Positions 1 through 64,000 of a stretch of 64,000 nucleotides of DNA are shown here, piece by piece. Made by a program: the position numbers and the translations under genes. Every line of letters starts with the position of its first letter. Positions within the stretch are counted from its first letter, which is position 1. The notes beneath the pieces were generated by a model. It was not told the origin of the DNA. It made no database searches and saw nothing but the letters and a program-made list of their open reading frames with translations. The DNA comes from a virus: the IMG/VR virus record IMGVR_UViG_3300044729_003379, positions 1 to 64,000 of that record; one strand, written 5' to 3'.

Positions 1-19
1 AGCGCGATTGCGTATGGAT

Positions 20-122
20 GCGAAAATCATTCGAACGCCTAAAATAACGTAGGCGCGAAAATCATTCGAACGCCTAAAATAACGTAGGCGCGAAAATCAT
101 TCGAACGCCTAAAATAACGTAG
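20..122. repeat. 35-bp tandem repeat, about 3 copies
   Basis: Unit cgaaaatcattcgaacgcctaaaataacgtaggcg starts at 21, 56 and 91 (third copy truncated); no spacers. Confidence 0.95.
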
Positions 123-145
123 TGACAACGCAAATGGCCTTGCAA

Positions 146-226
146 CGTAAGTCCTTCATTTTCAACGAGTTACAACGGCGGGACCGGGGCGAGCCGTCGT
201 AACTCTTTCATTTTCAACGAGTTACT
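146..226. repeat. Paired 29-bp inverted-repeat sites, copy 1
   Basis: Degenerate copies of cgtaactcgtt-cattttc-aacgagttacg at 146-174 and 198-226, joined by a 23-bp GC-rich linker (acggc...gccgt). Confidence 0.9.
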
Positions 227-383
227 CGTCTTTTAATTGATCAACCGACCTTTGTTCTTCTTTATGGGTATTATGAAGGCGATTGTTTCTACAGTAAGAA
301 CAGGAGCCATTGTTTCGGCAAGTTTTATCGAAACGTTTAGAATCGTATTTTCTAGGATAGTCTTTCTTTTTTGTTCTGCTCAT
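222..383 (-). CDS. Small basic phage protein, 53 aa, CxxxxxCxxC motif (below ORF-track cutoff)
   Basis: Hand translation MSRTKKKDYPRKYDSKRFDKTCRNNGSCSYCRNNRLHN...; upstream TTGCTT-16-TAAAAT promoter. Confidence 0.75.
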   Translation of the reverse strand: MSRTKKKDYPRKYDSKRFDKTCRNNGSCSYCRNNRLHNTHKEEQRSVDQLKDE

Positions 384-433
384 TTTGATTTATTGAAGAT
401 ATTTTAAGCGATTAAAGAAAAGAAGCAAGGGAA

Positions 434-583
434 TTATTCCCCAACAATTTCGACAACCCCGGAAGAGAGGTAGATTGAATTGATTTCAACCTCCTTTCCA
501 TCGATGAGGAGGACAACCTTCGTGTCCTTGCTGGAGTCGGATTCGAAGATGGAAAGGGCGAGTTGGAGTTCTTTGACTGTCAT
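434..583 (-). CDS. Early mini-protein, 49 aa (MTVKELQLAL...)
   Basis: Start moved to ATG at 583, 6 nt after TTGCAT-16-TATACT. Confidence 0.75.
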   Translation of the reverse strand: MTVKELQLALSIFESDSSKDTKVVLLIDGKEVEINSIYLSSGVVEIVGE

Positions 584-630
584 GATGTTAGTATAAGGGT
601 AATTCGATTTAATGCAAGGGTTTTTTTTCG
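584..630 (-). promoter_or_regulatory. Sigma70-type leaderless early promoter with upstream A-tract
   Basis: Minus strand cgaaaaaaaaccc-TTGCAT-16nt-TATACT-aacatc-ATG; same design before ATGs at 1339, 1552, 1764, 2483, 2780, 2992 and 3307. Confidence 0.85.
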
Positions 631-636
631 TGTTTT

Positions 637-732
637 TCAATGACAAACAGCATGGGCGAACCATGCAATGCCAACGATAACAAAACAAGCAACAACAAAA
701 GCAAGGGCAAGATCAAACAGGTCTTTCATCAT
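637..732 (-). CDS. 31-aa single-TM membrane peptide
   Basis: MMKDLFDLALAFVVACFVIVGIAWFAHAVCH; TTGCGC-17-TATCTT promoter 5 nt upstream of ATG. Confidence 0.65.
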   Translation of the reverse strand: MMKDLFDLALAFVVACFVIVGIAWFAHAVCH

Positions 733-861
733 GAACAAAGATAACATAAAAAAAAGAAAGGCGCAAGTAATTATTTCCTTTTCTTTTCCATGATTGCGCC
801 ATGTTCATTTGAACACCCAAAAAAAGTGTTGACATTGGCACGAATCTTGAATTGATTGCGT

Positions 862-1052
862 TGTAACTCGTTCTTTTTCAACGAGTTACGACGGCGCGAC
901 GGGGGCGAGCCGTCGTAACTCGTTCTTTTTCAATGACTTACGAAGGGTTTTTAAACTGTTCATTTGAACACTAAAAGCGGCGTGATGTTCAAATGAACAT
1001 CACACGAAAAAGCGGCATTATATCGCTATATCGCTATATAGCGAAGTATTGA
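862..1052. repeat. About 190-bp non-coding block, copy A
   Basis: Paired 29-bp IRs (862-890, 914-942), two TGTTC-N4-GAACA boxes and TATCGCTA iterons; near-identical to 1969-2167. Confidence 0.92.
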
Positions 1053-1057
1053 CTAAC

Positions 1058-1089
1058 AAAGAGAGAAGGTGAAAACCTTCTCTCTTTTT
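1058..1089. terminator. Intrinsic terminator hairpin, probably bidirectional
   Basis: aaagagagaaggt-gaaa-accttctctctttt, just downstream of CDS 1109-1339. Confidence 0.75.
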
Positions 1090-1108
1090 CCTTTCTTATT
1101 TGCCAGAT

Positions 1109-1339
1109 TTAGCAATGGTTCACTTGTCTTTCAATCCAGTTTTCACAAAACAAATCGATGAAGTCGATATCTTTAATTTCCATAACATATTCCTTTCCTT
1201 TGCGGGAAACTAAAACGTGATCTTGTCCCACAAGATTTTCAAGTGTCCAATACTCGCCAGCAATGTGAAGAGTAATTTCTTCCCCTTTAAGGGTTTGAGC
1301 CATTGCGATTTGAAGGTCTTTTTTGATTTGTTCTTTCAT
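1109..1339 (-). CDS. Early mini-protein, 76 aa
   Basis: ORF with TTGCGC-16-TATACT-6-ATG promoter and a downstream hairpin. Confidence 0.8.
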   Translation of the reverse strand: MKEQIKKDLQIAMAQTLKGEEITLHIAGEYWTLENLVGQDHVLVSRKGKEYVMEIKDIDFIDLFCENWIERQVNHC

Positions 1340-1393
1340 GTTTTAAGTATAAGCGATTAAGAGAAAAGCGCAAGGGTTTTTTTCGTGTTTTTC

Positions 1394-1552
1394 TTAAAGG
1401 GAAAGAATCCATTTGAGAAGAGAACCATCGCAAGAGAAGGAGAAGATCTTTCCTTCGTGCTTCACGCGAAAAAACGAACGCCCCCCAAGCCTTTCATGTT
1501 CAACGTCCATTGCCTTTTTAATCGCCAAGATGTAACCGCTTTCTTCTTTCAT
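1394..1552 (-). CDS. Early mini-protein, 52 aa (MKEESGYILAIKKAMDVEHERLGG...)
   Basis: Hand translation; TTGAAC-16-TAAATT-aacatc-ATG. Confidence 0.75.
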   Translation of the reverse strand: MKEESGYILAIKKAMDVEHERLGGRSFFRVKHEGKIFSFSCDGSLLKWILSL

Positions 1553-1599
1553 GATGTTAATTTACCCTATTTTTGGTTTAGTTCAAGTCTTTTTTTCGA

Positions 1600-1764
1600 T
1601 TATTTCGCTTCGATTTCGTCAACCTGATATTCAAGGGAAAGGCGGATACAGGACCACGAATGGCCGGGAAACATCGCCGCGATTTCTTTCGCGATTTTTT
1701 CCAAATCACCTCCGAATTCGGCAACGAATTTAGCGGCGTCTTCGATTTCTTTGATCATGTTCAT
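1600..1764 (-). CDS. Early mini-protein, 54 aa, duplicated gene copy 1
   Basis: MNMIKEIEDAAKFVAEFGGDLEKIAKEIAAMFPGHSWSCIRLSLEYQVDEIEAK; TTGCGT-16-TATCAT-6-ATG. Confidence 0.85.
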   Translation of the reverse strand: MNMIKEIEDAAKFVAEFGGDLEKIAKEIAAMFPGHSWSCIRLSLEYQVDEIEAK

Positions 1765-1869
1765 GTTGTAATGATACCACTTTAAACCTGATACGCAAGT
1801 TATTTTGTGCTTTTTTTTTCATCAATGTTTCCGCGATTGCGTGATGTTCAATTGAACGCCTTTTTTGTT

Positions 1870-1912
1870 TATCGCTATATCGCGATATATCTATATCGCT
1901 ATATCGCTATAT
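1870..1912. repeat. TATCGCTA-type 8-bp iterons
   Basis: tatcgctatatcgcgatatatctatatcgctatatcgctatat; related arrays at 1019-1044 and 2126-2159. Confidence 0.85.
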
Positions 1913-1968
1913 TGTTTTGCTTTTTAAATGATGTTCAATTGAACACTTTTTTTCTGAGTAGAAATGTC

Positions 1969-2167
1969 CGTAACTCGTTCATTTTCAACGAGTTACGACG
2001 GCGGGACCGGGTTTTTGCGTCATAACTCGTTCATTTTCAACGAGTTACGAAGGGTTTTTAAAGTGTTCATTTGAACACTAAAAGCGGCGTGATGTTCAAA
2101 TGAACATTACATGAAAAAGCGGCATTATATCGCTATATCGCTATATCGCTATATAGCGAAGTATTGA
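1969..2167. repeat. About 200-bp non-coding block, copy B
   Basis: Paired IRs 1969-1997 and 2021-2049, boxes at 2064 and 2093, iterons with one more unit than copy A. Confidence 0.92.
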
Positions 2168-2219
2168 ATAAGCGATTGAGAGAAAAGCGCAAGGGGTTTT
2201 TTTCGATTATTTAAAGGGG

Positions 2220-2239
2220 AGGGAGGCTTTTGCCTCCCT
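2220..2239. terminator. Hairpin or terminator, repeated at 2544-2563
   Basis: agggaggc-tttt-gcctccct immediately downstream of CDS 2247-2483. Confidence 0.65.
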
Positions 2240-2246
2240 TCGCGTT

Positions 2247-2483
2247 TCAGACAAGAGGTTCATTGTTCTTGTTAAGCTTGACAAAGATTTCATCTTGAAA
2301 ATCGCAATCGAGCAATTGGCCCTCTTCAGTTTCAACCACCATCATGGGATAGCCTTGGATATCTTCAATTTCAATTGCCTTGACAATTTCGCCAGTGCCG
2401 ACAATCTGCCAGTTTCCCTCTTCAGAGGGAAAGGGACGAACGAATTGCGTGTAAAGTTTCTTTTCGTAGTATTCTTTGTTCAT
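2247..2483 (-). CDS. Early acidic mini-protein, 78 aa
   Basis: ORF with TTGCGC-16-TATACT-aacatc-ATG. Confidence 0.8.
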   Translation of the reverse strand: MNKEYYEKKLYTQFVRPFPSEEGNWQIVGTGEIVKAIEIEDIQGYPMMVVETEEGQLLDCDFQDEIFVKLNKNNEPLV

Positions 2484-2543
2484 GATGTTAGTATAAAGGA
2501 TTTAAGGGAAAGCGCAAGGGTTTTTTTCGATTATTTAAAGGGG

Positions 2544-2563
2544 AGGGAGGCTTTCGCCTCCCT
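2544..2563. terminator. Hairpin or terminator
   Basis: agggaggc-tttc-gcctccct downstream of CDS 2571-2780. Confidence 0.65.
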
Positions 2564-2570
2564 TTTCTTT

Positions 2571-2780
2571 TCAGACAGCAACGGAATCATTCCACCATAT
2601 AAAACGTTCAACGTCTTTTACAAGAACATCAAACAATTCACCGTCTTCATTCGAGACCGTCAAAACGTCGTCTCTATAAACCTCTTCAAAGAGGTATTGT
2701 TGCCCGTAATGGGTTTGAACAAAAACGTATTCGTTTTTGCTGACACGTTCCGCTTTTTCGATTTGCTCTTTGTTGATCAT
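2571..2780 (-). CDS. Early acidic mini-protein, 69 aa
   Basis: ORF with TTGCCT-16-TATACT-6-ATG. Confidence 0.8.
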   Translation of the reverse strand: MINKEQIEKAERVSKNEYVFVQTHYGQQYLFEEVYRDDVLTVSNEDGELFDVLVKDVERFIWWNDSVAV

Positions 2781-2827
2781 GTTCTAAGTATAAGCGATTA
2801 AAGAGGGAAGGCAAGGGTTTTTTTCGA

Positions 2828-2992
2828 TTATTGCGCCGCCATTTCGTCAACCTGATATTCAAGGGAAAGGCGGATACAGGACCATGAATGGCCGGGAAAC
2901 ATCGCCGCGATTTCTTTCGCGATTTTTTCCAAATCACCTCCGAATTCGGCAACGAATTTAGCGGCGTCTTCGATTTCTTTGATCATGTTCAT
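2828..2992 (-). CDS. Early mini-protein, 54 aa, duplicated gene copy 2
   Basis: Same as 1600-1764 except the last 4 residues (MAAQ); TTGATT-16-TATATT-5-ATG. Confidence 0.85.
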   Translation of the reverse strand: MNMIKEIEDAAKFVAEFGGDLEKIAKEIAAMFPGHSWSCIRLSLEYQVDEMAAQ

Positions 2993-3067
2993 GGGAGAAT
3001 ATACAAGAAGAAAAGGGAGAATCAAGTCTTTTTTTGATTTTCTTTTGACCCTCTAGGCGCTTGCGTT

Positions 3068-3307
3068 TTAGGCAACGCCAAGCGCCAAACGAGCGCGACG
3101 GGCAACAAGCGCCTTCGCGTCTTCAATCGGAAGCAAGACAATTCCCTCACTGGTAAGGGCGGAAATGACCCACTGATAAATGACAACGCCTTCGCCAGCG
3201 GTGCCGTTAGGAACTTGACGCATTGTGGATTTACGGCCCACAAAAGGAATGTCAGAGGTGAAAGGGGCGAAGGTGACAAGGGAGCCAAGGGCAAGGTTTT
3301 CTTTCAT
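3068..3307 (-). CDS. Early mini-protein, 79 aa
   Basis: ORF with TTGTGC-16-TATACT-aacatc-ATG. Confidence 0.8.
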   Translation of the reverse strand: MKENLALGSLVTFAPFTSDIPFVGRKSTMRQVPNGTAGEGVVIYQWVISALTSEGIVLLPIEDAKALVARRARLALGVA

Positions 3308-3614
3308 GATGTTAGTATAACCGATCCCGCGAAAAGCACAAGGGTATTTTCTCTTTTTTTTTCGCGTTTTATTTACGCGGTCGCGTAGTGTTCACATGAA
3401 CACCATAAGGGGGTGGGGTTAATTAAAATCCGACTAGACTAACATAAACCCAAAAAGAGAGGGGGGGTGGGTATTTTTATAAATCCAAACCAATTCCACG
3501 TTATCCAATACCATCCAACACAATTCCAATCCACCCAATTATCTATCCCCTATATATATCCTATCGCATACATTGCGAGACTATATGCGATCACATACAA
3601 AAAAATACCCCTAT

Positions 3615-3836
3615 TTAATCATTCGTTTCAATTCGATGAAACTCAGAAAAGGGTTGAAGAGTATCAATATAAGAAAGGTAATCACAACAATCTCTATCCA
3701 CACCTAAGAACCTCACTCCCCCTTCTTTATCTATAAAAATAATCTCTCCAGTAGCATCACTTTCGGGGGTAATGACTTGAAAGAATCCTGTAGGATATTT
3801 GTCAAATTCGTATAGGAAGTTCATAATTTTGTCCAT
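3615..3836 (-). CDS. Hypothetical protein
   Basis: 73-aa ORF overlapping the stop of the upstream methyltransferase. Confidence 0.65.
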   Translation of the reverse strand: MDKIMNFLYEFDKYPTGFFQVITPESDATGEIIFIDKEGGVRFLGVDRDCCDYLSYIDTLQPFSEFHRIETND

Positions 3837-4381
3837 TCTTTTTCTTTATAATATCCCGCCCACTGAACATTTGAATAATAACCATACAAATGATTACTCC
3901 AAATTAAACCCAAATTTGGGTATCTGGTTAACATAACGAGTGGGGTTAAATCTGCTTGTTCGTGTTTTTCGTGCGGATTGATCAAGCGTTTGTCTTCAAA
4001 TACGAAATCCACACCTCCTTGTGGGCAAAGATAAGGGACCGCCACAAGAACATTTTGGCACCGATTTAGAACTTCTTTTGATTGTTCTATGGTCAGATGC
4101 TCTAATACATCTCCTAAAATAACCAAATCATAATTGCCCAAATTCCACTTTTCTTCTCTTACATCTCCTATCAAGGCTTGATTATACTTGCTTCTTAAAT
4201 TATAGGCGTCAATATATCCCTCGTAGATTTCGAGGCAGTCTAATTCATACCCGTGAGGTTTTAAAAGATCGGCATAAGTCCCTACCCCCGGACCTACATC
4301 TAGGACTTTTGAATAGTAGGGGAAGTTTTTTTGCACAAACTCAATTGCTTCTTTTTTTCCAAATGGATACGAATGTGGCAT
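3821..4381 (-). CDS. Class I SAM-dependent methyltransferase
   Basis: VLDVGPGVG motif I, YDLVILGDVLEH; start reset to MPHSYP (4381) by the GTGTA-N9-ATG motif. Confidence 0.85.
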   Translation of the reverse strand: MPHSYPFGKKEAIEFVQKNFPYYSKVLDVGPGVGTYADLLKPHGYELDCLEIYEGYIDAYNLRSKYNQALIGDVREEKWNLGNYDLVILGDVLEHLTIEQSKEVLNRCQNVLVAVPYLCPQGGVDFVFEDKRLINPHEKHEQADLTPLVMLTRYPNLGLIWSNHLYGYYSNVQWAGYYKEKEWTKL

Positions 4382-4416
4382 AGTCTTTTCTACACTTATA
4401 TGTGTAATTATTAGAG
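4382..4416. promoter_or_regulatory. Back-to-back putative late promoters (GTGTA-N9/10-ATG)
   Basis: TACAC 4391-4395 and GTGTA 4402-4406 face the divergent ATGs; same motif before 10186, 15987, 19701, 21882 and 45137(-). Confidence 0.7.
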
Positions 4417-5100
4417 ATGTCAAGCAGAAAAAGTTTCAAGACGGGTTTGCTCTTGGGCAATGTTGAATTAACCCCTAAGCAACAAAACTTCTTTAAAATC
4501 ATGACCCATAAGGGGACGAAGGTTGTTTTCCTAAGCGGACCAGCGGGAACTTCTAAAACCTTTTTAGCAGTTTATGCCGCCCTTCACCTCTTTAACGAAG
4601 ATTCTAAAAACATAAAAATTCACTACTTGAGGACGGTGGTCGAGTCTGCCCAAAAGAGCTTGGGGTTTTTAAAAGGATCTCTGGAAGACAAATTTGATCC
4701 ATATATGACCCCACTTATGGACAAAATCAATGAGATCTTGAATGAGAAGGAGGTTTCCCTTCTTACAGATCAACACGCCCTTCACGCTGAACCCATTAAC
4801 TTTATTCGTGGACAGGATTGGAAAAACAGGGTGGTTATTGCAGATGAAATGCAAAATGCCACAATACCAGAAATTACAACCATTCTTACCCGAATCAATA
4901 CTAACAGCAAAATTTTTATCTGTGGAGATGAATTCCAAAGTGATATACGAAATACAGGATTTTCTAAAATGTGTAAGACATTCAGCACGGAAGAAGCAAA
5001 TTCTCACGGAATTTATCATCTTCGTTTTGAGAAAGAAGATGTGATGAGAGACCCAGTTATTATTTTCCTTCTAGATCAGATAGAAAAAATTGGCAATTGA
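4417..5100 (+). CDS. phoH: PhoH-family ATPase
   Basis: GPAGTSKT Walker A, LGFLKGSLEDKFDPY, FIRG, IADEMQN, GDEFQSD. Confidence 0.92.
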   Translation: MSSRKSFKTGLLLGNVELTPKQQNFFKIMTHKGTKVVFLSGPAGTSKTFLAVYAALHLFNEDSKNIKIHYLRTVVESAQKSLGFLKGSLEDKFDPYMTPLMDKINEILNEKEVSLLTDQHALHAEPINFIRGQDWKNRVVIADEMQNATIPEITTILTRINTNSKIFICGDEFQSDIRNTGFSKMCKTFSTEEANSHGIYHLRFEKEDVMRDPVIIFLLDQIEKIGN

Positions 5101-5139
5101 TTTTCATATAGAAAATCTATATAATTAAAAGTAAAAATA

Positions 5140-5571
5140 ATGAAAACCGAATATTGTATTAAATGTGGAGGAAAGGCTGAATTTAGTGTTTCCAAACCCA
5201 AATTTTGCCCAAGTTGCGGAGAACCATTTAATCGTGTGGATTCTTCTTTTTCAAGCGCATCTAGAAAACCTGTTCGCAAAAAAGAACACGAAGAAGATTA
5301 TGATGACGACGAAGATGATTTTGATGACGAAGATGATGACTTGAGGGAGTTTAATATTAATTTAGCTGCTCTTAAGAGAAAAAAGATTTTTACTGCCGAA
5401 GTTGGAAGCAATCAAAGAATTACGATTGGAGATTTAACTCCATCCAATTCTCAGGGTAGTAGAGAAACCCGCGCCCCAAGAAGCGGAGAAGAAAATTTAG
5501 AAGGCGCGGATTTATTAAGAAAAATTCAATCTGAGTGCAGAACCGTCAAGTCTCAAACAGAATTGGATTAA
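5140..5571 (+). CDS. Zinc-ribbon protein with acidic tract
   Basis: CxxC...FCPSCG followed by a D/E run. Confidence 0.75.
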   Translation: MKTEYCIKCGGKAEFSVSKPKFCPSCGEPFNRVDSSFSSASRKPVRKKEHEEDYDDDEDDFDDEDDDLREFNINLAALKRKKIFTAEVGSNQRITIGDLTPSNSQGSRETRAPRSGEENLEGADLLRKIQSECRTVKSQTELD

Positions 5572-5573
5572 TA

Positions 5574-6260
5574 ATGAATTATTCATTTGAAGATAAACTT
5601 GACGAAATAAACGAACTACTTGTTCGTAATCGTGTGAAATGGCAACTGGATGCCCTTTCTTGGATGGATTACGACGATGTTTGTCAAATCATCAGAACCC
5701 ACATTTATACAAAGTGGAGTTTGTGGGATCAAAGTCGAGCTTTTAAACCTTGGTGCAGTAGTGTTATTTCTAATCAAATATTTAATTTGGTCAGAAACAA
5801 TTATGCAAATTTTGCCAAGCCATGTTTGAAGTGTGAATTCAATACTGGTGCAGAGTCCTGTAGTCGAACAAAGAGTTTAAAACAAGATTCTTCGTGTAAG
5901 CTTTATTTAAAATGGGAAAAAAGCAAAAAAAATGCTTATGACATAAAAATTCCAGTAAGCATTAATGATTCAGAAATAATTAATACATTAAAAGAGGTTT
6001 CTTGCTTTAACTATGAAGAAAAGATAGAAGAAATACATTCCAAAATCCTTTCTCAATTGTCAAACACAAGACACAGAGAAATTTATAGAATGTTATATAT
6101 CGAAGGTTTGGAGGAAGAAACTGTTGCCAAAAAAATGAATTTTAAAAAGGATACAACATCAGAACGGAAGTCCAACAGATACAAGCAAATAACTAATCTT
6201 AAAAAGAAATTCTACGAATTAGCCAAGCAAGTAATTATAGAAAATGACATTTTGCCATGA
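5574..6260 (+). CDS. Sigma-70/ECF-like phage transcription factor, candidate late sigma
   Basis: Region-2-like DYDDVCQ...WDQSRAFKPW...N, Cys-rich insert, region-4-like HREIYRMLYIEGLEEETVAKKM; start reset to 5574. Confidence 0.7.
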   Translation: MNYSFEDKLDEINELLVRNRVKWQLDALSWMDYDDVCQIIRTHIYTKWSLWDQSRAFKPWCSSVISNQIFNLVRNNYANFAKPCLKCEFNTGAESCSRTKSLKQDSSCKLYLKWEKSKKNAYDIKIPVSINDSEIINTLKEVSCFNYEEKIEEIHSKILSQLSNTRHREIYRMLYIEGLEEETVAKKMNFKKDTTSERKSNRYKQITNLKKKFYELAKQVIIENDILP

Positions 6261-7318
6261 CCCTCTCCCAAGAGCAAAAAGAAAAAGTCTTGGAGGAATT
6301 TAAAAAAAACCAAGACCTCAACCTTATTACCCAAACCGTTTTTAGAGACGAAAGCCTCGATGGAAGAAGTAAGGAGGGTCGGGCTATTCGTTCTTTTTTA
6401 GCAGAACAAGGTAGACAATACAATACCACAAAAAGCGAAAAAAAGAAATTTGTTAATTTCACTGATTCGCAGATTGAATTCATGAGGAGTGATAGGATCA
6501 ACTCTTCTATGAATGTTTTGGAAATAACAAAACTTGTGTTTGGTGATGATGATCTTAAGCCCTTGTCAGCAGAGCATCGCGCAGTTCAAGAGTTTCTATA
6601 CAGACATAGGAACGACATTGTAGACGAATCAGAACTAGCCGCAGACGCAAAATGGTATTGCCCCAAAGTTCCTCTTTCTGCAATTCGAAGAGTGAATAAA
6701 TGGACGGGAGAAAATCTTTCTGAAGACTTTTCGCAACTAACCCTTAAAAACAAGAAGAACATAGAATCCCTTCTTAGATATTATAAGGCGTATAAATTAG
6801 AGCAAGAAATCAACTCCTATAAAACTCTGGGAGATAGAGATTTATTTGAATCAGAATTTGTAAGAGCGGTTTGGAATAAGGACGATCTTACTGCTGACGA
6901 ATTAAACATGTATATGATGCTTTGTTCGAATTATGTAAGAAAAACAAAAATCCAAAAAAGATTGGATCAATTCAATCACATGTTGGAGAGCGAAGATATT
7001 GCTTCGGAAGATTTGTCTGTAAGATTAACAGAACACCTTAAAGCGACTTCTGACGAACTCGATAAGTGTGAAAAACGAATTGATTCGTTGATTGACAAAC
7101 TTAATGGAAGTAGAGCAAAAAGGCTTGAAAAAAATGGAGAAAAGTCAACCAACTTCCTTGCAATAGTTGAGATTTTCCAAAATTACCAAGAAAGAGAAAG
7201 AATGATTTTAGTGGCAGAGATGCAAAACAAACTTATTGAAGAAGAAATCGATAGACTTGAATCAGTTGAAGAATTGAAGGGTCGGGTTTTTGGAATTGGA
7301 AGAGTTGAATTGTTATGA
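6257..7318 (+). CDS. Hypothetical protein, possible small terminase or packaging factor
   Basis: 353-aa helical/coiled-coil ORF in a coupled run upstream of TerL. Confidence 0.5.
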   Translation: MTLSQEQKEKVLEEFKKNQDLNLITQTVFRDESLDGRSKEGRAIRSFLAEQGRQYNTTKSEKKKFVNFTDSQIEFMRSDRINSSMNVLEITKLVFGDDDLKPLSAEHRAVQEFLYRHRNDIVDESELAADAKWYCPKVPLSAIRRVNKWTGENLSEDFSQLTLKNKKNIESLLRYYKAYKLEQEINSYKTLGDRDLFESEFVRAVWNKDDLTADELNMYMMLCSNYVRKTKIQKRLDQFNHMLESEDIASEDLSVRLTEHLKATSDELDKCEKRIDSLIDKLNGSRAKRLEKNGEKSTNFLAIVEIFQNYQERERMILVAEMQNKLIEEEIDRLESVEELKGRVFGIGRVELL

Positions 7319-8247
7319 ATTTTAAATGCGTAGAATGCGGAGCCTCCTTTAAAAAAGAGGCGGGTTTACACATCCATGTAAAGATTCATGGAGGAGTCGC
7401 CGCATACTATCAAAAAAACTTTCCAAATAGAGATCGTTTAGATGGTTCCTTGATAAACTTTTCCAATCCAGAACAATACCTTGGTGAGTGTTTTAATTCT
7501 CTAAAAACAAGGAACACCTTTTTAAAAGGATGTTCTAGAAAAGAAGGGAGGGATGTTGTCATTCATGAATTAAGCGCAGACAAAAAGAAATATGGACTTA
7601 CCCACCTTCCTTCTCAAAATTACTACATTCTCAAGAAAAGAGCAGGACTGATTACTTGTGAAAACTTCTTCGAATCAAAGAAAGAACTGGCAGATAATTT
7701 GGGTTTAGATCTTTTCTATGACAAACCTCTTCCAGAGAACTTCTGGACCGTCTCTGAAGAGGAATTAAACAAGATAGAAATCCACAGAGACACAAGAGAA
7801 CAAAAACCCTTTTCTTTTTCTAATTACATCGTAAATAAATTGGATTTTGGTGATTACTGCGCGGGAGGAATTCATTATAACAAAACTTTTATAGACAGGA
7901 AATCGCCAACCGATTTTAAGGGAACCTTTGGGGTTGGTTTTGAGAGATTTACAAAAGAAGTCGAAAGGGCTAAATTATTCAATAGTTTTCTTTTTGTTGT
8001 TGTAGAGTCTTCTATAACGGAAATAATTCGTTCAAATCTTTTAGGAAAATATGCTACAAATTTATCATACGCATTCTCTAATGTAAGAAAGTTATGTTTA
8101 AAATATCCAGAAGTAATTCAATTTGTCTTTTGTAAGACAAGAGAAGATGCACAAGATATAACTAAAAGAATTCTATACTTTGGAATAGATTTGCATAAAT
8201 GTGATATTCAATATTATTTAGACAAAAAATATGTGGGAAAAAGGTAA
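7315..8247 (+). CDS. C2H2 zinc finger plus ERCC4/XPF-type nuclease
   Basis: CxxC-x12-HxxxH; DTREQKP, GDY, DRKS motifs. Confidence 0.8.
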   Translation: MNFKCVECGASFKKEAGLHIHVKIHGGVAAYYQKNFPNRDRLDGSLINFSNPEQYLGECFNSLKTRNTFLKGCSRKEGRDVVIHELSADKKKYGLTHLPSQNYYILKKRAGLITCENFFESKKELADNLGLDLFYDKPLPENFWTVSEEELNKIEIHRDTREQKPFSFSNYIVNKLDFGDYCAGGIHYNKTFIDRKSPTDFKGTFGVGFERFTKEVERAKLFNSFLFVVVESSITEIIRSNLLGKYATNLSYAFSNVRKLCLKYPEVIQFVFCKTREDAQDITKRILYFGIDLHKCDIQYYLDKKYVGKR

Positions 8248-10138
8248 ACAAGGCTTTAGAATGGATTATTCGGCAAGCAAAACAAATGCCGAAATTCTGG
8301 AAAAAGAGGGATGGCTTGAGCAAGACGAAGCTAGCGTCCTTCTTTATAAATTCTTAAGAAATAACATAACATTTGCTACCGAATTCTTTCTTGGTATTAA
8401 ATTGTTTCCATTCCAAGCTATTTTGATAAAAGCTTTATTTATTTCAGATTATACAATGCACGTTCTGGCGCGAGGCATGTCAAAAACATTCTCGACGGCT
8501 ATTTATTTGATTTTGGAACTCTTATTCAACCAAGGTTCCAACATAGGGGTTATTGCAGGAACGTTTCGACAGTCTAAAATGATTTTCACAAAAATTGAAG
8601 ATATCTTATCTAAACCAGCGGCAAAGCTTGCGATGGATTGTATAGGAACCAAAAACTACATCCAAAAAGGGACCGATCAATGGACATTGAAAATAGGAAG
8701 AAGTAGGGCTATTGCCCTTCCTCTTGCCAATGGGGAAAGACTGCGAGGCTTTCGTTTTAATCGAATTGTTATTGATGAGTTTTTGACAATGCCAGAAAAG
8801 ATTTTTAACGAAATTATCATGCCCTTCTTGGGTGTTATTGAAAATCCAACGCAACGAAAAGAACTTCGGGATTTGGAGACAAGATTAATTGCCCAAGGAA
8901 AGATGCAAGAGTCAGAAAGATTCGTTTGGCCAAATAACAAACTCATCCTTCTTTCTTCTCCTTCTTTCAAATTTGAATATATGTATAAGCTGTATAAACA
9001 GTTTATTGACCTCATAATGGGTCAACATGATTCTCAAAAATTTAATAGAGAAGAGGCTGGAGCAATATCCGCTTATCGGGCAGTATTTCAGCTTTCTTAT
9101 GATCTTGCTCCTCCAGAACTTTACGACCAAAATCTTCTCGATCAAGCAAGAGCAACAATGAGTAAGGCTCAATTCGACAGAGAGTTTGGCGCACAGTTTG
9201 GCGACGAAGGAGATTCTTATTTCAAAATGAGTCGAATGATGCAATGCACCATTCCAGAAGGAGAATTCCCTGCTGTTGAAATTATTGGAGACCCTGCGGC
9301 AGAATATATTTTATCCCTTGACCCTTCTTGGTCCGAAAGTGAGGAGGCAGACTTTTTCAGTATGCATGTGGGCAAGATTTTAAAACCAGAGAACAAAGTA
9401 GCAATCGTTCATTCTTTTGCTTTAACTGGTCAACCCCTAAAGGTCTATATGACCTATTTTCATTATCTTTATACTCACTTTAATATTGTAGGCTTGATTG
9501 GAGATAGGAACGGCGGTTTACAATTCATAAGCGCATGTAACGAGAGTGAGCTTTTCAAGAATTCTAAAATACAAATTAAGTTTGTGGAAGGAGAGTTTGA
9601 TAAACCAGAAGATTATCACACAGATTTGTTGGCTCTTAAAAATTCAATAAATACAGAAGATCATAAGATTTGTTTTCTTAGAAATCCATCCTCTTCTTGG
9701 ATTAGAACAGCAAATGAAATGCTGCAAGCAAGCATTGATCATAAGCGTATTTTATTTGGTTCTGGGGCATTTTTGGGAGACAAACACTTTGAAGCACAAA
9801 GCAAGGCTAAGATTCCAATTGCCGATTTAAAATGGGAACCAGAATATAGGGCTTCTTCAGAAGATGCTTGTAAGGTGGATTTAATTGATTATTGCAAACA
9901 AAATATTGAACTTACCAAAACTCAAACATCTAATATTGAAGTTACGACAAGCCCCCAAGGAACTCAATCCTTTGACCTTCCTCTTCACATGAGAAAACAA
10001 AGAGGGCCAAATAGACCAAGAAAAGACTTATACTCGTCTTTGGTTCTTTTAAATTGGTGGGCAAAGGTTTATTTTGATTCCTTGGAAGTTAAAGAAGAGA
10101 AAAGGGTTGTTTCTACATTTGTTCCTTTTGCTATCTGA
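8231..10138 (+). CDS. terL: Terminase large subunit
   Basis: ARGMSKT Walker A, LRG, IVIDEF Walker B, LSLDP nuclease motif; precedes portal. Confidence 0.88.
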   Translation: MWEKGKQGFRMDYSASKTNAEILEKEGWLEQDEASVLLYKFLRNNITFATEFFLGIKLFPFQAILIKALFISDYTMHVLARGMSKTFSTAIYLILELLFNQGSNIGVIAGTFRQSKMIFTKIEDILSKPAAKLAMDCIGTKNYIQKGTDQWTLKIGRSRAIALPLANGERLRGFRFNRIVIDEFLTMPEKIFNEIIMPFLGVIENPTQRKELRDLETRLIAQGKMQESERFVWPNNKLILLSSPSFKFEYMYKLYKQFIDLIMGQHDSQKFNREEAGAISAYRAVFQLSYDLAPPELYDQNLLDQARATMSKAQFDREFGAQFGDEGDSYFKMSRMMQCTIPEGEFPAVEIIGDPAAEYILSLDPSWSESEEADFFSMHVGKILKPENKVAIVHSFALTGQPLKVYMTYFHYLYTHFNIVGLIGDRNGGLQFISACNESELFKNSKIQIKFVEGEFDKPEDYHTDLLALKNSINTEDHKICFLRNPSSSWIRTANEMLQASIDHKRILFGSGAFLGDKHFEAQSKAKIPIADLKWEPEYRASSEDACKVDLIDYCKQNIELTKTQTSNIEVTTSPQGTQSFDLPLHMRKQRGPNRPRKDLYSSLVLLNWWAKVYFDSLEVKEEKRVVSTFVPFAI

Positions 10139-10185
10139 AAGTAACTTTTAAAGTTAAAATTTCAGACTTTTGTGTAAATGGCATT

Positions 10186-12189
10186 ATGCCAAGAAGATAT
10201 ACTAAAAAGAATAACGAGTATTGGAACAATTTGTCCAAGGCAACAATTCCGAATAATAATGAACCTCTTGTTATTGATTTTTCTCCAGAGTTGATTGGAG
10301 AAGGCTATTACGCAGAAGAAAGTGTGGCTAGTAGCCGCTTATCTTCTTCTTCGGGTTCTAGAATCTCTTCAAGAAGTAATTTGATCACCTCTTCTCTTGT
10401 TAGGAAAAGATTTAAGAACATTGACGACGGACTTCTTCCTTGGGATTATTCTGCCGATGGTGTTTCTGTGAGAGATGCTATTGTTCTATCTCAAAAGGCT
10501 TATTTTAATGTTCCAGTTTACAAATCAACAATTGATTTATTATCGGAATTCTCTAATTCAGAGATTTATTTTAAGAAAAATACAGGAACGGATAAAAGCA
10601 GAAAATTTGTAGAAGCTTGGTTGAATAAAATCAAAATTTATGATTTAAAAGATCAATTTTTTAGAGAGATTTATAGAAGCGGAAATGTTTTTATGCTTCA
10701 TTTGGATGCAAAGGTTAATAAAGATTCTATAAAAGCCTTTAGCGAAAGCCCTTTGCCATCTCTTTCTGAAAAAAGAATCCCAGTTCGATATATAATGCTA
10801 AATCCTGCTGATATCGAAGTTACGGAGCAAATGAATTTTGGTGAATATAGTTATGCAAAGGTTTTGACAAATTTTGAAATGGCAAAACTGAAGAATCCTA
10901 CGACGGAAAAAGAAAAAGAGTTATTTAACTCTTTACCGCCAGAAGTCAAAAAAGATATTCGTAATTCGGATAAAAAAGCAAACACCTTCATTGTTAATAA
11001 GGAAATTCAAATTCCTTTGGACGTTATGAAACTGCATCCTGTTTTTTATAAGAAGCAGGATTATGAACCCTTGGCCATTCCTCCGGGTTATTCTGTTTTG
11101 GACGATATTAACAAAAAGATGGAATTGAAGAAGGTTGATCAAGCTATTGCCAGATCAATTGAAAATGTAATCTTGCTTGTTACAATGGGAGCAGAGCCTG
11201 ACAAAGGAGGGATTAATCATCAAAATCTCAAGGCGATGCAAGACATTTTTAAAAGTAAAAGTGTCGGTCGTGTTTTAGTTTCCGATTATACAACTAAAGC
11301 CGAATTCGTTATTCCTGATCTTCAAAAGGTAATGGGTAAGGAAAAGTATGAGGTTCTTAACCAAGATATTCGTGAAGGATTAAATAATATTTTACTTGGA
11401 GAAAGTAAGTATGCCGATACAGAAATTAAATTAAAGATCTTTCTTCAAAGAATCGAAGATGTAAGAGAGAGATTTTTTAAAGACTTTTTACAACAAGAAG
11501 TTGATAGAATTTGTGAAATCATGGGGTTAAAAAAACCGCCGCGTCTTGAATTCAAGAGAACGGATGCCCTTAATTATTCTGAAATGCAAAGACTTATTGC
11601 TAGAATGGTTGAGCTTGGAATTCTCACTCCTCAAGAAGGTATGGACGTTATTGACAAGGGTGTTTTTCCAAATGCCGACGAACTTGGTTCAGAACAACAA
11701 AATTTTGTGGATCAAAGAAAGAAGGGATTTTGGTCTCCATTGGCTCTTGGTGGTTCTATTGGAGAAGTTGATGGAGAATCCTCTAATAAATCAACACAAC
11801 AATCTCAAAATCCAACAGTTTCTGCCCCAACGGGCGGTAGACCAACTGGAACTGGTGTTGAAAAACAAAGCCAAGCCCATTTTGCCGTTGACGCTATTAA
11901 GGCTTCCGTTGAAACCATTTCAAAGTTTCAAAAACAAGCCGAAAACCTTTACAAGGAAAAGCTTTCGCTCAAAAAACTTAGTAAGGATAAAAAGGATTTA
12001 ATTTACGATATTTCCTTAGCCATTATACAGGGTTGCGATAAGAACAAGTGGAATGATAAATTAAATGAAGTCATTGTAAATCCATCAATTCTTGCTTCAT
12101 TAAGTGTAAACCCCAAAATATTAGATATATCTAATGAACACGAATTATCATTAGAAGCATCTAGTATCTTATATCATTCAACAATTTAA
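10186..12189 (+). CDS. Portal protein
   Basis: Position after TerL, size, REIYRSGNVF motif. Confidence 0.75.
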   Translation: MPRRYTKKNNEYWNNLSKATIPNNNEPLVIDFSPELIGEGYYAEESVASSRLSSSSGSRISSRSNLITSSLVRKRFKNIDDGLLPWDYSADGVSVRDAIVLSQKAYFNVPVYKSTIDLLSEFSNSEIYFKKNTGTDKSRKFVEAWLNKIKIYDLKDQFFREIYRSGNVFMLHLDAKVNKDSIKAFSESPLPSLSEKRIPVRYIMLNPADIEVTEQMNFGEYSYAKVLTNFEMAKLKNPTTEKEKELFNSLPPEVKKDIRNSDKKANTFIVNKEIQIPLDVMKLHPVFYKKQDYEPLAIPPGYSVLDDINKKMELKKVDQAIARSIENVILLVTMGAEPDKGGINHQNLKAMQDIFKSKSVGRVLVSDYTTKAEFVIPDLQKVMGKEKYEVLNQDIREGLNNILLGESKYADTEIKLKIFLQRIEDVRERFFKDFLQQEVDRICEIMGLKKPPRLEFKRTDALNYSEMQRLIARMVELGILTPQEGMDVIDKGVFPNADELGSEQQNFVDQRKKGFWSPLALGGSIGEVDGESSNKSTQQSQNPTVSAPTGGRPTGTGVEKQSQAHFAVDAIKASVETISKFQKQAENLYKEKLSLKKLSKDKKDLIYDISLAIIQGCDKNKWNDKLNEVIVNPSILASLSVNPKILDISNEHELSLEASSILYHSTI

Positions 12190-12193
12190 TAAA

Positions 12194-13699
12194 ATGTGGA
12201 CAGAAGAATCAAACTCAAATTTATCTACTAAAATTGCTGGTTCAATTCGCGTAATTGATTCTAGTGAGTTTAAAAAATACGGAATTACAGAACAATCTGT
12301 TGCTTCTGCTAGAAAAACCTTAATGCCCCCTTCTTTTGATGTAGAGAAGAATATTGACGTTCTTCCTGTTGTTTTTAATTTGGCTGTAGTAAACCGATTT
12401 AACGAAAACGATGACGCAATTAAGACTTCCGTTGCAATGGAGTTGGTAAAACAATTTATCAATAAACCCATCAACATTGAACACATGAAGGATAAAATTG
12501 TTGGGCATATTATAAATGCTTCTTTTTCTGACAAACAACCAGAATACGAATATAACGAAATCGAAGCTTACAAAGACAGGAAAGACCCATTCTATATTTC
12601 CGCTGCTGGAATTATTTATCGTCATATTTTTCCAAAATTAGCCGATGAAATTGTTGAAGCCTCTAACGAAAAAAGCGAAAAATATCAAAGCTTATCAACT
12701 TCTTGGGAAGTTGGTTTTAGAAATTATACATTAGGAATCGGAGAAGGTTCTTTAGAAGAAGTTGAAGAACTGTCAGAAGAAGATGAATCTTATTCTAGTC
12801 TAAAAGATAATTTAAAGGCATATGGAGGAACTGGATATTCCAATAAAGGAAGAGTCAGAAGAATAATTAATGGTCCTGTTTATGGATTAGGCGTTGGTAT
12901 TACTACTTCTCCTGCCGCAAATGTTAAGGGCGTTTATATAATGTTAGAGGAAGAAGAAAACCAAGAAGAAAACGAAGATAATATGGAAAATGAAAAAGAA
13001 AATGATATTAATAATAATGATTCTATTTCCCAAGAACATAAAAAATATGTAAAAGCTAACAAACCATCTCTTTCAATGGACGAAAATCAGTTTAACCAAC
13101 TTATCGCGAAGCTTGAAGAAGCCAAAGCTTCTTCAGAAATCGCCCTTCAGATCAAAAAAGTGTTTGATCAACAGACCGAATGGCAATCAAAAGCCGAGGC
13201 TGCTCAAAAAGATCTTGATTCGACCCGTTCGGAACTTGAGTCCATCAAAAACGAATTTAAACAAACTGCGGAAGAACTTGAATCTCTCAAGAGAGATCTT
13301 GAAGCTAAAGCCGCTGCTGAACTTTTCAATTCCAGAATCCAAACCATTCTTGAGAAATACGAACTGACCGAAGCTCAAGAGAAGGTTGTTATCGAAGATA
13401 TCAAAAATCTTGATTCAAGCGAAGCCTCTTTCGAGAAGTTTCAAGAAAAGGCTGAAATTATTTTCTCCAAACAAAGCAAAGAGGCTCTTGCCTCTCTTGA
13501 AGAAGCAAAAAGAGCCGAAATTGAAAAGGCCGCAGAAAAACTCTTAGAATCCAAGGCTTCTACCTCCGAAGAAACCTTAGAACTTAAAACAGAAGAAGCG
13601 GAAGCCTCTTCTCTCCCCAACAACACTGGAGAAGGTTCTCAAGAACTCACTCTCTTAGACAGAATTAAAAAAACCGGACTTCAAGTTTCAACCAACTAA
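12194..13699 (+). CDS. Prohead protease-like domain fused to coiled-coil scaffold
   Basis: N-x-N-D-D, PINIEH, IVGHI, STSWEV, PAA motifs; acidic linker; C-terminal coiled coil. Confidence 0.7.
   Translation: MWTEESNSNLSTKIAGSIRVIDSSEFKKYGITEQSVASARKTLMPPSFDVEKNIDVLPVVFNLAVVNRFNENDDAIKTSVAMELVKQFINKPINIEHMKDKIVGHIINASFSDKQPEYEYNEIEAYKDRKDPFYISAAGIIYRHIFPKLADEIVEASNEKSEKYQSLSTSWEVGFRNYTLGIGEGSLEEVEELSEEDESYSSLKDNLKAYGGTGYSNKGRVRRIINGPVYGLGVGITTSPAANVKGVYIMLEEEENQEENEDNMENEKENDINNNDSISQEHKKYVKANKPSLSMDENQFNQLIAKLEEAKASSEIALQIKKVFDQQTEWQSKAEAAQKDLDSTRSELESIKNEFKQTAEELESLKRDLEAKAAAELFNSRIQTILEKYELTEAQEKVVIEDIKNLDSSEASFEKFQEKAEIIFSKQSKEALASLEEAKRAEIEKAAEKLLESKASTSEETLELKTEEAEASSLPNNTGEGSQELTLLDRIKKTGLQVSTN
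13026..13053 (+). promoter_or_regulatory. Putative strong late promoter inside the protease gene
   Basis: TTTCCCAAG-N13-TGTAAA, same architecture as 18400-18427; in-frame ATG at 13076. Confidence 0.6.
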
Positions 13700-13723
13700 T
13701 ACAAAATTTAACTAATAACTACT

Positions 13724-14338
13724 ATGGCACAGCAAATTACTCGCTTACTCCCTAATCGCTCCTACGCGGAAGCCGATGTGATCAACTCGTATGCTTTAGA
13801 CGCAAATTCTGGCGAAGCTGGAACTTTCGTTAAAGTGTCCTCTGCAAACCTTTCCGATGATCCTGTCGTGTATGGCAACTTCGGTCCATTCGCCAACACT
13901 CTTGGCAATGCCACTTCGCAATATCCTTATGCTACTCAAAGAGTTGTTGCGACCTCTGGAACCGGGGACGCTGGACAAGTTGTTGGCATGATTCTTAGAG
14001 ACGTTCGCCAATTTGATGAAAATGGTGAAAATCTTCTTTATTATCCCGCCAAAAAGTTTGATCTCCAGTGTGTTCTTTCTGGTGAAGCAAATCCAATTCT
14101 TGCTCGCGGCGTTGTCGAAATTAATGCTCGCGGTCTCGCTGGTGGCGTTTGCCCCGGTGTCGGTCACGCTGCGGTTCTCGCGGCTAATGGTAGGGTTACT
14201 GGGGTTGCTTACTCCTCTCTCACCACTGAACAAAGAAATGCTGTGGTCGGAACCTTTATTGGAACTGGTCTCAGAGAGAGTCAACAAAATACAGACTTCG
14301 CTGCTGGTGCTTATGCCAGACTTAAGTTCTCCGTGTAA
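13724..14338 (+). CDS. Head decoration or cement-like protein
   Basis: Gly/Ala-rich, 204 aa, between scaffold and MCP, high-expression codon style. Confidence 0.6.
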   Translation: MAQQITRLLPNRSYAEADVINSYALDANSGEAGTFVKVSSANLSDDPVVYGNFGPFANTLGNATSQYPYATQRVVATSGTGDAGQVVGMILRDVRQFDENGENLLYYPAKKFDLQCVLSGEANPILARGVVEINARGLAGGVCPGVGHAAVLAANGRVTGVAYSSLTTEQRNAVVGTFIGTGLRESQQNTDFAAGAYARLKFSV

Positions 14339-14367
14339 TCTTAACCAATATAAACTAACAATTTAAA

Positions 14368-15495
14368 ATGAAAATTCGTATTCAAGAAACCCCAGAACAA
14401 ATCGAGCTTATTAAGGCTTGCGCCTCTAAGGATAAGCTGGTCGCGGAGGAAGCAAAAGCTGCTGTTGCAGATTTAGTCGGACCCGTTATCAGTGAAGTTA
14501 TCAATAACGCTCCTACTGTTTCGAATCTTTACTCAACCCTTCCATTTAGCGAAGATGACAATCTTTCGATTGCACTGGACCTCTTCCACGACGTTACTGA
14601 TGAAGATTACATCAGAATTCACTCTCAATCTGTCGCTGGTGGACTTAGCTCAAACGAGCTTTTCCCTGCCCATGACGAACTTAAGTTTAAGACTTACTCG
14701 CTTGATAGCGCAGTTTCTCTTGATAAAAAGTATCTTCGTAAAGGTAGAAGCATCGATCTTTCGAAGGTTTTCACTAGAATGGCCCAAGAGTTTCTTCTTA
14801 AGCAAGAAAAGACTTCCATCAACCAACTTTTAGGTGCGCTTCTTGCTGCGGATACTAAAGTGAATGGAACCGCTGCTGCTGGTAATCACATTATCGATTC
14901 CACTACGGGCGATCAACTTCAACTTGACGACTTTAATCGTCTCATCACTCTTTCCAAGCGTCTTTGGAGTTCTTTCTCCAGCGGCACTCCCGTTAGCGGT
15001 GTGAATGTTGGGATCACTGATCTTCTTGTTTCTCCCGAAATGGTTGAAGAACTCAGAAACATGGCTTACAACCCAGTCAATACTCGTCCGGGTTCTATCA
15101 CAACTTCGGGTGCTACGGCGATTCCCGCTTCTGACGAAATGAGAAGCCAACTCATGAGTCAAGCTGGTCTCCCAACCTTCTTCGGTATCGGAATTATTGA
15201 AATTCTCGAAATGGGTATCGGTCAAAGATACAACAAGATTTTCGCCGCCCTTAATACGGCTGCTGGAAGTCCAGTTACCTTCACTCAAGCTTCTGATGAG
15301 ATCGTTGTCGGTATCGACAGATCGAAAGAAGCCCTTCTTAGACCCGCTATTCGCGAAGAGGGTGTGTCTACTGAAGTCAGCGTTCAAGTCGATGATCAGT
15401 ATGTTGCTCGCCAAAACAAGCTTGGCTGGTATGGAAAGATCAACGAAGGACGTATTATCATCGAAGATCGCGTGTTAACTGGTATCATCGTGTAA
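14368..15495 (+). CDS. Major capsid protein
   Basis: 375 aa, synteny, biased codons, followed by a terminator. Confidence 0.8.
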   Translation: MKIRIQETPEQIELIKACASKDKLVAEEAKAAVADLVGPVISEVINNAPTVSNLYSTLPFSEDDNLSIALDLFHDVTDEDYIRIHSQSVAGGLSSNELFPAHDELKFKTYSLDSAVSLDKKYLRKGRSIDLSKVFTRMAQEFLLKQEKTSINQLLGALLAADTKVNGTAAAGNHIIDSTTGDQLQLDDFNRLITLSKRLWSSFSSGTPVSGVNVGITDLLVSPEMVEELRNMAYNPVNTRPGSITTSGATAIPASDEMRSQLMSQAGLPTFFGIGIIEILEMGIGQRYNKIFAALNTAAGSPVTFTQASDEIVVGIDRSKEALLRPAIREEGVSTEVSVQVDDQYVARQNKLGWYGKINEGRIIIEDRVLTGIIV

Positions 15496-15526
15496 GATTA
15501 TTGGTGCCATAATATTCCTCACAAAC

Positions 15527-15551
15527 GGCTCACCTTTTAGGTGGGCCTTTT
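15527..15551 (+). terminator. Intrinsic terminator
   Basis: ggctcacct-ttt-aggtgggcc-tttt after MCP. Confidence 0.75.
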
Positions 15552-15590
15552 GTGCTTTAAAAGCAAACAAAAAAACACTATAATTAGTAT

Positions 15591-15971
15591 ATGAAAAAAC
15601 CTAAGAAAAAAGACGAAGTTGAAATGACTGACGGAAAAAAGAGAAAAACGAAGACCAGAGAAGAACAAGAAAAAGAACTTCAAGAACTTGAAGAAATTCT
15701 TCAAACAGGAAAATACAATCCATATGGCACGACTAATGCAGAAACCTTTCAAAAGAAGCTTTCTGAAATGACTCTGGATGAACTTCGTCTTTTATCTTCA
15801 AGAGTCGGAATTACGCCTATTTCCAGAGAAAGCGTCTTGAGAGAACAACTTATGGAATCATTTAATGATTTTATCAGAAGATCAAGACAAAACATCTCTG
15901 GCCCAAATACCGCTCCTGATATAAACCATCCAGCAATAAAGGACATTAGACACTTAATTGACACTATTTAA
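15591..15971 (+). CDS. Hypothetical protein
   Basis: 126-aa ORF; TATAAT-6-ATG upstream. Confidence 0.7.
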   Translation: MKKPKKKDEVEMTDGKKRKTKTREEQEKELQELEEILQTGKYNPYGTTNAETFQKKLSEMTLDELRLLSSRVGITPISRESVLREQLMESFNDFIRRSRQNISGPNTAPDINHPAIKDIRHLIDTI

Positions 15972-15986
15972 GTGTAATTTCTCTAT

Positions 15987-16502
15987 ATGAATGAATTGGG
16001 TTCTATCGCCGCAGATATAGTAACATATAGTTTTCCTGATGACACAGGAAGATTTCCTGTTTCTTATATTTCTGGTTGGTTGCAAACCCACATAGGAGAT
16101 TTAAACTCTCTTACTCATGAAGAATTTTATGTAGATAGCACTGGTGGAATTGGTCCTAGTGGACTACTTTCTCAAGAAAAATCTATTTTCATGGCTTTAT
16201 ATGAGATTGATTATTATCAAAGATCCGCAAGAGAATCTTTGAGAGGAATCATTTGGGGAGGGTCTTCTTCTGCTGCTGATTCAATTGTCATGGTTAGAGA
16301 AGGAGATTCAACAATTCAAAAGGTTTCAAAGGCCACTATCTCTAAGAGTTTTATTGAATTTTCTAAGGATGCTCAGGAAAGGTTGGACAATCTAATTTTC
16401 CAGTATAATTCTATGAAAACTAATCCAACCTCTTTGGCTGGAGAAGACGGTATTGAGTTTTCTGAAGGGATAGATTCTTATGATCCAAGAAGGGGATATT
16501 AA
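15987..16502 (+). CDS. Head-tail adaptor-like protein
   Basis: Synteny; GTGTA-N10-ATG. Confidence 0.55.
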   Translation: MNELGSIAADIVTYSFPDDTGRFPVSYISGWLQTHIGDLNSLTHEEFYVDSTGGIGPSGLLSQEKSIFMALYEIDYYQRSARESLRGIIWGGSSSAADSIVMVREGDSTIQKVSKATISKSFIEFSKDAQERLDNLIFQYNSMKTNPTSLAGEDGIEFSEGIDSYDPRRGY

Positions 16503-16504
16503 TT

Positions 16505-16942
16505 ATGGCTTCTTTTTTTTCTGATGCAGAAAAACTTTCTATAGATGGTCTTTTTAACGACCTTCACGATACATTTAAAACGATTATTTATGTTTTCGTT
16601 GAAGAAGCTTCTTCTGTTTTATCAGATACAGATTACAATCCTTTATATAATAGAATAGGAAATCAATCTAGAACTTCCGCAGATATTATTAGGGTAAAAC
16701 ACGAAATAGAAGCAAGGGTTTATTACCCACCCTCGACCCAAGAAGAAAGACTGCCAGATGTTATGCTTCCTTCTTCTGATGATAAATGCAGAATAAAAAT
16801 TGCAGCTAACGACTATGAAATAGTTAAAAGGGCTTCTGTAATAGAAGTGGATGGGGAAAATTACAAAATAGATTCAAAATCTTCTCCGATTGGTCCCTTC
16901 TCAATAAATTACGTCCAAGTAATGCTTCAAAGAATCGCTTAA
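16505..16942 (+). CDS. Head-closure (stopper)-like protein
   Basis: Synteny; IEVDGENYKI-type beta motif. Confidence 0.55.
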   Translation: MASFFSDAEKLSIDGLFNDLHDTFKTIIYVFVEEASSVLSDTDYNPLYNRIGNQSRTSADIIRVKHEIEARVYYPPSTQEERLPDVMLPSSDDKCRIKIAANDYEIVKRASVIEVDGENYKIDSKSSPIGPFSINYVQVMLQRIA

Positions 16943-17535
16943 TGAGAAACAAGATATCAGTATCTATCAATAGATCTCTTCTTACTTCTGCAATGACAGA
17001 AGGAAGAAATGGCAAATCTGTTTCTCGTTTAATAAGAAATCAATGGCAAACAAAAATAGAAGAAGCCCAGCGGCAAATGATTTCTTCTTACGAAGAAAAT
17101 TCTATTACTAAAGAAATAGATAGTGGACCCACTGCCTCCAACACTTCTCAAACGTTAAATGGCAAAGGAAACTTATTTTCTTTCATTGGCTTTCCAGAAG
17201 GAAGTAATCCAACAGAAGAGGTTAAAAATATCTTAAGAAACAAGATAAACTTTATTGTAAAACCCTTATCAAACGGAAAGTTTTCTATACAAATCCAAGC
17301 TCCAACAAAACAAGAGATTTATAACGTAAGTCCTATTCCTTGGAACCCCGGAAGAAGTTGGGTAGATGCTATAGAGAAAGGTATTTCTGGTCTTGGTAGT
17401 TATGTTTATAAGCCTTCGGAAATTTCTCGTTCTGGAACAGGTATTCAAGTAAAAAATTCCGTAGGAGGTCGTTTTGCTAATAGAAGTTATATCTCTACAA
17501 TTTTAAAAGAATTTGAAAGAAACATCTCAAAATGA
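16942..17535 (+). CDS. Neck or tail-completion protein
   Basis: Synteny; basic, 197 aa. Confidence 0.5.
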   Translation: MRNKISVSINRSLLTSAMTEGRNGKSVSRLIRNQWQTKIEEAQRQMISSYEENSITKEIDSGPTASNTSQTLNGKGNLFSFIGFPEGSNPTEEVKNILRNKINFIVKPLSNGKFSIQIQAPTKQEIYNVSPIPWNPGRSWVDAIEKGISGLGSYVYKPSEISRSGTGIQVKNSVGGRFANRSYISTILKEFERNISK

Positions 17536-18398
17536 AAGCACAATTTGCAACAGAACTAGCTTCTTCTTTTTATTTATGGCTTGAAAACAAGTTGTTGTTG
17601 CCAAATTTTAAGGCGTATGCAACGAACAAGTCAAATTCCTTTTCATATGTCTCTTCTTTTATTGATGTGCCAAGTGGATATGCGGCTTATCAAGGTAAAT
17701 TTAGACAATTGGTTGCCGATCAATCTGTTGATGTGCCTAATTCTGGAATTTTTGTGAATGGTTCTTTTGTTTCTGGTAACGCACCAAATCTTTATATAGA
17801 CTACGATAATGGAAGAGTTGTTTTTCCTTTGAATTCTGGAACAGGGCTAACTGTAACAGCAAACAATACAATTAAAGAAGTAAATACTTATTTTACAGAA
17901 GATGACGAAGAACAAATTATTGTGACAAGTGATTTCATCGATTCTTCTGAAACTTCAAGCACCAACCTCTTCTCTAAAACAAAAAAGAGAGACGAAAAGA
18001 CATTTATACTTCCTGCTTGTTTTGTTAGATTTATAAATAACGAAAATGAAGAATTCTCATTTGGTGGAGAAGAAAAAACCACATCAAGAATTCAAGTCAT
18101 AGTAATGGCCTTTGACAATGCAACATTAGACAATCTCCTTTCTTTATTAGCGGACTCTGTAAGAGAATGCATTACAAGAGTTCCTTATGAACAGTTTCCT
18201 TATGGAAGATTTTTTGATGTAAAATCTTTTCCCTATTCTTATTCAAACTTTATTTCAAATTATACCTCAAAATCATATATTGAAAGTGTAAATACATCTA
18301 AAATAAATAGTTCAGTTGTGCTGAATAAATACAACAAAGACGTTTTAGTGGGGTTAGTTGATTTTGATATTTCAACTTATCGATTCCCCCGCCTTTAA
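17532..18398 (+). CDS. Tail terminator-like protein
   Basis: Immediately upstream of tail tube; LPACFV motif. Confidence 0.5.
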   Translation: MKAQFATELASSFYLWLENKLLLPNFKAYATNKSNSFSYVSSFIDVPSGYAAYQGKFRQLVADQSVDVPNSGIFVNGSFVSGNAPNLYIDYDNGRVVFPLNSGTGLTVTANNTIKEVNTYFTEDDEEQIIVTSDFIDSSETSSTNLFSKTKKRDEKTFILPACFVRFINNENEEFSFGGEEKTTSRIQVIVMAFDNATLDNLLSLLADSVRECITRVPYEQFPYGRFFDVKSFPYSYSNFISNYTSKSYIESVNTSKINSSVVLNKYNKDVLVGLVDFDISTYRFPRL

Positions 18399-18399
18399 T

Positions 18400-18427
18400 T
18401 TTCCCAAGTCGGGTTTTATACTGTAAA
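18400..18427 (+). promoter_or_regulatory. Putative strong late promoter
   Basis: TTTCCCAAG-N13-TGTAAA upstream of the tail tube gene. Confidence 0.6.
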
Positions 18428-18455
18428 GACTTATAACTCATACCCCTTTTAAATC

Positions 18456-19631
18456 ATGTCTTCCCGTGTTAGAAAAATTTCCGCAAACAAAGCTGTTTAC
18501 GCCACAAAAACAGGAGTTTTTGTCCACGCAAGCAGCGGTATTGAAGCAACTCAGCTTCACAGAATTAACAATTTTACTTTCGAAGTTGATATCGCGGGTT
18601 CTCGACAAGATATTAGAGAATTCGGTCAGCTTGCTCGTATCGGTTCTTTGATTAATTCCGATCTTACTCCCACTTGTTCTTTTGATTACTACTTGACTGA
18701 CGGGGAAAACGAATCCCATCTTGGATTCGAAATTAAAAACTCTATTGTTGCTAACGCGGCTTCTGTTCAAGGTATTTCTGGTATTCTTACCGAAGACCCA
18801 AGATATAGAGAAAGAAATATTTTCATCGCTACGGTTGGTGAGGGTAAGGATGCTTTTGATGCCGATTCTTGGGCCAGCGAAACAGAAATTGATGTTGTTG
18901 GATTTGGAAATGCTTTCATTACCGATTACACCGTTGATCTTTCGGTTGGCGAAATTCCAACCGCTAGCGTTTCCTACGATTGTGGCAACATTCAATTCTA
19001 TACTGGAAACAGCACCGGATTAGCCAATCCGTCAATTAAAGCTTCGAACGGCGCTCCTGCCGATAACGGTTTAATTGGTCTTCCTGTTCCTAATTCTGGA
19101 AACTCCTTGGTTGACGTTTTAAGAGCGGGTCAAATTGAAGTTAACCTTTCTTCTGCAACCGCACTTGGTATTGGTGGGGTTGATCTCGCCACGCTTCACC
19201 CTCAGTCGGTTTCTATTTCGGTTCCTCTTGCCAGAGAACCCCTTGAAGAGTTGGGTGCGGTCCTTCCTTATGCGAGACCTCTCACCTTCCCAATTGACGT
19301 TACCCTCTCTGTTAGCGCCATTACTTCAAATCAAACAGAGGGTAATATCGCCGCCCTTTTAACTGGTTGTGGTGGTCAAGAGACGAGAGACATTCGCGTT
19401 ACTCTTAAGGATAGATGTGATAGTTCTACCTCAAGACTCGTTTACATCTTAAAAGATGCGGTTCTTGATTCTCAGAACTTCTCACAAGATCTAGACGGCA
19501 ATGAAACCGTGGACTTACAGTTCTCGGCCCAAATCGGTGGAGCCAATACTCAAACGGCTGGTATTTTCATGAGCGGTTCCTACAACCTTGCAAATGGAAG
19601 CATCTTAAATCCAACTCGTTATACGCTGTAA
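18456..19631 (+). CDS. Major tail tube protein
   Basis: Beta-rich, 391 aa, biased codons, terminator after, upstream of chaperones and TMP. Confidence 0.7.
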   Translation: MSSRVRKISANKAVYATKTGVFVHASSGIEATQLHRINNFTFEVDIAGSRQDIREFGQLARIGSLINSDLTPTCSFDYYLTDGENESHLGFEIKNSIVANAASVQGISGILTEDPRYRERNIFIATVGEGKDAFDADSWASETEIDVVGFGNAFITDYTVDLSVGEIPTASVSYDCGNIQFYTGNSTGLANPSIKASNGAPADNGLIGLPVPNSGNSLVDVLRAGQIEVNLSSATALGIGGVDLATLHPQSVSISVPLAREPLEELGAVLPYARPLTFPIDVTLSVSAITSNQTEGNIAALLTGCGGQETRDIRVTLKDRCDSSTSRLVYILKDAVLDSQNFSQDLDGNETVDLQFSAQIGGANTQTAGIFMSGSYNLANGSILNPTRYTL

Positions 19632-19659
19632 TAAAATAGCTAAACCAATTTTTGGTTTG

Positions 19660-19686
19660 AAGGCTCGCCAAGCGAGCCTTTTTTTT
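19660..19686 (+). terminator. Intrinsic terminator
   Basis: aaggctcgc-caa-gcgagcctt followed by a T-tract. Confidence 0.85.
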
Positions 19687-19700
19687 GTGTATATATCAAT

Positions 19701-20183
19701 ATGACGGGACAATACATTGGATTTCACAATCAAAATTTTGCTGGCACGGCATCTATAACGGTGCAAGTTCCTGATAGTGGTTTTTCTCTTAAATTTGGAA
19801 GAGTTGGGTCTTGGGCTTCTCCTCCTTATGATCCATTTGTTGAAGTTGTTTCTTTTTCTGGATACAGTGGATATTTGTTTGATCAAAGAGGAAACATGGT
19901 TGGGGGTTATTTAAAGGGGGATCAGTTTGATTTGGAGTTTGACGTTTTTTACGGTAGTGGTCAACTCAATAGAATGTCTTACAAAATAAACAATGTTTTA
20001 ATTGCTAACAACATACCAATTAATTCTGGTGACGTATTTATTGACGCGGTTATCTTCGAAGACTATGGCGATCAAAACAATCTATTTATGCCAATGAAAT
20101 TTGAAACAGGTTCTCCAACAGCAATTGCTGGTAATACTGGATTGTATTTATTAGCCGATGGTTTTTATTTAGTTGGTTCTTGA
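19701..20183 (+). CDS. Putative virion protein, SG/TG-rich
   Basis: GTGTA-N9-ATG; beta-rich. Confidence 0.6.
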   Translation: MTGQYIGFHNQNFAGTASITVQVPDSGFSLKFGRVGSWASPPYDPFVEVVSFSGYSGYLFDQRGNMVGGYLKGDQFDLEFDVFYGSGQLNRMSYKINNVLIANNIPINSGDVFIDAVIFEDYGDQNNLFMPMKFETGSPTAIAGNTGLYLLADGFYLVGS

Positions 20184-20217
20184 TTTTTAATCAAAAAGAA
20201 GATATAATATTGTATAT

Positions 20218-20988
20218 ATGAAAGATTTATACTCGTTTACGGTTTCTATTGTTTCTCCTATTTCTAAAAAGAAGGAGAAGGTTGAGGTTGTCATCAAGAA
20301 GCCCAATCATTCGATGATTGAAAACGCGGAATTCTTTTATGCATCAAAGTTTAACGAGTATTTGAATGCAGGATTTCTTTCGAAAGCAATGGTTCAGAAA
20401 AAGCTTTCTGATCTTGGTGGTATCCTTGGAAAGGGAGAAGAAGAAAACATCACCAATGAAATTACTAATATCTTTGATGCCCAAAGGATTGTGGAATTCT
20501 TCTCTTCTTCAAAAGAAGCGGATCTTTCGGAAGAACAAAAAAGTAAACTCGATAAAGCAAAGAAGCTCATCGCCAAATCAAGAAAGACTTTGACGGAATA
20601 TAATGTTCATGCCGCATCTATGTTTAATCAAACGGCAGATGTTAAAGCTCAAGAGAAATTAATTAAGTGGTTTGCCCTTTTCTGTTCTTTTTACAGAGAG
20701 ACTGTTGGAGATAAAACTAATGATTTCGAAATCTTCGAAGGGGCGACTCTTAAGGAAAAGGAAGAGTTTTACAACAAAATTCTTGACGAAGAATTTGACC
20801 AATCTGATGTTGATTTGAACAGAAAGGCTTTAATTATTGGAGAAGCCGCGAGAACAATTGGTCAAGTTATTGCTATTTGGTATAATGGATTAGGGTCTGA
20901 CCAGAAAGAAATCAAGAGACAACTTGATGCTTTAGAAAAAGAAGAAGAGCTTAATGAGGATATTATTAACAGCATTACCGATGAATGA
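20218..20988 (+). CDS. Tail assembly chaperone-like protein
   Basis: Between tube and TMP; TTGATT-17-TATAAT upstream. Confidence 0.55.
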   Translation: MKDLYSFTVSIVSPISKKKEKVEVVIKKPNHSMIENAEFFYASKFNEYLNAGFLSKAMVQKKLSDLGGILGKGEEENITNEITNIFDAQRIVEFFSSSKEADLSEEQKSKLDKAKKLIAKSRKTLTEYNVHAASMFNQTADVKAQEKLIKWFALFCSFYRETVGDKTNDFEIFEGATLKEKEEFYNKILDEEFDQSDVDLNRKALIIGEAARTIGQVIAIWYNGLGSDQKEIKRQLDALEKEEELNEDIINSITDE

Positions 20989-21851
20989 AAGACATTCATT
21001 ATATTCTTCTTGCTGAAATAGTTCAAAAATATTCAGTATTAGAGCTTCCCAAAAAAAGCATATACTTCAAGCATCCTTCTTTAAAAGATTCGTTCAGAGA
21101 AGCCTTGGGAAGGAAAGAGTTTCTAAAGGAAGCCGAAATGATCGGCTTGAAAAGCCGCGAAGAACTTTTAAATGTGGCTTATCAAAGCGGTCGTTGGACA
21201 AAGGAAAAGGATGCCCTTCTTGATGATCTTGAGTTTGCTATTAATAGCAGAAACAAAGTTCTCAAAAAGATAGAAGACAATAACATGAAAAAAGAAATCC
21301 TTTCTCAAATTGAGAGGGATTCGACAGAATTAAATGCTTTATCGAAAGAAAAAAGGGCATTGACTTCTGCTTCAAAAGAGGTTTTCATAGAACAAAAACT
21401 GATTAAAAAAAGCTTTTCTTCAAGGCTCTTTTATGATTTAGATTTCTTGGAACCAATTGATATTGAAGACTTGAACGCTTGTTACAACCAATATATAGAA
21501 AAGGTTGTATCTTTGAGTGATCGCGATAATTTGTTATGGGTTTCTTTTATTCCTGATTTTATTGATTTGTTTATTTTCAATACAGATGTATCTTGTATTT
21601 TCGACGAAAAGGGTATAAATCTAACAATTTTCCAAAAGAACGTTTTGTCTTATGGTAGTCTTCTTGTAACAAAGCTTAGAAACAGCTATAATATGCCAGA
21701 TTCCATAAGGAATAATCCCATAAAAATATACGAGTGGAGCGAAGGTTCTTCTAAGTCGAAAAGTGTAGATGACTCTGACTTTAACATTAGAGAAAAGGTT
21801 AAGAAGTCCGGTGGATTGGAAAAAATGAAACCCGAGGACAAATTGACATAA
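20985..21851 (+). CDS. Tail assembly chaperone-like protein 2
   Basis: Synteny before TMP. Confidence 0.5.
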   Translation: MKDIHYILLAEIVQKYSVLELPKKSIYFKHPSLKDSFREALGRKEFLKEAEMIGLKSREELLNVAYQSGRWTKEKDALLDDLEFAINSRNKVLKKIEDNNMKKEILSQIERDSTELNALSKEKRALTSASKEVFIEQKLIKKSFSSRLFYDLDFLEPIDIEDLNACYNQYIEKVVSLSDRDNLLWVSFIPDFIDLFIFNTDVSCIFDEKGINLTIFQKNVLSYGSLLVTKLRNSYNMPDSIRNNPIKIYEWSEGSSKSKSVDDSDFNIREKVKKSGGLEKMKPEDKLT

Positions 21852-21881
21852 CAAAACATTACATAAAGTGTAATGTAGTGT

Positions 21882-24800
21882 ATGGCAACGGCTCCAGTTA
21901 ATGTAAATGCCAATTTAAACTTTAATCCACAAAGTTTAAATGCAGCAAGTAGGCAGGTTCAATCTGCCTTTGGGAATATTAATATTCCCACCAAACCTCT
22001 TGCGGCGTTTAATAATTCTTTAGGAAGAATTACTGGACAAGCCTCTGAATTTGACAAATCAATCAATGCAGCTACTGCGCGTGTGTTCGCCTTCGGCGCG
22101 GCTGTTACCATCATTAATGGTATCTCCTCTTCTTTTAAATCTCTTGTTTCGGCGACGATAGAGGTTGAAAAGAGAATCACTGAAATTGGGGCAGTTCTTC
22201 AAACAACATCTTCCCAATTAAATGAATTCAAAAATGAAATTTTCGATGTTGCCAAAAATACTGGTCAAGCATTTTCTACCGTAGCCGACGCTGCTCAAGA
22301 ATTAGCAAGACAGGGTTTGTCGGCAGAAGAAACAGCGAAAAGATTAAATGCCTCGCTTATCTTAACAAGAATTTCTGGATTGGATGCAGAAGATTCTGTT
22401 AAAGCTTTAACTTCGGCTATTAACGGATTTGCTTCCGCTGGTTTATCTGCTGAACAAATTGTTAATAAATTGGTTGCCGTCGATACGGCCTTTGCCGTTT
22501 CCGCGAAAGACCTTGCAGACGGTTTCTCCCGCGCAGGTTCTACCGCAGAAGATGCTGGGGTTTCTTTTGATGAACTTCTTGGCTTAATTACTTCCGTTCA
22601 ACAAACGACTGCGAGAGGTGGTGCCGTTATTGGCAACGCCTTTAAATCTATTTTTGCAAGACTTTCAAGAGGAACCGTTATTGAAGATTTGAAAGCCCTT
22701 GGTGTTGAAATTGATCAAAGTCAAACAGGTGTTCAAAAATTACAAGCCCTCGCAACGGCTCTTCAAGGGATTTCTGATCCGACTCAAGCTAATGCAATTA
22801 AAGAACTTGCTGGTGGAGTTTTCCAAATTAACGTTGTTTCTGCTGCTTTAAAAGATTTATCAAATGAATCTTCTATTTTTGCACAAGCATCAAGAACGGC
22901 TGGAGAAGCTTCAAATGAAGCCTTCCAGAAAAATGCTGAATTGAATAAAACATTAGCTGCTCAATTTAATTCCTTAATTCAAGGATTAACTGAGTTGGGT
23001 TCGAAGATCGGGGATCTTTCTATTGCTCCTGTTATAGAAAAACTCCTCACGGGGGCAAATCAACTTATCGAAATCTTAAACAAGGTTTTCGATCCAGAGC
23101 AAGGCAACAAATTCATTCAAGGGTTTTTTAAAGGAATTGGTAATTTCTTGGCTGGTCCGGGTTTGATTTTGATTTCTGCGGCTTTCTTTAAATTGTTTCA
23201 ACTTGTGGCCAAGTTTGCAAAGGAAGGTATTTCAGACTTGTTTAAAATTGGAACCGAACAAGAGAAGATTAAAAATATTGAAGCAGGAATCGTCTCCCTT
23301 CTTCAAAAAGACGCTAATTTAAGACAGGTTCTTGCTAGTGCAACTGCTACTCAAGCCCAAAAAGAACAAGCAGTTATCAACGCTATTAAACAAGAAAATA
23401 TTCTCTTGACTCAACAGCAACAGATATTAAATAGTATTGCTTCTGCTGCAAGAACCGCTGGTGTTGGAGGATTTACTCCTAGTGGTGGGTTTTCTAAACG
23501 AAGTGGTAAAGGTAAATTTGCTGCTGGGTTTATGGAAGAAGAGGCAATGGCCAAGGCTTTAGGTGCTTCTAGTTCTGTAAAAGCCAAATATGGAAAAGGA
23601 ACAATTGATGGACAAAAGTTCATCATGAATAATCAAGAGGTTGAAATTCCAAACTTTGGTGGTGGAAAAGATAGTGCGGTTATTCCTACTTATGCTAGTG
23701 GTTTTGTTCCGAATTTTAATAAAAGGCCAAGACCTGTAAAAGTATCTTATAATCAACCATTAACAAAAAATGAAATAGAAGAATTTGGTATTAAAAAAGA
23801 CGAGATCGACAGCTTTAACAAAAAAATTAATTCTTTATCTGGCAAGTCATGGACATCACTTGATAATATCACGAAGAATAGCAAAAATCAAACAGATATA
23901 GCTGCGGCAAAAATTCTTTTAGCAAGAAGAGGCAAACAAAAAGAACAGAATCTGGAACAAGCTTTTGTTGGCTCTGCATTAAAACCATTAGATATAATGG
24001 CTCCAGAATTTGGATATTTAATTCCAGAATTCAAAAGATCACAGGAAATCGACCCAACCCAAAAATATAATACAAAAGATAAATGGAAGGGTAAGGTGGT
24101 TCATTTTAATTTATTAAACACACCTCTTCGCGGACCTTTTCCAGAAAAAATAATAGAATCAGAAAATAAAGATGAAGACATAGCTGATTCTGTTATGAAC
24201 AAGATAATTAGCGAAACCGTAAAATATGCCGACAAAATTGGCGATCCAATATTTCAAACGCCTAATTTAAGCGCAATAAAAAAGGGTCTTGGAGAAGGAG
24301 GCAATAGAGGTGCTTATGGAGCCGTTCTAGGCGCTGCTGGTGCAGCATTTGAAGCAGCTATGGTAGCTGGGCTAGGTATTGATAATGCAAATGTGCCAAA
24401 ACTTGGAGAAGCAGATTTTGATGTTGAAAATGTTTCTCCTTCGTTAGAAAAGTTATTCAATATATCAAATATATCTAGGGCAGATTTTAAAGTGAAAGAC
24501 TCAGAAACGGGTATTTCAAGTTTCGGAAGAAAGATTTTAAATACAGGAAAATATAATAATGTTTTAAAAGATTATCTAAATTTACCAGACGAAAACGAAA
24601 AAGAAACTTCCAAAAGGCCAAGAAAGAAGAACAGGACAAGAGCATCTGGTTTCATCCCAAATTTTAACTCCTTAAACAAAGGAGTTCCTATTTCTCAAAT
24701 TCGCGCACATTTTGATGAATTCGGAAATCCAATTGCCGTAACCAATAAACGAGATGAACCAAATGGATTAAAAGATGCAATAAAGAGAGAGAAAAGAGGG

Positions 24801-27701
24801 GAGAGTATGTTTGCTGGGGGTTTTATTCCTAACTTTGCCGTTCCTAAAAAGGTTAAATTAAAATCGAGAAATGCAGGACAGGCAACAGGGGTTCCAGAAG
24901 AAAGTGGTGGAGTTTTTGGCAAAAGCGCGGTAACTGGATTAGCTATTTCTTCTCTTATTTCTGTTGGAATAAATCCTCTTACTGAATCTTTAAAAATAAG
25001 CTCAGAACAAATCCAAAAAGAAATAGATAAAAGAGACGAGTTAAATTCAAAATTAGATGAAGAGAAGCAAAAAGAAAAGCAAGACCCGTCTGTAATTAAG
25101 GATTTAGAAAAACAGATTGAATCTTTGAATAAGTCTGTTTCAACAATGGAGTCAACAAATGCCTCTATAGAAAAAACGGTTGGGACAATCGCTGGGGTTG
25201 CTAATATTGCATCAACGTTAAGTGGGTTTATTGATTTTAAAAAATCATTTACAAAAATAGGCCCAGCTTTATCAAGAGGCGCTCCTAGCCTCGGATTAGC
25301 TGCGGCAGGTGGCGCTGGCGGTGCTGGTGGTGCTGCTGCTGGGACAGGATTGCTTGGGGTTGGTGCTGGAACTGTTGTTGGTTTAGGCGCTGCTGCTTTA
25401 GCTGTAGGAGTCGGGATCGGAGAGGCGATTAAATTTGTGGTAGGTTCAGAAATTGAAAAAGCAGAACAAAAAGCCAATGCCCCATTTCAAAAAGCTAGAG
25501 AAATGTCTGGCGTTGGTTTTAGAGCAGAAAGATTTGCTCAAAAACAAAAAGAACTTGCCGATTTACAAAGACAACGCCAAGAATTAGATCAACAAAGAGT
25601 TGATATTAAAAATTCAGTAAATAGAACGGTTGTAAATCCTTATGCAGAAAGAGAGATTTTCGATAAAACAAACATCTTAGGAACAGAAGGAATTGTCGAT
25701 TTTACTAAAGAAGTTAATTCCTTGTCTCAAGGAATGGATGATATTTCAAAAATGCAAATGTCTAGAAAACCTCAGACTTTGCAGGGAGAAATAAGAACAG
25801 CAAGAATGTTTAGCGATAAACAATTTGAAAGACAAAAAGAAGAAAGATCCTTAGAATTTAGAAGCAAGCAAGTTTCTTCTTCTCTTGAATCTGGAAAGAT
25901 TCTTGAACAATTAATTCCAAAGAAAGTTGATATTCCTACAAATGTTACCGATGATGTTTTAAAGGGTTTAGAAAAACAATTATCTGAGGAATCTCAGAAG
26001 TTCCAAGATACAGAAAAGGTTTCAAAATTGGGTTCAGAAATTCAAAAATTATATGGAGATTTGGCTAAGATTCCTTATGGAATTAGAGATCCAAAATTTA
26101 ATGAAGAAGTCGCTCTTAAACAAAAACAAATAGAAGTAAAAACAGAACAACAAAGAAAAGAATCAGTAAAACCATTACTAGCAGAAAGCGATGAAAAAAG
26201 AATAGCTGATCTCCAAAAACAAATCGAAGCAAGAAAATCTGTCGAAACAAGAAAACAAGCTGAGTCCAGAAAAACTGGATTAATGCAAGATGTTACAAAA
26301 TCATTCGGTAATTTATTGAATATTGATTTTAATAAATTTAAGAACTCTGATGGTAACTTTACGTCGCAATCTATAAACGATTTTTCTGCGGCACAAAAAG
26401 ATGCACTCAAAGACCTTGATAGCAAAGTTGCTTCTTTGGAAGCAGCCTTGGGCGAAACAGCAACGGAAGATCAAAAGAAAACAAACGCAGAATTTATACA
26501 AAAGTATAAAGAAAACGCACAACAATTAGCAAAAGACCAATCAGACGCCTTTAGACAAGCTTCAATTGCTGATTTTCAAAATAGACAAAATATATTAAGA
26601 CAAGAACAGGAGCTTCTCAATAAATTTATTGATGATTTTAATGCCAGCTTCGGACAAAATCTTGATTCGGTAATTTCTAGCTTAGATAATCTCAGAAATG
26701 CAACACCAATTGCTCAGGCTAGAGATTTCTCTATAGGAAAGATTGGACAGGGAAGTATTACTAGAAAACCCGGAAGTGCAACTTTAGGGGGTGGAACCTT
26801 GGGTCAAAGGTCAGACATTTTTGCATCTAGACTTAACACAGTTAAACAGTTTGAAAGCCAATTTTCTCAATCTCAATTATCTGGATTGCTTGACCCAGTT
26901 CAACAAGCCAAGTTTAGAAGTAATTTAGCTGGACAAACATTGGGTGGTGGATCAGTTTCTGCCATACAACAGGACTTAATCACACCAGCGGCCCAACAAT
27001 TAATTGGAAAAGACGGAGTTCTTTCTCAGGTTTCTAAAACAGCAAACGCAGGTGCATTAAATCAAGGCGCAGGTTTACAGCTTGAAAACCTTATCAAAGG
27101 ATTAAAGGGGTTAGCTGGACAGACTAAAGATAACTCCCTTCTTCAAAAAATATCTGAACTCGAAAAACTTAGAGGAGGAAGTGCTTCTGATATTGTCAGC
27201 GGAATTTCTGGACTTGATCTTGATAAATTCAAATCTCTTGGAGAATCTGGTCAATTATCTGGTCAACAGCTTCAAATAGAAGCCTTATCTGGCATAACTG
27301 GTTTGGGGAAAATGTTAAACGGAGAAGCCCTTCTTAATGAACAGCAAAAGTTAACACAATCTAATCAAGAATTAACAAAGGCAATTCAATCATTAAGCGA
27401 TTTCCTCAAAGAAAGAGGGCTTAGTCCTCTTGACGAAAAGGGAAATGTTAAATCTCCATCTATTGAAGTTGTTGAATCAGAGGAAGCAAATAAAGAGCAA
27501 ATTGCCGCAATTAAACAAAAGGCGAAAGAACTCGATGACGCGATTATTATTGCTACTCAAAGTGTTCGTTCTTCAAAAGACGCCTATATAGAGGCTTCTA
27601 AAGCATATTCTGCGCTTGTTCAAAATATAACAAATAATCCAATTCCATCAGGAAAACCGGGTTCTACTGGAGAACCAGATCCGAATACGCAACCAAGATA
27701 A
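21882..27701 (+). CDS. Tail tape measure protein
   Basis: 1939 aa; TP901-type N-terminal core (ELARQG, DLADGFSRAG, IGNAFKSI); coiled coils; Gly/Ala hydrophobic segment. Confidence 0.92.
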   Translation: MATAPVNVNANLNFNPQSLNAASRQVQSAFGNINIPTKPLAAFNNSLGRITGQASEFDKSINAATARVFAFGAAVTIINGISSSFKSLVSATIEVEKRITEIGAVLQTTSSQLNEFKNEIFDVAKNTGQAFSTVADAAQELARQGLSAEETAKRLNASLILTRISGLDAEDSVKALTSAINGFASAGLSAEQIVNKLVAVDTAFAVSAKDLADGFSRAGSTAEDAGVSFDELLGLITSVQQTTARGGAVIGNAFKSIFARLSRGTVIEDLKALGVEIDQSQTGVQKLQALATALQGISDPTQANAIKELAGGVFQINVVSAALKDLSNESSIFAQASRTAGEASNEAFQKNAELNKTLAAQFNSLIQGLTELGSKIGDLSIAPVIEKLLTGANQLIEILNKVFDPEQGNKFIQGFFKGIGNFLAGPGLILISAAFFKLFQLVAKFAKEGISDLFKIGTEQEKIKNIEAGIVSLLQKDANLRQVLASATATQAQKEQAVINAIKQENILLTQQQQILNSIASAARTAGVGGFTPSGGFSKRSGKGKFAAGFMEEEAMAKALGASSSVKAKYGKGTIDGQKFIMNNQEVEIPNFGGGKDSAVIPTYASGFVPNFNKRPRPVKVSYNQPLTKNEIEEFGIKKDEIDSFNKKINSLSGKSWTSLDNITKNSKNQTDIAAAKILLARRGKQKEQNLEQAFVGSALKPLDIMAPEFGYLIPEFKRSQEIDPTQKYNTKDKWKGKVVHFNLLNTPLRGPFPEKIIESENKDEDIADSVMNKIISETVKYADKIGDPIFQTPNLSAIKKGLGEGGNRGAYGAVLGAAGAAFEAAMVAGLGIDNANVPKLGEADFDVENVSPSLEKLFNISNISRADFKVKDSETGISSFGRKILNTGKYNNVLKDYLNLPDENEKETSKRPRKKNRTRASGFIPNFNSLNKGVPISQIRAHFDEFGNPIAVTNKRDEPNGLKDAIKREKRGESMFAGGFIPNFAVPKKVKLKSRNAGQATGVPEESGGVFGKSAVTGLAISSLISVGINPLTESLKISSEQIQKEIDKRDELNSKLDEEKQKEKQDPSVIKDLEKQIESLNKSVSTMESTNASIEKTVGTIAGVANIASTLSGFIDFKKSFTKIGPALSRGAPSLGLAAAGGAGGAGGAAAGTGLLGVGAGTVVGLGAAALAVGVGIGEAIKFVVGSEIEKAEQKANAPFQKAREMSGVGFRAERFAQKQKELADLQRQRQELDQQRVDIKNSVNRTVVNPYAEREIFDKTNILGTEGIVDFTKEVNSLSQGMDDISKMQMSRKPQTLQGEIRTARMFSDKQFERQKEERSLEFRSKQVSSSLESGKILEQLIPKKVDIPTNVTDDVLKGLEKQLSEESQKFQDTEKVSKLGSEIQKLYGDLAKIPYGIRDPKFNEEVALKQKQIEVKTEQQRKESVKPLLAESDEKRIADLQKQIEARKSVETRKQAESRKTGLMQDVTKSFGNLLNIDFNKFKNSDGNFTSQSINDFSAAQKDALKDLDSKVASLEAALGETATEDQKKTNAEFIQKYKENAQQLAKDQSDAFRQASIADFQNRQNILRQEQELLNKFIDDFNASFGQNLDSVISSLDNLRNATPIAQARDFSIGKIGQGSITRKPGSATLGGGTLGQRSDIFASRLNTVKQFESQFSQSQLSGLLDPVQQAKFRSNLAGQTLGGGSVSAIQQDLITPAAQQLIGKDGVLSQVSKTANAGALNQGAGLQLENLIKGLKGLAGQTKDNSLLQKISELEKLRGGSASDIVSGISGLDLDKFKSLGESGQLSGQQLQIEALSGITGLGKMLNGEALLNEQQKLTQSNQELTKAIQSLSDFLKERGLSPLDEKGNVKSPSIEVVESEEANKEQIAAIKQKAKELDDAIIIATQSVRSSKDAYIEASKAYSALVQNITNNPIPSGKPGSTGEPDPNTQPR

Positions 27702-27704
27702 CAA

Positions 27705-29237
27705 ATGCCTCTTTTCGTTACAAAAATCAATTCAGAATCTACTGATGTAAATTTTACATACCTCAACGGAGAGTCTATTTGGGGTTATGTGATTTCGTCG
27801 AGTTATGAATTCGATATTTCAGACACTACCTATACAGATGGTGACGATATTTTATACGAAGGAAAAGATGCGTTAGATAGGGTTTATTTGAACCAAAATA
27901 TCGTTGGCAAAATAGGATCGAACGAAATAATAAATGGATTAGTTACCTCTATTTCTTATCCAGAAACTCCAAGCGTAGGAAGAACAACTGCCTCTATTTC
28001 TATTCAAGAAAGAAAGAGGGTTGATTCTCACGGTGCCTTGGAAAGCGTTATCAACAACATTCCTTCTCCCCAAGATGTTGAATCTTTTAGTGAAACTTTT
28101 TCTTTTGAACGAAGTGAAAACTCTTATTCTAGGACTAGGAACGTTTCTTTAAAATACAAACAAGATGCTGGCCATTTCTTTTTGGACAAAGCCAAGATTT
28201 TTGTGCAAAATATGTTTTTCGAATCTAGACCGTCATTTGGGTATCAGAATGATGGTATTTCTGAAAATGCAAGATTCAATCTTAATTTAAAACCAATCTT
28301 TACAGAAGAAATTGATTTATTAAATAAAGAGATTTCTTTTTCAGAAACGGTCAACACCAATAGGATTAATTTACAAAACCTATCTTCCGAGTCTGTTAAG
28401 ATAAATCAAAGCACAGACGAAAATGGATACAAAAGTAAAACCTACACAGCAACATTGAAGGCTTTGCAGGAACCGCTTGAATCCAATATAAACAATATCA
28501 TCAAAACGTTTGTAGACGAAGTTTACCAAGAAAATTCAGCCGAATTCAAATATCCAGTATCCATTAGTAAAACCCTTAATTCTGATGGGGGAACTGCTGA
28601 AGTCTCTGTTTCTTTTAATAGTAATCCTAGTTTGAATTCAATTACCAATGCATTATATACGGTTTCTAAAACAAGAGAAGGAGAATGGGATGAATACTCA
28701 TTTTCGATGACGATAAAATCAAAAGGTATTTCTAATTTCTCTGCATTTATAAATGCCAAAAATTATTGGATACAAAATAAAGATATTGGATTAACAAAAG
28801 TTCTTTCTTTATTTCCAGAAGCCGCCTCTTTTTCTTTATATGAAAAAAGTATAAAGGTTTCTTTTGACGAATTCAATAGAACGGTTCAACACGATGTTGT
28901 TTATACTACTAATCCAGATTATCAATCAAATGGAAACATTTTAAAACAAGCCATAACGGTTTCTGATCAAAAAGGGGTGGAGAGATTTGCAATTGTTCCT
29001 ATTTTAGGAGAAAGGGAATTGTTAAGGAGGAGAGCTAATTCAAAAACACTTTCTTCTCGTTCTGTAAATGTGACAATGACTTCTAAGGATTTAAAATCGT
29101 TAGAATCTCAAGCCTTGACAATTGCCCAATCTTATGTTCCTACCGCTGCTTATTATTACATTAGTAATAAAACTACAAAATTTGACCCCATTAATGGTGT
29201 ATCTACAGCTACAGTGAACTTCGATTATTTTGATTAA
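27705..29237 (+). CDS. Tail tip or baseplate protein
   Basis: S/T/Y-rich beta protein after TMP. Confidence 0.55.
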   Translation: MPLFVTKINSESTDVNFTYLNGESIWGYVISSSYEFDISDTTYTDGDDILYEGKDALDRVYLNQNIVGKIGSNEIINGLVTSISYPETPSVGRTTASISIQERKRVDSHGALESVINNIPSPQDVESFSETFSFERSENSYSRTRNVSLKYKQDAGHFFLDKAKIFVQNMFFESRPSFGYQNDGISENARFNLNLKPIFTEEIDLLNKEISFSETVNTNRINLQNLSSESVKINQSTDENGYKSKTYTATLKALQEPLESNINNIIKTFVDEVYQENSAEFKYPVSISKTLNSDGGTAEVSVSFNSNPSLNSITNALYTVSKTREGEWDEYSFSMTIKSKGISNFSAFINAKNYWIQNKDIGLTKVLSLFPEAASFSLYEKSIKVSFDEFNRTVQHDVVYTTNPDYQSNGNILKQAITVSDQKGVERFAIVPILGERELLRRRANSKTLSSRSVNVTMTSKDLKSLESQALTIAQSYVPTAAYYYISNKTTKFDPINGVSTATVNFDYFD

Positions 29238-30811
29238 TGTCAAAAGAAATTTCATACGGAAATTACACATTTCCTCATCCATACCCTTTTTTGGGTATTA
29301 GTCATGAACCAGTTATTGTTAGTGGGGTTCTTGATCATAGTATTCTTACAGCTTCTCTTGTTGGAGAGTTAACTGGATGTAACTTAACCAGTTTAAAAAG
29401 GCAAAAGGATAATTTGATTTTGGCATTATCGACGGGTTTTCAAACTCTTATTGTTGGGGAAAAGACGTATAGTTATGCACAACCTGTTTCTGTTTCTTTT
29501 TCTTCTTCAAATATAAGGAACACACTTCCTTATTCAATTGATTTTACAATACAAAACGAGACTGACTTTTCTCAATTTTACGGAATAAGAGACCCAATTG
29601 ATACTTGGTCTTTTAACGAAGCAGAAGATAGAACCGTTTCTGCGGTTCATACCGTAAGTGCCTACGGAAATAAAATCACAGGAGATTCTTTTACCAATGC
29701 ATCTAATTTTGTGAATTCAAGAACAACTGGATTCGATATAAATTTGGCTAGTTTTTTTTCTGGCAAATCTCCAATTTTAATCAGCAAGAACGAAGAAATA
29801 AACAGATTTGAAAACTTTTACTCTGTTGTTGAGAATTGGAAGTGTTCTATTTCTCCGAATGATTTTGATAAACAAGATAGTATAGTTAGAGCAAATTGTT
29901 CAATTAATTACGACCAAGATGGAGTGTTGAACATTTCTGTGAATGGAACAATTGAAGGTGGAATTAGCGGTTCCGCATCTACTGGGTATTTTACAGACAG
30001 TGACGCAAAACTGTTTGCACAAAATGCGCTAGCTAATTGTAAGAGTGAAATTGAAAATGATTTATATGGATTACTTTTTACAAGCGCGACAAGTAATTCT
30101 TATGATATAGATACTGGAAATAACTCAATTTCCTTCTCTTATGAATTTTCCAACGCCCATGATATAAGACCAACCGGGGTTTTGCATGATTATTCTTCTT
30201 CTGTTTCTGCCAATAAAGATTCTTCCGAAATAACAGTTTCAACACAAGGAAGAGTTTATTACAAAGGTTTAAATAATCAAGTTACTGGTTCTAGTCCAGA
30301 ACTCGAAACTAAGTTTCAAATGGTAAATGCTTATTTTAGTGGGGTAAATCCATTTATTCAATCGTTTTATACTCATGATTTATTCATAACAAATATTACT
30401 GATTATTCTTTATTGCCTCTTAACGCTTCCGTCAGATCCCTAAATGTGACGAAAGACCCATTTTCTCCTTCTATTGATTACGATTATACTTATTCTAATT
30501 TTATTGATTTCTTTTCTGGAAATCTTTTAAACCCAAGTATTTCTATAAATACAGAACAGGAATATTCAAAACACGCAATTCAACAAACTGTAGATAATTC
30601 TTTTGCAGTCCAAAGAATCTATACATCGAACAAAAAGGTTTCTGTATCTGTTAATGGGCAAATTCCTAGTGGTAAAAATGTAAATACAGTTGTAAATATT
30701 GTAAGCGGATACATTAAAAACTATTCGGTTCCAAATGGATTTTTGACAGAAAACTCTATAGAAACAGGAAACGGACAACTTGCGATGAGTCAATCATTTT
30801 TCTTTAAATAA
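29237..30811 (+). CDS. Tail tip or baseplate protein, SG/TG-rich
   Basis: Synteny and composition. Confidence 0.55.
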   Translation: MSKEISYGNYTFPHPYPFLGISHEPVIVSGVLDHSILTASLVGELTGCNLTSLKRQKDNLILALSTGFQTLIVGEKTYSYAQPVSVSFSSSNIRNTLPYSIDFTIQNETDFSQFYGIRDPIDTWSFNEAEDRTVSAVHTVSAYGNKITGDSFTNASNFVNSRTTGFDINLASFFSGKSPILISKNEEINRFENFYSVVENWKCSISPNDFDKQDSIVRANCSINYDQDGVLNISVNGTIEGGISGSASTGYFTDSDAKLFAQNALANCKSEIENDLYGLLFTSATSNSYDIDTGNNSISFSYEFSNAHDIRPTGVLHDYSSSVSANKDSSEITVSTQGRVYYKGLNNQVTGSSPELETKFQMVNAYFSGVNPFIQSFYTHDLFITNITDYSLLPLNASVRSLNVTKDPFSPSIDYDYTYSNFIDFFSGNLLNPSISINTEQEYSKHAIQQTVDNSFAVQRIYTSNKKVSVSVNGQIPSGKNVNTVVNIVSGYIKNYSVPNGFLTENSIETGNGQLAMSQSFFFK

Positions 30812-32142
30812 TGAATAAAGCTTTTGAAAATTTAATAGATGCTTATGTCTTTGGTTCCACTGGCACATTGATGTTATATTACGATATGAACACCTTTGGA
30901 GTCGAAAATGGTAGTGGATATGTAAAAAACGTATCTCCATCATCTACGGTTGGATACAATAATGCCTTTCTGGATTCTGGAAAGAACACGGGAATGTTCA
31001 GAAGTGGCAATTATAGCGGCTGCAATTTGGCATATTCTAAACTTACAATTGATTCATTTAATAATGGCTTTTTAAATACAGGAAACACAGATTGGTATGC
31101 TACTTTTCTATTTTCATTTACCAAAACACACCAAGAGGATGGAGTTTTATTTGGATGCTTAAATAAAGATACTATTGATTATTATGGACTTTCTGGAACC
31201 TATGGAAGGGGATTTAATATTGGAGTTAATGATAGAAATCAATTATTTTTCCAAGGTATAGATTTTGAACAAGGACCATATATCATAACATCAGATTCTT
31301 TTGAATTAGCAAATAAAAATCTGTGTTCTGTAGTTATAAATCCAAGTAACGTTTCTTTTGGTTATTATGATTTAGGTTCTGATCGTTTTTATGAACAAAC
31401 AAAAATAACAAATATTAATATTGAAAATATTTTTAGTAACGAGAAATTTTATATTGGAGGTTCTAATTTTTATTATAAAAATCCTTCTTTTAGTGGTTAT
31501 ATTGATAATTTTGCAATATTATCTGGTGATTATCATCCAAGCACATTGAAATCGTTAATGTCTGGATTTGTATCAATGGAGATTATTGATACTGGTTCTC
31601 TAGATTTTTCTTCTTTAATAACTGGATATGAAATAGAAATAATACAGGAAACAGGTATAACAGGTTATGTTGCAACTTTAACTGGTTCTAAGAATTTATA
31701 TACTACTGGTTATTTTTTTGAAAGAGTTCCCATCTCCTCTTCTAATAGCACACCAATTGTTGAAGGAAATAGAATTATAACTGGTTATTCTTTAGCAAAT
31801 GGAATTATTTACAATGAAGAAATTGGAAATATTTATGTTACTGATCAATACGTTACATCTGGAAACGATGCACACGCAACACTTGGTTTAATATCTGAAC
31901 TATTGACATTTCAAACTGGTGGAAAAACATTATTGAAATATAAAGTTAATCAGACAGGTGTTTTACCTCTTTATAGACTTGATGCATTAACTGGTTTTAT
32001 TGGTCCTACTGGTTTATCAATTGATCCATTAACACAACAACAATTTATAGAAGGAAGCACTGGATATGATTATGTTCTTAATACAGGATTAATGAATGAA
32101 TATCAACACAATTACATTTACTATCTAAGCGAAAGATTATGA
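30811..32142 (+). CDS. Virion protein with LamG/concanavalin-like domain, SG/TG-rich
   Basis: FYIGG...FSGYIDNFAI motif. Confidence 0.55.
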   Translation: MNKAFENLIDAYVFGSTGTLMLYYDMNTFGVENGSGYVKNVSPSSTVGYNNAFLDSGKNTGMFRSGNYSGCNLAYSKLTIDSFNNGFLNTGNTDWYATFLFSFTKTHQEDGVLFGCLNKDTIDYYGLSGTYGRGFNIGVNDRNQLFFQGIDFEQGPYIITSDSFELANKNLCSVVINPSNVSFGYYDLGSDRFYEQTKITNINIENIFSNEKFYIGGSNFYYKNPSFSGYIDNFAILSGDYHPSTLKSLMSGFVSMEIIDTGSLDFSSLITGYEIEIIQETGITGYVATLTGSKNLYTTGYFFERVPISSSNSTPIVEGNRIITGYSLANGIIYNEEIGNIYVTDQYVTSGNDAHATLGLISELLTFQTGGKTLLKYKVNQTGVLPLYRLDALTGFIGPTGLSIDPLTQQQFIEGSTGYDYVLNTGLMNEYQHNYIYYLSERL

Positions 32143-32855
32143 TAGAATACTATTTAAATACAGGAGTCGAAGATGACTCAGACAACTATTACAGAAATAC
32201 TCAATTATCTAATGCGAGTGTTTTTATTGATTCTAATAATAAATTTATAAATCAAGTTTATGCAGATGGACAGACTCTTTTAGAGGACGATGTTACAGAA
32301 ACATCGTTAAGCACTTCAATTAAAACTTATACGCATAGTGGTGATTTTTATATTGATTCCTTTTCTTTAAAAAATTCTGGTGATTATTATAATTTTGAAG
32401 GCATTGAAACAGTAAATTATGACATAATGCAATCTGGAAAAAGACCATTCTTTGAATCTGATAATTTTAATAATTTATTGAATGGATTTGCAAATAAAAT
32501 TGCTGGACAAGTAAGTGGAGATCTATTTTTTATTAATGGAATTAAATTAATAAGTGGTATTCATTATTATGTTCATAATGGAATTTTTGAGTGGAATGAT
32601 GGTAATCCAACATCTTTAGAACTCAGTGGAATAATGTTTTCTATGCCAAATAATTTTGATGTTATCATAACTGGTCAGTATGACATATATAATCAAAATT
32701 TTAAAATAGGAACAACAGTTGCCTATTTAAATGGTGTAAGATTATATCAAGATGATTTATTGGAAACATCAACAATAAATACTCTAATAAATACAGGAAT
32801 TGAAGCAAAAATAAGATTCTCACCAAAGAGACAAGAACAAATTATCTTCTTTTGA
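32139..32855 (+). CDS. Putative tail protein
   Basis: FINGIKL / YLNGVRL repeats typical of virion proteins. Confidence 0.5.
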   Translation: MIEYYLNTGVEDDSDNYYRNTQLSNASVFIDSNNKFINQVYADGQTLLEDDVTETSLSTSIKTYTHSGDFYIDSFSLKNSGDYYNFEGIETVNYDIMQSGKRPFFESDNFNNLLNGFANKIAGQVSGDLFFINGIKLISGIHYYVHNGIFEWNDGNPTSLELSGIMFSMPNNFDVIITGQYDIYNQNFKIGTTVAYLNGVRLYQDDLLETSTINTLINTGIEAKIRFSPKRQEQIIFF

Positions 32856-32858
32856 ATT

Positions 32859-35426
32859 ATGCCTAATTATGTAAATAACGCACCTTTGGGTTCTGCTTTT
32901 GGCGGAAAAATAGCTACATTAAATTATAACTATTCTCCAAACGAGGGTCCATCTTCAGCAACAATTACAATAGTTAGTGAAAATAATAGATATATAGAAC
33001 CTATTCTTCTTTCTAATTTTAATATTCCAATTTTAAATATTCCAATGGTGATTGTTGAGGTTCAATATAATGACGACAGCACAGCAAGAACATTACAAAT
33101 AGAATTGATTGATAAAACCTCTTTATATCTTGATACTAATTTAATTCTTGTTAATGGTGTTCATTCATCAGGTGTAGAAGGTAATTCTAGCTCTTCAAAT
33201 TCTTTTCATTTTTATCCAAAAACAACAGGAACAATTAATAATAATTCATTTGGTAATAAGGGAAGGCTTTCTATAACTTCGGGAGGAAGTGGTGGAAGAA
33301 ATTGTAGGTATATAGGTGGACTTAGAAGCACAGTAAAAGTTTCATCTGCTTGGGATGGGGATACCCAATTATTTAAAAATAATACACAACCATATACAAC
33401 AGTTGTTTTTCAAGACAATAAATTCAGACAAGATTTAAGTGGAAAAAAAGCAGGTTCAATACTTCCAATTTTTCAAAAATTTGGAGATACTAGCAATTTT
33501 GAAGTTTCAAATGAATGGGGCTATACTTTTAATCAATTATGTAATAATATTTCTATTCCAATAAGGAATAAACCAAATATTAACGATAATTATTATTTTA
33601 ATCAAGCTGGAACATGTAGATCTGTATTATCTGGTGTTCTTTCTTCTTTAGGAAAGAGTTTTTACATTAATCCTTTTGATGGAAGTATAAATATCATTGA
33701 TAATGGTTTTATTAATCAGATTAATAGAACATTATCTTTAAAATATACTTCTTTACTCAAAGAGTCTTTTTCTGATAATTCTATTACATCTATAAATATA
33801 AAAAAGTCATGTAAAGAAACCACAGGAAGACATACTGTATTAACTGGTTCTTATGAAAACAATGTAGATAAATCAGGAGGTGGGGGTTCTGGAGATACAA
33901 ATATTCCAGATAAACCACAATATAGAACATTTTATAAATATTCAAATGTTGACGTTATTTCTCCAAGTGAAAGAAAGTTTTTCCAAAAAATACTTCCTTT
34001 GTTTTGGTTTAATTTTTCACAAAGATCTGTTGATGATTTTATTTATGCATTAGCAAAATTAGAAGATCCTACTACTTGGTCAGAAAAAAGTGGTGATGAA
34101 TCAATTTATTCTGGAAATACAGATTCTAATGGAAACACCATGATAGATAAAACAAATCCAAAAGCAACTTTAAGACCTTCTGATTTAAATAAATCTGGAG
34201 AAGATTTAGAGGCTTTATTAAGTTCTGAATATATAAGCATAATGTTGGAAAATATTTCAAGCGGAAATATTCCAGACAAATTTGATTTAAATCAAGAGAT
34301 TGATATATACCCAAATACTAGAAGAGCAAAAGTTGGAGAAAATTTTACACTTAATGCTGCTGCTGTTTCTCCTTATGAAAAAATATCACCATATATTGAA
34401 GGTATAAACATGGCTTTATTTACTCTTCATGTTACTAAACCAATTTCAAAGAAAAAAGCCCTATCTATGAATTGGGCAAGTCCATCTAGTGGGCAAAAAG
34501 ACCCAATTAATAATAATATAAAAATAGCTGGTCCATATGCATCTGATACAAAAATATCAGATATTCCAGAATTAGCTCCATTAAATTTTATTCTTTCTAG
34601 ATTTGGAAAAGAAACAAAAATAACAATAGGTAAAATGGCAAAAGATGCTGCTGGAAATTTTAGATCTAACCAATCTGGAGATGTTTCAACAGGTTATCAT
34701 TTTATAGCAATAAAAGACATTGCTGCTATTCTTCCTAAGAATTTAGGAACAATTCCAAATGACATTATTAAATCTATTGAAATGAATGTTTTTTCAAGCG
34801 CACCAATAAATGAAAGTTCAACTGGTCCTATTTTGGCTCTAACAAAAAGAGGACAAACAAGTATAAAAAATATCGCAGAAAAAAATGCTCAAATATTTCA
34901 AGAAATTGTTGACAATATAAGAAGGTCTACAAATACAAATTTTAGAATTCCATATACTAAACTAGATGAAAATGACGCTTCTTATGAATATCCAGATAAT
35001 ACAGCATCTGAACCAGAATTACCAGAGGTAAAATCAATAAGAACAATACCAACAAAGCAACCAACATCTGGAGATGCTGGTATGACAAAAATTGAATTAG
35101 ATACTTACCAAGGTTCAATAGAAGATCTTAGTTATATTGATGATAGTTTCTTTAAAGAAACTCCGGGTCCATCTTTTGAAGCTTCAATTACTTTTTTTAG
35201 ACCTCCAATAAAATCTGATTTAGATGTTTTTTCTGGTTTGTCTTCAATTTCTTGCTCATTTAAAGGAGATGGAGTAGAGACTAATGTTTCATATAGCACT
35301 AGAAATTATTTAAACATGGATAAATCTTTAGTTCAACAGCTTACAAGAGGAAGCTCTATTCCTGCTCCAAGATTTGGTCCAAATTTTATAAATAAACCAG
35401 CATTTATAAAAAATAGAAAATCATAA
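32859..35426 (+). CDS. Putative tail hub or baseplate protein
   Basis: 855 aa, last gene of the structural operon. Confidence 0.5.
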   Translation: MPNYVNNAPLGSAFGGKIATLNYNYSPNEGPSSATITIVSENNRYIEPILLSNFNIPILNIPMVIVEVQYNDDSTARTLQIELIDKTSLYLDTNLILVNGVHSSGVEGNSSSSNSFHFYPKTTGTINNNSFGNKGRLSITSGGSGGRNCRYIGGLRSTVKVSSAWDGDTQLFKNNTQPYTTVVFQDNKFRQDLSGKKAGSILPIFQKFGDTSNFEVSNEWGYTFNQLCNNISIPIRNKPNINDNYYFNQAGTCRSVLSGVLSSLGKSFYINPFDGSINIIDNGFINQINRTLSLKYTSLLKESFSDNSITSINIKKSCKETTGRHTVLTGSYENNVDKSGGGGSGDTNIPDKPQYRTFYKYSNVDVISPSERKFFQKILPLFWFNFSQRSVDDFIYALAKLEDPTTWSEKSGDESIYSGNTDSNGNTMIDKTNPKATLRPSDLNKSGEDLEALLSSEYISIMLENISSGNIPDKFDLNQEIDIYPNTRRAKVGENFTLNAAAVSPYEKISPYIEGINMALFTLHVTKPISKKKALSMNWASPSSGQKDPINNNIKIAGPYASDTKISDIPELAPLNFILSRFGKETKITIGKMAKDAAGNFRSNQSGDVSTGYHFIAIKDIAAILPKNLGTIPNDIIKSIEMNVFSSAPINESSTGPILALTKRGQTSIKNIAEKNAQIFQEIVDNIRRSTNTNFRIPYTKLDENDASYEYPDNTASEPELPEVKSIRTIPTKQPTSGDAGMTKIELDTYQGSIEDLSYIDDSFFKETPGPSFEASITFFRPPIKSDLDVFSGLSSISCSFKGDGVETNVSYSTRNYLNMDKSLVQQLTRGSSIPAPRFGPNFINKPAFIKNRKS

Positions 35427-36296
35427 TATCCAAGAGTTTTCAGTTTTTTCAATTTCTTGAAAGTTATGATTTAAGAAGTGATATCTATAAAAGTTTTTCC
35501 AAACTCTGTGCGAGTTTATAAATGTTTTAAAAGTATCATAATCCATTTCTTTCAAGAAATAAATGAATCCTTTTAGAGATTCTAAGCTATTTGTATCAAA
35601 ACCCTTTGAAACAGCTTCGCTTCTAATAAACTGTCTTATCATTTCTGCTCTTTGAAATTGCTCAAATTGATTTTCCAATCCCAAAAGCAAATGATTTGAT
35701 CTTCCATAAATCCAAGCGTATTTAGCTTCATGATTTATTTTGTTATCAAAAGGTCTACCTCCCTCTTCTCCATCTTTTATTCTCCAAGTGATTTCTTTCT
35801 TACTTTCATCGTGGGTGTTTTTGATATCTATAGCCTGTTGTTGTGCGCCTACTAAACCCCAATGAGGACTTCCATTAAAAACCATAGAATCATTCCATTT
35901 GAAGGCAAAACCCTTTCCATAATTAAAAATAGACTTTATTCCATTGAAATCGTGGGCATAAATCCACTCTTTTATGTTTCTTGCCCATTTTTGATTAATT
36001 CTTTCCATAGAATCCCTCAAGATGAACCAATCACCGTTCTTCATTGGCCCTTCTCGTAAGAAAGTATTCATCTGTAGGTCGTGATCGTTCGTCCAAGGTC
36101 TCAGGATGACAGAACCCGCTCCCTTTCTTTCTTGAAGCAATTTATAACAAGCATCGTCCTCATTGAAATCTCGACTATCATATCCAAAGATTAATCCATC
36201 AACATATTCCCAAATCGGGTCTGTTAATTCTTTGATATTTTGGTATTCATTTTTATTTGTAATTCCACAAAGATAAATCATAATCAATCCTCCCAA
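35421..36296 (-). CDS. Glycosyltransferase, GT-A/GT2-like
   Basis: GDWFILRDSMER (DxD-like), Rossmann N-terminus, clustered with other GTs. Confidence 0.55.
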   Translation of the reverse strand: MGGLIMIYLCGITNKNEYQNIKELTDPIWEYVDGLIFGYDSRDFNEDDACYKLLQERKGAGSVILRPWTNDHDLQMNTFLREGPMKNGDWFILRDSMERINQKWARNIKEWIYAHDFNGIKSIFNYGKGFAFKWNDSMVFNGSPHWGLVGAQQQAIDIKNTHDESKKEITWRIKDGEEGGRPFDNKINHEAKYAWIYGRSNHLLLGLENQFEQFQRAEMIRQFIRSEAVSKGFDTNSLESLKGFIYFLKEMDYDTFKTFINSHRVWKNFYRYHFLNHNFQEIEKTENSWIL

Positions 36297-37072
36297 TATT
36301 TAAAAACGTGGTCTTTCCATCCAAACGGAACTTCTCCGTTTTCTGGCCAATTTCCAGAAATAGCCTTTTCCCATTGCTCATCGCTTAGTGGGGGAAAAGA
36401 GTATTTTTCTTTTGGAGTTTTTAAACAGATGAGTTGTTTGGTGTCTGTTCTGTGTTTCCACATTGATCCGTCTGGATTTGTTCTAATGCTCCACTTTCCT
36501 CTATCTATAAATGGTGGGACTTTTTGGGAGCCGATTTCATATGTAACAGAAATATAAGAAAGGCCACGCTCTTCGATGTTTTCTTGAACGCATTGTTCAG
36601 TCCATTTTATATGATCCCAAGGACCGGGACCACCAATGCTTTTTGGAATACTGTTATAAAAATCTACAGAAATAAACTGCGCCCTCTCACTGTATTTACC
36701 GTGTCCTTGATCTCCTGAGAGGTCGATGTGTGAAATTTTATATTTCTGTAATAGATTTTCAAATTCTTCTATTTCTTTTTGTGTTATTTTTGTATAGAGA
36801 AGATGATCAACTTGAATATAAAATGCGTATTTGCTTTTGCATTGAGCAAATAATTGTATTGTTCCTGCTCCACAACCAACATTTGTTGTGTTATTAATTA
36901 CCTCATCTTGATCCGACAACAACCCTTCTTCTTTAAAAGAGTCTGCATATCTTTCCCCGCCATTATTTAATATGGTAATCTTCTTGTCAAACAAGGCGTT
37001 TACTTTTAACGAAAACAACAAATCTCTCAATTCATTTTCTCTATTAAAATCAAGAATTAATATTTCAGTCAT
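36284..37072 (-). CDS. Glycosyltransferase, GT-A/GT2-like
   Basis: ILILDFNR...L.SL, ILNNG, NVGCGAG, YAFYIQVD. Confidence 0.65.
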   Translation of the reverse strand: MTEILILDFNRENELRDLLFSLKVNALFDKKITILNNGGERYADSFKEEGLLSDQDEVINNTTNVGCGAGTIQLFAQCKSKYAFYIQVDHLLYTKITQKEIEEFENLLQKYKISHIDLSGDQGHGKYSERAQFISVDFYNSIPKSIGGPGPWDHIKWTEQCVQENIEERGLSYISVTYEIGSQKVPPFIDRGKWSIRTNPDGSMWKHRTDTKQLICLKTPKEKYSFPPLSDEQWEKAISGNWPENGEVPFGWKDHVFKYWED

Positions 37073-37487
37073 CAGATTTTTCTCTTTTAAACAATGGGCC
37101 AGATAAGTCTACTGATATTCCATTTTTTTCTATTTTAGTTGGCTTGTCGTGAAAGTGTTTTACTTTATTTTTCTTTTGATAATCGTCAAAATACTTTCTT
37201 TTAACAGGATCTTCGTGACCAAGTTTGTCCTTTCTTTTTTCAGAAAGTTCTTTAGAAGCATCCCACAAATCTCCAACAGTTCCTTTTCTTCTTCCGGTAA
37301 TTTCTGTTGCTTTATTTAAATCAAATGGATTGATTGTTCCAATTCTTTCTGCGCTAACTTGGGGTGCGGTTAAAACTCTCTTCCACTCCAATCCTTCTTC
37401 ATCAAAATATTCGTGTTTGTCATTCATTCTTTGAATGACTTCTACATACTCGTCTTTGTTTGGGTGCTTGTAGATATAGGTTGGCAT
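37065..37487 (-). CDS. FmdB-like regulatory protein, Cys-less variant
   Basis: MPTYIYK...EV.Q.M...RVLTAP. Confidence 0.6.
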   Translation of the reverse strand: MPTYIYKHPNKDEYVEVIQRMNDKHEYFDEEGLEWKRVLTAPQVSAERIGTINPFDLNKATEITGRRKGTVGDLWDASKELSEKRKDKLGHEDPVKRKYFDDYQKKNKVKHFHDKPTKIEKNGISVDLSGPLFKREKSDD

Positions 37488-38593
37488 TATAATTGTTTTG
37501 CAATGTTTAAAATGCTATTGACTGTTTTTTCGTATGTGAAAAATTCGCGAAGTTCTTTTCCGCTATCTTCTTTGTAATTATTTAAAAAGATATCTTCAGA
37601 TTCTTTGATTGCGGCAGAAATAGATTCTGGTTTAAAGTAATGAAAACAACCTTGGTTATATTCCATTCCACGATGGAAGAAAACCCCATCATAACATTCT
37701 TCGATTCCACTCGGTTCAAGTTTAATTAAATTTGAATTACTAAATTCGTTAACCCAATCTAGATGTGCGCCACCCAATCCGACCACACAAACCTTATTCA
37801 TACAAGCAGCGTTAAAGCTTGGAAGATTCCATCCCTCATTCCCACAACATCCAGAAAGATCAATGTCAATAGAATTAATGAATTGATTTACTTGTGAATT
37901 TGTTTCAAGAGTGGGTAGAAAGTTGATATTACTGTAGTGCTTTCCTTCTAGGGTATTGATGATTATTTGATCAAAGGTTTCTTTTGGAAAGAAGGGGTTA
38001 TTGATTAGGCATGTTAACTGATATTTGTTGTTGTTACCATAAAGCTTCAACCACTCTCTAATTACAGTCTGTGTATTTTTTCTCTTTTCTAATTTTCCAC
38101 AAATTCCGAAATGAATTACGTCTGGCTTTTTTACGTCTTCAACATAAAAATCTTCATCGAAACCAAGAGGCACGAAATAAAATTTGTCTGGATTTACTTT
38201 TCCAGTCTTTAAGAAAGCGTCAATAGCTTCGGTGGAGGAAAAAATAACAGCATCTTGTTGATTTACAAGATTAATTTCTGTTTCTGTTGGCATATCAACC
38301 TCATAAAACGAGAAAAGAATTTGCTTTTTTGCAACCCTTCTTTCACAACCGTTGATATGCCAAACTTTTAAAGCGATATCTTCTGCGCTAAATTCTTTAT
38401 TGAAGTTTTGTATTTTATTAACAATCTCTCTTTTGAGATTTTCATTTGCGCGATCAAAAGATTGAAAGGAAATTTGGTTTACACATTGAGGTAAACACAT
38501 TGATTTTAATTCACCTCTCCTTGATAATTCTCTTGCAATGTTGAATGTAACGTTTCCAAGAGATAGGTTATTGATTGGTCCTTCAAGAATCAT
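37487..38593 (-). CDS. Glycosyltransferase, GT-B/GT4-like
   Basis: VPLGFD, GKLEKRKN, EGWNLPSFNA. Confidence 0.8.
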   Translation of the reverse strand: MILEGPINNLSLGNVTFNIARELSRRGELKSMCLPQCVNQISFQSFDRANENLKREIVNKIQNFNKEFSAEDIALKVWHINGCERRVAKKQILFSFYEVDMPTETEINLVNQQDAVIFSSTEAIDAFLKTGKVNPDKFYFVPLGFDEDFYVEDVKKPDVIHFGICGKLEKRKNTQTVIREWLKLYGNNNKYQLTCLINNPFFPKETFDQIIINTLEGKHYSNINFLPTLETNSQVNQFINSIDIDLSGCCGNEGWNLPSFNAACMNKVCVVGLGGAHLDWVNEFSNSNLIKLEPSGIEECYDGVFFHRGMEYNQGCFHYFKPESISAAIKESEDIFLNNYKEDSGKELREFFTYEKTVNSILNIAKQL

Positions 38594-39159
38594 GATATTG
38601 TATCCTTTATTTCTTTTAAAATTGTTTTACCTATTTGTTCTATTCTTTGTGGCTTTAAATTAAATTGATCAGCAATGTCTATAAGCTTTCTTTCTTTTTG
38701 AAATCTTTCGTAAAAGATTTTGCAATCTCTTTCGCAAAACTTCTTTTTCACAACGTTATCAATTATAGAGCAGATTTCCTTTTTTTCAAGCTCATGAACA
38801 ATTGATTTGTTGTCTTCTATATTGTTTACATCAAGCTCTAAATCGTCAATAAATTCTTTGTCTGCCTTTTTGTTTTCTGAGGTTCTTTTTGATTTGCATT
38901 TATACTTGGTTATGTTTGCAAGCCAAGTATGAAATTGAGATTTCTCATTAGAGAAGGAGGAAATTGCATCCCAGAAAAATGAATATTTGTCTTCAAGAAT
39001 TTCCTGCATCCAAAAATTCTTTCTATTTTGAGGACAATATCTTGATACCGTGTCTACAAAAATTCCAGAGTGTCTTTCTATTAGTTCGTTAAAGGCTTCG
39101 TTGCTTTGTTCTTCCTTCGCCATTCTGACCAATTCATTGTCATCCAAATCTATAATCAT
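38590..39159 (-). CDS. Sigma-70-family factor (regions 2 and 4)
   Basis: AFNELIERH, FHTWL, LIDIADQFNLKPQRIEQI helix-turn-helix. Confidence 0.8.
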   Translation of the reverse strand: MIIDLDDNELVRMAKEEQSNEAFNELIERHSGIFVDTVSRYCPQNRKNFWMQEILEDKYSFFWDAISSFSNEKSQFHTWLANITKYKCKSKRTSENKKADKEFIDDLELDVNNIEDNKSIVHELEKKEICSIIDNVVKKKFCERDCKIFYERFQKERKLIDIADQFNLKPQRIEQIGKTILKEIKDTIS

Positions 39160-39767
39160 AAGAAAAATCCAATGTATTTATCTAAAATTTCCTTGCATTT
39201 TTTAGAGATCTCAGAATTCATCTTACTTTCTTCTTCAAAAGAAGCAATAGAAATAACCTCTGACGCGGCTTTTGCCAATAATGGTTCGTTTTTCTTTTCG
39301 AATTCATTATTTGGCTTAATAGGTTTTCCGTCAATTGCTTTTCTTTTTAAATGAATATGCAATCCCTTATTTTCCTTCACCCAAAATGATTCATCTTTTT
39401 CTTCTGATGCAAATCTTAAATCACTAACAATGCAAACGTCAATATCTGACATTGTGTTTAGTTTTTTACACAGATAATCGATCCAATATTGATTATTTGT
39501 CATGTTTCTTCTGATATTTCCATGAGCAATCAACAAGGGTCGAATTAGCTCCTTTTCTTTTGGATCTTCGGTCCAAACGGAGATTCCGTATTTTTCTTGA
39601 ACAAACTCTTCAAGCTCCTGTCGGACGCCTTCTGCAAAAGAAAATTGTTTGCATCTTAAATTTGGAAACTCCCTTCCAATATCAATTATCATTTGTCGAG
39701 TAAATGAATCTTTCCCAACTCTTGCTGGGCCAGAGAAAGCAATTATTTTTTGTTTTACTTTTTGCAT
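39156..39767 (-). CDS. Deoxynucleoside monophosphate kinase-like protein
   Basis: IAFSGPARVGKD, FAE, RPLL...G, VSDLRF; start reset to MQKVKQ. Confidence 0.8.
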   Translation of the reverse strand: MQKVKQKIIAFSGPARVGKDSFTRQMIIDIGREFPNLRCKQFSFAEGVRQELEEFVQEKYGISVWTEDPKEKELIRPLLIAHGNIRRNMTNNQYWIDYLCKKLNTMSDIDVCIVSDLRFASEEKDESFWVKENKGLHIHLKRKAIDGKPIKPNNEFEKKNEPLLAKAASEVISIASFEEESKMNSEISKKCKEILDKYIGFFL

Positions 39768-39774
39768 AATCAAA

Positions 39775-40257
39775 TTATTTACCAGTTGAACCAAAACCTC
39801 CATGCCCTCTGTTGGAGTCGGATAATGCTGTTGCAGGATACAAGACTGATTCAACTTCTTTAAAGAAGAAGAGTTGGGCTATTTTATCTCCTTTTTTGTA
39901 AATGTATTTTTCATCGATTCTGATATCGATACTATAAGAATTTTCCGATAGACAAAAATCAGTTTCCGAAGGTAAGTATCGGAACCTTAGTTTAATTTCC
40001 CCTCTGTAATTGTTGTCTATGATTGCAGGAGAATTAGCCAACATTAAGCGAGTGTTACTGATGCTACTTCTTGGCACAATTAATGCATGAACGTCTTTGC
40101 TTAGTGGGTTGATAAATAGATTTGTGCCATATTCGATATACCTTCTTTCTGGATCGAAAAAAGGATCTGTTGACGCCACTAGATCGTATCCAAGGTCTCC
40201 CGGCCTTGGAAGCTTGATGTTTTTGTAACCTTCTTTTAAGACAGAAATATCCTCCAT
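39775..40257 (-). CDS. dut: Trimeric dUTPase
   Basis: GYDL, PRSS, IDNNYRGEI, RGHGGFGSTG. Confidence 0.93.
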   Translation of the reverse strand: MEDISVLKEGYKNIKLPRPGDLGYDLVASTDPFFDPERRYIEYGTNLFINPLSKDVHALIVPRSSISNTRLMLANSPAIIDNNYRGEIKLRFRYLPSETDFCLSENSYSIDIRIDEKYIYKKGDKIAQLFFFKEVESVLYPATALSDSNRGHGGFGSTGK

Positions 40258-40324
40258 ATGGGAGATTAGTATAGTTTTAGCAAAAAGTCAAGAAGTTTTT
40301 TCAGAAAAATAATTAATTTTTTAC

Positions 40325-40353
40325 TTGACAAACCCAAAAATATCCCATATAAT
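40325..40353 (+). promoter_or_regulatory. Perfect sigma70 promoter
   Basis: TTGACA-17-TATAAT firing into the structured intergenic region. Confidence 0.85.
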
Positions 40354-40545
40354 ACGTCACATAGACGACGTAAATGTTACGTCGTAACAGTTACGTCGTA
40401 ACAGTTACGATACTATATAATATATTTATGTTGCGAGCTTGCGAGCAACATGGTAGCGAACGAAGAGAGCTACCATAATACGTCACAACGACGACGTAAC
40501 GTATACGACGCATCGTTACGTCTATGTAACGTAATTGCGTCGTAT
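40349..40545. other. Origin-like or structured ncRNA region
   Basis: 14-bp tandem repeats, AT-rich tract, two GA-mismatch hairpins, long-range inverted repeat. Confidence 0.55.
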
Positions 40546-40622
40546 AAATTGAAAAATAAGATTTTTCAATTTTTCTCTTTACAAATCGGACTTTTTATTG
40601 TAAGATAGGTGACGCCTAAATT

Positions 40623-41612
40623 ATGAAAGAAAAGAAGAGGGATTTGTTTGTTGAACGCGCCCATTTTAAACCATTCGATTATCCTGAGTGTGAACAGTTT
40701 TGTGATGCAATTAACGAGTCTTATTGGACGCACAAAGAATGGTCCTTTTCCCAAGATGTTCAACAGTTTCACATAGAACTTGATGATTATCAAAGAGAGA
40801 TTATTAAGAAGTGTCTCCTTCTTATTTCTCAGGTAGAAGTTTCTGTCAAAACTTTTTGGGGCAATCTGTATAGACACGTTCCTCTTCCAGAAATTAACAT
40901 GGTCGGGGCAACATTTTCGGAAAGCGAGGTCCGTCATGAAAGAGCATATTCCCACCTTCTTGAAAAACTGGGCCTCAACGAAGAATTTGAAAAGATTTAC
41001 GATATTCCAGCCGTAATTGACAGACACAATTACTTGAAAAGATACAAAGACTATTCTAACGCCAGATTAGAAGAAAAGTTTCTAAAATCAATCATCCTTT
41101 TTTCTTTATTCATTGAAAACGTGTCCTTGTTTTCTCAGTTCTTCATCATTATGTCTTTTAATAAACACAGAAAGATGTTGAAAGATATCAACAATGCTGT
41201 CGCCGCGACAAGCAAAGAAGAAGCAATTCATGGAGCCTTCGGTAGTTGGTTGATTAACCAAATCAAAGAAGAACACCCCGAATTTTTTACGGACGAACTT
41301 AAATCAATGATTGAAAATTATTGTTTAAAAGCTTTTACCGCTGAAGAAAAGGTTCTTGATTGGATTTTTGATCAAGGAGATTCTGATTTCATTAAAAAAG
41401 ACCAAGTTAAGGAATTTATCAAAAATAGATTAAATTATTCCTTGACAGGAATAGGTCTTAACGCTATATTCGAAGTAGACAAAGAAGTTATCAATAAAAC
41501 AAAGTGGTTTGATGAAGAATTGTTAAGCGATGTTCATGTTGACTTTTTCGACCAAAGACCAACCGCATATTCAAGAAAAAACAAATCAATTACCGCTGAC
41601 GATCTTTTTTGA
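40623..41612 (+). CDS. nrdB: Ribonucleotide reductase beta subunit, class Id-like
   Basis: FKPFDYP, SQVEVSVKTFWG, ESEVRHERAY, ENVSLFSQF, EEAIH, DFF. Confidence 0.92.
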   Translation: MKEKKRDLFVERAHFKPFDYPECEQFCDAINESYWTHKEWSFSQDVQQFHIELDDYQREIIKKCLLLISQVEVSVKTFWGNLYRHVPLPEINMVGATFSESEVRHERAYSHLLEKLGLNEEFEKIYDIPAVIDRHNYLKRYKDYSNARLEEKFLKSIILFSLFIENVSLFSQFFIIMSFNKHRKMLKDINNAVAATSKEEAIHGAFGSWLINQIKEEHPEFFTDELKSMIENYCLKAFTAEEKVLDWIFDQGDSDFIKKDQVKEFIKNRLNYSLTGIGLNAIFEVDKEVINKTKWFDEELLSDVHVDFFDQRPTAYSRKNKSITADDLF

Positions 41613-41632
41613 TTTTTTAGATTTTAATTATT

Positions 41633-43279
41633 ATGAGCAAGATTCAGTGGTTAAACAAACCTGCAAAGATTTTCCTTAAAAATGGATACCTAGAAGAAGA
41701 AGAATCCCCGGAACTAAGGATCGAAGATTTGGTAAAAACTGCTAAAAATATTTTAGGAGATTTTTGGGATGCCGATCAATTTTTGGAAAACATTGAGGCG
41801 GGAGATTATTTGTTTTCGACTCCAGTTTGGGCTAATTTTGGAAGAAAAAGGGGATTGCCGATTTCTTGTTTCAATAGCTATTTAAGCGATACAATGGATT
41901 CAATTCTTTTTAATCTTGCAGAGGTCGCGACAATGACCAAGAATGGAGGTGGAACCAGCGGTTATTTTGGAGAATTACGTCCTCGCGGAGCGGCCATTTC
42001 TTCTGGTGGGAAGTCGGATGGAGTGGTCAATTTCATGAGACTCTTTGATACGGCGATGATAACATGCAAGCAAGCATCTATTCGTCGGGGGGTAATGGGA
42101 TGTTATTTACCGATTGATCACGGAGATATTAATGAATTTTTAAAGATCAAACAAGAAGGAAGCCCAATTCAAGATCTGTTTACCGGAGTTTGCGTTACAG
42201 ACGAATTCATGAAGGGAATGATCGATGGCGACAAAAAGAAAAGAGATGTTTGGGCTAAGGTTTTAAAGAGCAGATCCGAAGTTGGAATGCCCTATATCTT
42301 CTTTACAGACAATGCTAATAAAGGAGCGCCGAAAGTTTATAAAGATAAGGGCAGGAAAATTCATGGAAGCAATGTCTGCTCGGAAATAATGCTTTCTTCC
42401 AACGAAGAAGAATCTTTTGTATGTTGTTTATCTTCAATGAATTTACTCAATTATGATAGATGGAAAGATACAAATGCTGTTGAATTACTGGCGTATTTTT
42501 TGGACGCAGTTTTGACTGAATTTATTAACAAAGCCAAAGACATTCATTTTATGGAAAGGTCTGTAAGGTTCGCGGAAAATCAGAGGGCCATTGGTATTGG
42601 AGCAACGGGTTGGCACTCCCTACTTCAAAGCAAAATGATTGCTTTTGAGTCCCTTGAAGCGCAGATGCTTAATTGTGAGATTTTCGAGACGATGAATAAA
42701 CAGTCTCTTGAGGCTTCCAAAAAGGCGGCAAAACAATTAGGGGAGCCAGAGATGCTGAAAGGGTATGGAGAAAGATGGGCGACTCGTCATGCAGTAGCCC
42801 CAAACACCTCTTCGGCATTTATTTTAGGTCAAGGATCGCAATCTATTGAGCCGTTCAAGTCGAATTATTATGTAAAGGATTTGGCCAAATTTAAATACAC
42901 ATTTAAAAACCCTTATCTAGAAAAAGTCCTAGAAGAAAAAGGACTTAATATAGACGAAACTTGGGACTCAATTCTCCTTAAGAATGGATCGGTTCAACAC
43001 CTCCCCTTCTTGTCTCAACATGAAAAAGATGTTTTTAGGACATTTACAGAAATTGGCGCGAAGGAAACCGTAATCCAAGCAGCGCAAAGACAGAAGTATA
43101 TTGATCAGGGACAAAGCTTGAATCTTATGATCCCCCCCGATACGACGACTAAAGATATCAATTCCCTCATTATTTTTGCTTGGGAGAGCGGAATTAAGAG
43201 TTTATATTATCAACACAGCACAAATGCGGCACAAGCTTTCTACAGAAAGCTAAACGAGTGTAGTAATTGTGAAGGGTAA
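41633..43279 (+). CDS. nrdA: Ribonucleotide reductase alpha subunit, short, no ATP cone
   Basis: PISCF, GGGTS, SNVCSEI, APNTSS, DQGQSLN, KSLYY, C-terminal CxxC. Confidence 0.93.
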   Translation: MSKIQWLNKPAKIFLKNGYLEEEESPELRIEDLVKTAKNILGDFWDADQFLENIEAGDYLFSTPVWANFGRKRGLPISCFNSYLSDTMDSILFNLAEVATMTKNGGGTSGYFGELRPRGAAISSGGKSDGVVNFMRLFDTAMITCKQASIRRGVMGCYLPIDHGDINEFLKIKQEGSPIQDLFTGVCVTDEFMKGMIDGDKKKRDVWAKVLKSRSEVGMPYIFFTDNANKGAPKVYKDKGRKIHGSNVCSEIMLSSNEEESFVCCLSSMNLLNYDRWKDTNAVELLAYFLDAVLTEFINKAKDIHFMERSVRFAENQRAIGIGATGWHSLLQSKMIAFESLEAQMLNCEIFETMNKQSLEASKKAAKQLGEPEMLKGYGERWATRHAVAPNTSSAFILGQGSQSIEPFKSNYYVKDLAKFKYTFKNPYLEKVLEEKGLNIDETWDSILLKNGSVQHLPFLSQHEKDVFRTFTEIGAKETVIQAAQRQKYIDQGQSLNLMIPPDTTTKDINSLIIFAWESGIKSLYYQHSTNAAQAFYRKLNECSNCEG

Positions 43280-43281
43280 TT

Positions 43282-43479
43282 ATGAAAATCTTATCAAGCA
43301 ATTCAGTAAAACTTTGTCCGTGCAATCCTAAAAACAATTGCCCAGAGGTAATTCTTTTGGAAAATGGATGGATTCAAATTAAAGACGATTTTGGTTCTTC
43401 TGTAAAAATGACCCTTGAAGAAGCAAAGGAAATCTCAGAAGCTTTGGCGTTTTTACAAAAAGAATCAAATGAAAAGTAA
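43282..43479 (+). CDS. Hypothetical protein
   Basis: 65-aa ORF in operon; IKDDFG motif. Confidence 0.65.
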   Translation: MKILSSNSVKLCPCNPKNNCPEVILLENGWIQIKDDFGSSVKMTLEEAKEISEALAFLQKESNEK

Positions 43480-43789
43480 ATTAGCATTAGTAATTTTACT
43501 ATTTTTGTTCTCATTAACAGTTTATTGCGAAGACAGTAAGGAACAGAAGTTAGCAAAAGAAATATCTACAGGAATAGAGGAAACAACAAAAGAAATCGGA
43601 GATGGAAGATTTGTTTTGATTTCATTTATTAATGGAAGCATTGAAATAATCCAACCGATTAAGCCTCAAAAAGAGTGGACGAAGGAATACAAGCAAGCTC
43701 TTGAAGAGAAGATAGAATCTACAATTAAAAGAGGTGGAATTGTTTTTCAATTACTTCAATTAAAAGAAAAGCAAGGAAAGTTGATTTAA
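43469..43789 (+). CDS. Secreted or membrane-anchored hypothetical protein
   Basis: Start reset to MKSKLALVILLFLFSL (signal-like). Confidence 0.6.
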   Translation: MKSKLALVILLFLFSLTVYCEDSKEQKLAKEISTGIEETTKEIGDGRFVLISFINGSIEIIQPIKPQKEWTKEYKQALEEKIESTIKRGGIVFQLLQLKEKQGKLI

Positions 43790-44082
43790 TGAAAGATTTT
43801 GTTGAATCTGTATTATTTTTTGTTGGGGCTTCTTTCATTCTAAAATATGGCGCTCCAACAAAATTTATAAGAACCTTTTTTTCTAGGTGGAAATGGGGTT
43901 CTGATTTGTTTTCCTGTGGGCTTTGTTTAGGAACATGGGTCGGAATATTTTCGATTCCAATGCTTTATAAGGAAATTAATTGGTGGATGATACCATTTAT
44001 TTCTGCTATTGTTTCTTGGTTTGCGGATTTATTTTCAATGTTTCTTGTTAAGATTATGAATTCTTACCAAGTTGATATTTGA
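43789..44082 (+). CDS. Small membrane protein, DUF1360-like
   Basis: Hydrophobic segments, LFSCGLCLGTWVG. Confidence 0.6.
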   Translation: MKDFVESVLFFVGASFILKYGAPTKFIRTFFSRWKWGSDLFSCGLCLGTWVGIFSIPMLYKEINWWMIPFISAIVSWFADLFSMFLVKIMNSYQVDI

Positions 44083-45137
44083 ATTCTTCCCCACATATTA
44101 TCACCTGTTGCGATATATAAGAAACGACCACTATAGGCAACTCGACCCCTTTCTCCAGTAGATGTAGAAGTTGTTGGGACATATCTAGTGCAATTATTTG
44201 AAGATAAAAATGTCATTCCATCACAAAAGTCAGTTGTGCTTTTGAATGTTTTTTCACCAGAAATTTCCTGTATTCCTGTTCTGTAAACAGGAAGAGAGGA
44301 ATCTATTGCATTATTAATAGTAGCTAAAGCTCCTCCTGTATAAGTATTAAATCTTGTATTTGTTACATAATTTCCAGTAACAAAGCCACTTATTTGACTT
44401 GTTTTCGTATTTAAATCAAAGAAGGTAACTGCATTTTGTCCAGTAATGACTACTGTATTATTAAATACAGCACCACCAGAAGCAGACACAGATGCACAAG
44501 AAAGAGCGCCTGTAGCCGTTATCGTTGTTCCAACTAATAAGCTAGAAGCAATAGATACACTTGTTCCATAAACAGAATTTCCACAAAAAATATTACCAGT
44601 TACATTTAAAGAATTTCCTACAGACAAAGAACTAGAAAAATAAGCAGCATTATCGACAAAAAATCCTCCTGTAAAATCAAAAATAACAGAATTTTCAGCT
44701 ATACTTGATTTATAATTTGATGTAGAATCTGCAAAAACAAAAGATCCATTATGATTAACGGCGATATTTTTTCCAGCACAAAGAGAATTACTTACACTGT
44801 TTATATCAGAAGACTGACCAAACAACATGATATTATTTTCTCCATAAACAGTAGAATTAGAAGCAGAAAGAATAATGCAATTATTTCCAGATACTATATT
44901 GTTTGATCCTGCAAAAATTCTGTTTCCATTTTCATAATTAAAGATATTATTTGTGTCATTTGGGTATATGACAGGCATATCATTAACCTTAAGCGTCCCA
45001 TCAAAATTAAAGTCGCCAGTAAGAGTTTCTGGTAGATAGAAATTAAAAGAATTAATACCAGATTCAATAACTAAATTACCAGAAGGGGTAATCATTTCAT
45101 ATGGTTCATATTGTTCTGGCTTAATCCTGTTTTTCAT
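44064..45137 (-). CDS. Fibre-like virion protein
   Basis: Beta-repeat body, TGIQEISGEKTF, C-terminal P..STSTGERG..AY...LYIAT..N.W; GTGTA-N9-ATG. Confidence 0.65.
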   Translation of the reverse strand: MKNRIKPEQYEPYEMITPSGNLVIESGINSFNFYLPETLTGDFNFDGTLKVNDMPVIYPNDTNNIFNYENGNRIFAGSNNIVSGNNCIILSASNSTVYGENNIMLFGQSSDINSVSNSLCAGKNIAVNHNGSFVFADSTSNYKSSIAENSVIFDFTGGFFVDNAAYFSSSLSVGNSLNVTGNIFCGNSVYGTSVSIASSLLVGTTITATGALSCASVSASGGAVFNNTVVITGQNAVTFFDLNTKTSQISGFVTGNYVTNTRFNTYTGGALATINNAIDSSLPVYRTGIQEISGEKTFKSTTDFCDGMTFLSSNNCTRYVPTTSTSTGERGRVAYSGRFLYIATGDNMWGRIQISTW

Positions 45138-45183
45138 TTGAAAAAATACACAAATTTCTTATATTCTGAAAAGGTAATACACT

Positions 45184-45741
45184 ATGATTTACACCATTTA
45201 CAAACCAAATAAGAATATTAATGGAGGATTGGCAACTTTTCGCGTTAAAAAGCAAAAAGAAGAAAAGGATTGGAAATCGACTCTTTTTATTGAATTGCTT
45301 AAGCAGAATTCTTGGAATAGCGAAAAACATACAGGAACATTTGACAAGGAAACAAGAAAGTTTATTACCCTAAGCGTCTCTGAAGCTGGAGAGTTTATCA
45401 ATACATTCAAAACATTTATCCCATTTTCATCCTTTCACAAAACAACTAAAGGTTCTTCTTCTATTTCTTTAATTCCTTATGAATGGAATAGAACGGTTAA
45501 TGGAAAAGAATACAAGACAACCTGTTTTGGACTTTCTGTAAAGTCTAATAATGTTGAATACAAAATTCCGATTACTCCGGGAGAAGCTCAGGCTTTGGTT
45601 CTTCTTTTAGAGCATTTTGTTAAAGAAAGCGCAGCCCTTCTTCTCAAGGAGGAAGAAAATAGAAGAAAAGAAGGGAATACGATAAGCAAAGAAAAAGAGA
45701 CTCAAGAAGAAGAACTTTCCGAAGCAGATGTTCCATTTTAA
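45184..45741 (+). CDS. Putative ssDNA-binding protein
   Basis: Acidic tail ending EADVPF. Confidence 0.55.
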   Translation: MIYTIYKPNKNINGGLATFRVKKQKEEKDWKSTLFIELLKQNSWNSEKHTGTFDKETRKFITLSVSEAGEFINTFKTFIPFSSFHKTTKGSSSISLIPYEWNRTVNGKEYKTTCFGLSVKSNNVEYKIPITPGEAQALVLLLEHFVKESAALLLKEEENRRKEGNTISKEKETQEEELSEADVPF

Positions 45742-47651
45742 TGAATAAAAAAAGGAAAATCTTATTTTGGTCTAATGGTAGCTCCTTGAAAACAGGATTT
45801 GGAGCTAACGTAAGAAACATATTAAAAACTCTTCATAAAGATCCTGATCTTGAGGTTTATGAAGCGTCAAATGGTTTTCCTCTTAATAAAGAAATCAAGA
45901 CCCCGTGGAAGTCCTTTGGAACTTATCCGGTTGATCAGGGTGTTTTAAATGAGATCAACGGAGACGAAGGAAAGAAAAGATTAGCTTATTATGGCAATTA
46001 TGCCATAGATAAAATTATTGAAGAAGTTAAGCCAGACGTTATTTTTGGAATCGAGGATATTTGGGCATTTGATATTGCAAAAAAGAAGTGGCATGGAAAT
46101 GTTCCATTTGTTGCGTGGATTACTGTTGATTCATTGCCAATTTTAGAACAGGCGAAAATTCTCCACTCAAAGAGCGACAAGTTTTTGGTTTGGGCGACAT
46201 TTGCCGAAGAACAAATGAAGAAGGATGGGTATGATGTAGAAACCCTACATGGGGCAATCGATTATTCTTCTTTCTTTCCTCTTTCTCCAGAAACAAAAAA
46301 GAATCTTAGACAAAATGTAGGAATACAAGATTCTGATTTTGTTATTGGTTTTGTTTTTAAAAATCAATTGAGGAAATCTGTTCCAAACTTATTGGATGGA
46401 TTTAAAAGATTTAAAGAAAAATGCCCAAAAAACATCAATCCAAAACTTCTTTTACATACAGAATGGGAAAGAGACGGGAATTGTTGGGATATAGAATCAT
46501 ACATTAAAGAGAAAGGTATTGACAAAAAAGATGTTTTAACAACGTATATTTGCGACAAATGCAATAGATATCATATCTTGCCTTATCAAGGGTCTGGTCT
46601 TGACTGTCCATTTTGTTCTTCTCAAAAAAGCTTTGGTCCTAAAAGAGGGATGGTTTCTGTTTCAGAAAAACAATTAAATGAAATTTATAATGTTATGGAC
46701 GTTTATTGCCACCCCTTTACAAGTGGTGGACAAGAGTTACCCATTCAAGAAGCAAAAGCCGCAGGTTTGATTACTTTAGTTACGGAATATTCTTGTGGAA
46801 CTGATTCATGCTATCCAGAACAAGGAGGTCTTCCTCTTTCTTGGCACGAATATAGAGAACCTTTTACAAATTTCATCAAGGCGACAACTGATCCAGAATC
46901 CATTTGTAAAAATTTGTTAACCGTTTTAAATATGTCAGAAACGGAAAAACAACAAATGATTGAAAATGCAATAACGCATGTCAACAACAATTTCTCAATA
47001 GAGAAAATCTGCCAAAGAATTAAAGAAATTGCTTTTGAATTTCCAGAATGTAAATGGGACTTCGATTTTACTGAAAAACAAACAAATCCAGATTATGTTC
47101 CAGACAACTCTATCGAGGTAGATGAAGAGTGGCTTATAGATGCTTTTTATGGGATTTTTGGAAAGAAATTCAAGAAAACAGAATACGATATTATAGAAAA
47201 TACTAAGTTAATCAAAAAGGACGGCAGAGATTCTGTTCTTGAATATTTAAAACAACACGCAATTAAATTAAATCTTGATTTAAAATTAAAACAAACATCA
47301 TTGGCGGATATTCTTGGAGAAGAAGATAAAGACAGAAGAATTGCTATTATAATCCCAGAGTCTGCTGGAGACGTTTTAATGATAAACGGATTAATGGAAG
47401 GTTTAAAAAACTTATACCCAGACGACAATATCTACGTCTTTACAAAACCTGAGTTCTTCTGTATGATTGATGATAACCCGTTTGTTCATCGCGTGTTGCC
47501 GTTTAGAAATGGACTTGATAATCTATTATATTTAGAAGGAATAGGAAATCACGAAGGATTTTTTAGAATGGCTTTCTTGCCACATGTAGGAAGTCAAAAA
47601 TATCTAAACTATCTACACAATGGCCAAGACATCAATGCTTTCAATATTTAA
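45741..47651 (+). CDS. GT4-like glycosyltransferase with Zn-ribbon insert and a C-terminal GT9 N-domain
   Basis: TGFG, NQLRKS, GGQELPIQEAKAAG; CxxC/CxxC; AGDVL...LKNLYPD. Confidence 0.75.
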   Translation: MNKKRKILFWSNGSSLKTGFGANVRNILKTLHKDPDLEVYEASNGFPLNKEIKTPWKSFGTYPVDQGVLNEINGDEGKKRLAYYGNYAIDKIIEEVKPDVIFGIEDIWAFDIAKKKWHGNVPFVAWITVDSLPILEQAKILHSKSDKFLVWATFAEEQMKKDGYDVETLHGAIDYSSFFPLSPETKKNLRQNVGIQDSDFVIGFVFKNQLRKSVPNLLDGFKRFKEKCPKNINPKLLLHTEWERDGNCWDIESYIKEKGIDKKDVLTTYICDKCNRYHILPYQGSGLDCPFCSSQKSFGPKRGMVSVSEKQLNEIYNVMDVYCHPFTSGGQELPIQEAKAAGLITLVTEYSCGTDSCYPEQGGLPLSWHEYREPFTNFIKATTDPESICKNLLTVLNMSETEKQQMIENAITHVNNNFSIEKICQRIKEIAFEFPECKWDFDFTEKQTNPDYVPDNSIEVDEEWLIDAFYGIFGKKFKKTEYDIIENTKLIKKDGRDSVLEYLKQHAIKLNLDLKLKQTSLADILGEEDKDRRIAIIIPESAGDVLMINGLMEGLKNLYPDDNIYVFTKPEFFCMIDDNPFVHRVLPFRNGLDNLLYLEGIGNHEGFFRMAFLPHVGSQKYLNYLHNGQDINAFNI

Positions 47652-47654
47652 ATC

Positions 47655-48782
47655 ATGCACCTTTCAACTTTATACGCTAGAGACTTAGGGGTTTTTCCGA
47701 GTAAACCTATAATTAAAGAACACTTCTTTCCACTTCCTTGTGAAAAATATATTACATTTCACAACTCTGAAAAAATTCAATCAAAATCTTATTCTTACTG
47801 GACAGAGGTTTTTGATATTCTAAAGAAATACCTAGACCCTTTTGGGATTAAAATCGTCCAAGTAGGAGCCAAGGAAGATAAGAAAGTAGAGGGTGTTCAT
47901 TATTACTTGAACAACACGACGTTTAAGCAATCATTTTTCATTATAAAAAACGGACTTCTTCATCTTGGGATAGATTCAAGTCCCGCACATATTGCTTCCG
48001 CATATAATAAACCAACGGTTTCAATCTATGCACATACATACGCAAATACCTGTTTTCCATTATGGAATGAAAATAAGATAATGATAGAACCAGAGAGAGG
48101 AAGAACCAAGCCTTCCTTTTCTTTAGTTGAAAACCCAAAAACGATTGACAAGATTGAACCGGAAGTAATAGTTCAAGCAACACTTAATCTATTGGGAATA
48201 AATCAAACAATTACATATAGAACATTAAACATTGGAAAGTTTTTCCTAGACAAAGAGATCAATGTAATTCCAGACGAAATCGTTCCGCAGGTAGATGTTG
48301 ACAACGCATCAATAAATATTCGTTTAGACATGATTCATGACGAGTCTTTCTTGATCAAGTTCTTAAATAAGAATAGTTGCAATATAAACATTTATTGCTC
48401 AAATCCGATAGAAAATACAAAAGTTTTAATGTCTTATAAATCTAAGATTAATAAGATTAATTATTATTCCAATGCGTTTAATGCAGATTTTGTTTATTTT
48501 TTAACATCAAACGTTTTCGATTTAAAACTGCTTTGCACTTCGCCAGATTCTTTAAACGAACAACGATTGAATTTCTTTGATCACGAAATTGATTTATTTG
48601 ACTTGGTTAAAATCTCACAGGAAAATAAATCAAAGTATTTCGAATTAGTTAAAAATGGTATAAAAATCAAAACAGGCAGAATTTATGTAAAGGGCCAAGA
48701 GCAATTTAAAACCATAGGAGAAAATTTCGATGATTGGAAATTTTGGCTTGACTTTGATCACATGATGGTTTATAATGAGTAA
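47655..48782 (+). CDS. GT9 (heptosyltransferase-like) C-domain protein
   Basis: K.YSYW, IVQVG, HLGIDSSPAHIASAYNKPTVSIY. Confidence 0.75.
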   Translation: MHLSTLYARDLGVFPSKPIIKEHFFPLPCEKYITFHNSEKIQSKSYSYWTEVFDILKKYLDPFGIKIVQVGAKEDKKVEGVHYYLNNTTFKQSFFIIKNGLLHLGIDSSPAHIASAYNKPTVSIYAHTYANTCFPLWNENKIMIEPERGRTKPSFSLVENPKTIDKIEPEVIVQATLNLLGINQTITYRTLNIGKFFLDKEINVIPDEIVPQVDVDNASINIRLDMIHDESFLIKFLNKNSCNINIYCSNPIENTKVLMSYKSKINKINYYSNAFNADFVYFLTSNVFDLKLLCTSPDSLNEQRLNFFDHEIDLFDLVKISQENKSKYFELVKNGIKIKTGRIYVKGQEQFKTIGENFDDWKFWLDFDHMMVYNE

Positions 48783-48784
48783 TT

Positions 48785-49549
48785 ATGGCATCAAAAAAAT
48801 CTACCGTAGATAATTCCTTTGGACCCAATCTTTATAAAAGAGACGATAATGGGTTGCTTGAAAACATTCAATACCATTTTAACGAAGACGGAAGCGTTAA
48901 TTGGAGAAAGATGATCAGCGATGAACATCTTTATGTTAACAAAGATAGATTTCCAGATGGAAATGTTCCAAATTCCGTAGATGGGCTTGATGATTCAAAA
49001 TTAATTATCAAGCTTTCTGGAATTAAAGAATTAGCTAAATTAAGGGGTTTTAGTGATGTTTCTTATCAGGTCAAGGGGGAGAGATTTAACCCAGTAGTCG
49101 TTTGTAGTATTCGCTTCATTCCAAACTATGAGACAGGATTTAAGGAGGTTTGCTTTCAAGATGTCGCGGCGGCTTCTTCTGAGAACACAGATTCCTTTGG
49201 TCAAAGATTTCTTGAATCAATTGCAACAAACAGAGCATTTGTTCGATGTGTTCGGAATTTCTTAAATATTCATATTGTTGGACAAGATGAGTTGCCCAAG
49301 GGAGACGGCAAACCCAACGCCATTCAAGAAATCAAATACGGAATGGGTCCGCTTGATACTCTACATAATTCTCTTTCTTTAATTGGAATTTCTGATTTTG
49401 ATGGATTTCAAGAACTATTAAGAGGATTTTGGAAGGATGGGTTATACAAAAACCCAGAAGTAAAAAACTGGAGTAGATTTGAAGATATTCCACCAAAAGA
49501 ATGTAGAACACTAATCTCCATCATAAAAGGTGCAAAAATTGGATTTTAA
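48785..49549 (+). CDS. Putative ssDNA-annealing protein, Rad52/Sak-like
   Basis: ESIATNRAFVRCVRNFLNI...DEL. Confidence 0.45.
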   Translation: MASKKSTVDNSFGPNLYKRDDNGLLENIQYHFNEDGSVNWRKMISDEHLYVNKDRFPDGNVPNSVDGLDDSKLIIKLSGIKELAKLRGFSDVSYQVKGERFNPVVVCSIRFIPNYETGFKEVCFQDVAAASSENTDSFGQRFLESIATNRAFVRCVRNFLNIHIVGQDELPKGDGKPNAIQEIKYGMGPLDTLHNSLSLIGISDFDGFQELLRGFWKDGLYKNPEVKNWSRFEDIPPKECRTLISIIKGAKIGF

Positions 49550-50332
49550 ATGAACTTTTTTGATCAAAGAAATCCAAACAAATACCTTCATATAAAGAGT
49601 CTCTTGACTCCTTATAATATCTGGAGTTCAATAACCTGTCCAGATAAACTTACTCTAAAGAGATACGGAAGAAAAGATGGCAGTTACGTTTTACTAAAAG
49701 AACTCACAGAAGAAAAAAAAGATCTATATTGTCTTTCTTATGGAATTGGAAATGATCCTTTTGGAGTTTCTTTTGAACAGGAGATAATTAAACACGTTAA
49801 AGAAGTTCATATGTTCGACGGTTCAATAGAAAAACCGCCAATAGAACTTTGCGATAAAATGTTTTTTCATCCAGTTTATTTGGATAAACAAAATTTCAAG
49901 CAACACATTTTAGATGAAAAAGATATTATCCTAAAAATGGATATAGAAGGAAATGAGTATGATTGGTTGACAGATGAAAATTTAGACATCATTTCAAATC
50001 AGGTTTCTCAGTTTTGTGTAGAAATTCATTCTTTAATACAAGAGGTTCCCGATGGATGGGTTTTAGAATCAGCAATTCAAGACGCGAAGAAAAATCCAGA
50101 TAAAATTGTTGAATTTTTAAGAAAATTAAATGATCGATTTACAATTGTTCACATACATGGAAATAATCATAGTCCTTTGTATGGAGATCTTCCTGATTGT
50201 TTAGAAATTACATATATAAATAATTCATTAATCTCTAAAAAAGAAAAGAGATTTGAGTCTTTCCCAATTATTGGGATGGATGAACCAAATTTAGATTATA
50301 GACAAGATTATACGTTAAATTGGTGGATTTAA
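49550..50332 (+). CDS. FkbM/Methyltransf_22-like methyltransferase
   Basis: LSYGIG, SFE, ILKMDIEGNEY, EIH, HGNN. Confidence 0.78.
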   Translation: MNFFDQRNPNKYLHIKSLLTPYNIWSSITCPDKLTLKRYGRKDGSYVLLKELTEEKKDLYCLSYGIGNDPFGVSFEQEIIKHVKEVHMFDGSIEKPPIELCDKMFFHPVYLDKQNFKQHILDEKDIILKMDIEGNEYDWLTDENLDIISNQVSQFCVEIHSLIQEVPDGWVLESAIQDAKKNPDKIVEFLRKLNDRFTIVHIHGNNHSPLYGDLPDCLEITYINNSLISKKEKRFESFPIIGMDEPNLDYRQDYTLNWWI

Positions 50333-50333
50333 T

Positions 50334-51389
50334 ATGAAAGCTTTAATTACAGGAGTTACAGGCCAAGATGGAAGTTTTATGGCGGACTTCCTTCTTAAAA
50401 ATACAAACCTTGACGTTATTGGAACGGCAAGAAGACTAAGCGTTCCAAACCACGAAAATATCAAACACTTGAAAGATGAAAAAAGATTCCGCCTAATTGA
50501 TTTAGATGTAACTGATAGCGAAAATATTTCAGAAGTTATTCAAAAAGAAAAACCAGATTATTTTATCAACTTTGCCGCGAATTCTTTTGTTGGCAACAGT
50601 TGGTCAATGCCAGTAAACCACATGCAAACAAACTGTATTGCTGTTTTGCATCAGTTGGAGGCTATTAAAAAACATGCTCCGCATTGTAGGTATTACAATG
50701 CGGGTTCTTCTGAGCAGTTTGGTGACGTTAACTATTGTCCACAAGACATTAATCACCCATTTAAACCAAGGTCTCCATACGGAGTAGCAAAAAGCGCAGC
50801 CCATCATTTGGTAAAGGTTTATAGGGAATCTTTTGATCTTTACGCAGTTCAAGGAATCCTATTTAATCACGAAGGAATTAGAAGAGGGGAAGAATTTGTT
50901 ACTAGAAAGATAACAAAAAATGTTGCAAGAATTTATCATTCAATAAAAAACGGACAACCCTTTTCTCCACTTAAAGTTGGCAACATCTTCTCAGAAAGAG
51001 ATTGGAGTGACGCGGAGGATTTTGTTGAAGGAATTTGGTTAATGTTAAACCAAGAAAAACCAAAGGATTACATCCTGTCTTCAAACGAATGCTACCAAAT
51101 AAAAGAATTTATAGAATTGGCATTTAGTGCGGCAAAAATAGAAGGACAGTGGGTTGGTCTTGGGGAGAACATGAAATATATAATTCCAAATTATATTTTA
51201 GAGATCAGCAACTTAAATAGTCTTGTTTTAGTTGAAATCGATAAAGATTTTTATAGACCAGCAGAGGTTGATATCCTTTTAGGAGATTCAACTCCAGCAA
51301 GAGAAGAGCTTGGGTGGAAACCAAAAACCTGTTTTTATGATTTGGTAAAAAAGATGGTTGACAACGACATAAAACAGTATATAATATGA
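50334..51389 (+). CDS. gmd: GDP-mannose 4,6-dehydratase
   Basis: ALITGVTGQDGS, PRSPYGVAK, GILFNHE, FVTRKIT, RDW, RPAEVD. Confidence 0.95.
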   Translation: MKALITGVTGQDGSFMADFLLKNTNLDVIGTARRLSVPNHENIKHLKDEKRFRLIDLDVTDSENISEVIQKEKPDYFINFAANSFVGNSWSMPVNHMQTNCIAVLHQLEAIKKHAPHCRYYNAGSSEQFGDVNYCPQDINHPFKPRSPYGVAKSAAHHLVKVYRESFDLYAVQGILFNHEGIRRGEEFVTRKITKNVARIYHSIKNGQPFSPLKVGNIFSERDWSDAEDFVEGIWLMLNQEKPKDYILSSNECYQIKEFIELAFSAAKIEGQWVGLGENMKYIIPNYILEISNLNSLVLVEIDKDFYRPAEVDILLGDSTPAREELGWKPKTCFYDLVKKMVDNDIKQYII

Positions 51390-51392
51390 TAT

Positions 51393-51728
51393 ATGTCGAA
51401 GTCTCCTACGTTCTTCCAAGAGCGAAAGAATTTTATATCCCGTATGATCAAGCCGGGATCAAAAGTTCTCTATGCTAGAGAACAAAAGTTTGCTAAACAA
51501 ATATTTGAAGAATGGCCTGTTGACTTTTTAAATAAAGTTAAACCTCCATTTGAAATGAATTCTATTGGTTGGTTTATAACCAAAGAAGGAAAAAAGTATT
51601 TGAAATTAAAACTCATGGAGTTTAATTATAAACCAGAATCCGCCGAAATTATCAAAGGATACGAAAAAGTTGGCGAAGATTGGAACGGAGAATTCACAAG
51701 AAAATCATTAAGAAAGTTTTTATCATAA
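51393..51728 (+). CDS. Hypothetical protein
   Basis: TTGACA-16-TATAAT-7-ATG at 51358-51393. Confidence 0.7.
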   Translation: MSKSPTFFQERKNFISRMIKPGSKVLYAREQKFAKQIFEEWPVDFLNKVKPPFEMNSIGWFITKEGKKYLKLKLMEFNYKPESAEIIKGYEKVGEDWNGEFTRKSLRKFLS

Positions 51729-51729
51729 C

Positions 51730-52800
51730 ATGGATACATCAAAAAAACAATTAGAAAACTTCCTAAACAAAAACAAAAGCGATCACTTTAATTTCCAAGA
51801 TACAATTAATTGGATTTGTCCAACTGGTTCTTTATTATTTGATTCGCAATTAGGAGGAGGTTATAAGCCGGGAGCTTATAAAGTCAATGGAGCTTCTTTT
51901 GCTGGAAAGACGCATTGTGTCTTAAATTGCATCAAGAATGCGCTTGATATAATTCCTAAAGCAAAGGGCTTATGGATTGATGCAGAAGGAAGGCTTGACA
52001 AAGATATTAAAGAAAGGGCAGGTATTAGCTTTGTTTATGATGCCTCTGAATGGGAAGTTGGAACCTGTTTTGTTCTTCAAACAAACATTTTCGAAACAGC
52101 AATCAACTTAATTAATGATCTTGTAAAAAATAACGTTGATGATAATAGGTATATTATGTGCATCGATTCCATGGACTGTCTGATTAGAAGAGATGATGAA
52201 TCAAAGACAGCAGAAGAGGCAGGAAAAGTTGGAGCAGCCGGATTGTTAACATCTTTGATGTTTAAAAAGGCAAACCTTGTCCTTAATAAGAAGGGTCATT
52301 GTTTGTTCATGATTAATCAATTAAGATCATCGATTGATGTTAGCCAATATACTCCGAAGGATCAAAATGCGAGCGTTGGAGGGGGTGGAACAAACGCACC
52401 AGTTCACGCGGCTAATCAAATTTGGAATTTCTTAGGAAGAACAAAGAGTTCTACAATCTTTGATGGAGATACAACTCTTGGACATTATTGTAGGATTAAA
52501 ATCTCTAAGGGGGTTCAAGAAAGAACAGATGTGAGCATTAGCTATCCAGTTCGTCATGGAAGAAAGGGAGGAACATCTGTTTGGAAAGAATATGAAATTA
52601 TAGACCTCCTTCTTCAATGGGGATTTCTTGAAAAGAAAGGTTCATGGATTAATTCTGATTCAGAGCTTACCAAGTTTCTTGGAGAAGAATTTAAGGCACA
52701 AGGCATGACAAAAACTTATCAAATGTTGGAAGAAGATACTGGTTTGTGCGGAAAAATGGAAGAGTTCTGTAAAGAAAACATTTTCGATAAAATGAAATGA
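51730..52800 (+). CDS. RecA/UvsX-like recombinase
   Basis: TGS..FD..LGGG, GASFAGKT, IDAEG, IDS, INQLR. Confidence 0.88.
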   Translation: MDTSKKQLENFLNKNKSDHFNFQDTINWICPTGSLLFDSQLGGGYKPGAYKVNGASFAGKTHCVLNCIKNALDIIPKAKGLWIDAEGRLDKDIKERAGISFVYDASEWEVGTCFVLQTNIFETAINLINDLVKNNVDDNRYIMCIDSMDCLIRRDDESKTAEEAGKVGAAGLLTSLMFKKANLVLNKKGHCLFMINQLRSSIDVSQYTPKDQNASVGGGGTNAPVHAANQIWNFLGRTKSSTIFDGDTTLGHYCRIKISKGVQERTDVSISYPVRHGRKGGTSVWKEYEIIDLLLQWGFLEKKGSWINSDSELTKFLGEEFKAQGMTKTYQMLEEDTGLCGKMEEFCKENIFDKMK

Positions 52801-53198
52801 TTTTTAAAAATCACAGAGGAAAAGAAATTAAGGTAGCAAAAGCCAATAAATATAAGATTGATTGGGACTCTGGTTGCCGTTCTAAAATACAAAAACAAGT
52901 AAAGGACATTTTATACAAATATTGGAAAGGAGATTTGGTCTACGAAGAATTTCCTGTGGCTGGAACAAGATTAACGCTTGACTTTTACAATGCTTCGTGC
53001 AATATTGCGATAGAAGTCGATGGAATGCAGCATTATCAGTATAATGAATTCTTTCACAATAAAAATAGAAACAATTTTTTGGAACAATTAAAAAGAGATG
53101 ATTTTAAAGAGAGTTTTTGTTCAACAAATTCAATTACTCTTTATAGAATTAGAGAAGACAAAAACGTGCAAGAACAAATAAACAATTTAAAACTATGA
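52797..53198 (+). CDS. Vsr/DUF559-like endonuclease
   Basis: LDFY...IAIEVDG.QHY...RD..K. Confidence 0.8.
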   Translation: MIFKNHRGKEIKVAKANKYKIDWDSGCRSKIQKQVKDILYKYWKGDLVYEEFPVAGTRLTLDFYNASCNIAIEVDGMQHYQYNEFFHNKNRNNFLEQLKRDDFKESFCSTNSITLYRIREDKNVQEQINNLKL

Positions 53199-53440
53199 AT
53201 AATGAAGAAGAGGAAGATGGAAATGATGAACTTGAGGTTTTTTCCGAATCTCTATTATGTAAAATTTATGATAGCACAGGGAACAAGAGAGGATGCAATA
53301 AGGGATTCTTGATGTTCATGGTAAACCACAATGGAGAGATTATTTATGTGTCAAAGTTCTCAGACACGGTAACACAAATTGCTTTAACAGAAACCGCTAA
53401 AAAAATCCTGTTAGAAGAAGATTTCCAAGAAGATGATTAA
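53195..53440 (+). CDS. Hypothetical acidic protein
   Basis: Translationally coupled 81-aa ORF. Confidence 0.65.
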   Translation: MNNEEEEDGNDELEVFSESLLCKIYDSTGNKRGCNKGFLMFMVNHNGEIIYVSKFSDTVTQIALTETAKKILLEEDFQEDD

Positions 53441-54974
53441 GTCGTTCGAATTAGAAAGAAAGGTTTTATCTGGGCTTTTACAGCACCCAAAATCTTGGTC
53501 TGAAGTTTCAACTTTCTTGGTTGAAGAAGACTTCTACGCTGAAGACAGCAAGGTTCATATAACCTTGTTTAAGATGATTAGGAATGCATTAAATAGTAAA
53601 GAAGCTATTGATGACACCATTCTGATTGATCGTCTAGCCAGACTCAATACGACTTTTCCAGATTCTATTGATCGAGACGAATACATTAGGTCTTTGGTTT
53701 TCAATAAAATTTCAACAGATGTTTTCTTAAACTCAGTCAAAGAGCTTAAAAAATACACCTTCAAACGAAAGGCTTTAAACATTTGTAATAAAATAGAACA
53801 ATTCACAAAAACAGTAGACCCATCAAAACCCTATTCTTTTATTGTAGAAGAAATTGATAGAATTTACAATAATGATATTCGTGGATTTGAAATGGGAGAA
53901 GCCAAACTTGTAAATTTGGCCAAGATTGCAGAAGAGATTATTGAAGACAGGGGAGACAATCCACCAGAAGAAGTTGGGGCAATGGGTCCATTCCCAACCA
54001 TTAATAAAATTTATGGTTCTCTTGTGAGGCCGGGGAACTGCACTTGTTTTGCCGCTAGAGCTAAAAGTGGAAAAACCACGTTAATGATAGATATGTTATT
54101 GAAGATCTCTTACGAAAATAAGTTGCCGATTCTGCATTTCGATAATGGGGAAATGAGTGAAGAGGAACTCGTTTTTAGAATGGTCTCTGGAATATCTGGT
54201 GTTCCCGTTTATCTTCTTGAAAGTGGCAAATGGAGAACTCACGGATACAAGGATCTTTCCGCCAAGGAAGTCGTTAGCCGTGTTCGGGCGGTATGGGAAA
54301 GAATGAAGGGTATCACGATTCTTTATGAGAACGTAGCAGGAATGACATCGGAAGAGATGGTCTCCCTTCTTAAAAGAATTTACTTTTCAGAAATTGGAAG
54401 AGGCAATCCTCTCATCTTTTCCTTTGACTATCTCAAGACAGATTTCAACAATCTAGGAAAAGGTTCTGATTGGGCTTTTGTTGGAAAACTACTCCACCAT
54501 TTTAAACAAACAATTAGCAGAGAACTCAAATTCGACGGTAAACCAACAGTAGCTATGGTAACGTCTGTTCAAACAAACAGGTCTGGCATTGTTACAAATA
54601 GAAATTCGGATACAGTTGTCGATGACGAAAGCGTTATTGCGTTATCTGACAACATCATTCAATTCGTTTCTCACCTATTCCTTCTTAGGAAGAAGACAAT
54701 GGATGAAATTGTTGAAGAAGGACCAGAGTTTGGCACCCACAAGTTAAAATGCTTGGCAGCAAGACATTTAGGAGAAGATTCTTTTGGTCACATTAATCCT
54801 GTTGATTGGGTTGATGGTAGCAAAAAAGATAATTGGATCAACTTAAAATTTGACAACTTTAATGTTGAAGAAAAGGGCGATGCTCGCGATATTATTAGAG
54901 CAATAAACGGAGAAGATGTTGGAGCAATTAGATCAATGGGGGCAGAAAATGAACTTCCAGAATCTTTAAGATGA
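53433..54974 (+). CDS. dnaB: DnaB-like replicative helicase
   Basis: ERKVLSGLL, AARAKSGKTT, EM, DYL, QTNR. Confidence 0.9.
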   Translation: MIKSFELERKVLSGLLQHPKSWSEVSTFLVEEDFYAEDSKVHITLFKMIRNALNSKEAIDDTILIDRLARLNTTFPDSIDRDEYIRSLVFNKISTDVFLNSVKELKKYTFKRKALNICNKIEQFTKTVDPSKPYSFIVEEIDRIYNNDIRGFEMGEAKLVNLAKIAEEIIEDRGDNPPEEVGAMGPFPTINKIYGSLVRPGNCTCFAARAKSGKTTLMIDMLLKISYENKLPILHFDNGEMSEEELVFRMVSGISGVPVYLLESGKWRTHGYKDLSAKEVVSRVRAVWERMKGITILYENVAGMTSEEMVSLLKRIYFSEIGRGNPLIFSFDYLKTDFNNLGKGSDWAFVGKLLHHFKQTISRELKFDGKPTVAMVTSVQTNRSGIVTNRNSDTVVDDESVIALSDNIIQFVSHLFLLRKKTMDEIVEEGPEFGTHKLKCLAARHLGEDSFGHINPVDWVDGSKKDNWINLKFDNFNVEEKGDARDIIRAINGEDVGAIRSMGAENELPESLR

Positions 54975-55984
54975 CCGATTATGGATCAATTTTAAGAAAC
55001 ATAGGCTATAATCTGATCGATAGGGGTTCTTATTGGCAGACAAACGCTATCTTCCGCAATGGAGACAACAAAACATCAATCAGAATTTACAAAGACACCG
55101 GAGTTTGGAGCGACTTTGTTGAAGGAAACAAACCTCTCCCATTCGAAACATTACTAAAGAAAACATTAAAGACAAATGATGTATCAAAATACATAGAACA
55201 ACAAAATACGTCATTTACCTTTTACAAAAAAATAGATAAACTTTTGAAAGAAGAAAAAACATTTCACGATAGTTGCTTAAAAAAACTATTACCAGACAGG
55301 CACTATTTTGAGTCAAGAGGCATCCCTAGTTGGGTTCAAGAAGAATACCAATGCGGGTTGGCAACTTCTGGCAAGCTATATCAACGCATCGTTTTTCCAG
55401 TTAGGAGAAATGATGGGAAAATACATGGATTCATTGGCAGAAAGGTTGTAGACAACAAACCAGAATCTCCAAAGTGGTTGAATTTTGGAAAAACCTGTGA
55501 TTGGTTTTATCCATATTTTTCTGTAGAAGGCGTTGAGGAACAAATAGAAGAAGAAAAGAGGGTTTTTGTAATAGAATCTATCGGAGATTCTATGTCTTTA
55601 TATAGATCGGGTGTAAAGAACAACATCGTTTGTTTTACAAACAATATTAAACCAAAAATAACATCGAGATTATCAAATCTTTCGGTAGATATTGTTTTAT
55701 CATTAAATAATGATTCTGGCCAAAACAGAGGATTCGACGGGGCTTTGGCAAGTTTTATAAAACTTGCTGATACAATCGATTTAGAAAGAATATGGTTTTG
55801 TCCACCTCCAGTTGAAGATTTTGGAATGATGAATGATCAACAAATTCGTGAATGGAGAAGTTCTTTAGATTTTTCAAATTCTTCGAAGGAGTCTCTTCTT
55901 CAATTGATTGGTTATGCTCCAAAAGCAAAACTTGCAGCAAACTTGCTTCCAAAATTAAAGAAAATAGAAAAAAGCTTGGAATGA
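54971..55984 (+). CDS. DnaG-like primase (TOPRIM)
   Basis: RIVFPV, GFIGR, PKW, IESIGD, NND. Confidence 0.85.
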   Translation: MTDYGSILRNIGYNLIDRGSYWQTNAIFRNGDNKTSIRIYKDTGVWSDFVEGNKPLPFETLLKKTLKTNDVSKYIEQQNTSFTFYKKIDKLLKEEKTFHDSCLKKLLPDRHYFESRGIPSWVQEEYQCGLATSGKLYQRIVFPVRRNDGKIHGFIGRKVVDNKPESPKWLNFGKTCDWFYPYFSVEGVEEQIEEEKRVFVIESIGDSMSLYRSGVKNNIVCFTNNIKPKITSRLSNLSVDIVLSLNNDSGQNRGFDGALASFIKLADTIDLERIWFCPPPVEDFGMMNDQQIREWRSSLDFSNSSKESLLQLIGYAPKAKLAANLLPKLKKIEKSLE

Positions 55985-57033
55985 AGAACTATTTGTCTGC
56001 ATCAAAGATCAAAAAACTACAAGAATGTAGTTGGCAATATTATTGTCGTTATATATTGAAACTTCCAGACGACTCCAATGACGGAGCAAAAATGGGATCG
56101 ATTTGTCATAATGTTTTTGAATATCTTGGAAAAGATAAACATAAAAGACATTTCAATAAAATAATTAAAGCCGAAACAATTAAGGGAAGTGAAGTTGTCA
56201 GTAGATATGTAAATATTTGTGCCAATAAAGAAAGTGTCAATTCAGAGACCCACCTTACTTTAATTGATAAAATGATTTTAGAAGGACTCAAGTATGATTT
56301 CTATGGAAAGAAACTTGGAAAACCAATTGAAGCCTTGTCTGAAATTGACTTCGATTTAACGATAGACGAGAAAGATAAGAAATACAGAATCGTTGGATTT
56401 ATTGATAAGTTGTTCTTATATAAGAATGGAGCGGTTATAATCCGAGACTTCAAAAGTTCAAAGAAGAAGTTTGAGGGAAAGGAAGTTTATGATAACGTGC
56501 AAGACTTGATGTATAGACTTGCCGTTAAAAAGCTATACCCAGAACATTATAATCCAAAGATGGAATTCGTCTTTCTTCAATTTTCATGTGAAAATGGAGA
56601 CGGTATTATTGAAACACCTAGCGTTTGCGATAAAGAATTAGAAGGTTTTGAATATTTCCTTACAGACGTTCAAAATGTCGTTGATCATTTTGACGAAAAG
56701 ATAGCCACACAAAACATGGCCTATGACAAAGGTTATGTAAACAAGGACCAAGGTTTCTCAGGAAGATTAGTTTGTGGAAGATCAGATCATCCAGAAGAAA
56801 AGAAAATAGATGGAACGAACAAATGGTATTGCAGAATGAAGTTCCCCTTCTTTTATTGGGTTTTATTAGACGAAAAAAATAACATAATCAATTCTGCAAA
56901 AACTGAGGAAGAATTGGGTTTTCCTGCAAAAAACCAGAGAATAGAAAAAAGATTCTACAAGGGATGCCCTAAGTTTAAATTTCTTGAATACTCTCAAGAA
57001 ATGAATATGAAAGCAAAAAACGAAGGATTTTAA
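55981..57033 (+). CDS. PD-(D/E)XK exonuclease, Cas4/AddB-like with four Cys
   Basis: LSASKI...C, G...H, GFIDKL, DFKSS, Q...Y, C-terminal cysteines; start 55981. Confidence 0.82.
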   Translation: MKNYLSASKIKKLQECSWQYYCRYILKLPDDSNDGAKMGSICHNVFEYLGKDKHKRHFNKIIKAETIKGSEVVSRYVNICANKESVNSETHLTLIDKMILEGLKYDFYGKKLGKPIEALSEIDFDLTIDEKDKKYRIVGFIDKLFLYKNGAVIIRDFKSSKKKFEGKEVYDNVQDLMYRLAVKKLYPEHYNPKMEFVFLQFSCENGDGIIETPSVCDKELEGFEYFLTDVQNVVDHFDEKIATQNMAYDKGYVNKDQGFSGRLVCGRSDHPEEKKIDGTNKWYCRMKFPFFYWVLLDEKNNIINSAKTEEELGFPAKNQRIEKRFYKGCPKFKFLEYSQEMNMKAKNEGF

Positions 57034-57078
57034 CAAAAAATACTTGACTTCCTAAAGAAAGATGGTATTATTTCGTAT

Positions 57079-57357
57079 ATGAAAATCTCTGAATATAAAA
57101 TTGCTCGCGCAAAACTCTACATGACAGAGGACGATAAGAAAGTCCTTGAAGAACAAATTAAGGAAAACAAAATTTCACCAGAAATGAAAAGCCGTTTGGA
57201 TTCTTTGATTTTTAGACTACTTCCAAAACGTCTTCGTAGAAAGAATGGGTGTTTCGGAAGCCCCGGCCTCAATCGAAAAGAAAAGAGAAAGAAATTAATT
57301 CAACAAAAGATTCAAGAAATCGTTGATCAACAAAAAGAAGAAGAGTCTAAAGAATGA
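57079..57357 (+). CDS. Hypothetical basic protein
   Basis: TTGACT...TATTAT-7-ATG promoter. Confidence 0.65.
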   Translation: MKISEYKIARAKLYMTEDDKKVLEEQIKENKISPEMKSRLDSLIFRLLPKRLRRKNGCFGSPGLNRKEKRKKLIQQKIQEIVDQQKEEESKE

Positions 57358-58019
57358 TTCCTATTTTTAAGTCTCATTTTTCTATCGGAAGATCTATTCT
57401 TAATTTAGAAAAGATTTTCGAATACGATCAAGACAAGATCGTATTGGTAGAAGATTCTATGGCTAGTTTTCGTAAGGCCAAAAAGACGGCCCTTAAAGCA
57501 AAAAAAAGATTCATATTTGGTCTTCGGTTGGAAGTAAAAAGCGACGGCGACAGCAGCAAGTTGATCTTCTTCGCGAAAAGCAATAAGGGAATAGATTCTC
57601 TTCGCCGTATTTATACGAAAACGTTCACCGAACAAAATGGGGTTTACCAATTAAACAAAGAGGATCTTCAAGAGATAGAAATTGCTGTTCCATTTTATGA
57701 CTCTTTTTTGCATAAGTCTATTCATAATTTTGGTTGCTTTGAATTAGATTTACCGGAAAACGTTACTTTTTTTGTTGAGAGAAATAATCATCCGTTTGAT
57801 TTTCAAATAGAAAATGCAATCAACAAATTTGGAGGAAAAACTGTTTTAGTAAAGTCCATCTTTTACGACAAGAAAGAAGATTTCAAAGCCTTTCAATTTT
57901 GTAAAGCAATTTGTAATAGAAAAATAGGTAGGTCTCCCGTATTTAACAGGCCAGAATTAGAAGAATGTTCTAGTGATGAATTTTGTTGGGAGTCCTTGCA
58001 AGAATATAGCAAGCAATAG
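57354..58019 (+). CDS. Stand-alone degenerate PHP domain of DNA Pol III alpha
   Basis: KSHFSIGRSIL, FIFGLRL, LIFFAKSNKG pattern of DnaE N-termini; canonical HxH missing. Confidence 0.7.
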   Translation: MIPIFKSHFSIGRSILNLEKIFEYDQDKIVLVEDSMASFRKAKKTALKAKKRFIFGLRLEVKSDGDSSKLIFFAKSNKGIDSLRRIYTKTFTEQNGVYQLNKEDLQEIEIAVPFYDSFLHKSIHNFGCFELDLPENVTFFVERNNHPFDFQIENAINKFGGKTVLVKSIFYDKKEDFKAFQFCKAICNRKIGRSPVFNRPELEECSSDEFCWESLQEYSKQ

Positions 58020-58037
58020 TAAACGTGTTTTTAATTT

Positions 58038-58298
58038 ATGAATATTACGAAAACCCAATGGAAGGGACTGCAAAAAGAATGGTTCGATTGCGAATACGCG
58101 GCCATGCAACCTGTGGACGCGGTGCGTATGCGGTTGACCAACGAAACCAACGAGGTCGAGCGGCTGGCAAACGGAATTGCGCTGGCGCTGCACAAAAATC
58201 GACACTTGGCGGATGGCGATAATTGCACACTCATCGACTTAAAGCGACTGGTCCCAGACTGGGAAGCGCGTCTGTTTTATCTTCTGCCTAACAATTAG
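58038..58298 (+). CDS. GC-rich hypothetical protein, foreign insert
   Basis: Visibly much higher GC than flanks; HLADGDNCTL. Confidence 0.65.
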   Translation: MNITKTQWKGLQKEWFDCEYAAMQPVDAVRMRLTNETNEVERLANGIALALHKNRHLADGDNCTLIDLKRLVPDWEARLFYLLPNN

Positions 58299-58395
58299 AT
58301 CAGACTTCCAAAGGATAGTCTGTATCGAAAGTTCCAGATTGTAAAGTTTGTAGAAAAAAGTCTTGACAACAGCAAAATTTGTGATACATCATATC

Positions 58396-58875
58396 ATGAA
58401 TATACACAATACAATTTTAACCTCAGTTAAAGATCAAGATGATTATGGGTGTTTTGAATTCGAAACAAAGAAATTCTCAGACTTGTCTAAAGTTGAGCTA
58501 CAATCTATTTTGAATTACATTCTTAGTCTTAATATAGATCAAGAAACAATTCTCAACAGAAACGGCTTTTATTCCTTAGAACAGGTCAAAGAGAAGAAGG
58601 GGTTGAAGTTCACAAATAAAGACGATATTTTCTACAGAAGGAATTATAATTTTGAAAAAATTACTCTTGGCAAAAAATTAAACGACTATCAATTAGAAGA
58701 ACTCAGTCAGTGGAAACAGGTCTTTGTTTTAGTTGAAATGCCTAAAGAAATCAAAGATCAACTTGAAGTTTTCGAACAAAAGAAAAAGGAAAAGAAAAAG
58801 AAATTAGAAGAAGCCAAGAAAACAAGAGAAATAAAAAAGGCCAAAAAACTTCTAGAGCAATATGGGGAAAAATAA
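58396..58875 (+). CDS. Hypothetical protein
   Basis: The TTG at 58363 is a TTGACA -35 box; ATG 58396 preferred. Confidence 0.65.
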   Translation: MNIHNTILTSVKDQDDYGCFEFETKKFSDLSKVELQSILNYILSLNIDQETILNRNGFYSLEQVKEKKGLKFTNKDDIFYRRNYNFEKITLGKKLNDYQLEELSQWKQVFVLVEMPKEIKDQLEVFEQKKKEKKKKLEEAKKTREIKKAKKLLEQYGEK

Positions 58876-59254
58876 AATGACATTATACGCAATTATAATC
58901 AAAGATACTCAAGAACTTTTAAACCCCAAAACATTTAAAAGTTATTGGAAAAATTATGGTAATAATAGTTTATATGGATGGAGGGTTCCAAAAAAAGTTT
59001 ATGATTCCATTGGAAGAGCTAAAGCTGGATTTTCTCATGTTCCAGAAGAAATGAAAGATAAATTAGCCATCGCAGAATTTAAGATTTCAGACATTCTTAT
59101 TGAAGGGACGGAATTAAAAAAGATTCAAGATGAAAAAAAAGAAAGGCAAGAAAAAGAAAGGGAGCAGAGAAATTTGAGATATAAATTAGAAAGAGCAGAA
59201 AAAGAATTAAAACAAGCCGAAGAAAATCTGAGGAATCTTCTTGACAAATCATAA
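58862..59254 (+). CDS. Hypothetical protein
   Basis: ORF track; coiled-coil C-terminus. Confidence 0.65.
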   Translation: MGKNKMTLYAIIIKDTQELLNPKTFKSYWKNYGNNSLYGWRVPKKVYDSIGRAKAGFSHVPEEMKDKLAIAEFKISDILIEGTELKKIQDEKKERQEKEREQRNLRYKLERAEKELKQAEENLRNLLDKS

Positions 59255-59273
59255 GAAAGCATTATATTGAATC

Positions 59274-59639
59274 ATGCCATGTAACTGCGATCATTTAAAG
59301 GCAACCCAACTTGAGGTTGAAACCAGCAAAGTAGCCTGTCTTTTGGGAGAACTAAGAGGGGTTAAAATTAATAAACATTCTTGGGAGGGATACCACCCAG
59401 ATGTTTACGGAAATGTTGATAAGAAACTAGCCGATAAACTTACGAAGGAACTTTGTTCAATCCTTCAAAAAGAAGACGTTTCAAAATATAGTCTCGAAAT
59501 GCAAATTTGGTGGAGAGACCACCAAGAGGCTGATAGAAAGAGAATTGAGAAAGAGTTTAAAGAAAAAAAAGACAAAGAAGCAAAAAACAAAGCATTATCA
59601 AAATTGTCCGAATACGAGAAAAGGCTTTTGGGACTATGA
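59274..59639 (+). CDS. Hypothetical protein
   Basis: TTGACA-16-TATATT-5-ATG; MPC...WW..H...D...ALSKLS pattern. Confidence 0.7.
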   Translation: MPCNCDHLKATQLEVETSKVACLLGELRGVKINKHSWEGYHPDVYGNVDKKLADKLTKELCSILQKEDVSKYSLEMQIWWRDHQEADRKRIEKEFKEKKDKEAKNKALSKLSEYEKRLLGL

Positions 59640-59833
59640 AATTAAATCTGACAATCTTAATTATCTCGTTGGCTTTAACAGGATGTGAACGTCCAACAAC
59701 CCAACAAAGATGCAATCATAAATTCTCAAATTGGGGAGAACCAATTACTCATACAAATTGGAATGGATCAATTTCTAAACAATTTAGATCGTGTTCTTTG
59801 TGTGGAGAGGCAGAAAGTCGAATGATTTTTTAA
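59636..59833 (+). CDS. Small lipoprotein
   Basis: Lipobox LALTG-C. Confidence 0.6.
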   Translation: MKLNLTILIISLALTGCERPTTQQRCNHKFSNWGEPITHTNWNGSISKQFRSCSLCGEAESRMIF

Positions 59834-59860
59834 TTTTGGAACATCAAATAGAAAAAGACA

Positions 59861-61162
59861 ATGCTCACGAATAAATTAGATAATCCAAACTATCGAGCCA
59901 AGATCGTTAAGATTGATCGACTTGAGCCTCATCCAAATGCAGATAAACTGCAAATTACTGTTGTAGATTTCCAACGCATTATTGTTGGAATTGATACAAA
60001 GATTGGTGATTTGTTTGTATATTTTCCATTAGAGTCTCAGATTAATGATGAATTTATTTCATTTTTTAATGGGTATTCTGATGCAGAATCTAATTTGGAT
60101 AAAACCAAGAAGGGATTCTTTGGAAAGAAGGGAAGAGTTAAGGCGACCAGACTGAGGGGAGAAATTAGCGAGGGATACCTTCATCCCCTTTCTTCTTTCA
60201 ATACATTTCTTGCCGAAAAAGGCGTCAAATTCCAAGCTACCGAAAATAATATTGGAACCGAATTTGATTCAGTTGGTGACTTGTTGATTTGCCAAAAATA
60301 TATCATCAAACAAAAAGGAGAACCGGGATCAAGAAAACAAAAAGAAGCAAAGGTCTTAGAAAGACTTGTCGAGGGTCAGTTGCGTCTTCACGCAGATACA
60401 GAAGCCCTTAAAAAGAATATGCATAAGATTAATCCTGATGATTTTATTTCAATTTCTTATAAAATGCATGGGTGTAATTTTACTTTTGCAAAAGTTCTTT
60501 GCAAAAAGAAGTTGAACATTTTCGAGAAGATTCTCAAAAAATGCGGCGTTAATATTGTTGATAAAGAATACGATTGGTGTGCTGCGAGCCGCAGGGTCGT
60601 GAAAAATATCGAAGGAGAAAAAGAGCATCAACACTTTTATTCTTATGATGTTTGGACAGAAGCGATGCACAAAATCAAAGACAAAATCCAAAATGGATAC
60701 ACTTTGTATGGAGAGATTGTTGGGCATCTTCCCTCTGGATCAGCAATTCAGGGATTATATGATTATGGTTGTAAACCAAATGAATACAAAATCTTTGTGT
60801 TCAGAATAACTTATACGACGCCTGATGGCAGCGTGATTGAACTTACCCGCCCTCAAATCGATAGATATTGTGCCAAATATGAACTAGAGACCACCCCTCT
60901 TTTTTACTACGGTCGCGCAGAGGGGGTTTATCCCGAACTGGATGTAAAAGAACATTGGCACGAAAACTTCTTAAACAATCTTATTAGAGATTATAATGAG
61001 AAGGACTGCTTCATGTGCCGCAATAAAGTTTCAGAAGAAGGGGTGGTATTGGCAAAAGACGGCTTGACATTTGAAGCTTTCAAGCTTAAGAGTATTAGAT
61101 TTCTTGAAGAAGAAACAAAGCTACTAGATAAGGAACAAACAAATATCGAAGATGAGAATTGA
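59861..61162 (+). CDS. RNA ligase, Rnl2/DRB0094-like with N-terminal tRNA-binding-like OB domain
   Basis: HPNADKL; KMHG motif I; YGE; EGVV; FKLKS. Confidence 0.8.
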   Translation: MLTNKLDNPNYRAKIVKIDRLEPHPNADKLQITVVDFQRIIVGIDTKIGDLFVYFPLESQINDEFISFFNGYSDAESNLDKTKKGFFGKKGRVKATRLRGEISEGYLHPLSSFNTFLAEKGVKFQATENNIGTEFDSVGDLLICQKYIIKQKGEPGSRKQKEAKVLERLVEGQLRLHADTEALKKNMHKINPDDFISISYKMHGCNFTFAKVLCKKKLNIFEKILKKCGVNIVDKEYDWCAASRRVVKNIEGEKEHQHFYSYDVWTEAMHKIKDKIQNGYTLYGEIVGHLPSGSAIQGLYDYGCKPNEYKIFVFRITYTTPDGSVIELTRPQIDRYCAKYELETTPLFYYGRAEGVYPELDVKEHWHENFLNNLIRDYNEKDCFMCRNKVSEEGVVLAKDGLTFEAFKLKSIRFLEEETKLLDKEQTNIEDEN

Positions 61163-61454
61163 ATTGCCAAAGTTATTTGAAGAACCCGTTTTCGTTGACT
61201 TTGATGTTGATGAAAAGAAGAGAAGAATTTATTTCACTTGGGATTTCGGAATGACAGAAGATTTTTCACTTGATATGATCTTCTTGGGTATCTACAGAAT
61301 TGACGACCCGACGAAAAAGGTCATTAGACTTTGCGAATATGATTTAAACCATGCATTTGAGCATTTGCAAGAAGATCCAAATTATAGAGCTTATCATTGG
61401 GCGCTTTATGGAAATCTAAAAGATAGAAAGTGGATTAAGAATGATTCCCTATAA
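61152..61454 (+). CDS. Hypothetical protein
   Basis: Translationally coupled ORF. Confidence 0.6.
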   Translation: MRIELPKLFEEPVFVDFDVDEKKRRIYFTWDFGMTEDFSLDMIFLGIYRIDDPTKKVIRLCEYDLNHAFEHLQEDPNYRAYHWALYGNLKDRKWIKNDSL

Positions 61455-62058
61455 TCAAAAATACTGCATCTTTGACTTCGAAACAGAGGGGTTGAATTTG
61501 AAATATAGTCGCCCTTGGGAATTGTCTTACATTCTAACAAGTGGATCGAAAGTAGAAAAACAGGAACAAATCTACATCGATATTCCTGATTTAAATTTGT
61601 CGAAGGAAATCATTGAACTAACCTCTTTCGATAAACAAAAATATGAAGCCAAAAAGGTTATTCCAGAAACGGCTTGGAAAAAGTTTTCGAAATACCTCTT
61701 TGATCAAGACTACATTTTAGTTGGGCAAAACATCTTAAGATTTGACGTTTATATGATTAAGATCTTGGCTGATATTGTGAATGAACCTCTGGACTTTTCT
61801 TTCATGAACAGAATGCTTGATACCCGCCCTCTTTACCTTTCTTATAAAGAAGGGTTGGATAGGCCAAAAAACTCTTCTCTTTTAGAGTGGCAATACAAAA
61901 TTCTTAACGACAGAACCATTAAAACAAAATCAAGCCAATTAACAATGCTTAAAGCTTTTGGGATAGATTTCGACAAAAATCTCTTGCACGATGCCCTTTA
62001 TGATTGTAAAATGAGCTTGGAAATTTTCCTTCAACTTAAAAAAACACTAAAACTATGA
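61441..62058 (+). CDS. DEDDh 3'-5' exonuclease, Pol III epsilon-like
   Basis: DFETEG, GQN..FD, LDT, HDALYD. Confidence 0.88.
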   Translation: MIPYNQKYCIFDFETEGLNLKYSRPWELSYILTSGSKVEKQEQIYIDIPDLNLSKEIIELTSFDKQKYEAKKVIPETAWKKFSKYLFDQDYILVGQNILRFDVYMIKILADIVNEPLDFSFMNRMLDTRPLYLSYKEGLDRPKNSSLLEWQYKILNDRTIKTKSSQLTMLKAFGIDFDKNLLHDALYDCKMSLEIFLQLKKTLKL

Positions 62059-62330
62059 CAGTATACGAAGCAAGAAAACAGGGCTACAAAGTTAGAGTTA
62101 ATCACGTTAGAGACCTAGAGTATATTCTAGACCCAAATAGTCTAGAGGGACCATACATTAAAGCCTTCCCAGTTGTTTCTCCAAAAGGAGGTAAGACAGT
62201 TGTTGAAGTCAGAGACCTAGAAGGTAATGAAAAATTTGGAGTAGCTTATTGCCACAAACAAGACAATTATAACAAGAAGATCGGAACCAAATTAGCTCTC
62301 GAAAGAGCATTGTCTCCTCTAAACGATTGA
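62055..62330 (+). CDS. Hypothetical phage protein
   Basis: GGKT...AYCHKQDNYNKKIG motif. Confidence 0.7.
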   Translation: MTVYEARKQGYKVRVNHVRDLEYILDPNSLEGPYIKAFPVVSPKGGKTVVEVRDLEGNEKFGVAYCHKQDNYNKKIGTKLALERALSPLND

Positions 62331-62333
62331 CGC

Positions 62334-64000
62334 ATGTTTGAAGATTTTTCAGACTACGATGACTGCGAACCCGCTGGACTTGAATTGCCAAAAATTCATT
62401 TATCAGATGAAATGCTTCAAAGTCTTGATTTGCAAAAGGACGCTTCTTCGAAAGAAATCTTGAGCAGATTAATTAGACTTGGCATTCAAAAAAAGGGTAT
62501 CGATAAACTTCCAAATAAACAAGAATATTTCGCAAGAGCTAAACAAGAGCTAGATACTTTCGAAGAATTGGGTTTTACTGATTATATTCTGTTAAATTGG
62601 GATATTGTCAAATTTGCCAAAGAATCCAACATTCCAGTTGGAGAAGGAAGAGGAAGTGCCGCCGGAAGTCTAGTATTGTATCTTTTAGATGTTGTAGAAA
62701 AAGACCCTCTGCAACACAGCCTTTTCTTTGAAAGATTTGTCAGTAAAAATAGAGCAAAGAAGATAACAGACAAACATGGCAAGGTGTTTCTCGACGGGTC
62801 TTTGGCTCCAGACGTAGATACAGACGTATCTTATGATCAAAGACAATTGGTGATTGAATATATTGAAAATACACATGTAGGAAAAACATCCAAAATCCTT
62901 ACATTCAACACCCTTTCTTCAAAACTTCTAATCAAAGAAGCTGTCAAATATTTCGACAATTCTTCAGAAGAAGAGGCAAACAGAATCTCTTCCATGATTC
63001 CCAAAGAACATGGCATTGTTTCTTCTTTACAGAAAGCAAAAGAAACAGAGGGAGAGTTTCAAGAATGGTGCAACAAGAATCTTAAGATTTTTAATATTGC
63101 CAAAAAAATTGAAGGCTTAAACAAAAATACAGGAGTTCACCCATCCGGTATTGCTATTTGTTCCCAAAACATCAAAAACGTTGTCCCTCTACAATTGACA
63201 AAAGAAGGAGAACTGATCTCTGGATATGAGATGGATGACGTTGCGGATTTGATGGTTAAGTTTGATATCTTGGGACTTAGAACCCTTACTATCGCAGATA
63301 AGTGTTGCGAAAAAATTGGAATAAAACTTTCTGATATCGATTCTGAAGACCCATTTATTTATGAAGTCTTACAGGATTTCAATCATCCTTGTGGGTTGTT
63401 TCAAATTTCTGCTGACACAAACTTTGAAGTAACAAGAGCAGTAAAACCTGATAATTTATCAGAACTGTCTGACGTTGTTGCTTTGGCTAGACCGGGAGCG
63501 TTGGACTATGTTGATCAATATGTCCAGAATAAAAATGCGCCTAGAGATCTAGATTTGCATAGAGAGTTGGATGCTATCCTTTCTTCTACAAAAAACACAA
63601 TTTTGTATCAAGAGCAGTTGATGAAAATTGCGAATAAGGTTTTCGGTTTGTCTCTTGAAGATGCCGAAACTTTAAGAAGAATTGTCGGGAAGAAGAAGGT
63701 GGACGAAATGCCAGCATGGAGGGATAAGATTTTTGACGCTGGAGCAAAAAGCGGGTTATCAGATGATATTTGCGAATTCTACTGGAATAGTTTGGAAGCA
63801 AGTGCAAATTATAGCTTCAACAAATCTCACAGTATTTGTTATGCATCTCTTGCTGCAAAAACAGTATATTTAAAATACAAATATCCTCAACAATTTTTCT
63901 GTTCAATTTTAGAAGTAGCAGAATTTGAGCCAGAACCGTTAAAGGTTATTGCCGAAGTTTGTAAAGAACTTCCTTATTTTGGAATTGAATTACTCCCCCC
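62334..64000 (+). CDS. dnaE: DNA polymerase III alpha catalytic part, no PHP domain; runs off the window, absent from the ORF track
   Basis: Hand translation: GEGRGSAAGSLVLYLL, LFFERF, PDVDTD, GVHPSG, KFDILGLRTL, RPG, YQEQ, YSFNKSH. Confidence 0.93.
   Translation, partial: MFEDFSDYDDCEPAGLELPKIHLSDEMLQSLDLQKDASSKEILSRLIRLGIQKKGIDKLPNKQEYFARAKQELDTFEELGFTDYILLNWDIVKFAKESNIPVGEGRGSAAGSLVLYLLDVVEKDPLQHSLFFERFVSKNRAKKITDKHGKVFLDGSLAPDVDTDVSYDQRQLVIEYIENTHVGKTSKILTFNTLSSKLLIKEAVKYFDNSSEEEANRISSMIPKEHGIVSSLQKAKETEGEFQEWCNKNLKIFNIAKKIEGLNKNTGVHPSGIAICSQNIKNVVPLQLTKEGELISGYEMDDVADLMVKFDILGLRTLTIADKCCEKIGIKLSDIDSEDPFIYEVLQDFNHPCGLFQISADTNFEVTRAVKPDNLSELSDVVALARPGALDYVDQYVQNKNAPRDLDLHRELDAILSSTKNTILYQEQLMKIANKVFGLSLEDAETLRRIVGKKKVDEMPAWRDKIFDAGAKSGLSDDICEFYWNSLEASANYSFNKSHSICYASLAAKTVYLKYKYPQQFFCSILEVAEFEPEPLKVIAEVCKELPYFGIELLP

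Follow-up and report, generated by a model that had tools for sequence, protein, structure and literature searches.

A palindrome upstream of early promoters as a probable protein-binding control site in lake-water phages

Eight copies of a GTTCA-NN-TGAAC palindrome span positions 802-3402 of the window (the whole stretch of DNA analysed here, 64,000 nt from IMG/VR record IMGVR_UViG_3300044729_003379) and are probably protein-binding control sites upstream of early promoters in a phage family from lake water, where sequencing runs place the phage. Judging from sequence, we consider it rather probable that they are bound by a dimeric, sequence-specific DNA-binding protein and together constitute the control regions upstream of three early promoters. 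The palindrome is a clear cis-element; it is not evidence for a LexA sponge.

Palindrome copies and the early region

The first-pass annotation had counted eight LexA-type boxes in 2.6 kb and, by eye, none elsewhere; both observations hold. A search with TGTTCANNTGAAC returned sites at 802, 957, 986, 1845, 1932, 2064, 2093 and 3389 (15 strand-wise matches, with 0.06 expected by chance), a count reached in none of 100 shuffles. Across the whole 73,726-nt record of the window phage (G000; CheckV completeness about 51%), all eight GTTCA-NN-TGAAC matches lie between 803 and 3390 and none in the other 70 kb, where allowing one mismatch adds only two more sites. The exact sequence TGTTC-N4-GAACA is present in seven of the eight copies, the copy at 1845 having G in place of the final A. 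The early region of close relatives extends over about 14 kb, of which the window has the first 3.4 kb only; the far ends of G000 and G004, one of these relatives, do not meet.

Small minus-strand genes, each with its own sigma70-type promoter (TTGCnn-N16-TAtAcT), make up the early region, and the early mRNAs appear to be leaderless, since the ATG follows the -10 box by 5-8 nt. Transcription starts were derived from the promoter hexamers. Such leaderless promoter signatures numbered 17, 35, 25 and 77, compared to 0-3 in shuffled controls. The relevant features are listed below; promoters lie on the minus strand and the remaining elements carry no strand.

3307..3341, minus strand: early promoter TTGTGC-N16-TATACT, leaderless, ATG 6 nt past the -10 box; 79-aa gene at 3068-3307
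1764..1798, minus strand: early promoter TTGCGT-N16-TATCAT, leaderless ATG at 1764; 54-aa gene, duplicated at 2828-2992
729..766, minus strand: early promoter TTGCGC-N17-TATCTT, leaderless, with the ATG at 732 or 729; small ORF of membrane type
2165..2192, minus strand: promoter-like TTGCGC-N16-TATTCA, no ORF behind it
802..815: palindrome TGTTCATTTGAACA, centred about -78, the copy closest to the early promoter at 738-766
957..970: palindrome in copy 1 of the duplicated block, one of a distal pair
982..1003: 22-bp perfect dyad containing the palindrome at 986-999, followed by a T-run on the minus strand; terminator-like
1833-1841: GCGATTGCG, 3 nt left of the palindrome at 1845..1858
1845..1858: palindrome with G as last base, centred about -88, the copy closest to the early promoter at 1771-1798
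1932..1945: palindrome at about -175, a distal site of that promoter (1771-1798)
2064..2077: palindrome in block copy 2, one of a distal pair
2093..2106: the other palindrome of this distal pair in block copy 2, 29 bp away from 2064
3389..3402: palindrome centred about -88, the copy closest to the first early promoter (3314-3341)
863..942: hairpin module, GTAACTCGTT-N7-AACGAGTTAC, a GC-rich hairpin and then a second hairpin; more copies at 146-225 and 1970-2049
1019..1045: ATATCGCT iterons; other sets at 1868-1915 and 2126-2157

All eight copies fall upstream of three minus-strand leaderless promoters (738-766, 1771-1798 and 3314-3341), each of which opens a block of genes. As proposed earlier, three copies are separated from a downstream -35 box by 35-50 bp: the gaps to the boxes at 761-766, 1793-1798 and 3336-3341 are 35, 46 and 47 nt, placing the palindrome centres at -77.5, -87.5 and -88.5 relative to the derived starts. 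In addition, each of these promoters has one to three copies 55-185 bp further upstream, flanking the hairpin module and iterons. The five copies away from -35 boxes, which had been placed in or beside promoter-less duplicated blocks, do flank a 180-nt duplicated block (863-1042 and 1970-2149, 91% identical) containing the hairpin module and ATATCGCT iterons, but all of them are located within the upstream regions of early promoters. Transcripts from the promoter-like, ORF-less element at 2165-2192 would enter the iterons and the palindrome pair in block copy 2.

The products of the early genes give little indication of function. Ten small early proteins returned nothing above threshold in Pfam and PHROGs, the early region had no DNA match among annotated phages (TerL matches being only 22-28% identical), and Rfam had no match for this region or for the non-coding stretch of L067. 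The 79-aa early protein was modelled as a small beta sheet with one helix (pLDDT 88.6; one of five models confident) and had no Foldseek match in the PDB at E <= 0.001; no feature of it suggests DNA binding, and two of the related phages, G001 and G002, are without a homologue.

Conservation of position in related phages

In related lake phages the 14-bp core recurs at an upstream position that is fixed within each lineage, at about -88, -90 or -67. Palindrome centres lie at -88.5 and -89.5 in G004 and G010, with second sites near -141 to -145, and mostly at -89.5 to -91.5 in G002 and G009. The most extensive set is found in G001, a complete 179-kb lake phage and a distant, syntenic member of the family (TerL 37% identical): its 50 copies all lie in the first 40 kb, and the palindrome is centred at -66.5 or -67.5 in about 16 of 33 promoter signatures. 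The 22-bp difference between the -88 and -67 positions corresponds to two helical turns. Copy numbers (23 in G002, 17 in G009 and 50 in G001) scale with the number of early promoters, and in G001 and G002 the palindromes are upstream of promoters along 12-30 kb of early region.

The core is invariant in three lineages while its flanks and central dinucleotide vary, which points to reading by a protein and not to mere hairpin potential. Furthermore, five relatives retain the palindrome together with the neighbouring GCGATTGCG and the promoter hexamers although the downstream gene differs; the palindrome at 3389..3402 and its adjacent GCG-N3-GCG element (3378-3386) are conserved in five relatives. 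Placement of all copies upstream of promoters, at a fixed distance and retained despite replacement of the downstream gene, is in keeping with a cis-regulatory site and not with a free titration array. The hairpin module is conserved family-wide, marine relatives included. Iteron sequences differ even among close relatives, while the palindrome is constant. The palindrome is absent from marine relatives (TerL about 60% identical) and occurs on two separated branches of the family TerL tree.

If these sites are bound as proposed, the protein might touch or trap RNA polymerase from upstream, or loop the nearest to the distal sites, and its binding would time early transcription, whether by letting an early product of the phage shut it off or by coupling it to a regulator of the host. 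Several observations weigh against this reading: only three of about ten early promoters in the window bear the site, five of the eight copies are more than 150 bp from a promoter, and no reader was found, the small early proteins matching no family. The -35 and -10 boxes of the palindrome-bearing promoters are already near consensus, which may make activation unnecessary; simple repression seldom works from sites at such a distance; and a function in replication or at the RNA level would also suit the hairpins and iterons around the palindromes.

Candidate readers and competing explanations

The palindrome reader is most likely a LexA-type winged-helix protein. G001 encodes a LexA_DNA_bind protein (28.9 bits, above the cut-off) whose nearest full-length relatives are annotated as LexA of Chthoniobacterales, Opitutales or Verrucomicrobiota; the gene comprises the LexA DNA-binding domain only, and we take it to be comparable to gp6, the truncated LexA homologue of tectivirus GIL01. 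The cognate binder is likely phage-encoded in G001, a situation that the first-pass annotation had named beforehand as speaking against its own LexA reading. The recognition helix of the G001 domain differs from those in the LexA proteins compared, and a word-based homologue search with this domain retrieved only itself. No LexA-type domain was found in G000, G002, G004, G008, G009 and G010, all of which are partial records. The reported lack of a repressor or integrase in the window is borne out for the G000 record, itself about 51% complete, which gave no match to Phage_integrase, HTH_3, Peptidase_S24 or LexA_DNA_bind. The reader in the window lineage may be a phage protein encoded in the unsequenced half of the genome or, with slightly lower probability, a host protein, LexA or another.

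That host LexA is the reader, tying early transcription to the SOS state of the host so that its rate shifts upon LexA cleavage, is a possibility that we regard as unlikely. TGTTC-N4-GAACA is reportedly the LexA consensus of Verrucomicrobia (Verrucomicrobium spinosum), and the palindrome fits it with seven exact copies and one single mismatch; none of the papers searched quotes the motif. The LexA-type domain that accompanies the motif in G001, with its verrucomicrobial LexA relatives, also favours host LexA, as does the failure to find a phage reader in the window lineage, and the motif on two separated TerL branches fits something shared from outside the phage lineage. However, the sites at -67 to -90 are not over the core promoter: the nearest window sites, as well as those further upstream, neither overlap nor abut it, which disagrees with classical LexA repression. 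In the one verrucomicrobial lexA lineage tested, tandem TGAAC-N4-GTTCA operators of opposite half-site order lie at -31 and -16 from the ATG; the phage-type box was present in none of 38 distinct upstream regions and nowhere in 347 kb. GC content is 62% in this lineage, compared to 35% in the window phage and 35-41% among the phages. The differing recognition helix in G001 is a further counterpoint. Family members on both sides of the window clade are found in Flavobacteriaceae MAG bins, and Bacteroidetes are without canonical LexA (PMC8565304). An Acinetobacter element uses the same palindrome as a promoter operator. In view of half-site order, GC content, these bins and the Acinetobacter element, the verrucomicrobial host proposed initially is not supported. 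No tRNAs that could serve as a host clue were found in the window, and Shine-Dalgarno use was rejected as a host indicator, being low in phages and verrucomicrobial loci alike (5/69 in the window phage, 34/226 in G001, 46/277 in marine relatives and 33/208 in verrucomicrobial loci). The operator-like character, the tie to early genes and the consensus match support part of the initial LexA reading, as does the LexA_DNA_bind domain of G001, but host LexA as the reader is not established.

A broader version, in which lake phages recruit a host global regulator (LexA or a dimer of the same specificity) to a fixed site upstream of dozens of leaderless early promoters, so that host physiology would set the first minutes of infection and G001 would later have captured the DNA-binding domain, appears decidedly doubtful. 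There is only a small chance that another host transcription factor, for instance a Crp/Fnr-type class I activator, boosts the early promoters from about -67 or -88. Class I sites of CRP are centred at -61.5, -71.5 and -82.5, and the 6-N2-6 geometry and two-turn positional difference resemble such sites; early promoters must fire before any phage protein exists, and the absence of the motif from marine relatives would also fit. Against this factor, each of 401 Bacteroidota genomes has 0-4 palindrome copies and no regulon-sized set, no candidate was identified, and the promoters already approach consensus. The decoy proposed by the first-pass annotation, in which the arrays titrate host LexA off chromosomal operators and switch on SOS functions, is very improbable, even though the copies are clustered, five of eight are not beside a -35 box and phage DNA replication would multiply them. 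Every copy falls in the upstream region of a promoter, most copies in G001, G002 and G009 keep a fixed distance upstream of an early promoter, and the site is conserved jointly with the promoter. Moreover, eight sites per genome are few for titration, the idea builds on unproven premises about host and LexA, and the DNA-binding domain that G001 makes would occupy the sites.

The clustering and duplication of iterons, long inverted repeats and palindromes, with structures that are very stable on either strand (z about -7), would suit a replication origin or partition site, which is given a slim chance. No initiator or ParB-like gene lies nearby or adjacent to the iterons, the iterons vary between close relatives while the palindrome stays constant, and the palindromes of G001 and G002 line promoters over 12-30 kb. 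A ParB/parS system was considered and dropped, no ParB-like domain being present among the conserved proteins tested. Finally, a role in RNA, with the palindromes serving as terminators or processing hairpins that separate early transcription units, is hardly to be expected. In its favour, the stems of the 986 and 2093 copies lengthen to 9-11 bp and precede a U-run on the minus strand, and the ORF-less promoter reads into palindrome copies. By itself, however, the 14-bp core would form a 6-bp stem closed by a 2-nt loop, its sequence is itself conserved, with no compensatory changes, and the copies nearest to promoters are upstream of them, separating units already equipped with intrinsic terminators.

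Should the preferred reading of protein-binding control sites be correct, one far-upstream dyad controlling leaderless early banks would provide a testable handle on early timing in abundant uncultured lake phages, and its reader, once found, would point towards the host. The movement of an operator and its DNA-binding domain between host and phage would become visible as well.

Comparison with known systems

A close counterpart is G001, which belongs to the same family and shares with the window lineage the 14-bp core and leaderless sigma70-type early promoters, the same dyad occupying a fixed position upstream of them in both. The two differ in that G001 has 50 copies at -67 and the window lineage 8 (in available sequence, about 51% complete) at -88, the latter with a second element, CGCAATCGC, beside the palindrome and no LexA-type gene in the available sequence, whereas G001 has one. 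The reported Verrucomicrobia LexA box is identical to the 14-bp dyad in seven of eight copies, but the phage sites are far upstream of the core promoter, and the verrucomicrobial lexA promoter family read here has its half-sites in opposite order to the phage dyad. Protein p4 of phi29 binds at promoter A3 (site centre near -82) and at A2c (near -71); the parallel is that a phage regulator acts on an inverted repeat well upstream, where it switches early and late transcription through RNA polymerase contact. Its sequence and protein are unrelated, and its sites are few, in contrast to one per promoter along a long early-gene bank. The MotA boxes of T4 middle promoters are similarly short, phage-specific elements that recur at a set position in numerous promoters belonging to a single temporal class, yet they replace the -35 element and lack a dyad, whereas here the -35 box is intact and the element, a dyad, lies 30-50 bp upstream of it.

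Palindromes and promoters of the early region

The linear IMG/VR virus record whose first 64 kb form the window comprises 73,726 nt (GC 34.7%; CheckV completeness 51%). Within bases 1-3400, about ten small genes (31-79 aa) lie on the minus strand throughout, each preceded by its own promoter (TTGCnn-N16-TAtAcT) with the ATG 5-8 nt past the -10 box, so that the mRNAs are leaderless, and several of these units are parted by intrinsic terminators. Signatures of such leaderless sigma70-type promoters, mostly with a 16-nt spacer and spanning 583-3341 on the minus strand of the window, number 17 in the whole record, 35 in the close relative G004, 25 in the more distant G002 and 77 in G001, a complete lake phage, against 0-3 in shuffled sequence.

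The palindrome TGTTCA-NN-TGAAC is found at 802, 957, 986, 1845, 1932, 2064, 2093 and 3389 (chance expectation 0.06), and a scan of all 73,726 nt yielded no further exact copy and only two one-mismatch sites beyond the early region, which bears out the cluster of eight dyads, with none elsewhere, described in the first-pass annotation. Three palindromes lie near a promoter, their centres at about -77.5, -87.5 and -88.5 relative to its inferred start. As the remaining five copies sit farther upstream of the same promoters, all eight palindromes can be assigned to the upstream regions of three promoters. The promoter at 3314-3341 has a single copy, that at 1771-1798 has four, and that at 738-766 has three. 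These five had been placed by duplicated, promoter-less blocks and iterons; the association with duplicated blocks and iterons stands. Additionally, each of the three promoter-nearest palindromes has GCGATTGCG or GCGGTCGCG 3 nt to its left on the plus strand. In G004, seven early promoters have this second element upstream, with 23-26 or 35-37 nt between it and the -35 box, and promoters carrying it include some without a palindrome. Its form in G002 consists of the quasi-dyads ACGCGATTGCGT and ACGTGATCACGT.

Promoter and second-element positions
761-766, 1793-1798 and 3336-3341, minus strand: -35 boxes of the three promoters with a nearby palindrome
4-12 and 1833-1841, with variants at 793-799 and 3378-3386: second element, CGCAATCGC(GCCAT) in the direction of transcription
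G004 1745, 3156, 3239, 4026, 7389, 7723, 8473, 8518, 9185 and 10056: second element

Two further repeats were observed here. A 35-bp unit is present three times in tandem at 20-124, right where the contig begins and directly after a GCGATTGCG element, and a gene for a 54-aa acidic protein lies on a 182-nt duplication (1584-1765 and 2812-2993, 96% identical), its product giving a weak, sub-threshold winged-helix match.

Duplicated block and hairpin modules

The duplicated block contains, in this order, a hairpin module, two palindromes 29 bp apart and ATATCGCT iterons.

Features of the block and its hairpin module
863-1042 and 1970-2149: 180-nt duplicated block, 91% identical, flanked by the five distal palindromes
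2165-2192, minus strand: promoter-like TTGCGC-N16-TATTCA not followed by an ORF, preceding block copy 2 and reading into the block
146-225, 863-942 and 1970-2049: hairpin module copies in the window
480-570 and 1556-1640: hairpin module copies in the marine relative L058
1055-1135, 2610-2770 and 3735-3815: hairpin module copies in the marine relative L067

The promoter-like element points into the iterons and the extended palindrome hairpin with its U-run, and a short non-coding RNA may arise from it. The hairpin module (GTAACTCGTT-N7-AACGAGTTAC, a GC-rich hairpin and a second hairpin; about three per early region) has a very stable fold on either strand (z about -7), as a single long hairpin or several short ones, and its nucleotide-level conservation reaches marine relatives with 59% identical TerL. 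A TTGACA box is often found directly upstream, on the strand opposite the early genes. In the marine relatives, about 330-450 nt of conserved non-coding sequence follow the first module (L058 1640-2100; L067 1140-1460); Rfam gave no match for this stretch, possibly a structured RNA.

Palindromes in related phages

TerL searches of viral contigs gathered 214 relatives, and more were added by scans for paired palindromes and for GCGATTGCG-N3-palindrome. The close kin (L004/L097, L093, G004, G008 and G010; TerL about 88-90% identical) have a common layout with early regions of about 14 kb, so the window is cut off inside its own early region. The first early promoter, its GCGATTGCG element and its palindrome are kept in five close relatives despite an exchanged downstream gene. 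The more distant G002 and G009 (about 50% protein identity) carry 23 and 17 copies, found in nearly every gap upstream of early genes, with centres mostly at -89.5 to -91.5. G001 (179 kb) has 50 exact copies, all inside its first 40 kb, most commonly centred at -66.5 or -67.5 upstream of leaderless TTGACA-N16-TATAGT promoters; distances in different lineages differ by two helical turns. G001 belongs, distantly, to the family of the window phage: TerL is 37% identical to that of the window phage, portal, PhoH and sigma-like genes are common to both, and the replication genes are syntenic. Against only 37% for TerL, identity to the G001 counterparts is 78% for the RNR alpha gene and 73% for its upstream neighbour (40623-43279), the latter a beta subunit by position and size although unannotated here.

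The 14-bp core is invariant across all lineages, with variable flanks and central dinucleotide. The palindrome is absent from the marine relatives (TerL about 60% identical; near-matches 0.21 per 10 kb), which retain the hairpin modules. In the TerL tree, G009 groups with the window clade (99/96) to give a single clade with the palindrome, whose sister is the marine clade. G001 sits on a long branch elsewhere, separated from that group by lineages without the palindrome.

Candidate readers and function

A host LexA is a possible reader of the palindromes, and the proposal of a verrucomicrobial host keeps in its favour that seven of the eight copies (that at 1845 has a final G) exactly match TGTTC-N4-GAACA, the LexA motif described for Verrucomicrobia, but several tests came out against the host-LexA reading. 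Among 78 metagenome loci encoding Opitutales-type LexA, which represent one verrucomicrobial lineage, the conserved lexA promoter contains a tandem pair of TGAAC-N4-GTTCA dyads, located at -31 and -16 relative to the ATG, with the pentamers of the phage sites in reversed order. This is the Gram-positive-type half-site order, unlike TGTTC-N4-GAACA. The latter occurs in none of 38 distinct lexA upstream regions and nowhere in 347 kb of loci; allowing up to two mismatches, seven representative upstream regions gave one two-mismatch match and none better. In loci L124-L195, of a lineage abundant in lakes and assigned to Opitutales by source names, lexA is nearly leaderless, with TTGACA and then the tandem dyads about 40 nt upstream. 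GC averages 62% in the lexA loci versus 35-41% in the phages. Family members were binned, in genome collections, with Flavobacteriaceae (two contigs, one bin), Flavobacterium, Cellvibrionales and an unnamed bacterium, and Flavobacteriaceae-binned lineages bracket the window clade in the TerL tree. Bacteroidetes lack a canonical LexA and have SOS operators of unrelated sequence (PMC8565304). Each of 401 Bacteroidota genomes contains 0-4 palindromes, near background; the early promoters are of canonical sigma70 type, not Bacteroidetes type. Shine-Dalgarno use did not discriminate among candidate hosts, and among sequencing runs the phage was detected in lake water only. An unrelated gammaproteobacterial element, 80 kb long and from Acinetobacter schindleri NIPH 900, also has the palindrome, in the form of three half-sites that overlap a promoter; the dyad is therefore not diagnostic of Verrucomicrobia.

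Repeats in the Acinetobacter element
L089 11840-12140: TGAACA-N3-TGTTCA-N2-TGAACA around and over a TTGACA promoter, before an ASCH-domain gene

A phage-encoded LexA-type reader is likely in G001, where a 159-aa protein has a LexA_DNA_bind domain without a peptidase. In an exhaustive HMMER search it matched mostly short proteins with the DNA-binding domain only and a few full-length LexA proteins (about 40% identity over the domain), which their sources assign to Chthoniobacterales, Opitutales or Verrucomicrobiota. Since its recognition helix differs from those of the Opitutales-type LexA proteins, the lexA-locus operators do not fix its binding site. For the window lineage such a reader is possible. 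Pfam and custom HMM searches found no LexA-type domain in the partial records of the window phage, G002, G004, G008, G009 and G010, and the G004 record does not meet the window record at the far ends. No family was matched by any of the small early proteins, and the best conserved one (79 aa), modelled as a small beta sheet with one helix, matched no known fold.

The palindrome has a constant core, keeps a fixed, lineage-specific distance to the promoter, is maintained independently of the downstream gene, and its copies track early-promoter number. These four traits are those of a cis-regulatory site bound by a protein and do not match a free decoy; the LexA sponge suggested earlier is unsupported, the dyads behaving as upstream operators of early promoters. 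The palindromes are thus best read as a real upstream operator element of early promoters, common to the lake lineages of the family. It may serve activation, shut-off or sensing. Paired and distal palindromes would permit cooperative or looped binding. Regulators that contact RNA polymerase from behind, such as CRP at class I sites and phi29 p4, usually bind at positions like this one, far upstream of an intact -35 box.

Follow-up and report, generated by a model that had tools for sequence, protein, structure and literature searches.

A cassette region occupies the middle (aa 546-986) of P0001, a 1939-aa tape measure protein (TMP) of TP901 type from an uncultured, marine phage: a hypervariable slot is set in a highly conserved backbone with highly conserved small modules, and the modules are flanked by copies of a short peptide. 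Across the family at large, entire modules have been gained, lost, reordered or replaced precisely at this peptide. We infer that the peptide is a protein-level handling signal of each module. Its most likely role, which we propose tentatively and by analogy with phage T5, would be that of a determinant of cleavage during maturation or ejection. Throughout, the window denotes the whole 64,000-nucleotide stretch of DNA that was analysed.

Identity of the tape measure protein

The assignment of P0001 as a TMP rests on profile matches to Pfam PF10145 (PhageMin_Tail; aa 124-311, E 3.7e-26, 92.7 bits vs a cut-off of 33.2), to NCBIfam TIGR01760 (tape_meas_TP901; E 1.7e-31, 109.5 bits vs a cut-off of 28.8) and to 15 PHROG TMP families. 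As is typical of TP901-1-type TMPs, the protein is very long and mostly helical, has hydrophobic segments and is encoded in a tail gene block, with a terminase and, at nt 20218-21851, two further ORFs upstream and large tail-type ORFs downstream. In the PDB its C-terminal half matched only coiled-coil proteins and TMP chains, while a whole-Pfam scan of the protein (E up to 1) added to PhageMin_Tail just a sub-threshold match to BrkB. By analogy with the hydrophobic stretch of T5 pb2, the Gly-rich segment at aa 1150-1192 may correspond to the part of other TMPs from which the membrane channel is built. Ten large structural ORFs around the TMP gene had no PHROG match and almost no Pfam match, and none was a protease or chaperone candidate. 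Neither megablast nor tblastn against 50,697 phage records returned a cultured relative of the TMP family. Binned contigs alone hint at a host among the Flavobacteriales.

Table 1 Features of the P0001 gene and protein. Nucleotide positions are those of the window.
Feature	Residues (aa)	Position (nt)	Strand	Basis or remark
TMP gene P0001	1-1939	21882..27701	+	Single open frame; PF10145, TIGR01760, PHROG
Conserved TP901-type N-terminal TMP domain	80-402	22119..23087	+	TIGR01760
Hydrophobic segment	418-448	23133..23225	+	Kyte-Doolittle maximum 1.83 (19-aa window)
Degenerate junction copy 0, FAAGF	546-550	23517..23531	+	Full AAGFIPNFA at the same place in some relatives
Module M0, small, conserved, beta-rich, contains EIPNF	551-603	23532..23690	+	AlphaFold2 strands; identity
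EIPNF within M0	588-592	IPNF from 23646	+	In-frame string
Junction peptide copy 1, YASGFVPNF	604-612	23691..23717	+	AlphaFold2 pLDDT < 50; identity cliff
Slot module S1, variable basic helical N-part and conserved alpha/beta core	613-919	23718..24638	+	
Most conserved part of S1, Gly/Ala-rich helix with E824, then D847, F859, D868-x-K870	795-890	24264..24551	+	
Junction peptide copy 2, RASGFIPNF	920-928	24639..24665	+	Strict motif; AlphaFold2; identity profile
Module S2, small, conserved, hairpin and helix	929-976	24666..24809	+	AlphaFold2
Junction peptide copy 3, FAGGFIPNFA	977-986	24810..24839	+	Second identity cliff just after
Gly-rich hydrophobic segment	1150-1192	25329..25457	+	Kyte-Doolittle maximum 2.02

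A nine-residue peptide recurs between folded modules

The motif strings that a sequence-only reading of this DNA had picked out all lie in frame with the TMP ORF, at the positions given in Table 1. P0001 holds three strict copies of A-x-G-F-[IV]-P-N-F and two degenerate ones. In a protein of the same composition, the pattern G[FY][IV]PN[FY] is expected 1.1e-4 times by chance, against three observed, and in 20,000 shuffles of P0001 a single motif copy appeared once and two or more copies never. Synonymous codons differ among the three strict copies, meaning that the motif is kept at the protein level and is not a recent DNA repeat. A search of the rest of the 64-kb window with the looser pattern [FYW][IVLM]PN[FY] gave one further match, RFIPNY at nt 49115, in an unrelated ORF.

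More than 100 homologues keep the peptide, in 3-8 copies each; more widely, it is found in hundreds of TMPs of uncultured phages, with a range of 1 to 13 or more copies per protein, and almost exclusively in TMPs. Specifically, 79 of the 80 matches in a degenerate-DNA scan of IMG/VR lay in giant ORFs (75 of which matched our compiled TMP set), and the strict motif was limited to the TMP ORF in 57 related motif-bearing loci. The nine-residue consensus is [A/S]-x-G-[F/Y]-[I/V]-P-N-[F/Y]-[A/N]. Across 803 distinct copies, for which G and P were fixed by the search pattern, N is found in 92% and A/S in 93%, and the residues at -9 to -3 upstream are basic; R or K replaces N in about 5% of copies, hence the chemistry of Asn is not essential. 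In the AlphaFold2 models the copies lie in disordered, upstream-basic linkers (stretches of pLDDT < 50) that separate the folded modules M0, S1 and S2. Literature searches with the motif strings returned nothing on phage tail proteins (the sole match was an unrelated human serum peptide), and topical searches returned nothing on the junction peptide.

Modules are exchanged at the peptide

Sequence identity between P0001 and its relatives changes sharply from one segment to the next. Identity is 78-84% over the first 500 aa (about 27 homologues), up to 88% in M0, 29-41% in S1, 67-80% in S2 (in relatives with the 49-54-aa type) and 23-33% in the C-terminal half. In 20-aa windows comparing P0001 with P0003, P0004 and P0008, identity is 70-95% just before copy 1 and then 10-35% over aa 621 to 800; it stays at or below 60% across the remainder of S1, is 70-90% from copy 2 to copy 3 and falls to 10-45% after copy 3. 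At the two borders of S1, for relatives with N-termini 78-84% identical, the drop at copy 1 is from 85-95% to 15-30%, and values of 80-90% are regained at copy 2. Insertions and deletions tell the same story. Among TMP pairs of 40% identity or more, indels of 90 aa or longer ended at a median of 4.5-5.5 aa from a peptide copy vs 114 aa for random positions, and 24 of 34 such events had both ends no further than 20 aa from a copy (worked cases are L071 vs L068 and P0111 vs P0113). Taken together, the identity cliffs and the motif-bounded indels support the earlier proposals that the motifs are module boundaries and that the segments between them are swappable, the alignment of homologues showing an exchangeable, hypervariable slot. 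Part of the divergence of S1 could nevertheless reflect fast evolution in place instead of exchange. The S1 core is held by 217 of 292 motif-bearing TMPs, the remaining ones having other content.

All TMP ORFs in the loci examined are continuous, with no natural split at the peptide. Two apparent splits (P0165/P0087 and P0076/P0163), both within the C-terminal half, have the appearance of breaks in the assembly. Pfam recognised no module in the long relatives P0060, P0061, P0070, P0090, P0102, P0111 and P0113, in the TMPs of L053, L068 and L071, or in the isolated modules of L026, L068 and L071, where the L026 module gave just sub-threshold Walker-A matches. The segment at aa 614-831 of P0090 has a look that makes it a candidate SNase-like domain. 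As to the small modules, M0 is modelled with strands at model residues 49-83 (block pLDDT 83-92) and S2 has the invariant residues N955 and E959; homology between the two was undetectable (hhalign P 0.56).

Possible roles of the junction peptide

The reading that we favour, with some hesitation, compares the peptide with the maturation site of T5 pb2, a TMP from which an enzyme domain is split off by cleavage after R1127, giving pb2* and pb2C (PMC10038345). The T5 site, F-V-P-R|A-E-G-G, has [FY]-[IV]-P and A-x-G in common with the junction peptide, and [FY][IVLM]P occurs a single time in pb2, at P4-P2 of the mapped cut (chance 0.0016). The likeness spans only 3-5 residues of A-x-G-F-[IV]-P-N-F and its register is ambiguous, as F-V-P-R| fits the second half of the motif and R|A-x-G-G the first. 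If the peptide is such a cleavage determinant, a cut there, made either in the tail or during ejection, would release S1 from the ruler, and the released domain could work in the host's envelope or cytoplasm before the DNA arrives. A bolder version, for which we see a rather less than even case, would make the peptide a reiterated T5-type maturation site and these TMPs polyproteins, with each fenced module cut free and entering the host before the DNA. One point against cleavage is that the ORFs scanned near the TMP gene included no protease candidate.

That same observation speaks for an uncut peptide, an alternative that we regard as a serious one although we do not prefer it. Here the peptide would be a joint or docking element, i.e., a short linear motif recognised by some conserved partner (the tail-tube lumen, the tail assembly chaperone or a host factor) or re-registers the TMP oligomer around the inserts, and the modules would work while fused to the ruler. 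A Gly/Pro/aromatic-rich peptide of eight to nine residues in disordered linkers is a typical docking motif, its conservation exceeds the need of most protease sites, and the tolerance of R or K in place of Asn also fits. Furthermore, the TMP of Thermus phage P23-45, gp96, is fused to a virion RNA polymerase and is found in virions at full length and with an active enzyme domain (PMC10770324), which shows that an uncut TMP can have an enzyme on board. On the other hand, the core tripeptide of the peptide coincides with the only mapped TMP cut, and monomer AlphaFold2 models are unable to show binding.

The slot module S1

The commonest occupant of the slot, S1, is a basic alpha/beta domain confined to TMPs, with an invariant acidic/Lys set and without a recognisable fold relative. 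The sequence-only reading had described it as an approximately 307-aa globular-looking segment with basic flanks, unlike the coiled-coil remainder of the protein. This description agrees with the AlphaFold2 model (58-sequence alignment), in which S1 is a folded alpha/beta unit (pLDDT mostly 75-90), unlike the long helical C-terminal half; the flanks read NKRPRP... and ...KRPRKKNRTR. Relatives of S1 were found only inside TMPs and at the same position. Short matches that might have been free-standing copies were TMP fragments or a YchF-S1 assembly chimera. S1-type modules are strongly basic (median pI 9.8). The most likely ligand of the domain is a polyanion (nucleic acid or membrane), and the domain may also be catalytic.

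The same reading had compared GAAFE (aa 820-824), ADFDV (aa 844-848) and ADFK (aa 867-870) to a PD-(D/E)XK nuclease core, and would have S1 delivered as a nuclease effector with the DNA. The residues are real and conserved: across 107 segments, position 824 is E in 88 and D in 13, D847 is kept in 101, position 868 is D in 89 and E in 14, and K870 is found in all 107 (G820 in 106), such that [E/D]824...D847...[D/E]868-x-K870 is conserved in 101-107 of the 107 modules, with spacings of 23 (824 to 847) and 21 residues (847 to 868). The model of the core (pLDDT 79, pTM 0.74) places E824 on a helix and D847 and D-x-K on strand elements, as might suit a nuclease, and so would the basic character of the modules. 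The fold, by contrast, found no match. The predicted order of elements (five N-terminal strands, three helices, a bridge, a helix, a strand and three helices) has no beta1 between the helix and D and no beta4, and is non-canonical relative to alpha-beta-beta-beta-alpha-beta. No PD-(D/E)XK family of NCBIfam matched aa 520-1010, none of Pfam matched P0001 at E up to 1, and PF04471 (Mrr_cat) gave no match in the genome even with an E limit of 10. Against PDB sequences, phmmer with S1 and a profile of its alignment gave nothing in S1, only coiled-coil matches in the C-terminal half. Foldseek found no relative of S1 in the PDB with either model (the core model had no match at E < 1) or in BFVD with the model of aa 520-1010. 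Wide VIA-align runs on the 491-aa model and the 226-aa core model matched only short helical pieces at Z 6 or below; for the core model, compared with 48,161 chains, the best Z was 4.5, with none at Z of at least 5. Considering this, and that S1 is never found free-standing, we consider a PD-(D/E)XK-type nuclease unlikely.

A membrane-active S1 seems less likely still. In that case the conserved Gly/Ala-rich helix at aa 810-834, hidden inside S1 while the domain is soluble, would enter the host membrane once the protein has been ejected, and the role of the charged residues would be a structural one. The helix does carry small residues every three to four positions (G810, G813, G817 and G820 in P0001), of which G810, G813 and G820 are kept in 97-106 of 107 modules, and its Kyte-Doolittle maximum is 1.72. 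Moreover, TMPs are known to form trans-envelope channels (PMC12617516, PMC10038345), and a basic surface would suit anionic lipids. However, this is a single helix of marginal hydrophobicity, with a conserved acidic residue in it; the more strongly hydrophobic segments of the TMP are found outside it, and VIA-align gave no match to a pore-former fold.

Implications

Modules are gained and lost at copies of the peptide, as they would be if it had no function as protein and its coding sequence simply served as microhomology for in-frame recombination, but this is highly improbable given that the three copies of P0001 differ in their codons, yet the amino acids are nearly invariant over 803 copies in proteins otherwise 25-35% identical, a signature of selection on the peptide.

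The catalyst that cuts TMPs is still open for both lambda and T5, and the site in lambda is unmapped (PMC12617516). Likewise, what TMPs carry into the cell beyond the channel is poorly understood. In the P0001 family, each border between modules carries one well-defined nine-residue peptide, in up to 13 or more copies per protein and in hundreds of phages. Should the peptide signal a cut or hand-off, a recombinant fragment would allow a direct test of TMP processing, and dozens of uncharacterised TMP-only domains, S1 first, would become candidate injected proteins. Were the polyprotein version true, marine phages would have an exchangeable set of virion-borne effectors and a sequence rule for TMP processing would be defined. 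If the peptide is only a joint, it gives a natural design rule for placing folded domains in a tail ruler.

Comparison with known systems

Several TMPs, including that of mycobacteriophage TM4, host embedded peptidoglycan hydrolase motifs (studies cited in PMC12617516) and are thus, like P0001, rulers with extra functional segments. To our knowledge, the enzyme families of these inserts are known ones, no conserved peptide fences them, and they are not exchanged as cassettes. P23-45 gp96 has a folded enzyme within the TMP, presumed to reach the host by way of the tail. It differs from P0001 in that the activity and fold of the cargo are proven and no reiterated fence peptide has been described.

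Lambda gpH offers a second precedent for cleavage: once the tail is assembled, it is processed to gpH* and gpHC within a Gly-rich region (PMC12617516; PMC10721106). This region lies near the strings F-A-T-G-G-F and Y-A-T-G-G-Y (aa 733 and 778), which, as [FY]-A-T-G-G-[FY], resemble the [FY]-A-x-G-F of P0001. Unlike P0001, gpH has no inserted module, and P0001 had no match to NCBIfam TIGR01541 (the lambda C-terminal module) at E up to 1. In hmmsearch, HMMs of M0 and S2 detected neither gpH, for which bit scores were negative, nor T5 pb2.

T5 pb2 has one site near its C-terminus and a recognisable metallopeptidase motif, whereas P0001 has three to five copies in its first half and modules without a recognised fold; homology of the flanking modules is undetectable. 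Both, however, are TMPs with a hydrophobic stretch, and in T5 a functional module within the ruler is released from it at one defined position.

A TP901-type tape measure protein in a divergent phage

The viral contig whose first 64 kb form the window (73.7 kb; CheckV completeness 51%; G+C ~35%) encodes a tape measure protein (TMP), P0001, that matches PF10145 of Pfam (aa 124-311, E 3.7e-26), TIGR01760 of NCBIfam (aa 80-402) and 15 PHROG TMP families; by sequence, we assign it to the TP901 type. Two of its segments, aa 418-448 and aa 1150-1192, are hydrophobic, and its C-half is long and helical, with PDB matches to coiled coils and TMP chains only. An AlphaFold2 model of aa 520-1010 (58-sequence alignment, mean pLDDT 72.7) predicts three folded blocks (M0, S1 and S2) separated by low-confidence copies of a short peptide, A-x-G-F-[IV]-P-N-F, which we will refer to as the junction peptide.

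Features of the tape measure protein and its predicted modules
Feature	Residues (aa)	Nucleotides	Strand	Description
TMP gene		21882-27701	+	ORF, 1939 aa
Degenerate junction copy FAAGF	546		+	full AAGFIPNFA there in some relatives
M0	551-603		+	small beta-rich unit, pLDDT 83-92 (AlphaFold2)
Junction copy 1	604-612			pLDDT <50 (AlphaFold2)
S1	613-919		+	basic helical variable N-part and conserved alpha/beta core (AlphaFold2)
Junction copy 2	920-928			pLDDT <50 (AlphaFold2)
S2	929-976	24666-24809	+	hairpin and helix (AlphaFold2)
Junction copy 3	977-986			pLDDT <50 (AlphaFold2)

The phage belongs to a very divergent lineage. None of the ten large structural ORFs scanned around the TMP (10186-35426; portal-, capsid- and tail-sized) matched a PHROG, and the terminase (8231-10138) gave the sole weak Pfam match among the structural ORFs near the TMP. 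Searches of 50,697 phage records (megablast/tblastn) found no cultured member of the peptide-bearing TMP family, and the host hint, Flavobacteriales, comes from binned MAG contigs only. Directly upstream of the TMP, at the position of a tail assembly chaperone, lies a 288-aa ORF (20985-21851, +) that shares an ATGA overlap with the preceding ORF and has a sub-threshold Pfam match to SpoIISA_toxin (E 0.0024; 18 bits vs a cut-off of 27).

The junction peptide is real and widespread

We found that the junction peptide is a real and widespread element that fences exchangeable TMP modules and is undescribed in the literature searched, where its motif strings were not found in a phage context. The strings listed by a sequence-only reading of this DNA are all present where it had placed them. 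For a protein with the composition of P0001, 1e-4 occurrences of G[FY][IV]PN[FY] are expected, and P0001 has three; among 20,000 shuffles of P0001, one contained a single copy and none contained two. Querying a word index with aa 520-1010 recovered 186 proteins of TMP size, of which nearly all have 3-8 copies. Scans of IMG/VR matched at least 598 stretches with the peptide pattern (274 of them relatives) and at least 119 with degenerate DNA for A-x-G-F-I-P-N-F-A. At 80 loci examined from the latter scan, 79 matches lay inside giant ORFs (one with at least 13 copies), and 75 of these 79 matched the TMP set gathered here. In 57 related loci with the strict motif, the TMP ORF was its sole place of occurrence.

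The consensus of 803 distinct copies (in per cent; G and P were fixed by the search pattern) was A79/S14-x-G-F70/Y22-I65/V31-P-N92-F74/Y25-A65/N10, preceded by residues that are basic and poor in acids; a minority of copies carried the variant G-[YN]-M-P-[KR]-[FY]. In a minus-strand giant ORF of at least 3071 aa (L150; IMGVR_UViG_3300035204_001874), 13 strict or up to 18 loose copies separate numerous small, acidic modules, two of which form a tandem duplicate (aa 365-425 / 434-498); this ORF has no BLAST match to the TMP set.

Modules are exchanged at the junction peptide

The suggestion that segments between the motifs are exchanged was borne out at two scales, i.e., among close relatives and across the wider family. 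Between P0001 and close relatives, identity was 78-84% over the N-terminal 500 aa, up to 88% in M0 and 67-80% in S2; it was 29-41% in S1 and 23-33% in the C-half. Mapped in 20-aa windows against three of these relatives (P0003, P0004 and P0008), identity was 70-95% directly before copy 1, 10-35% over aa 621-800 and at most 60% in the remainder of S1; with copy 2 (aa 921) it climbed again to 80-90%, stayed high up to copy 3 and dropped thereafter.

Across the wider family, whole modules have been gained and lost at the peptide. Among 212 TMPs, pairs sharing at least 40% identity were compared for indels of 90 aa or more. The median distance from an indel end to a junction copy was 4.5-5.5 aa, vs 114 aa for random positions, and 24 of the 34 indels had both ends within 20 aa of one. 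For example, relative to locus L068, L071 has two additional modules at aa 635-1103 and one at aa 1609-1716, all bounded by copies, and two TMPs with flanks 94%, 83% and 77% identical carry a Walker-A module in slot 1 (P0111) or slot 5 (P0113).

This Walker A module (G-P-[AS]-G-[SA]-G-K-S-T; 154-181 aa) occupies slot 1 in three TMPs (L026:8277-8738, +; P0111 and P0115, aa 595-751) and slot 5 in P0113 (aa 1262-1442), with only sub-threshold Pfam P-loop matches (best E 0.003). Another slot module (P0090, aa 614-831) starts with D-G-D-S-L-K-V ... R-L-E-S-V-D-A-I-E-S, which by eye resembles a staphylococcal-nuclease-type motif. S2 falls into two length classes, 49-54 aa (67-80% identical to the window S2) and 71 aa (34-43%); their distribution is independent of N-terminal identity, and S2 is therefore exchanged too.

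S1 has a conserved core with nuclease-like residues

An HMM of the S1 core matched 217 of 292 motif-bearing TMPs, the others having different content in similar-sized slots. When 1.84 billion representatives were searched exhaustively by phmmer with S1, 60 matches were obtained, all of them in proteins of TMP size and at the corresponding position, and S1 is therefore a TMP-only domain; short matches were fragments or an apparent assembly chimera (P0150, 160 aa) in which YchF-like C-terminal sequence and the S1 core are joined at a common G-x-L-E-K-G-F.

The core reads G..GA..G..GAAF[E/D] ... G-D-F-D-[VIA] ... L-F ... [D/E]-x-K-x-S. The E..D..(D/E)xK pattern noticed earlier is real and conserved across 107 modules ([E/D]824 and D847 in 101 each, [D/E]868 in 103, K870 in all), and S1-type modules are basic (median pI 9.8). 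Membership of S1 in the PD-(D/E)XK superfamily found no support in these searches: Pfam and NCBIfam models and PDB sequence and profile searches gave no match within S1, and with a core model (pLDDT 79, pTM 0.74) Foldseek found no match and VIA-align none at Z >=5 among 48,161 chains. In the predicted element order, no strand separates the E-helix from D and none follows the D-x-K strand. It is unlikely that S1 is a true nuclease; a putative nucleic-acid- or membrane-binding role is plausible. We treat both the nuclease assignment and processing of the TMP at the peptide as hypotheses.

In P0041, P0046 and P0047, S1 is immediately followed by a second slot module that is weakly related to it (HMM E about 1e-9) and therefore probably an old tandem paralogue; that of P0060 is BLAST-related without an S1 HMM match. 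The start of S1 coding sequence (23761-23787, +) also has a 27-nt, 93%-identical match in a gene 13 kb downstream (36760-36786, -; E 4.7e-5 within the genome), possibly by chance.

Possible roles of the junction peptide and comparison with known systems

The peptide would serve as a cleavage determinant of the TMP, a reading we put forward tentatively from analogy with known cut TMPs. Alternatively, it may be an uncut joint or docking motif, which is only slightly less likely; the P23-45 precedent favours this reading, as does the finding of no protease candidate among the genes scanned near the window TMP. These two protein-level roles remain: selection acts on the amino acids (conserved over 803 copies) rather than the DNA (synonymous codons differ among the three strict copies of the window TMP), which makes a role as a recombination site only unlikely.

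TMP cutting is known for T5 and lambda only, with the catalyst unknown in both and the lambda site unmapped (PMC12617516). T5 pb2 is cut after R1127, parting off an enzyme domain (PMC10038345), and the T5 record reads ...S-F-V-P-R|A-E-G-G-M-M... at this site. The single [FY][IVLM]P in the 1219 residues of pb2 falls at P4-P2 of the cut (probability 0.0016 that one would fall between -8 and +5 relative to a given site), although the resemblance to the junction peptide is short and its register ambiguous, either motif half being alignable. Lambda gpH has F-A-T-G-G-F and Y-A-T-G-G-Y inside its removed region. The flanking modules have no detectable homology to T5 pb2 or lambda gpH. By contrast with a cleaved TMP, gp96 of P23-45 carries an active RNA polymerase and stays full-length in virions (PMC10770324).
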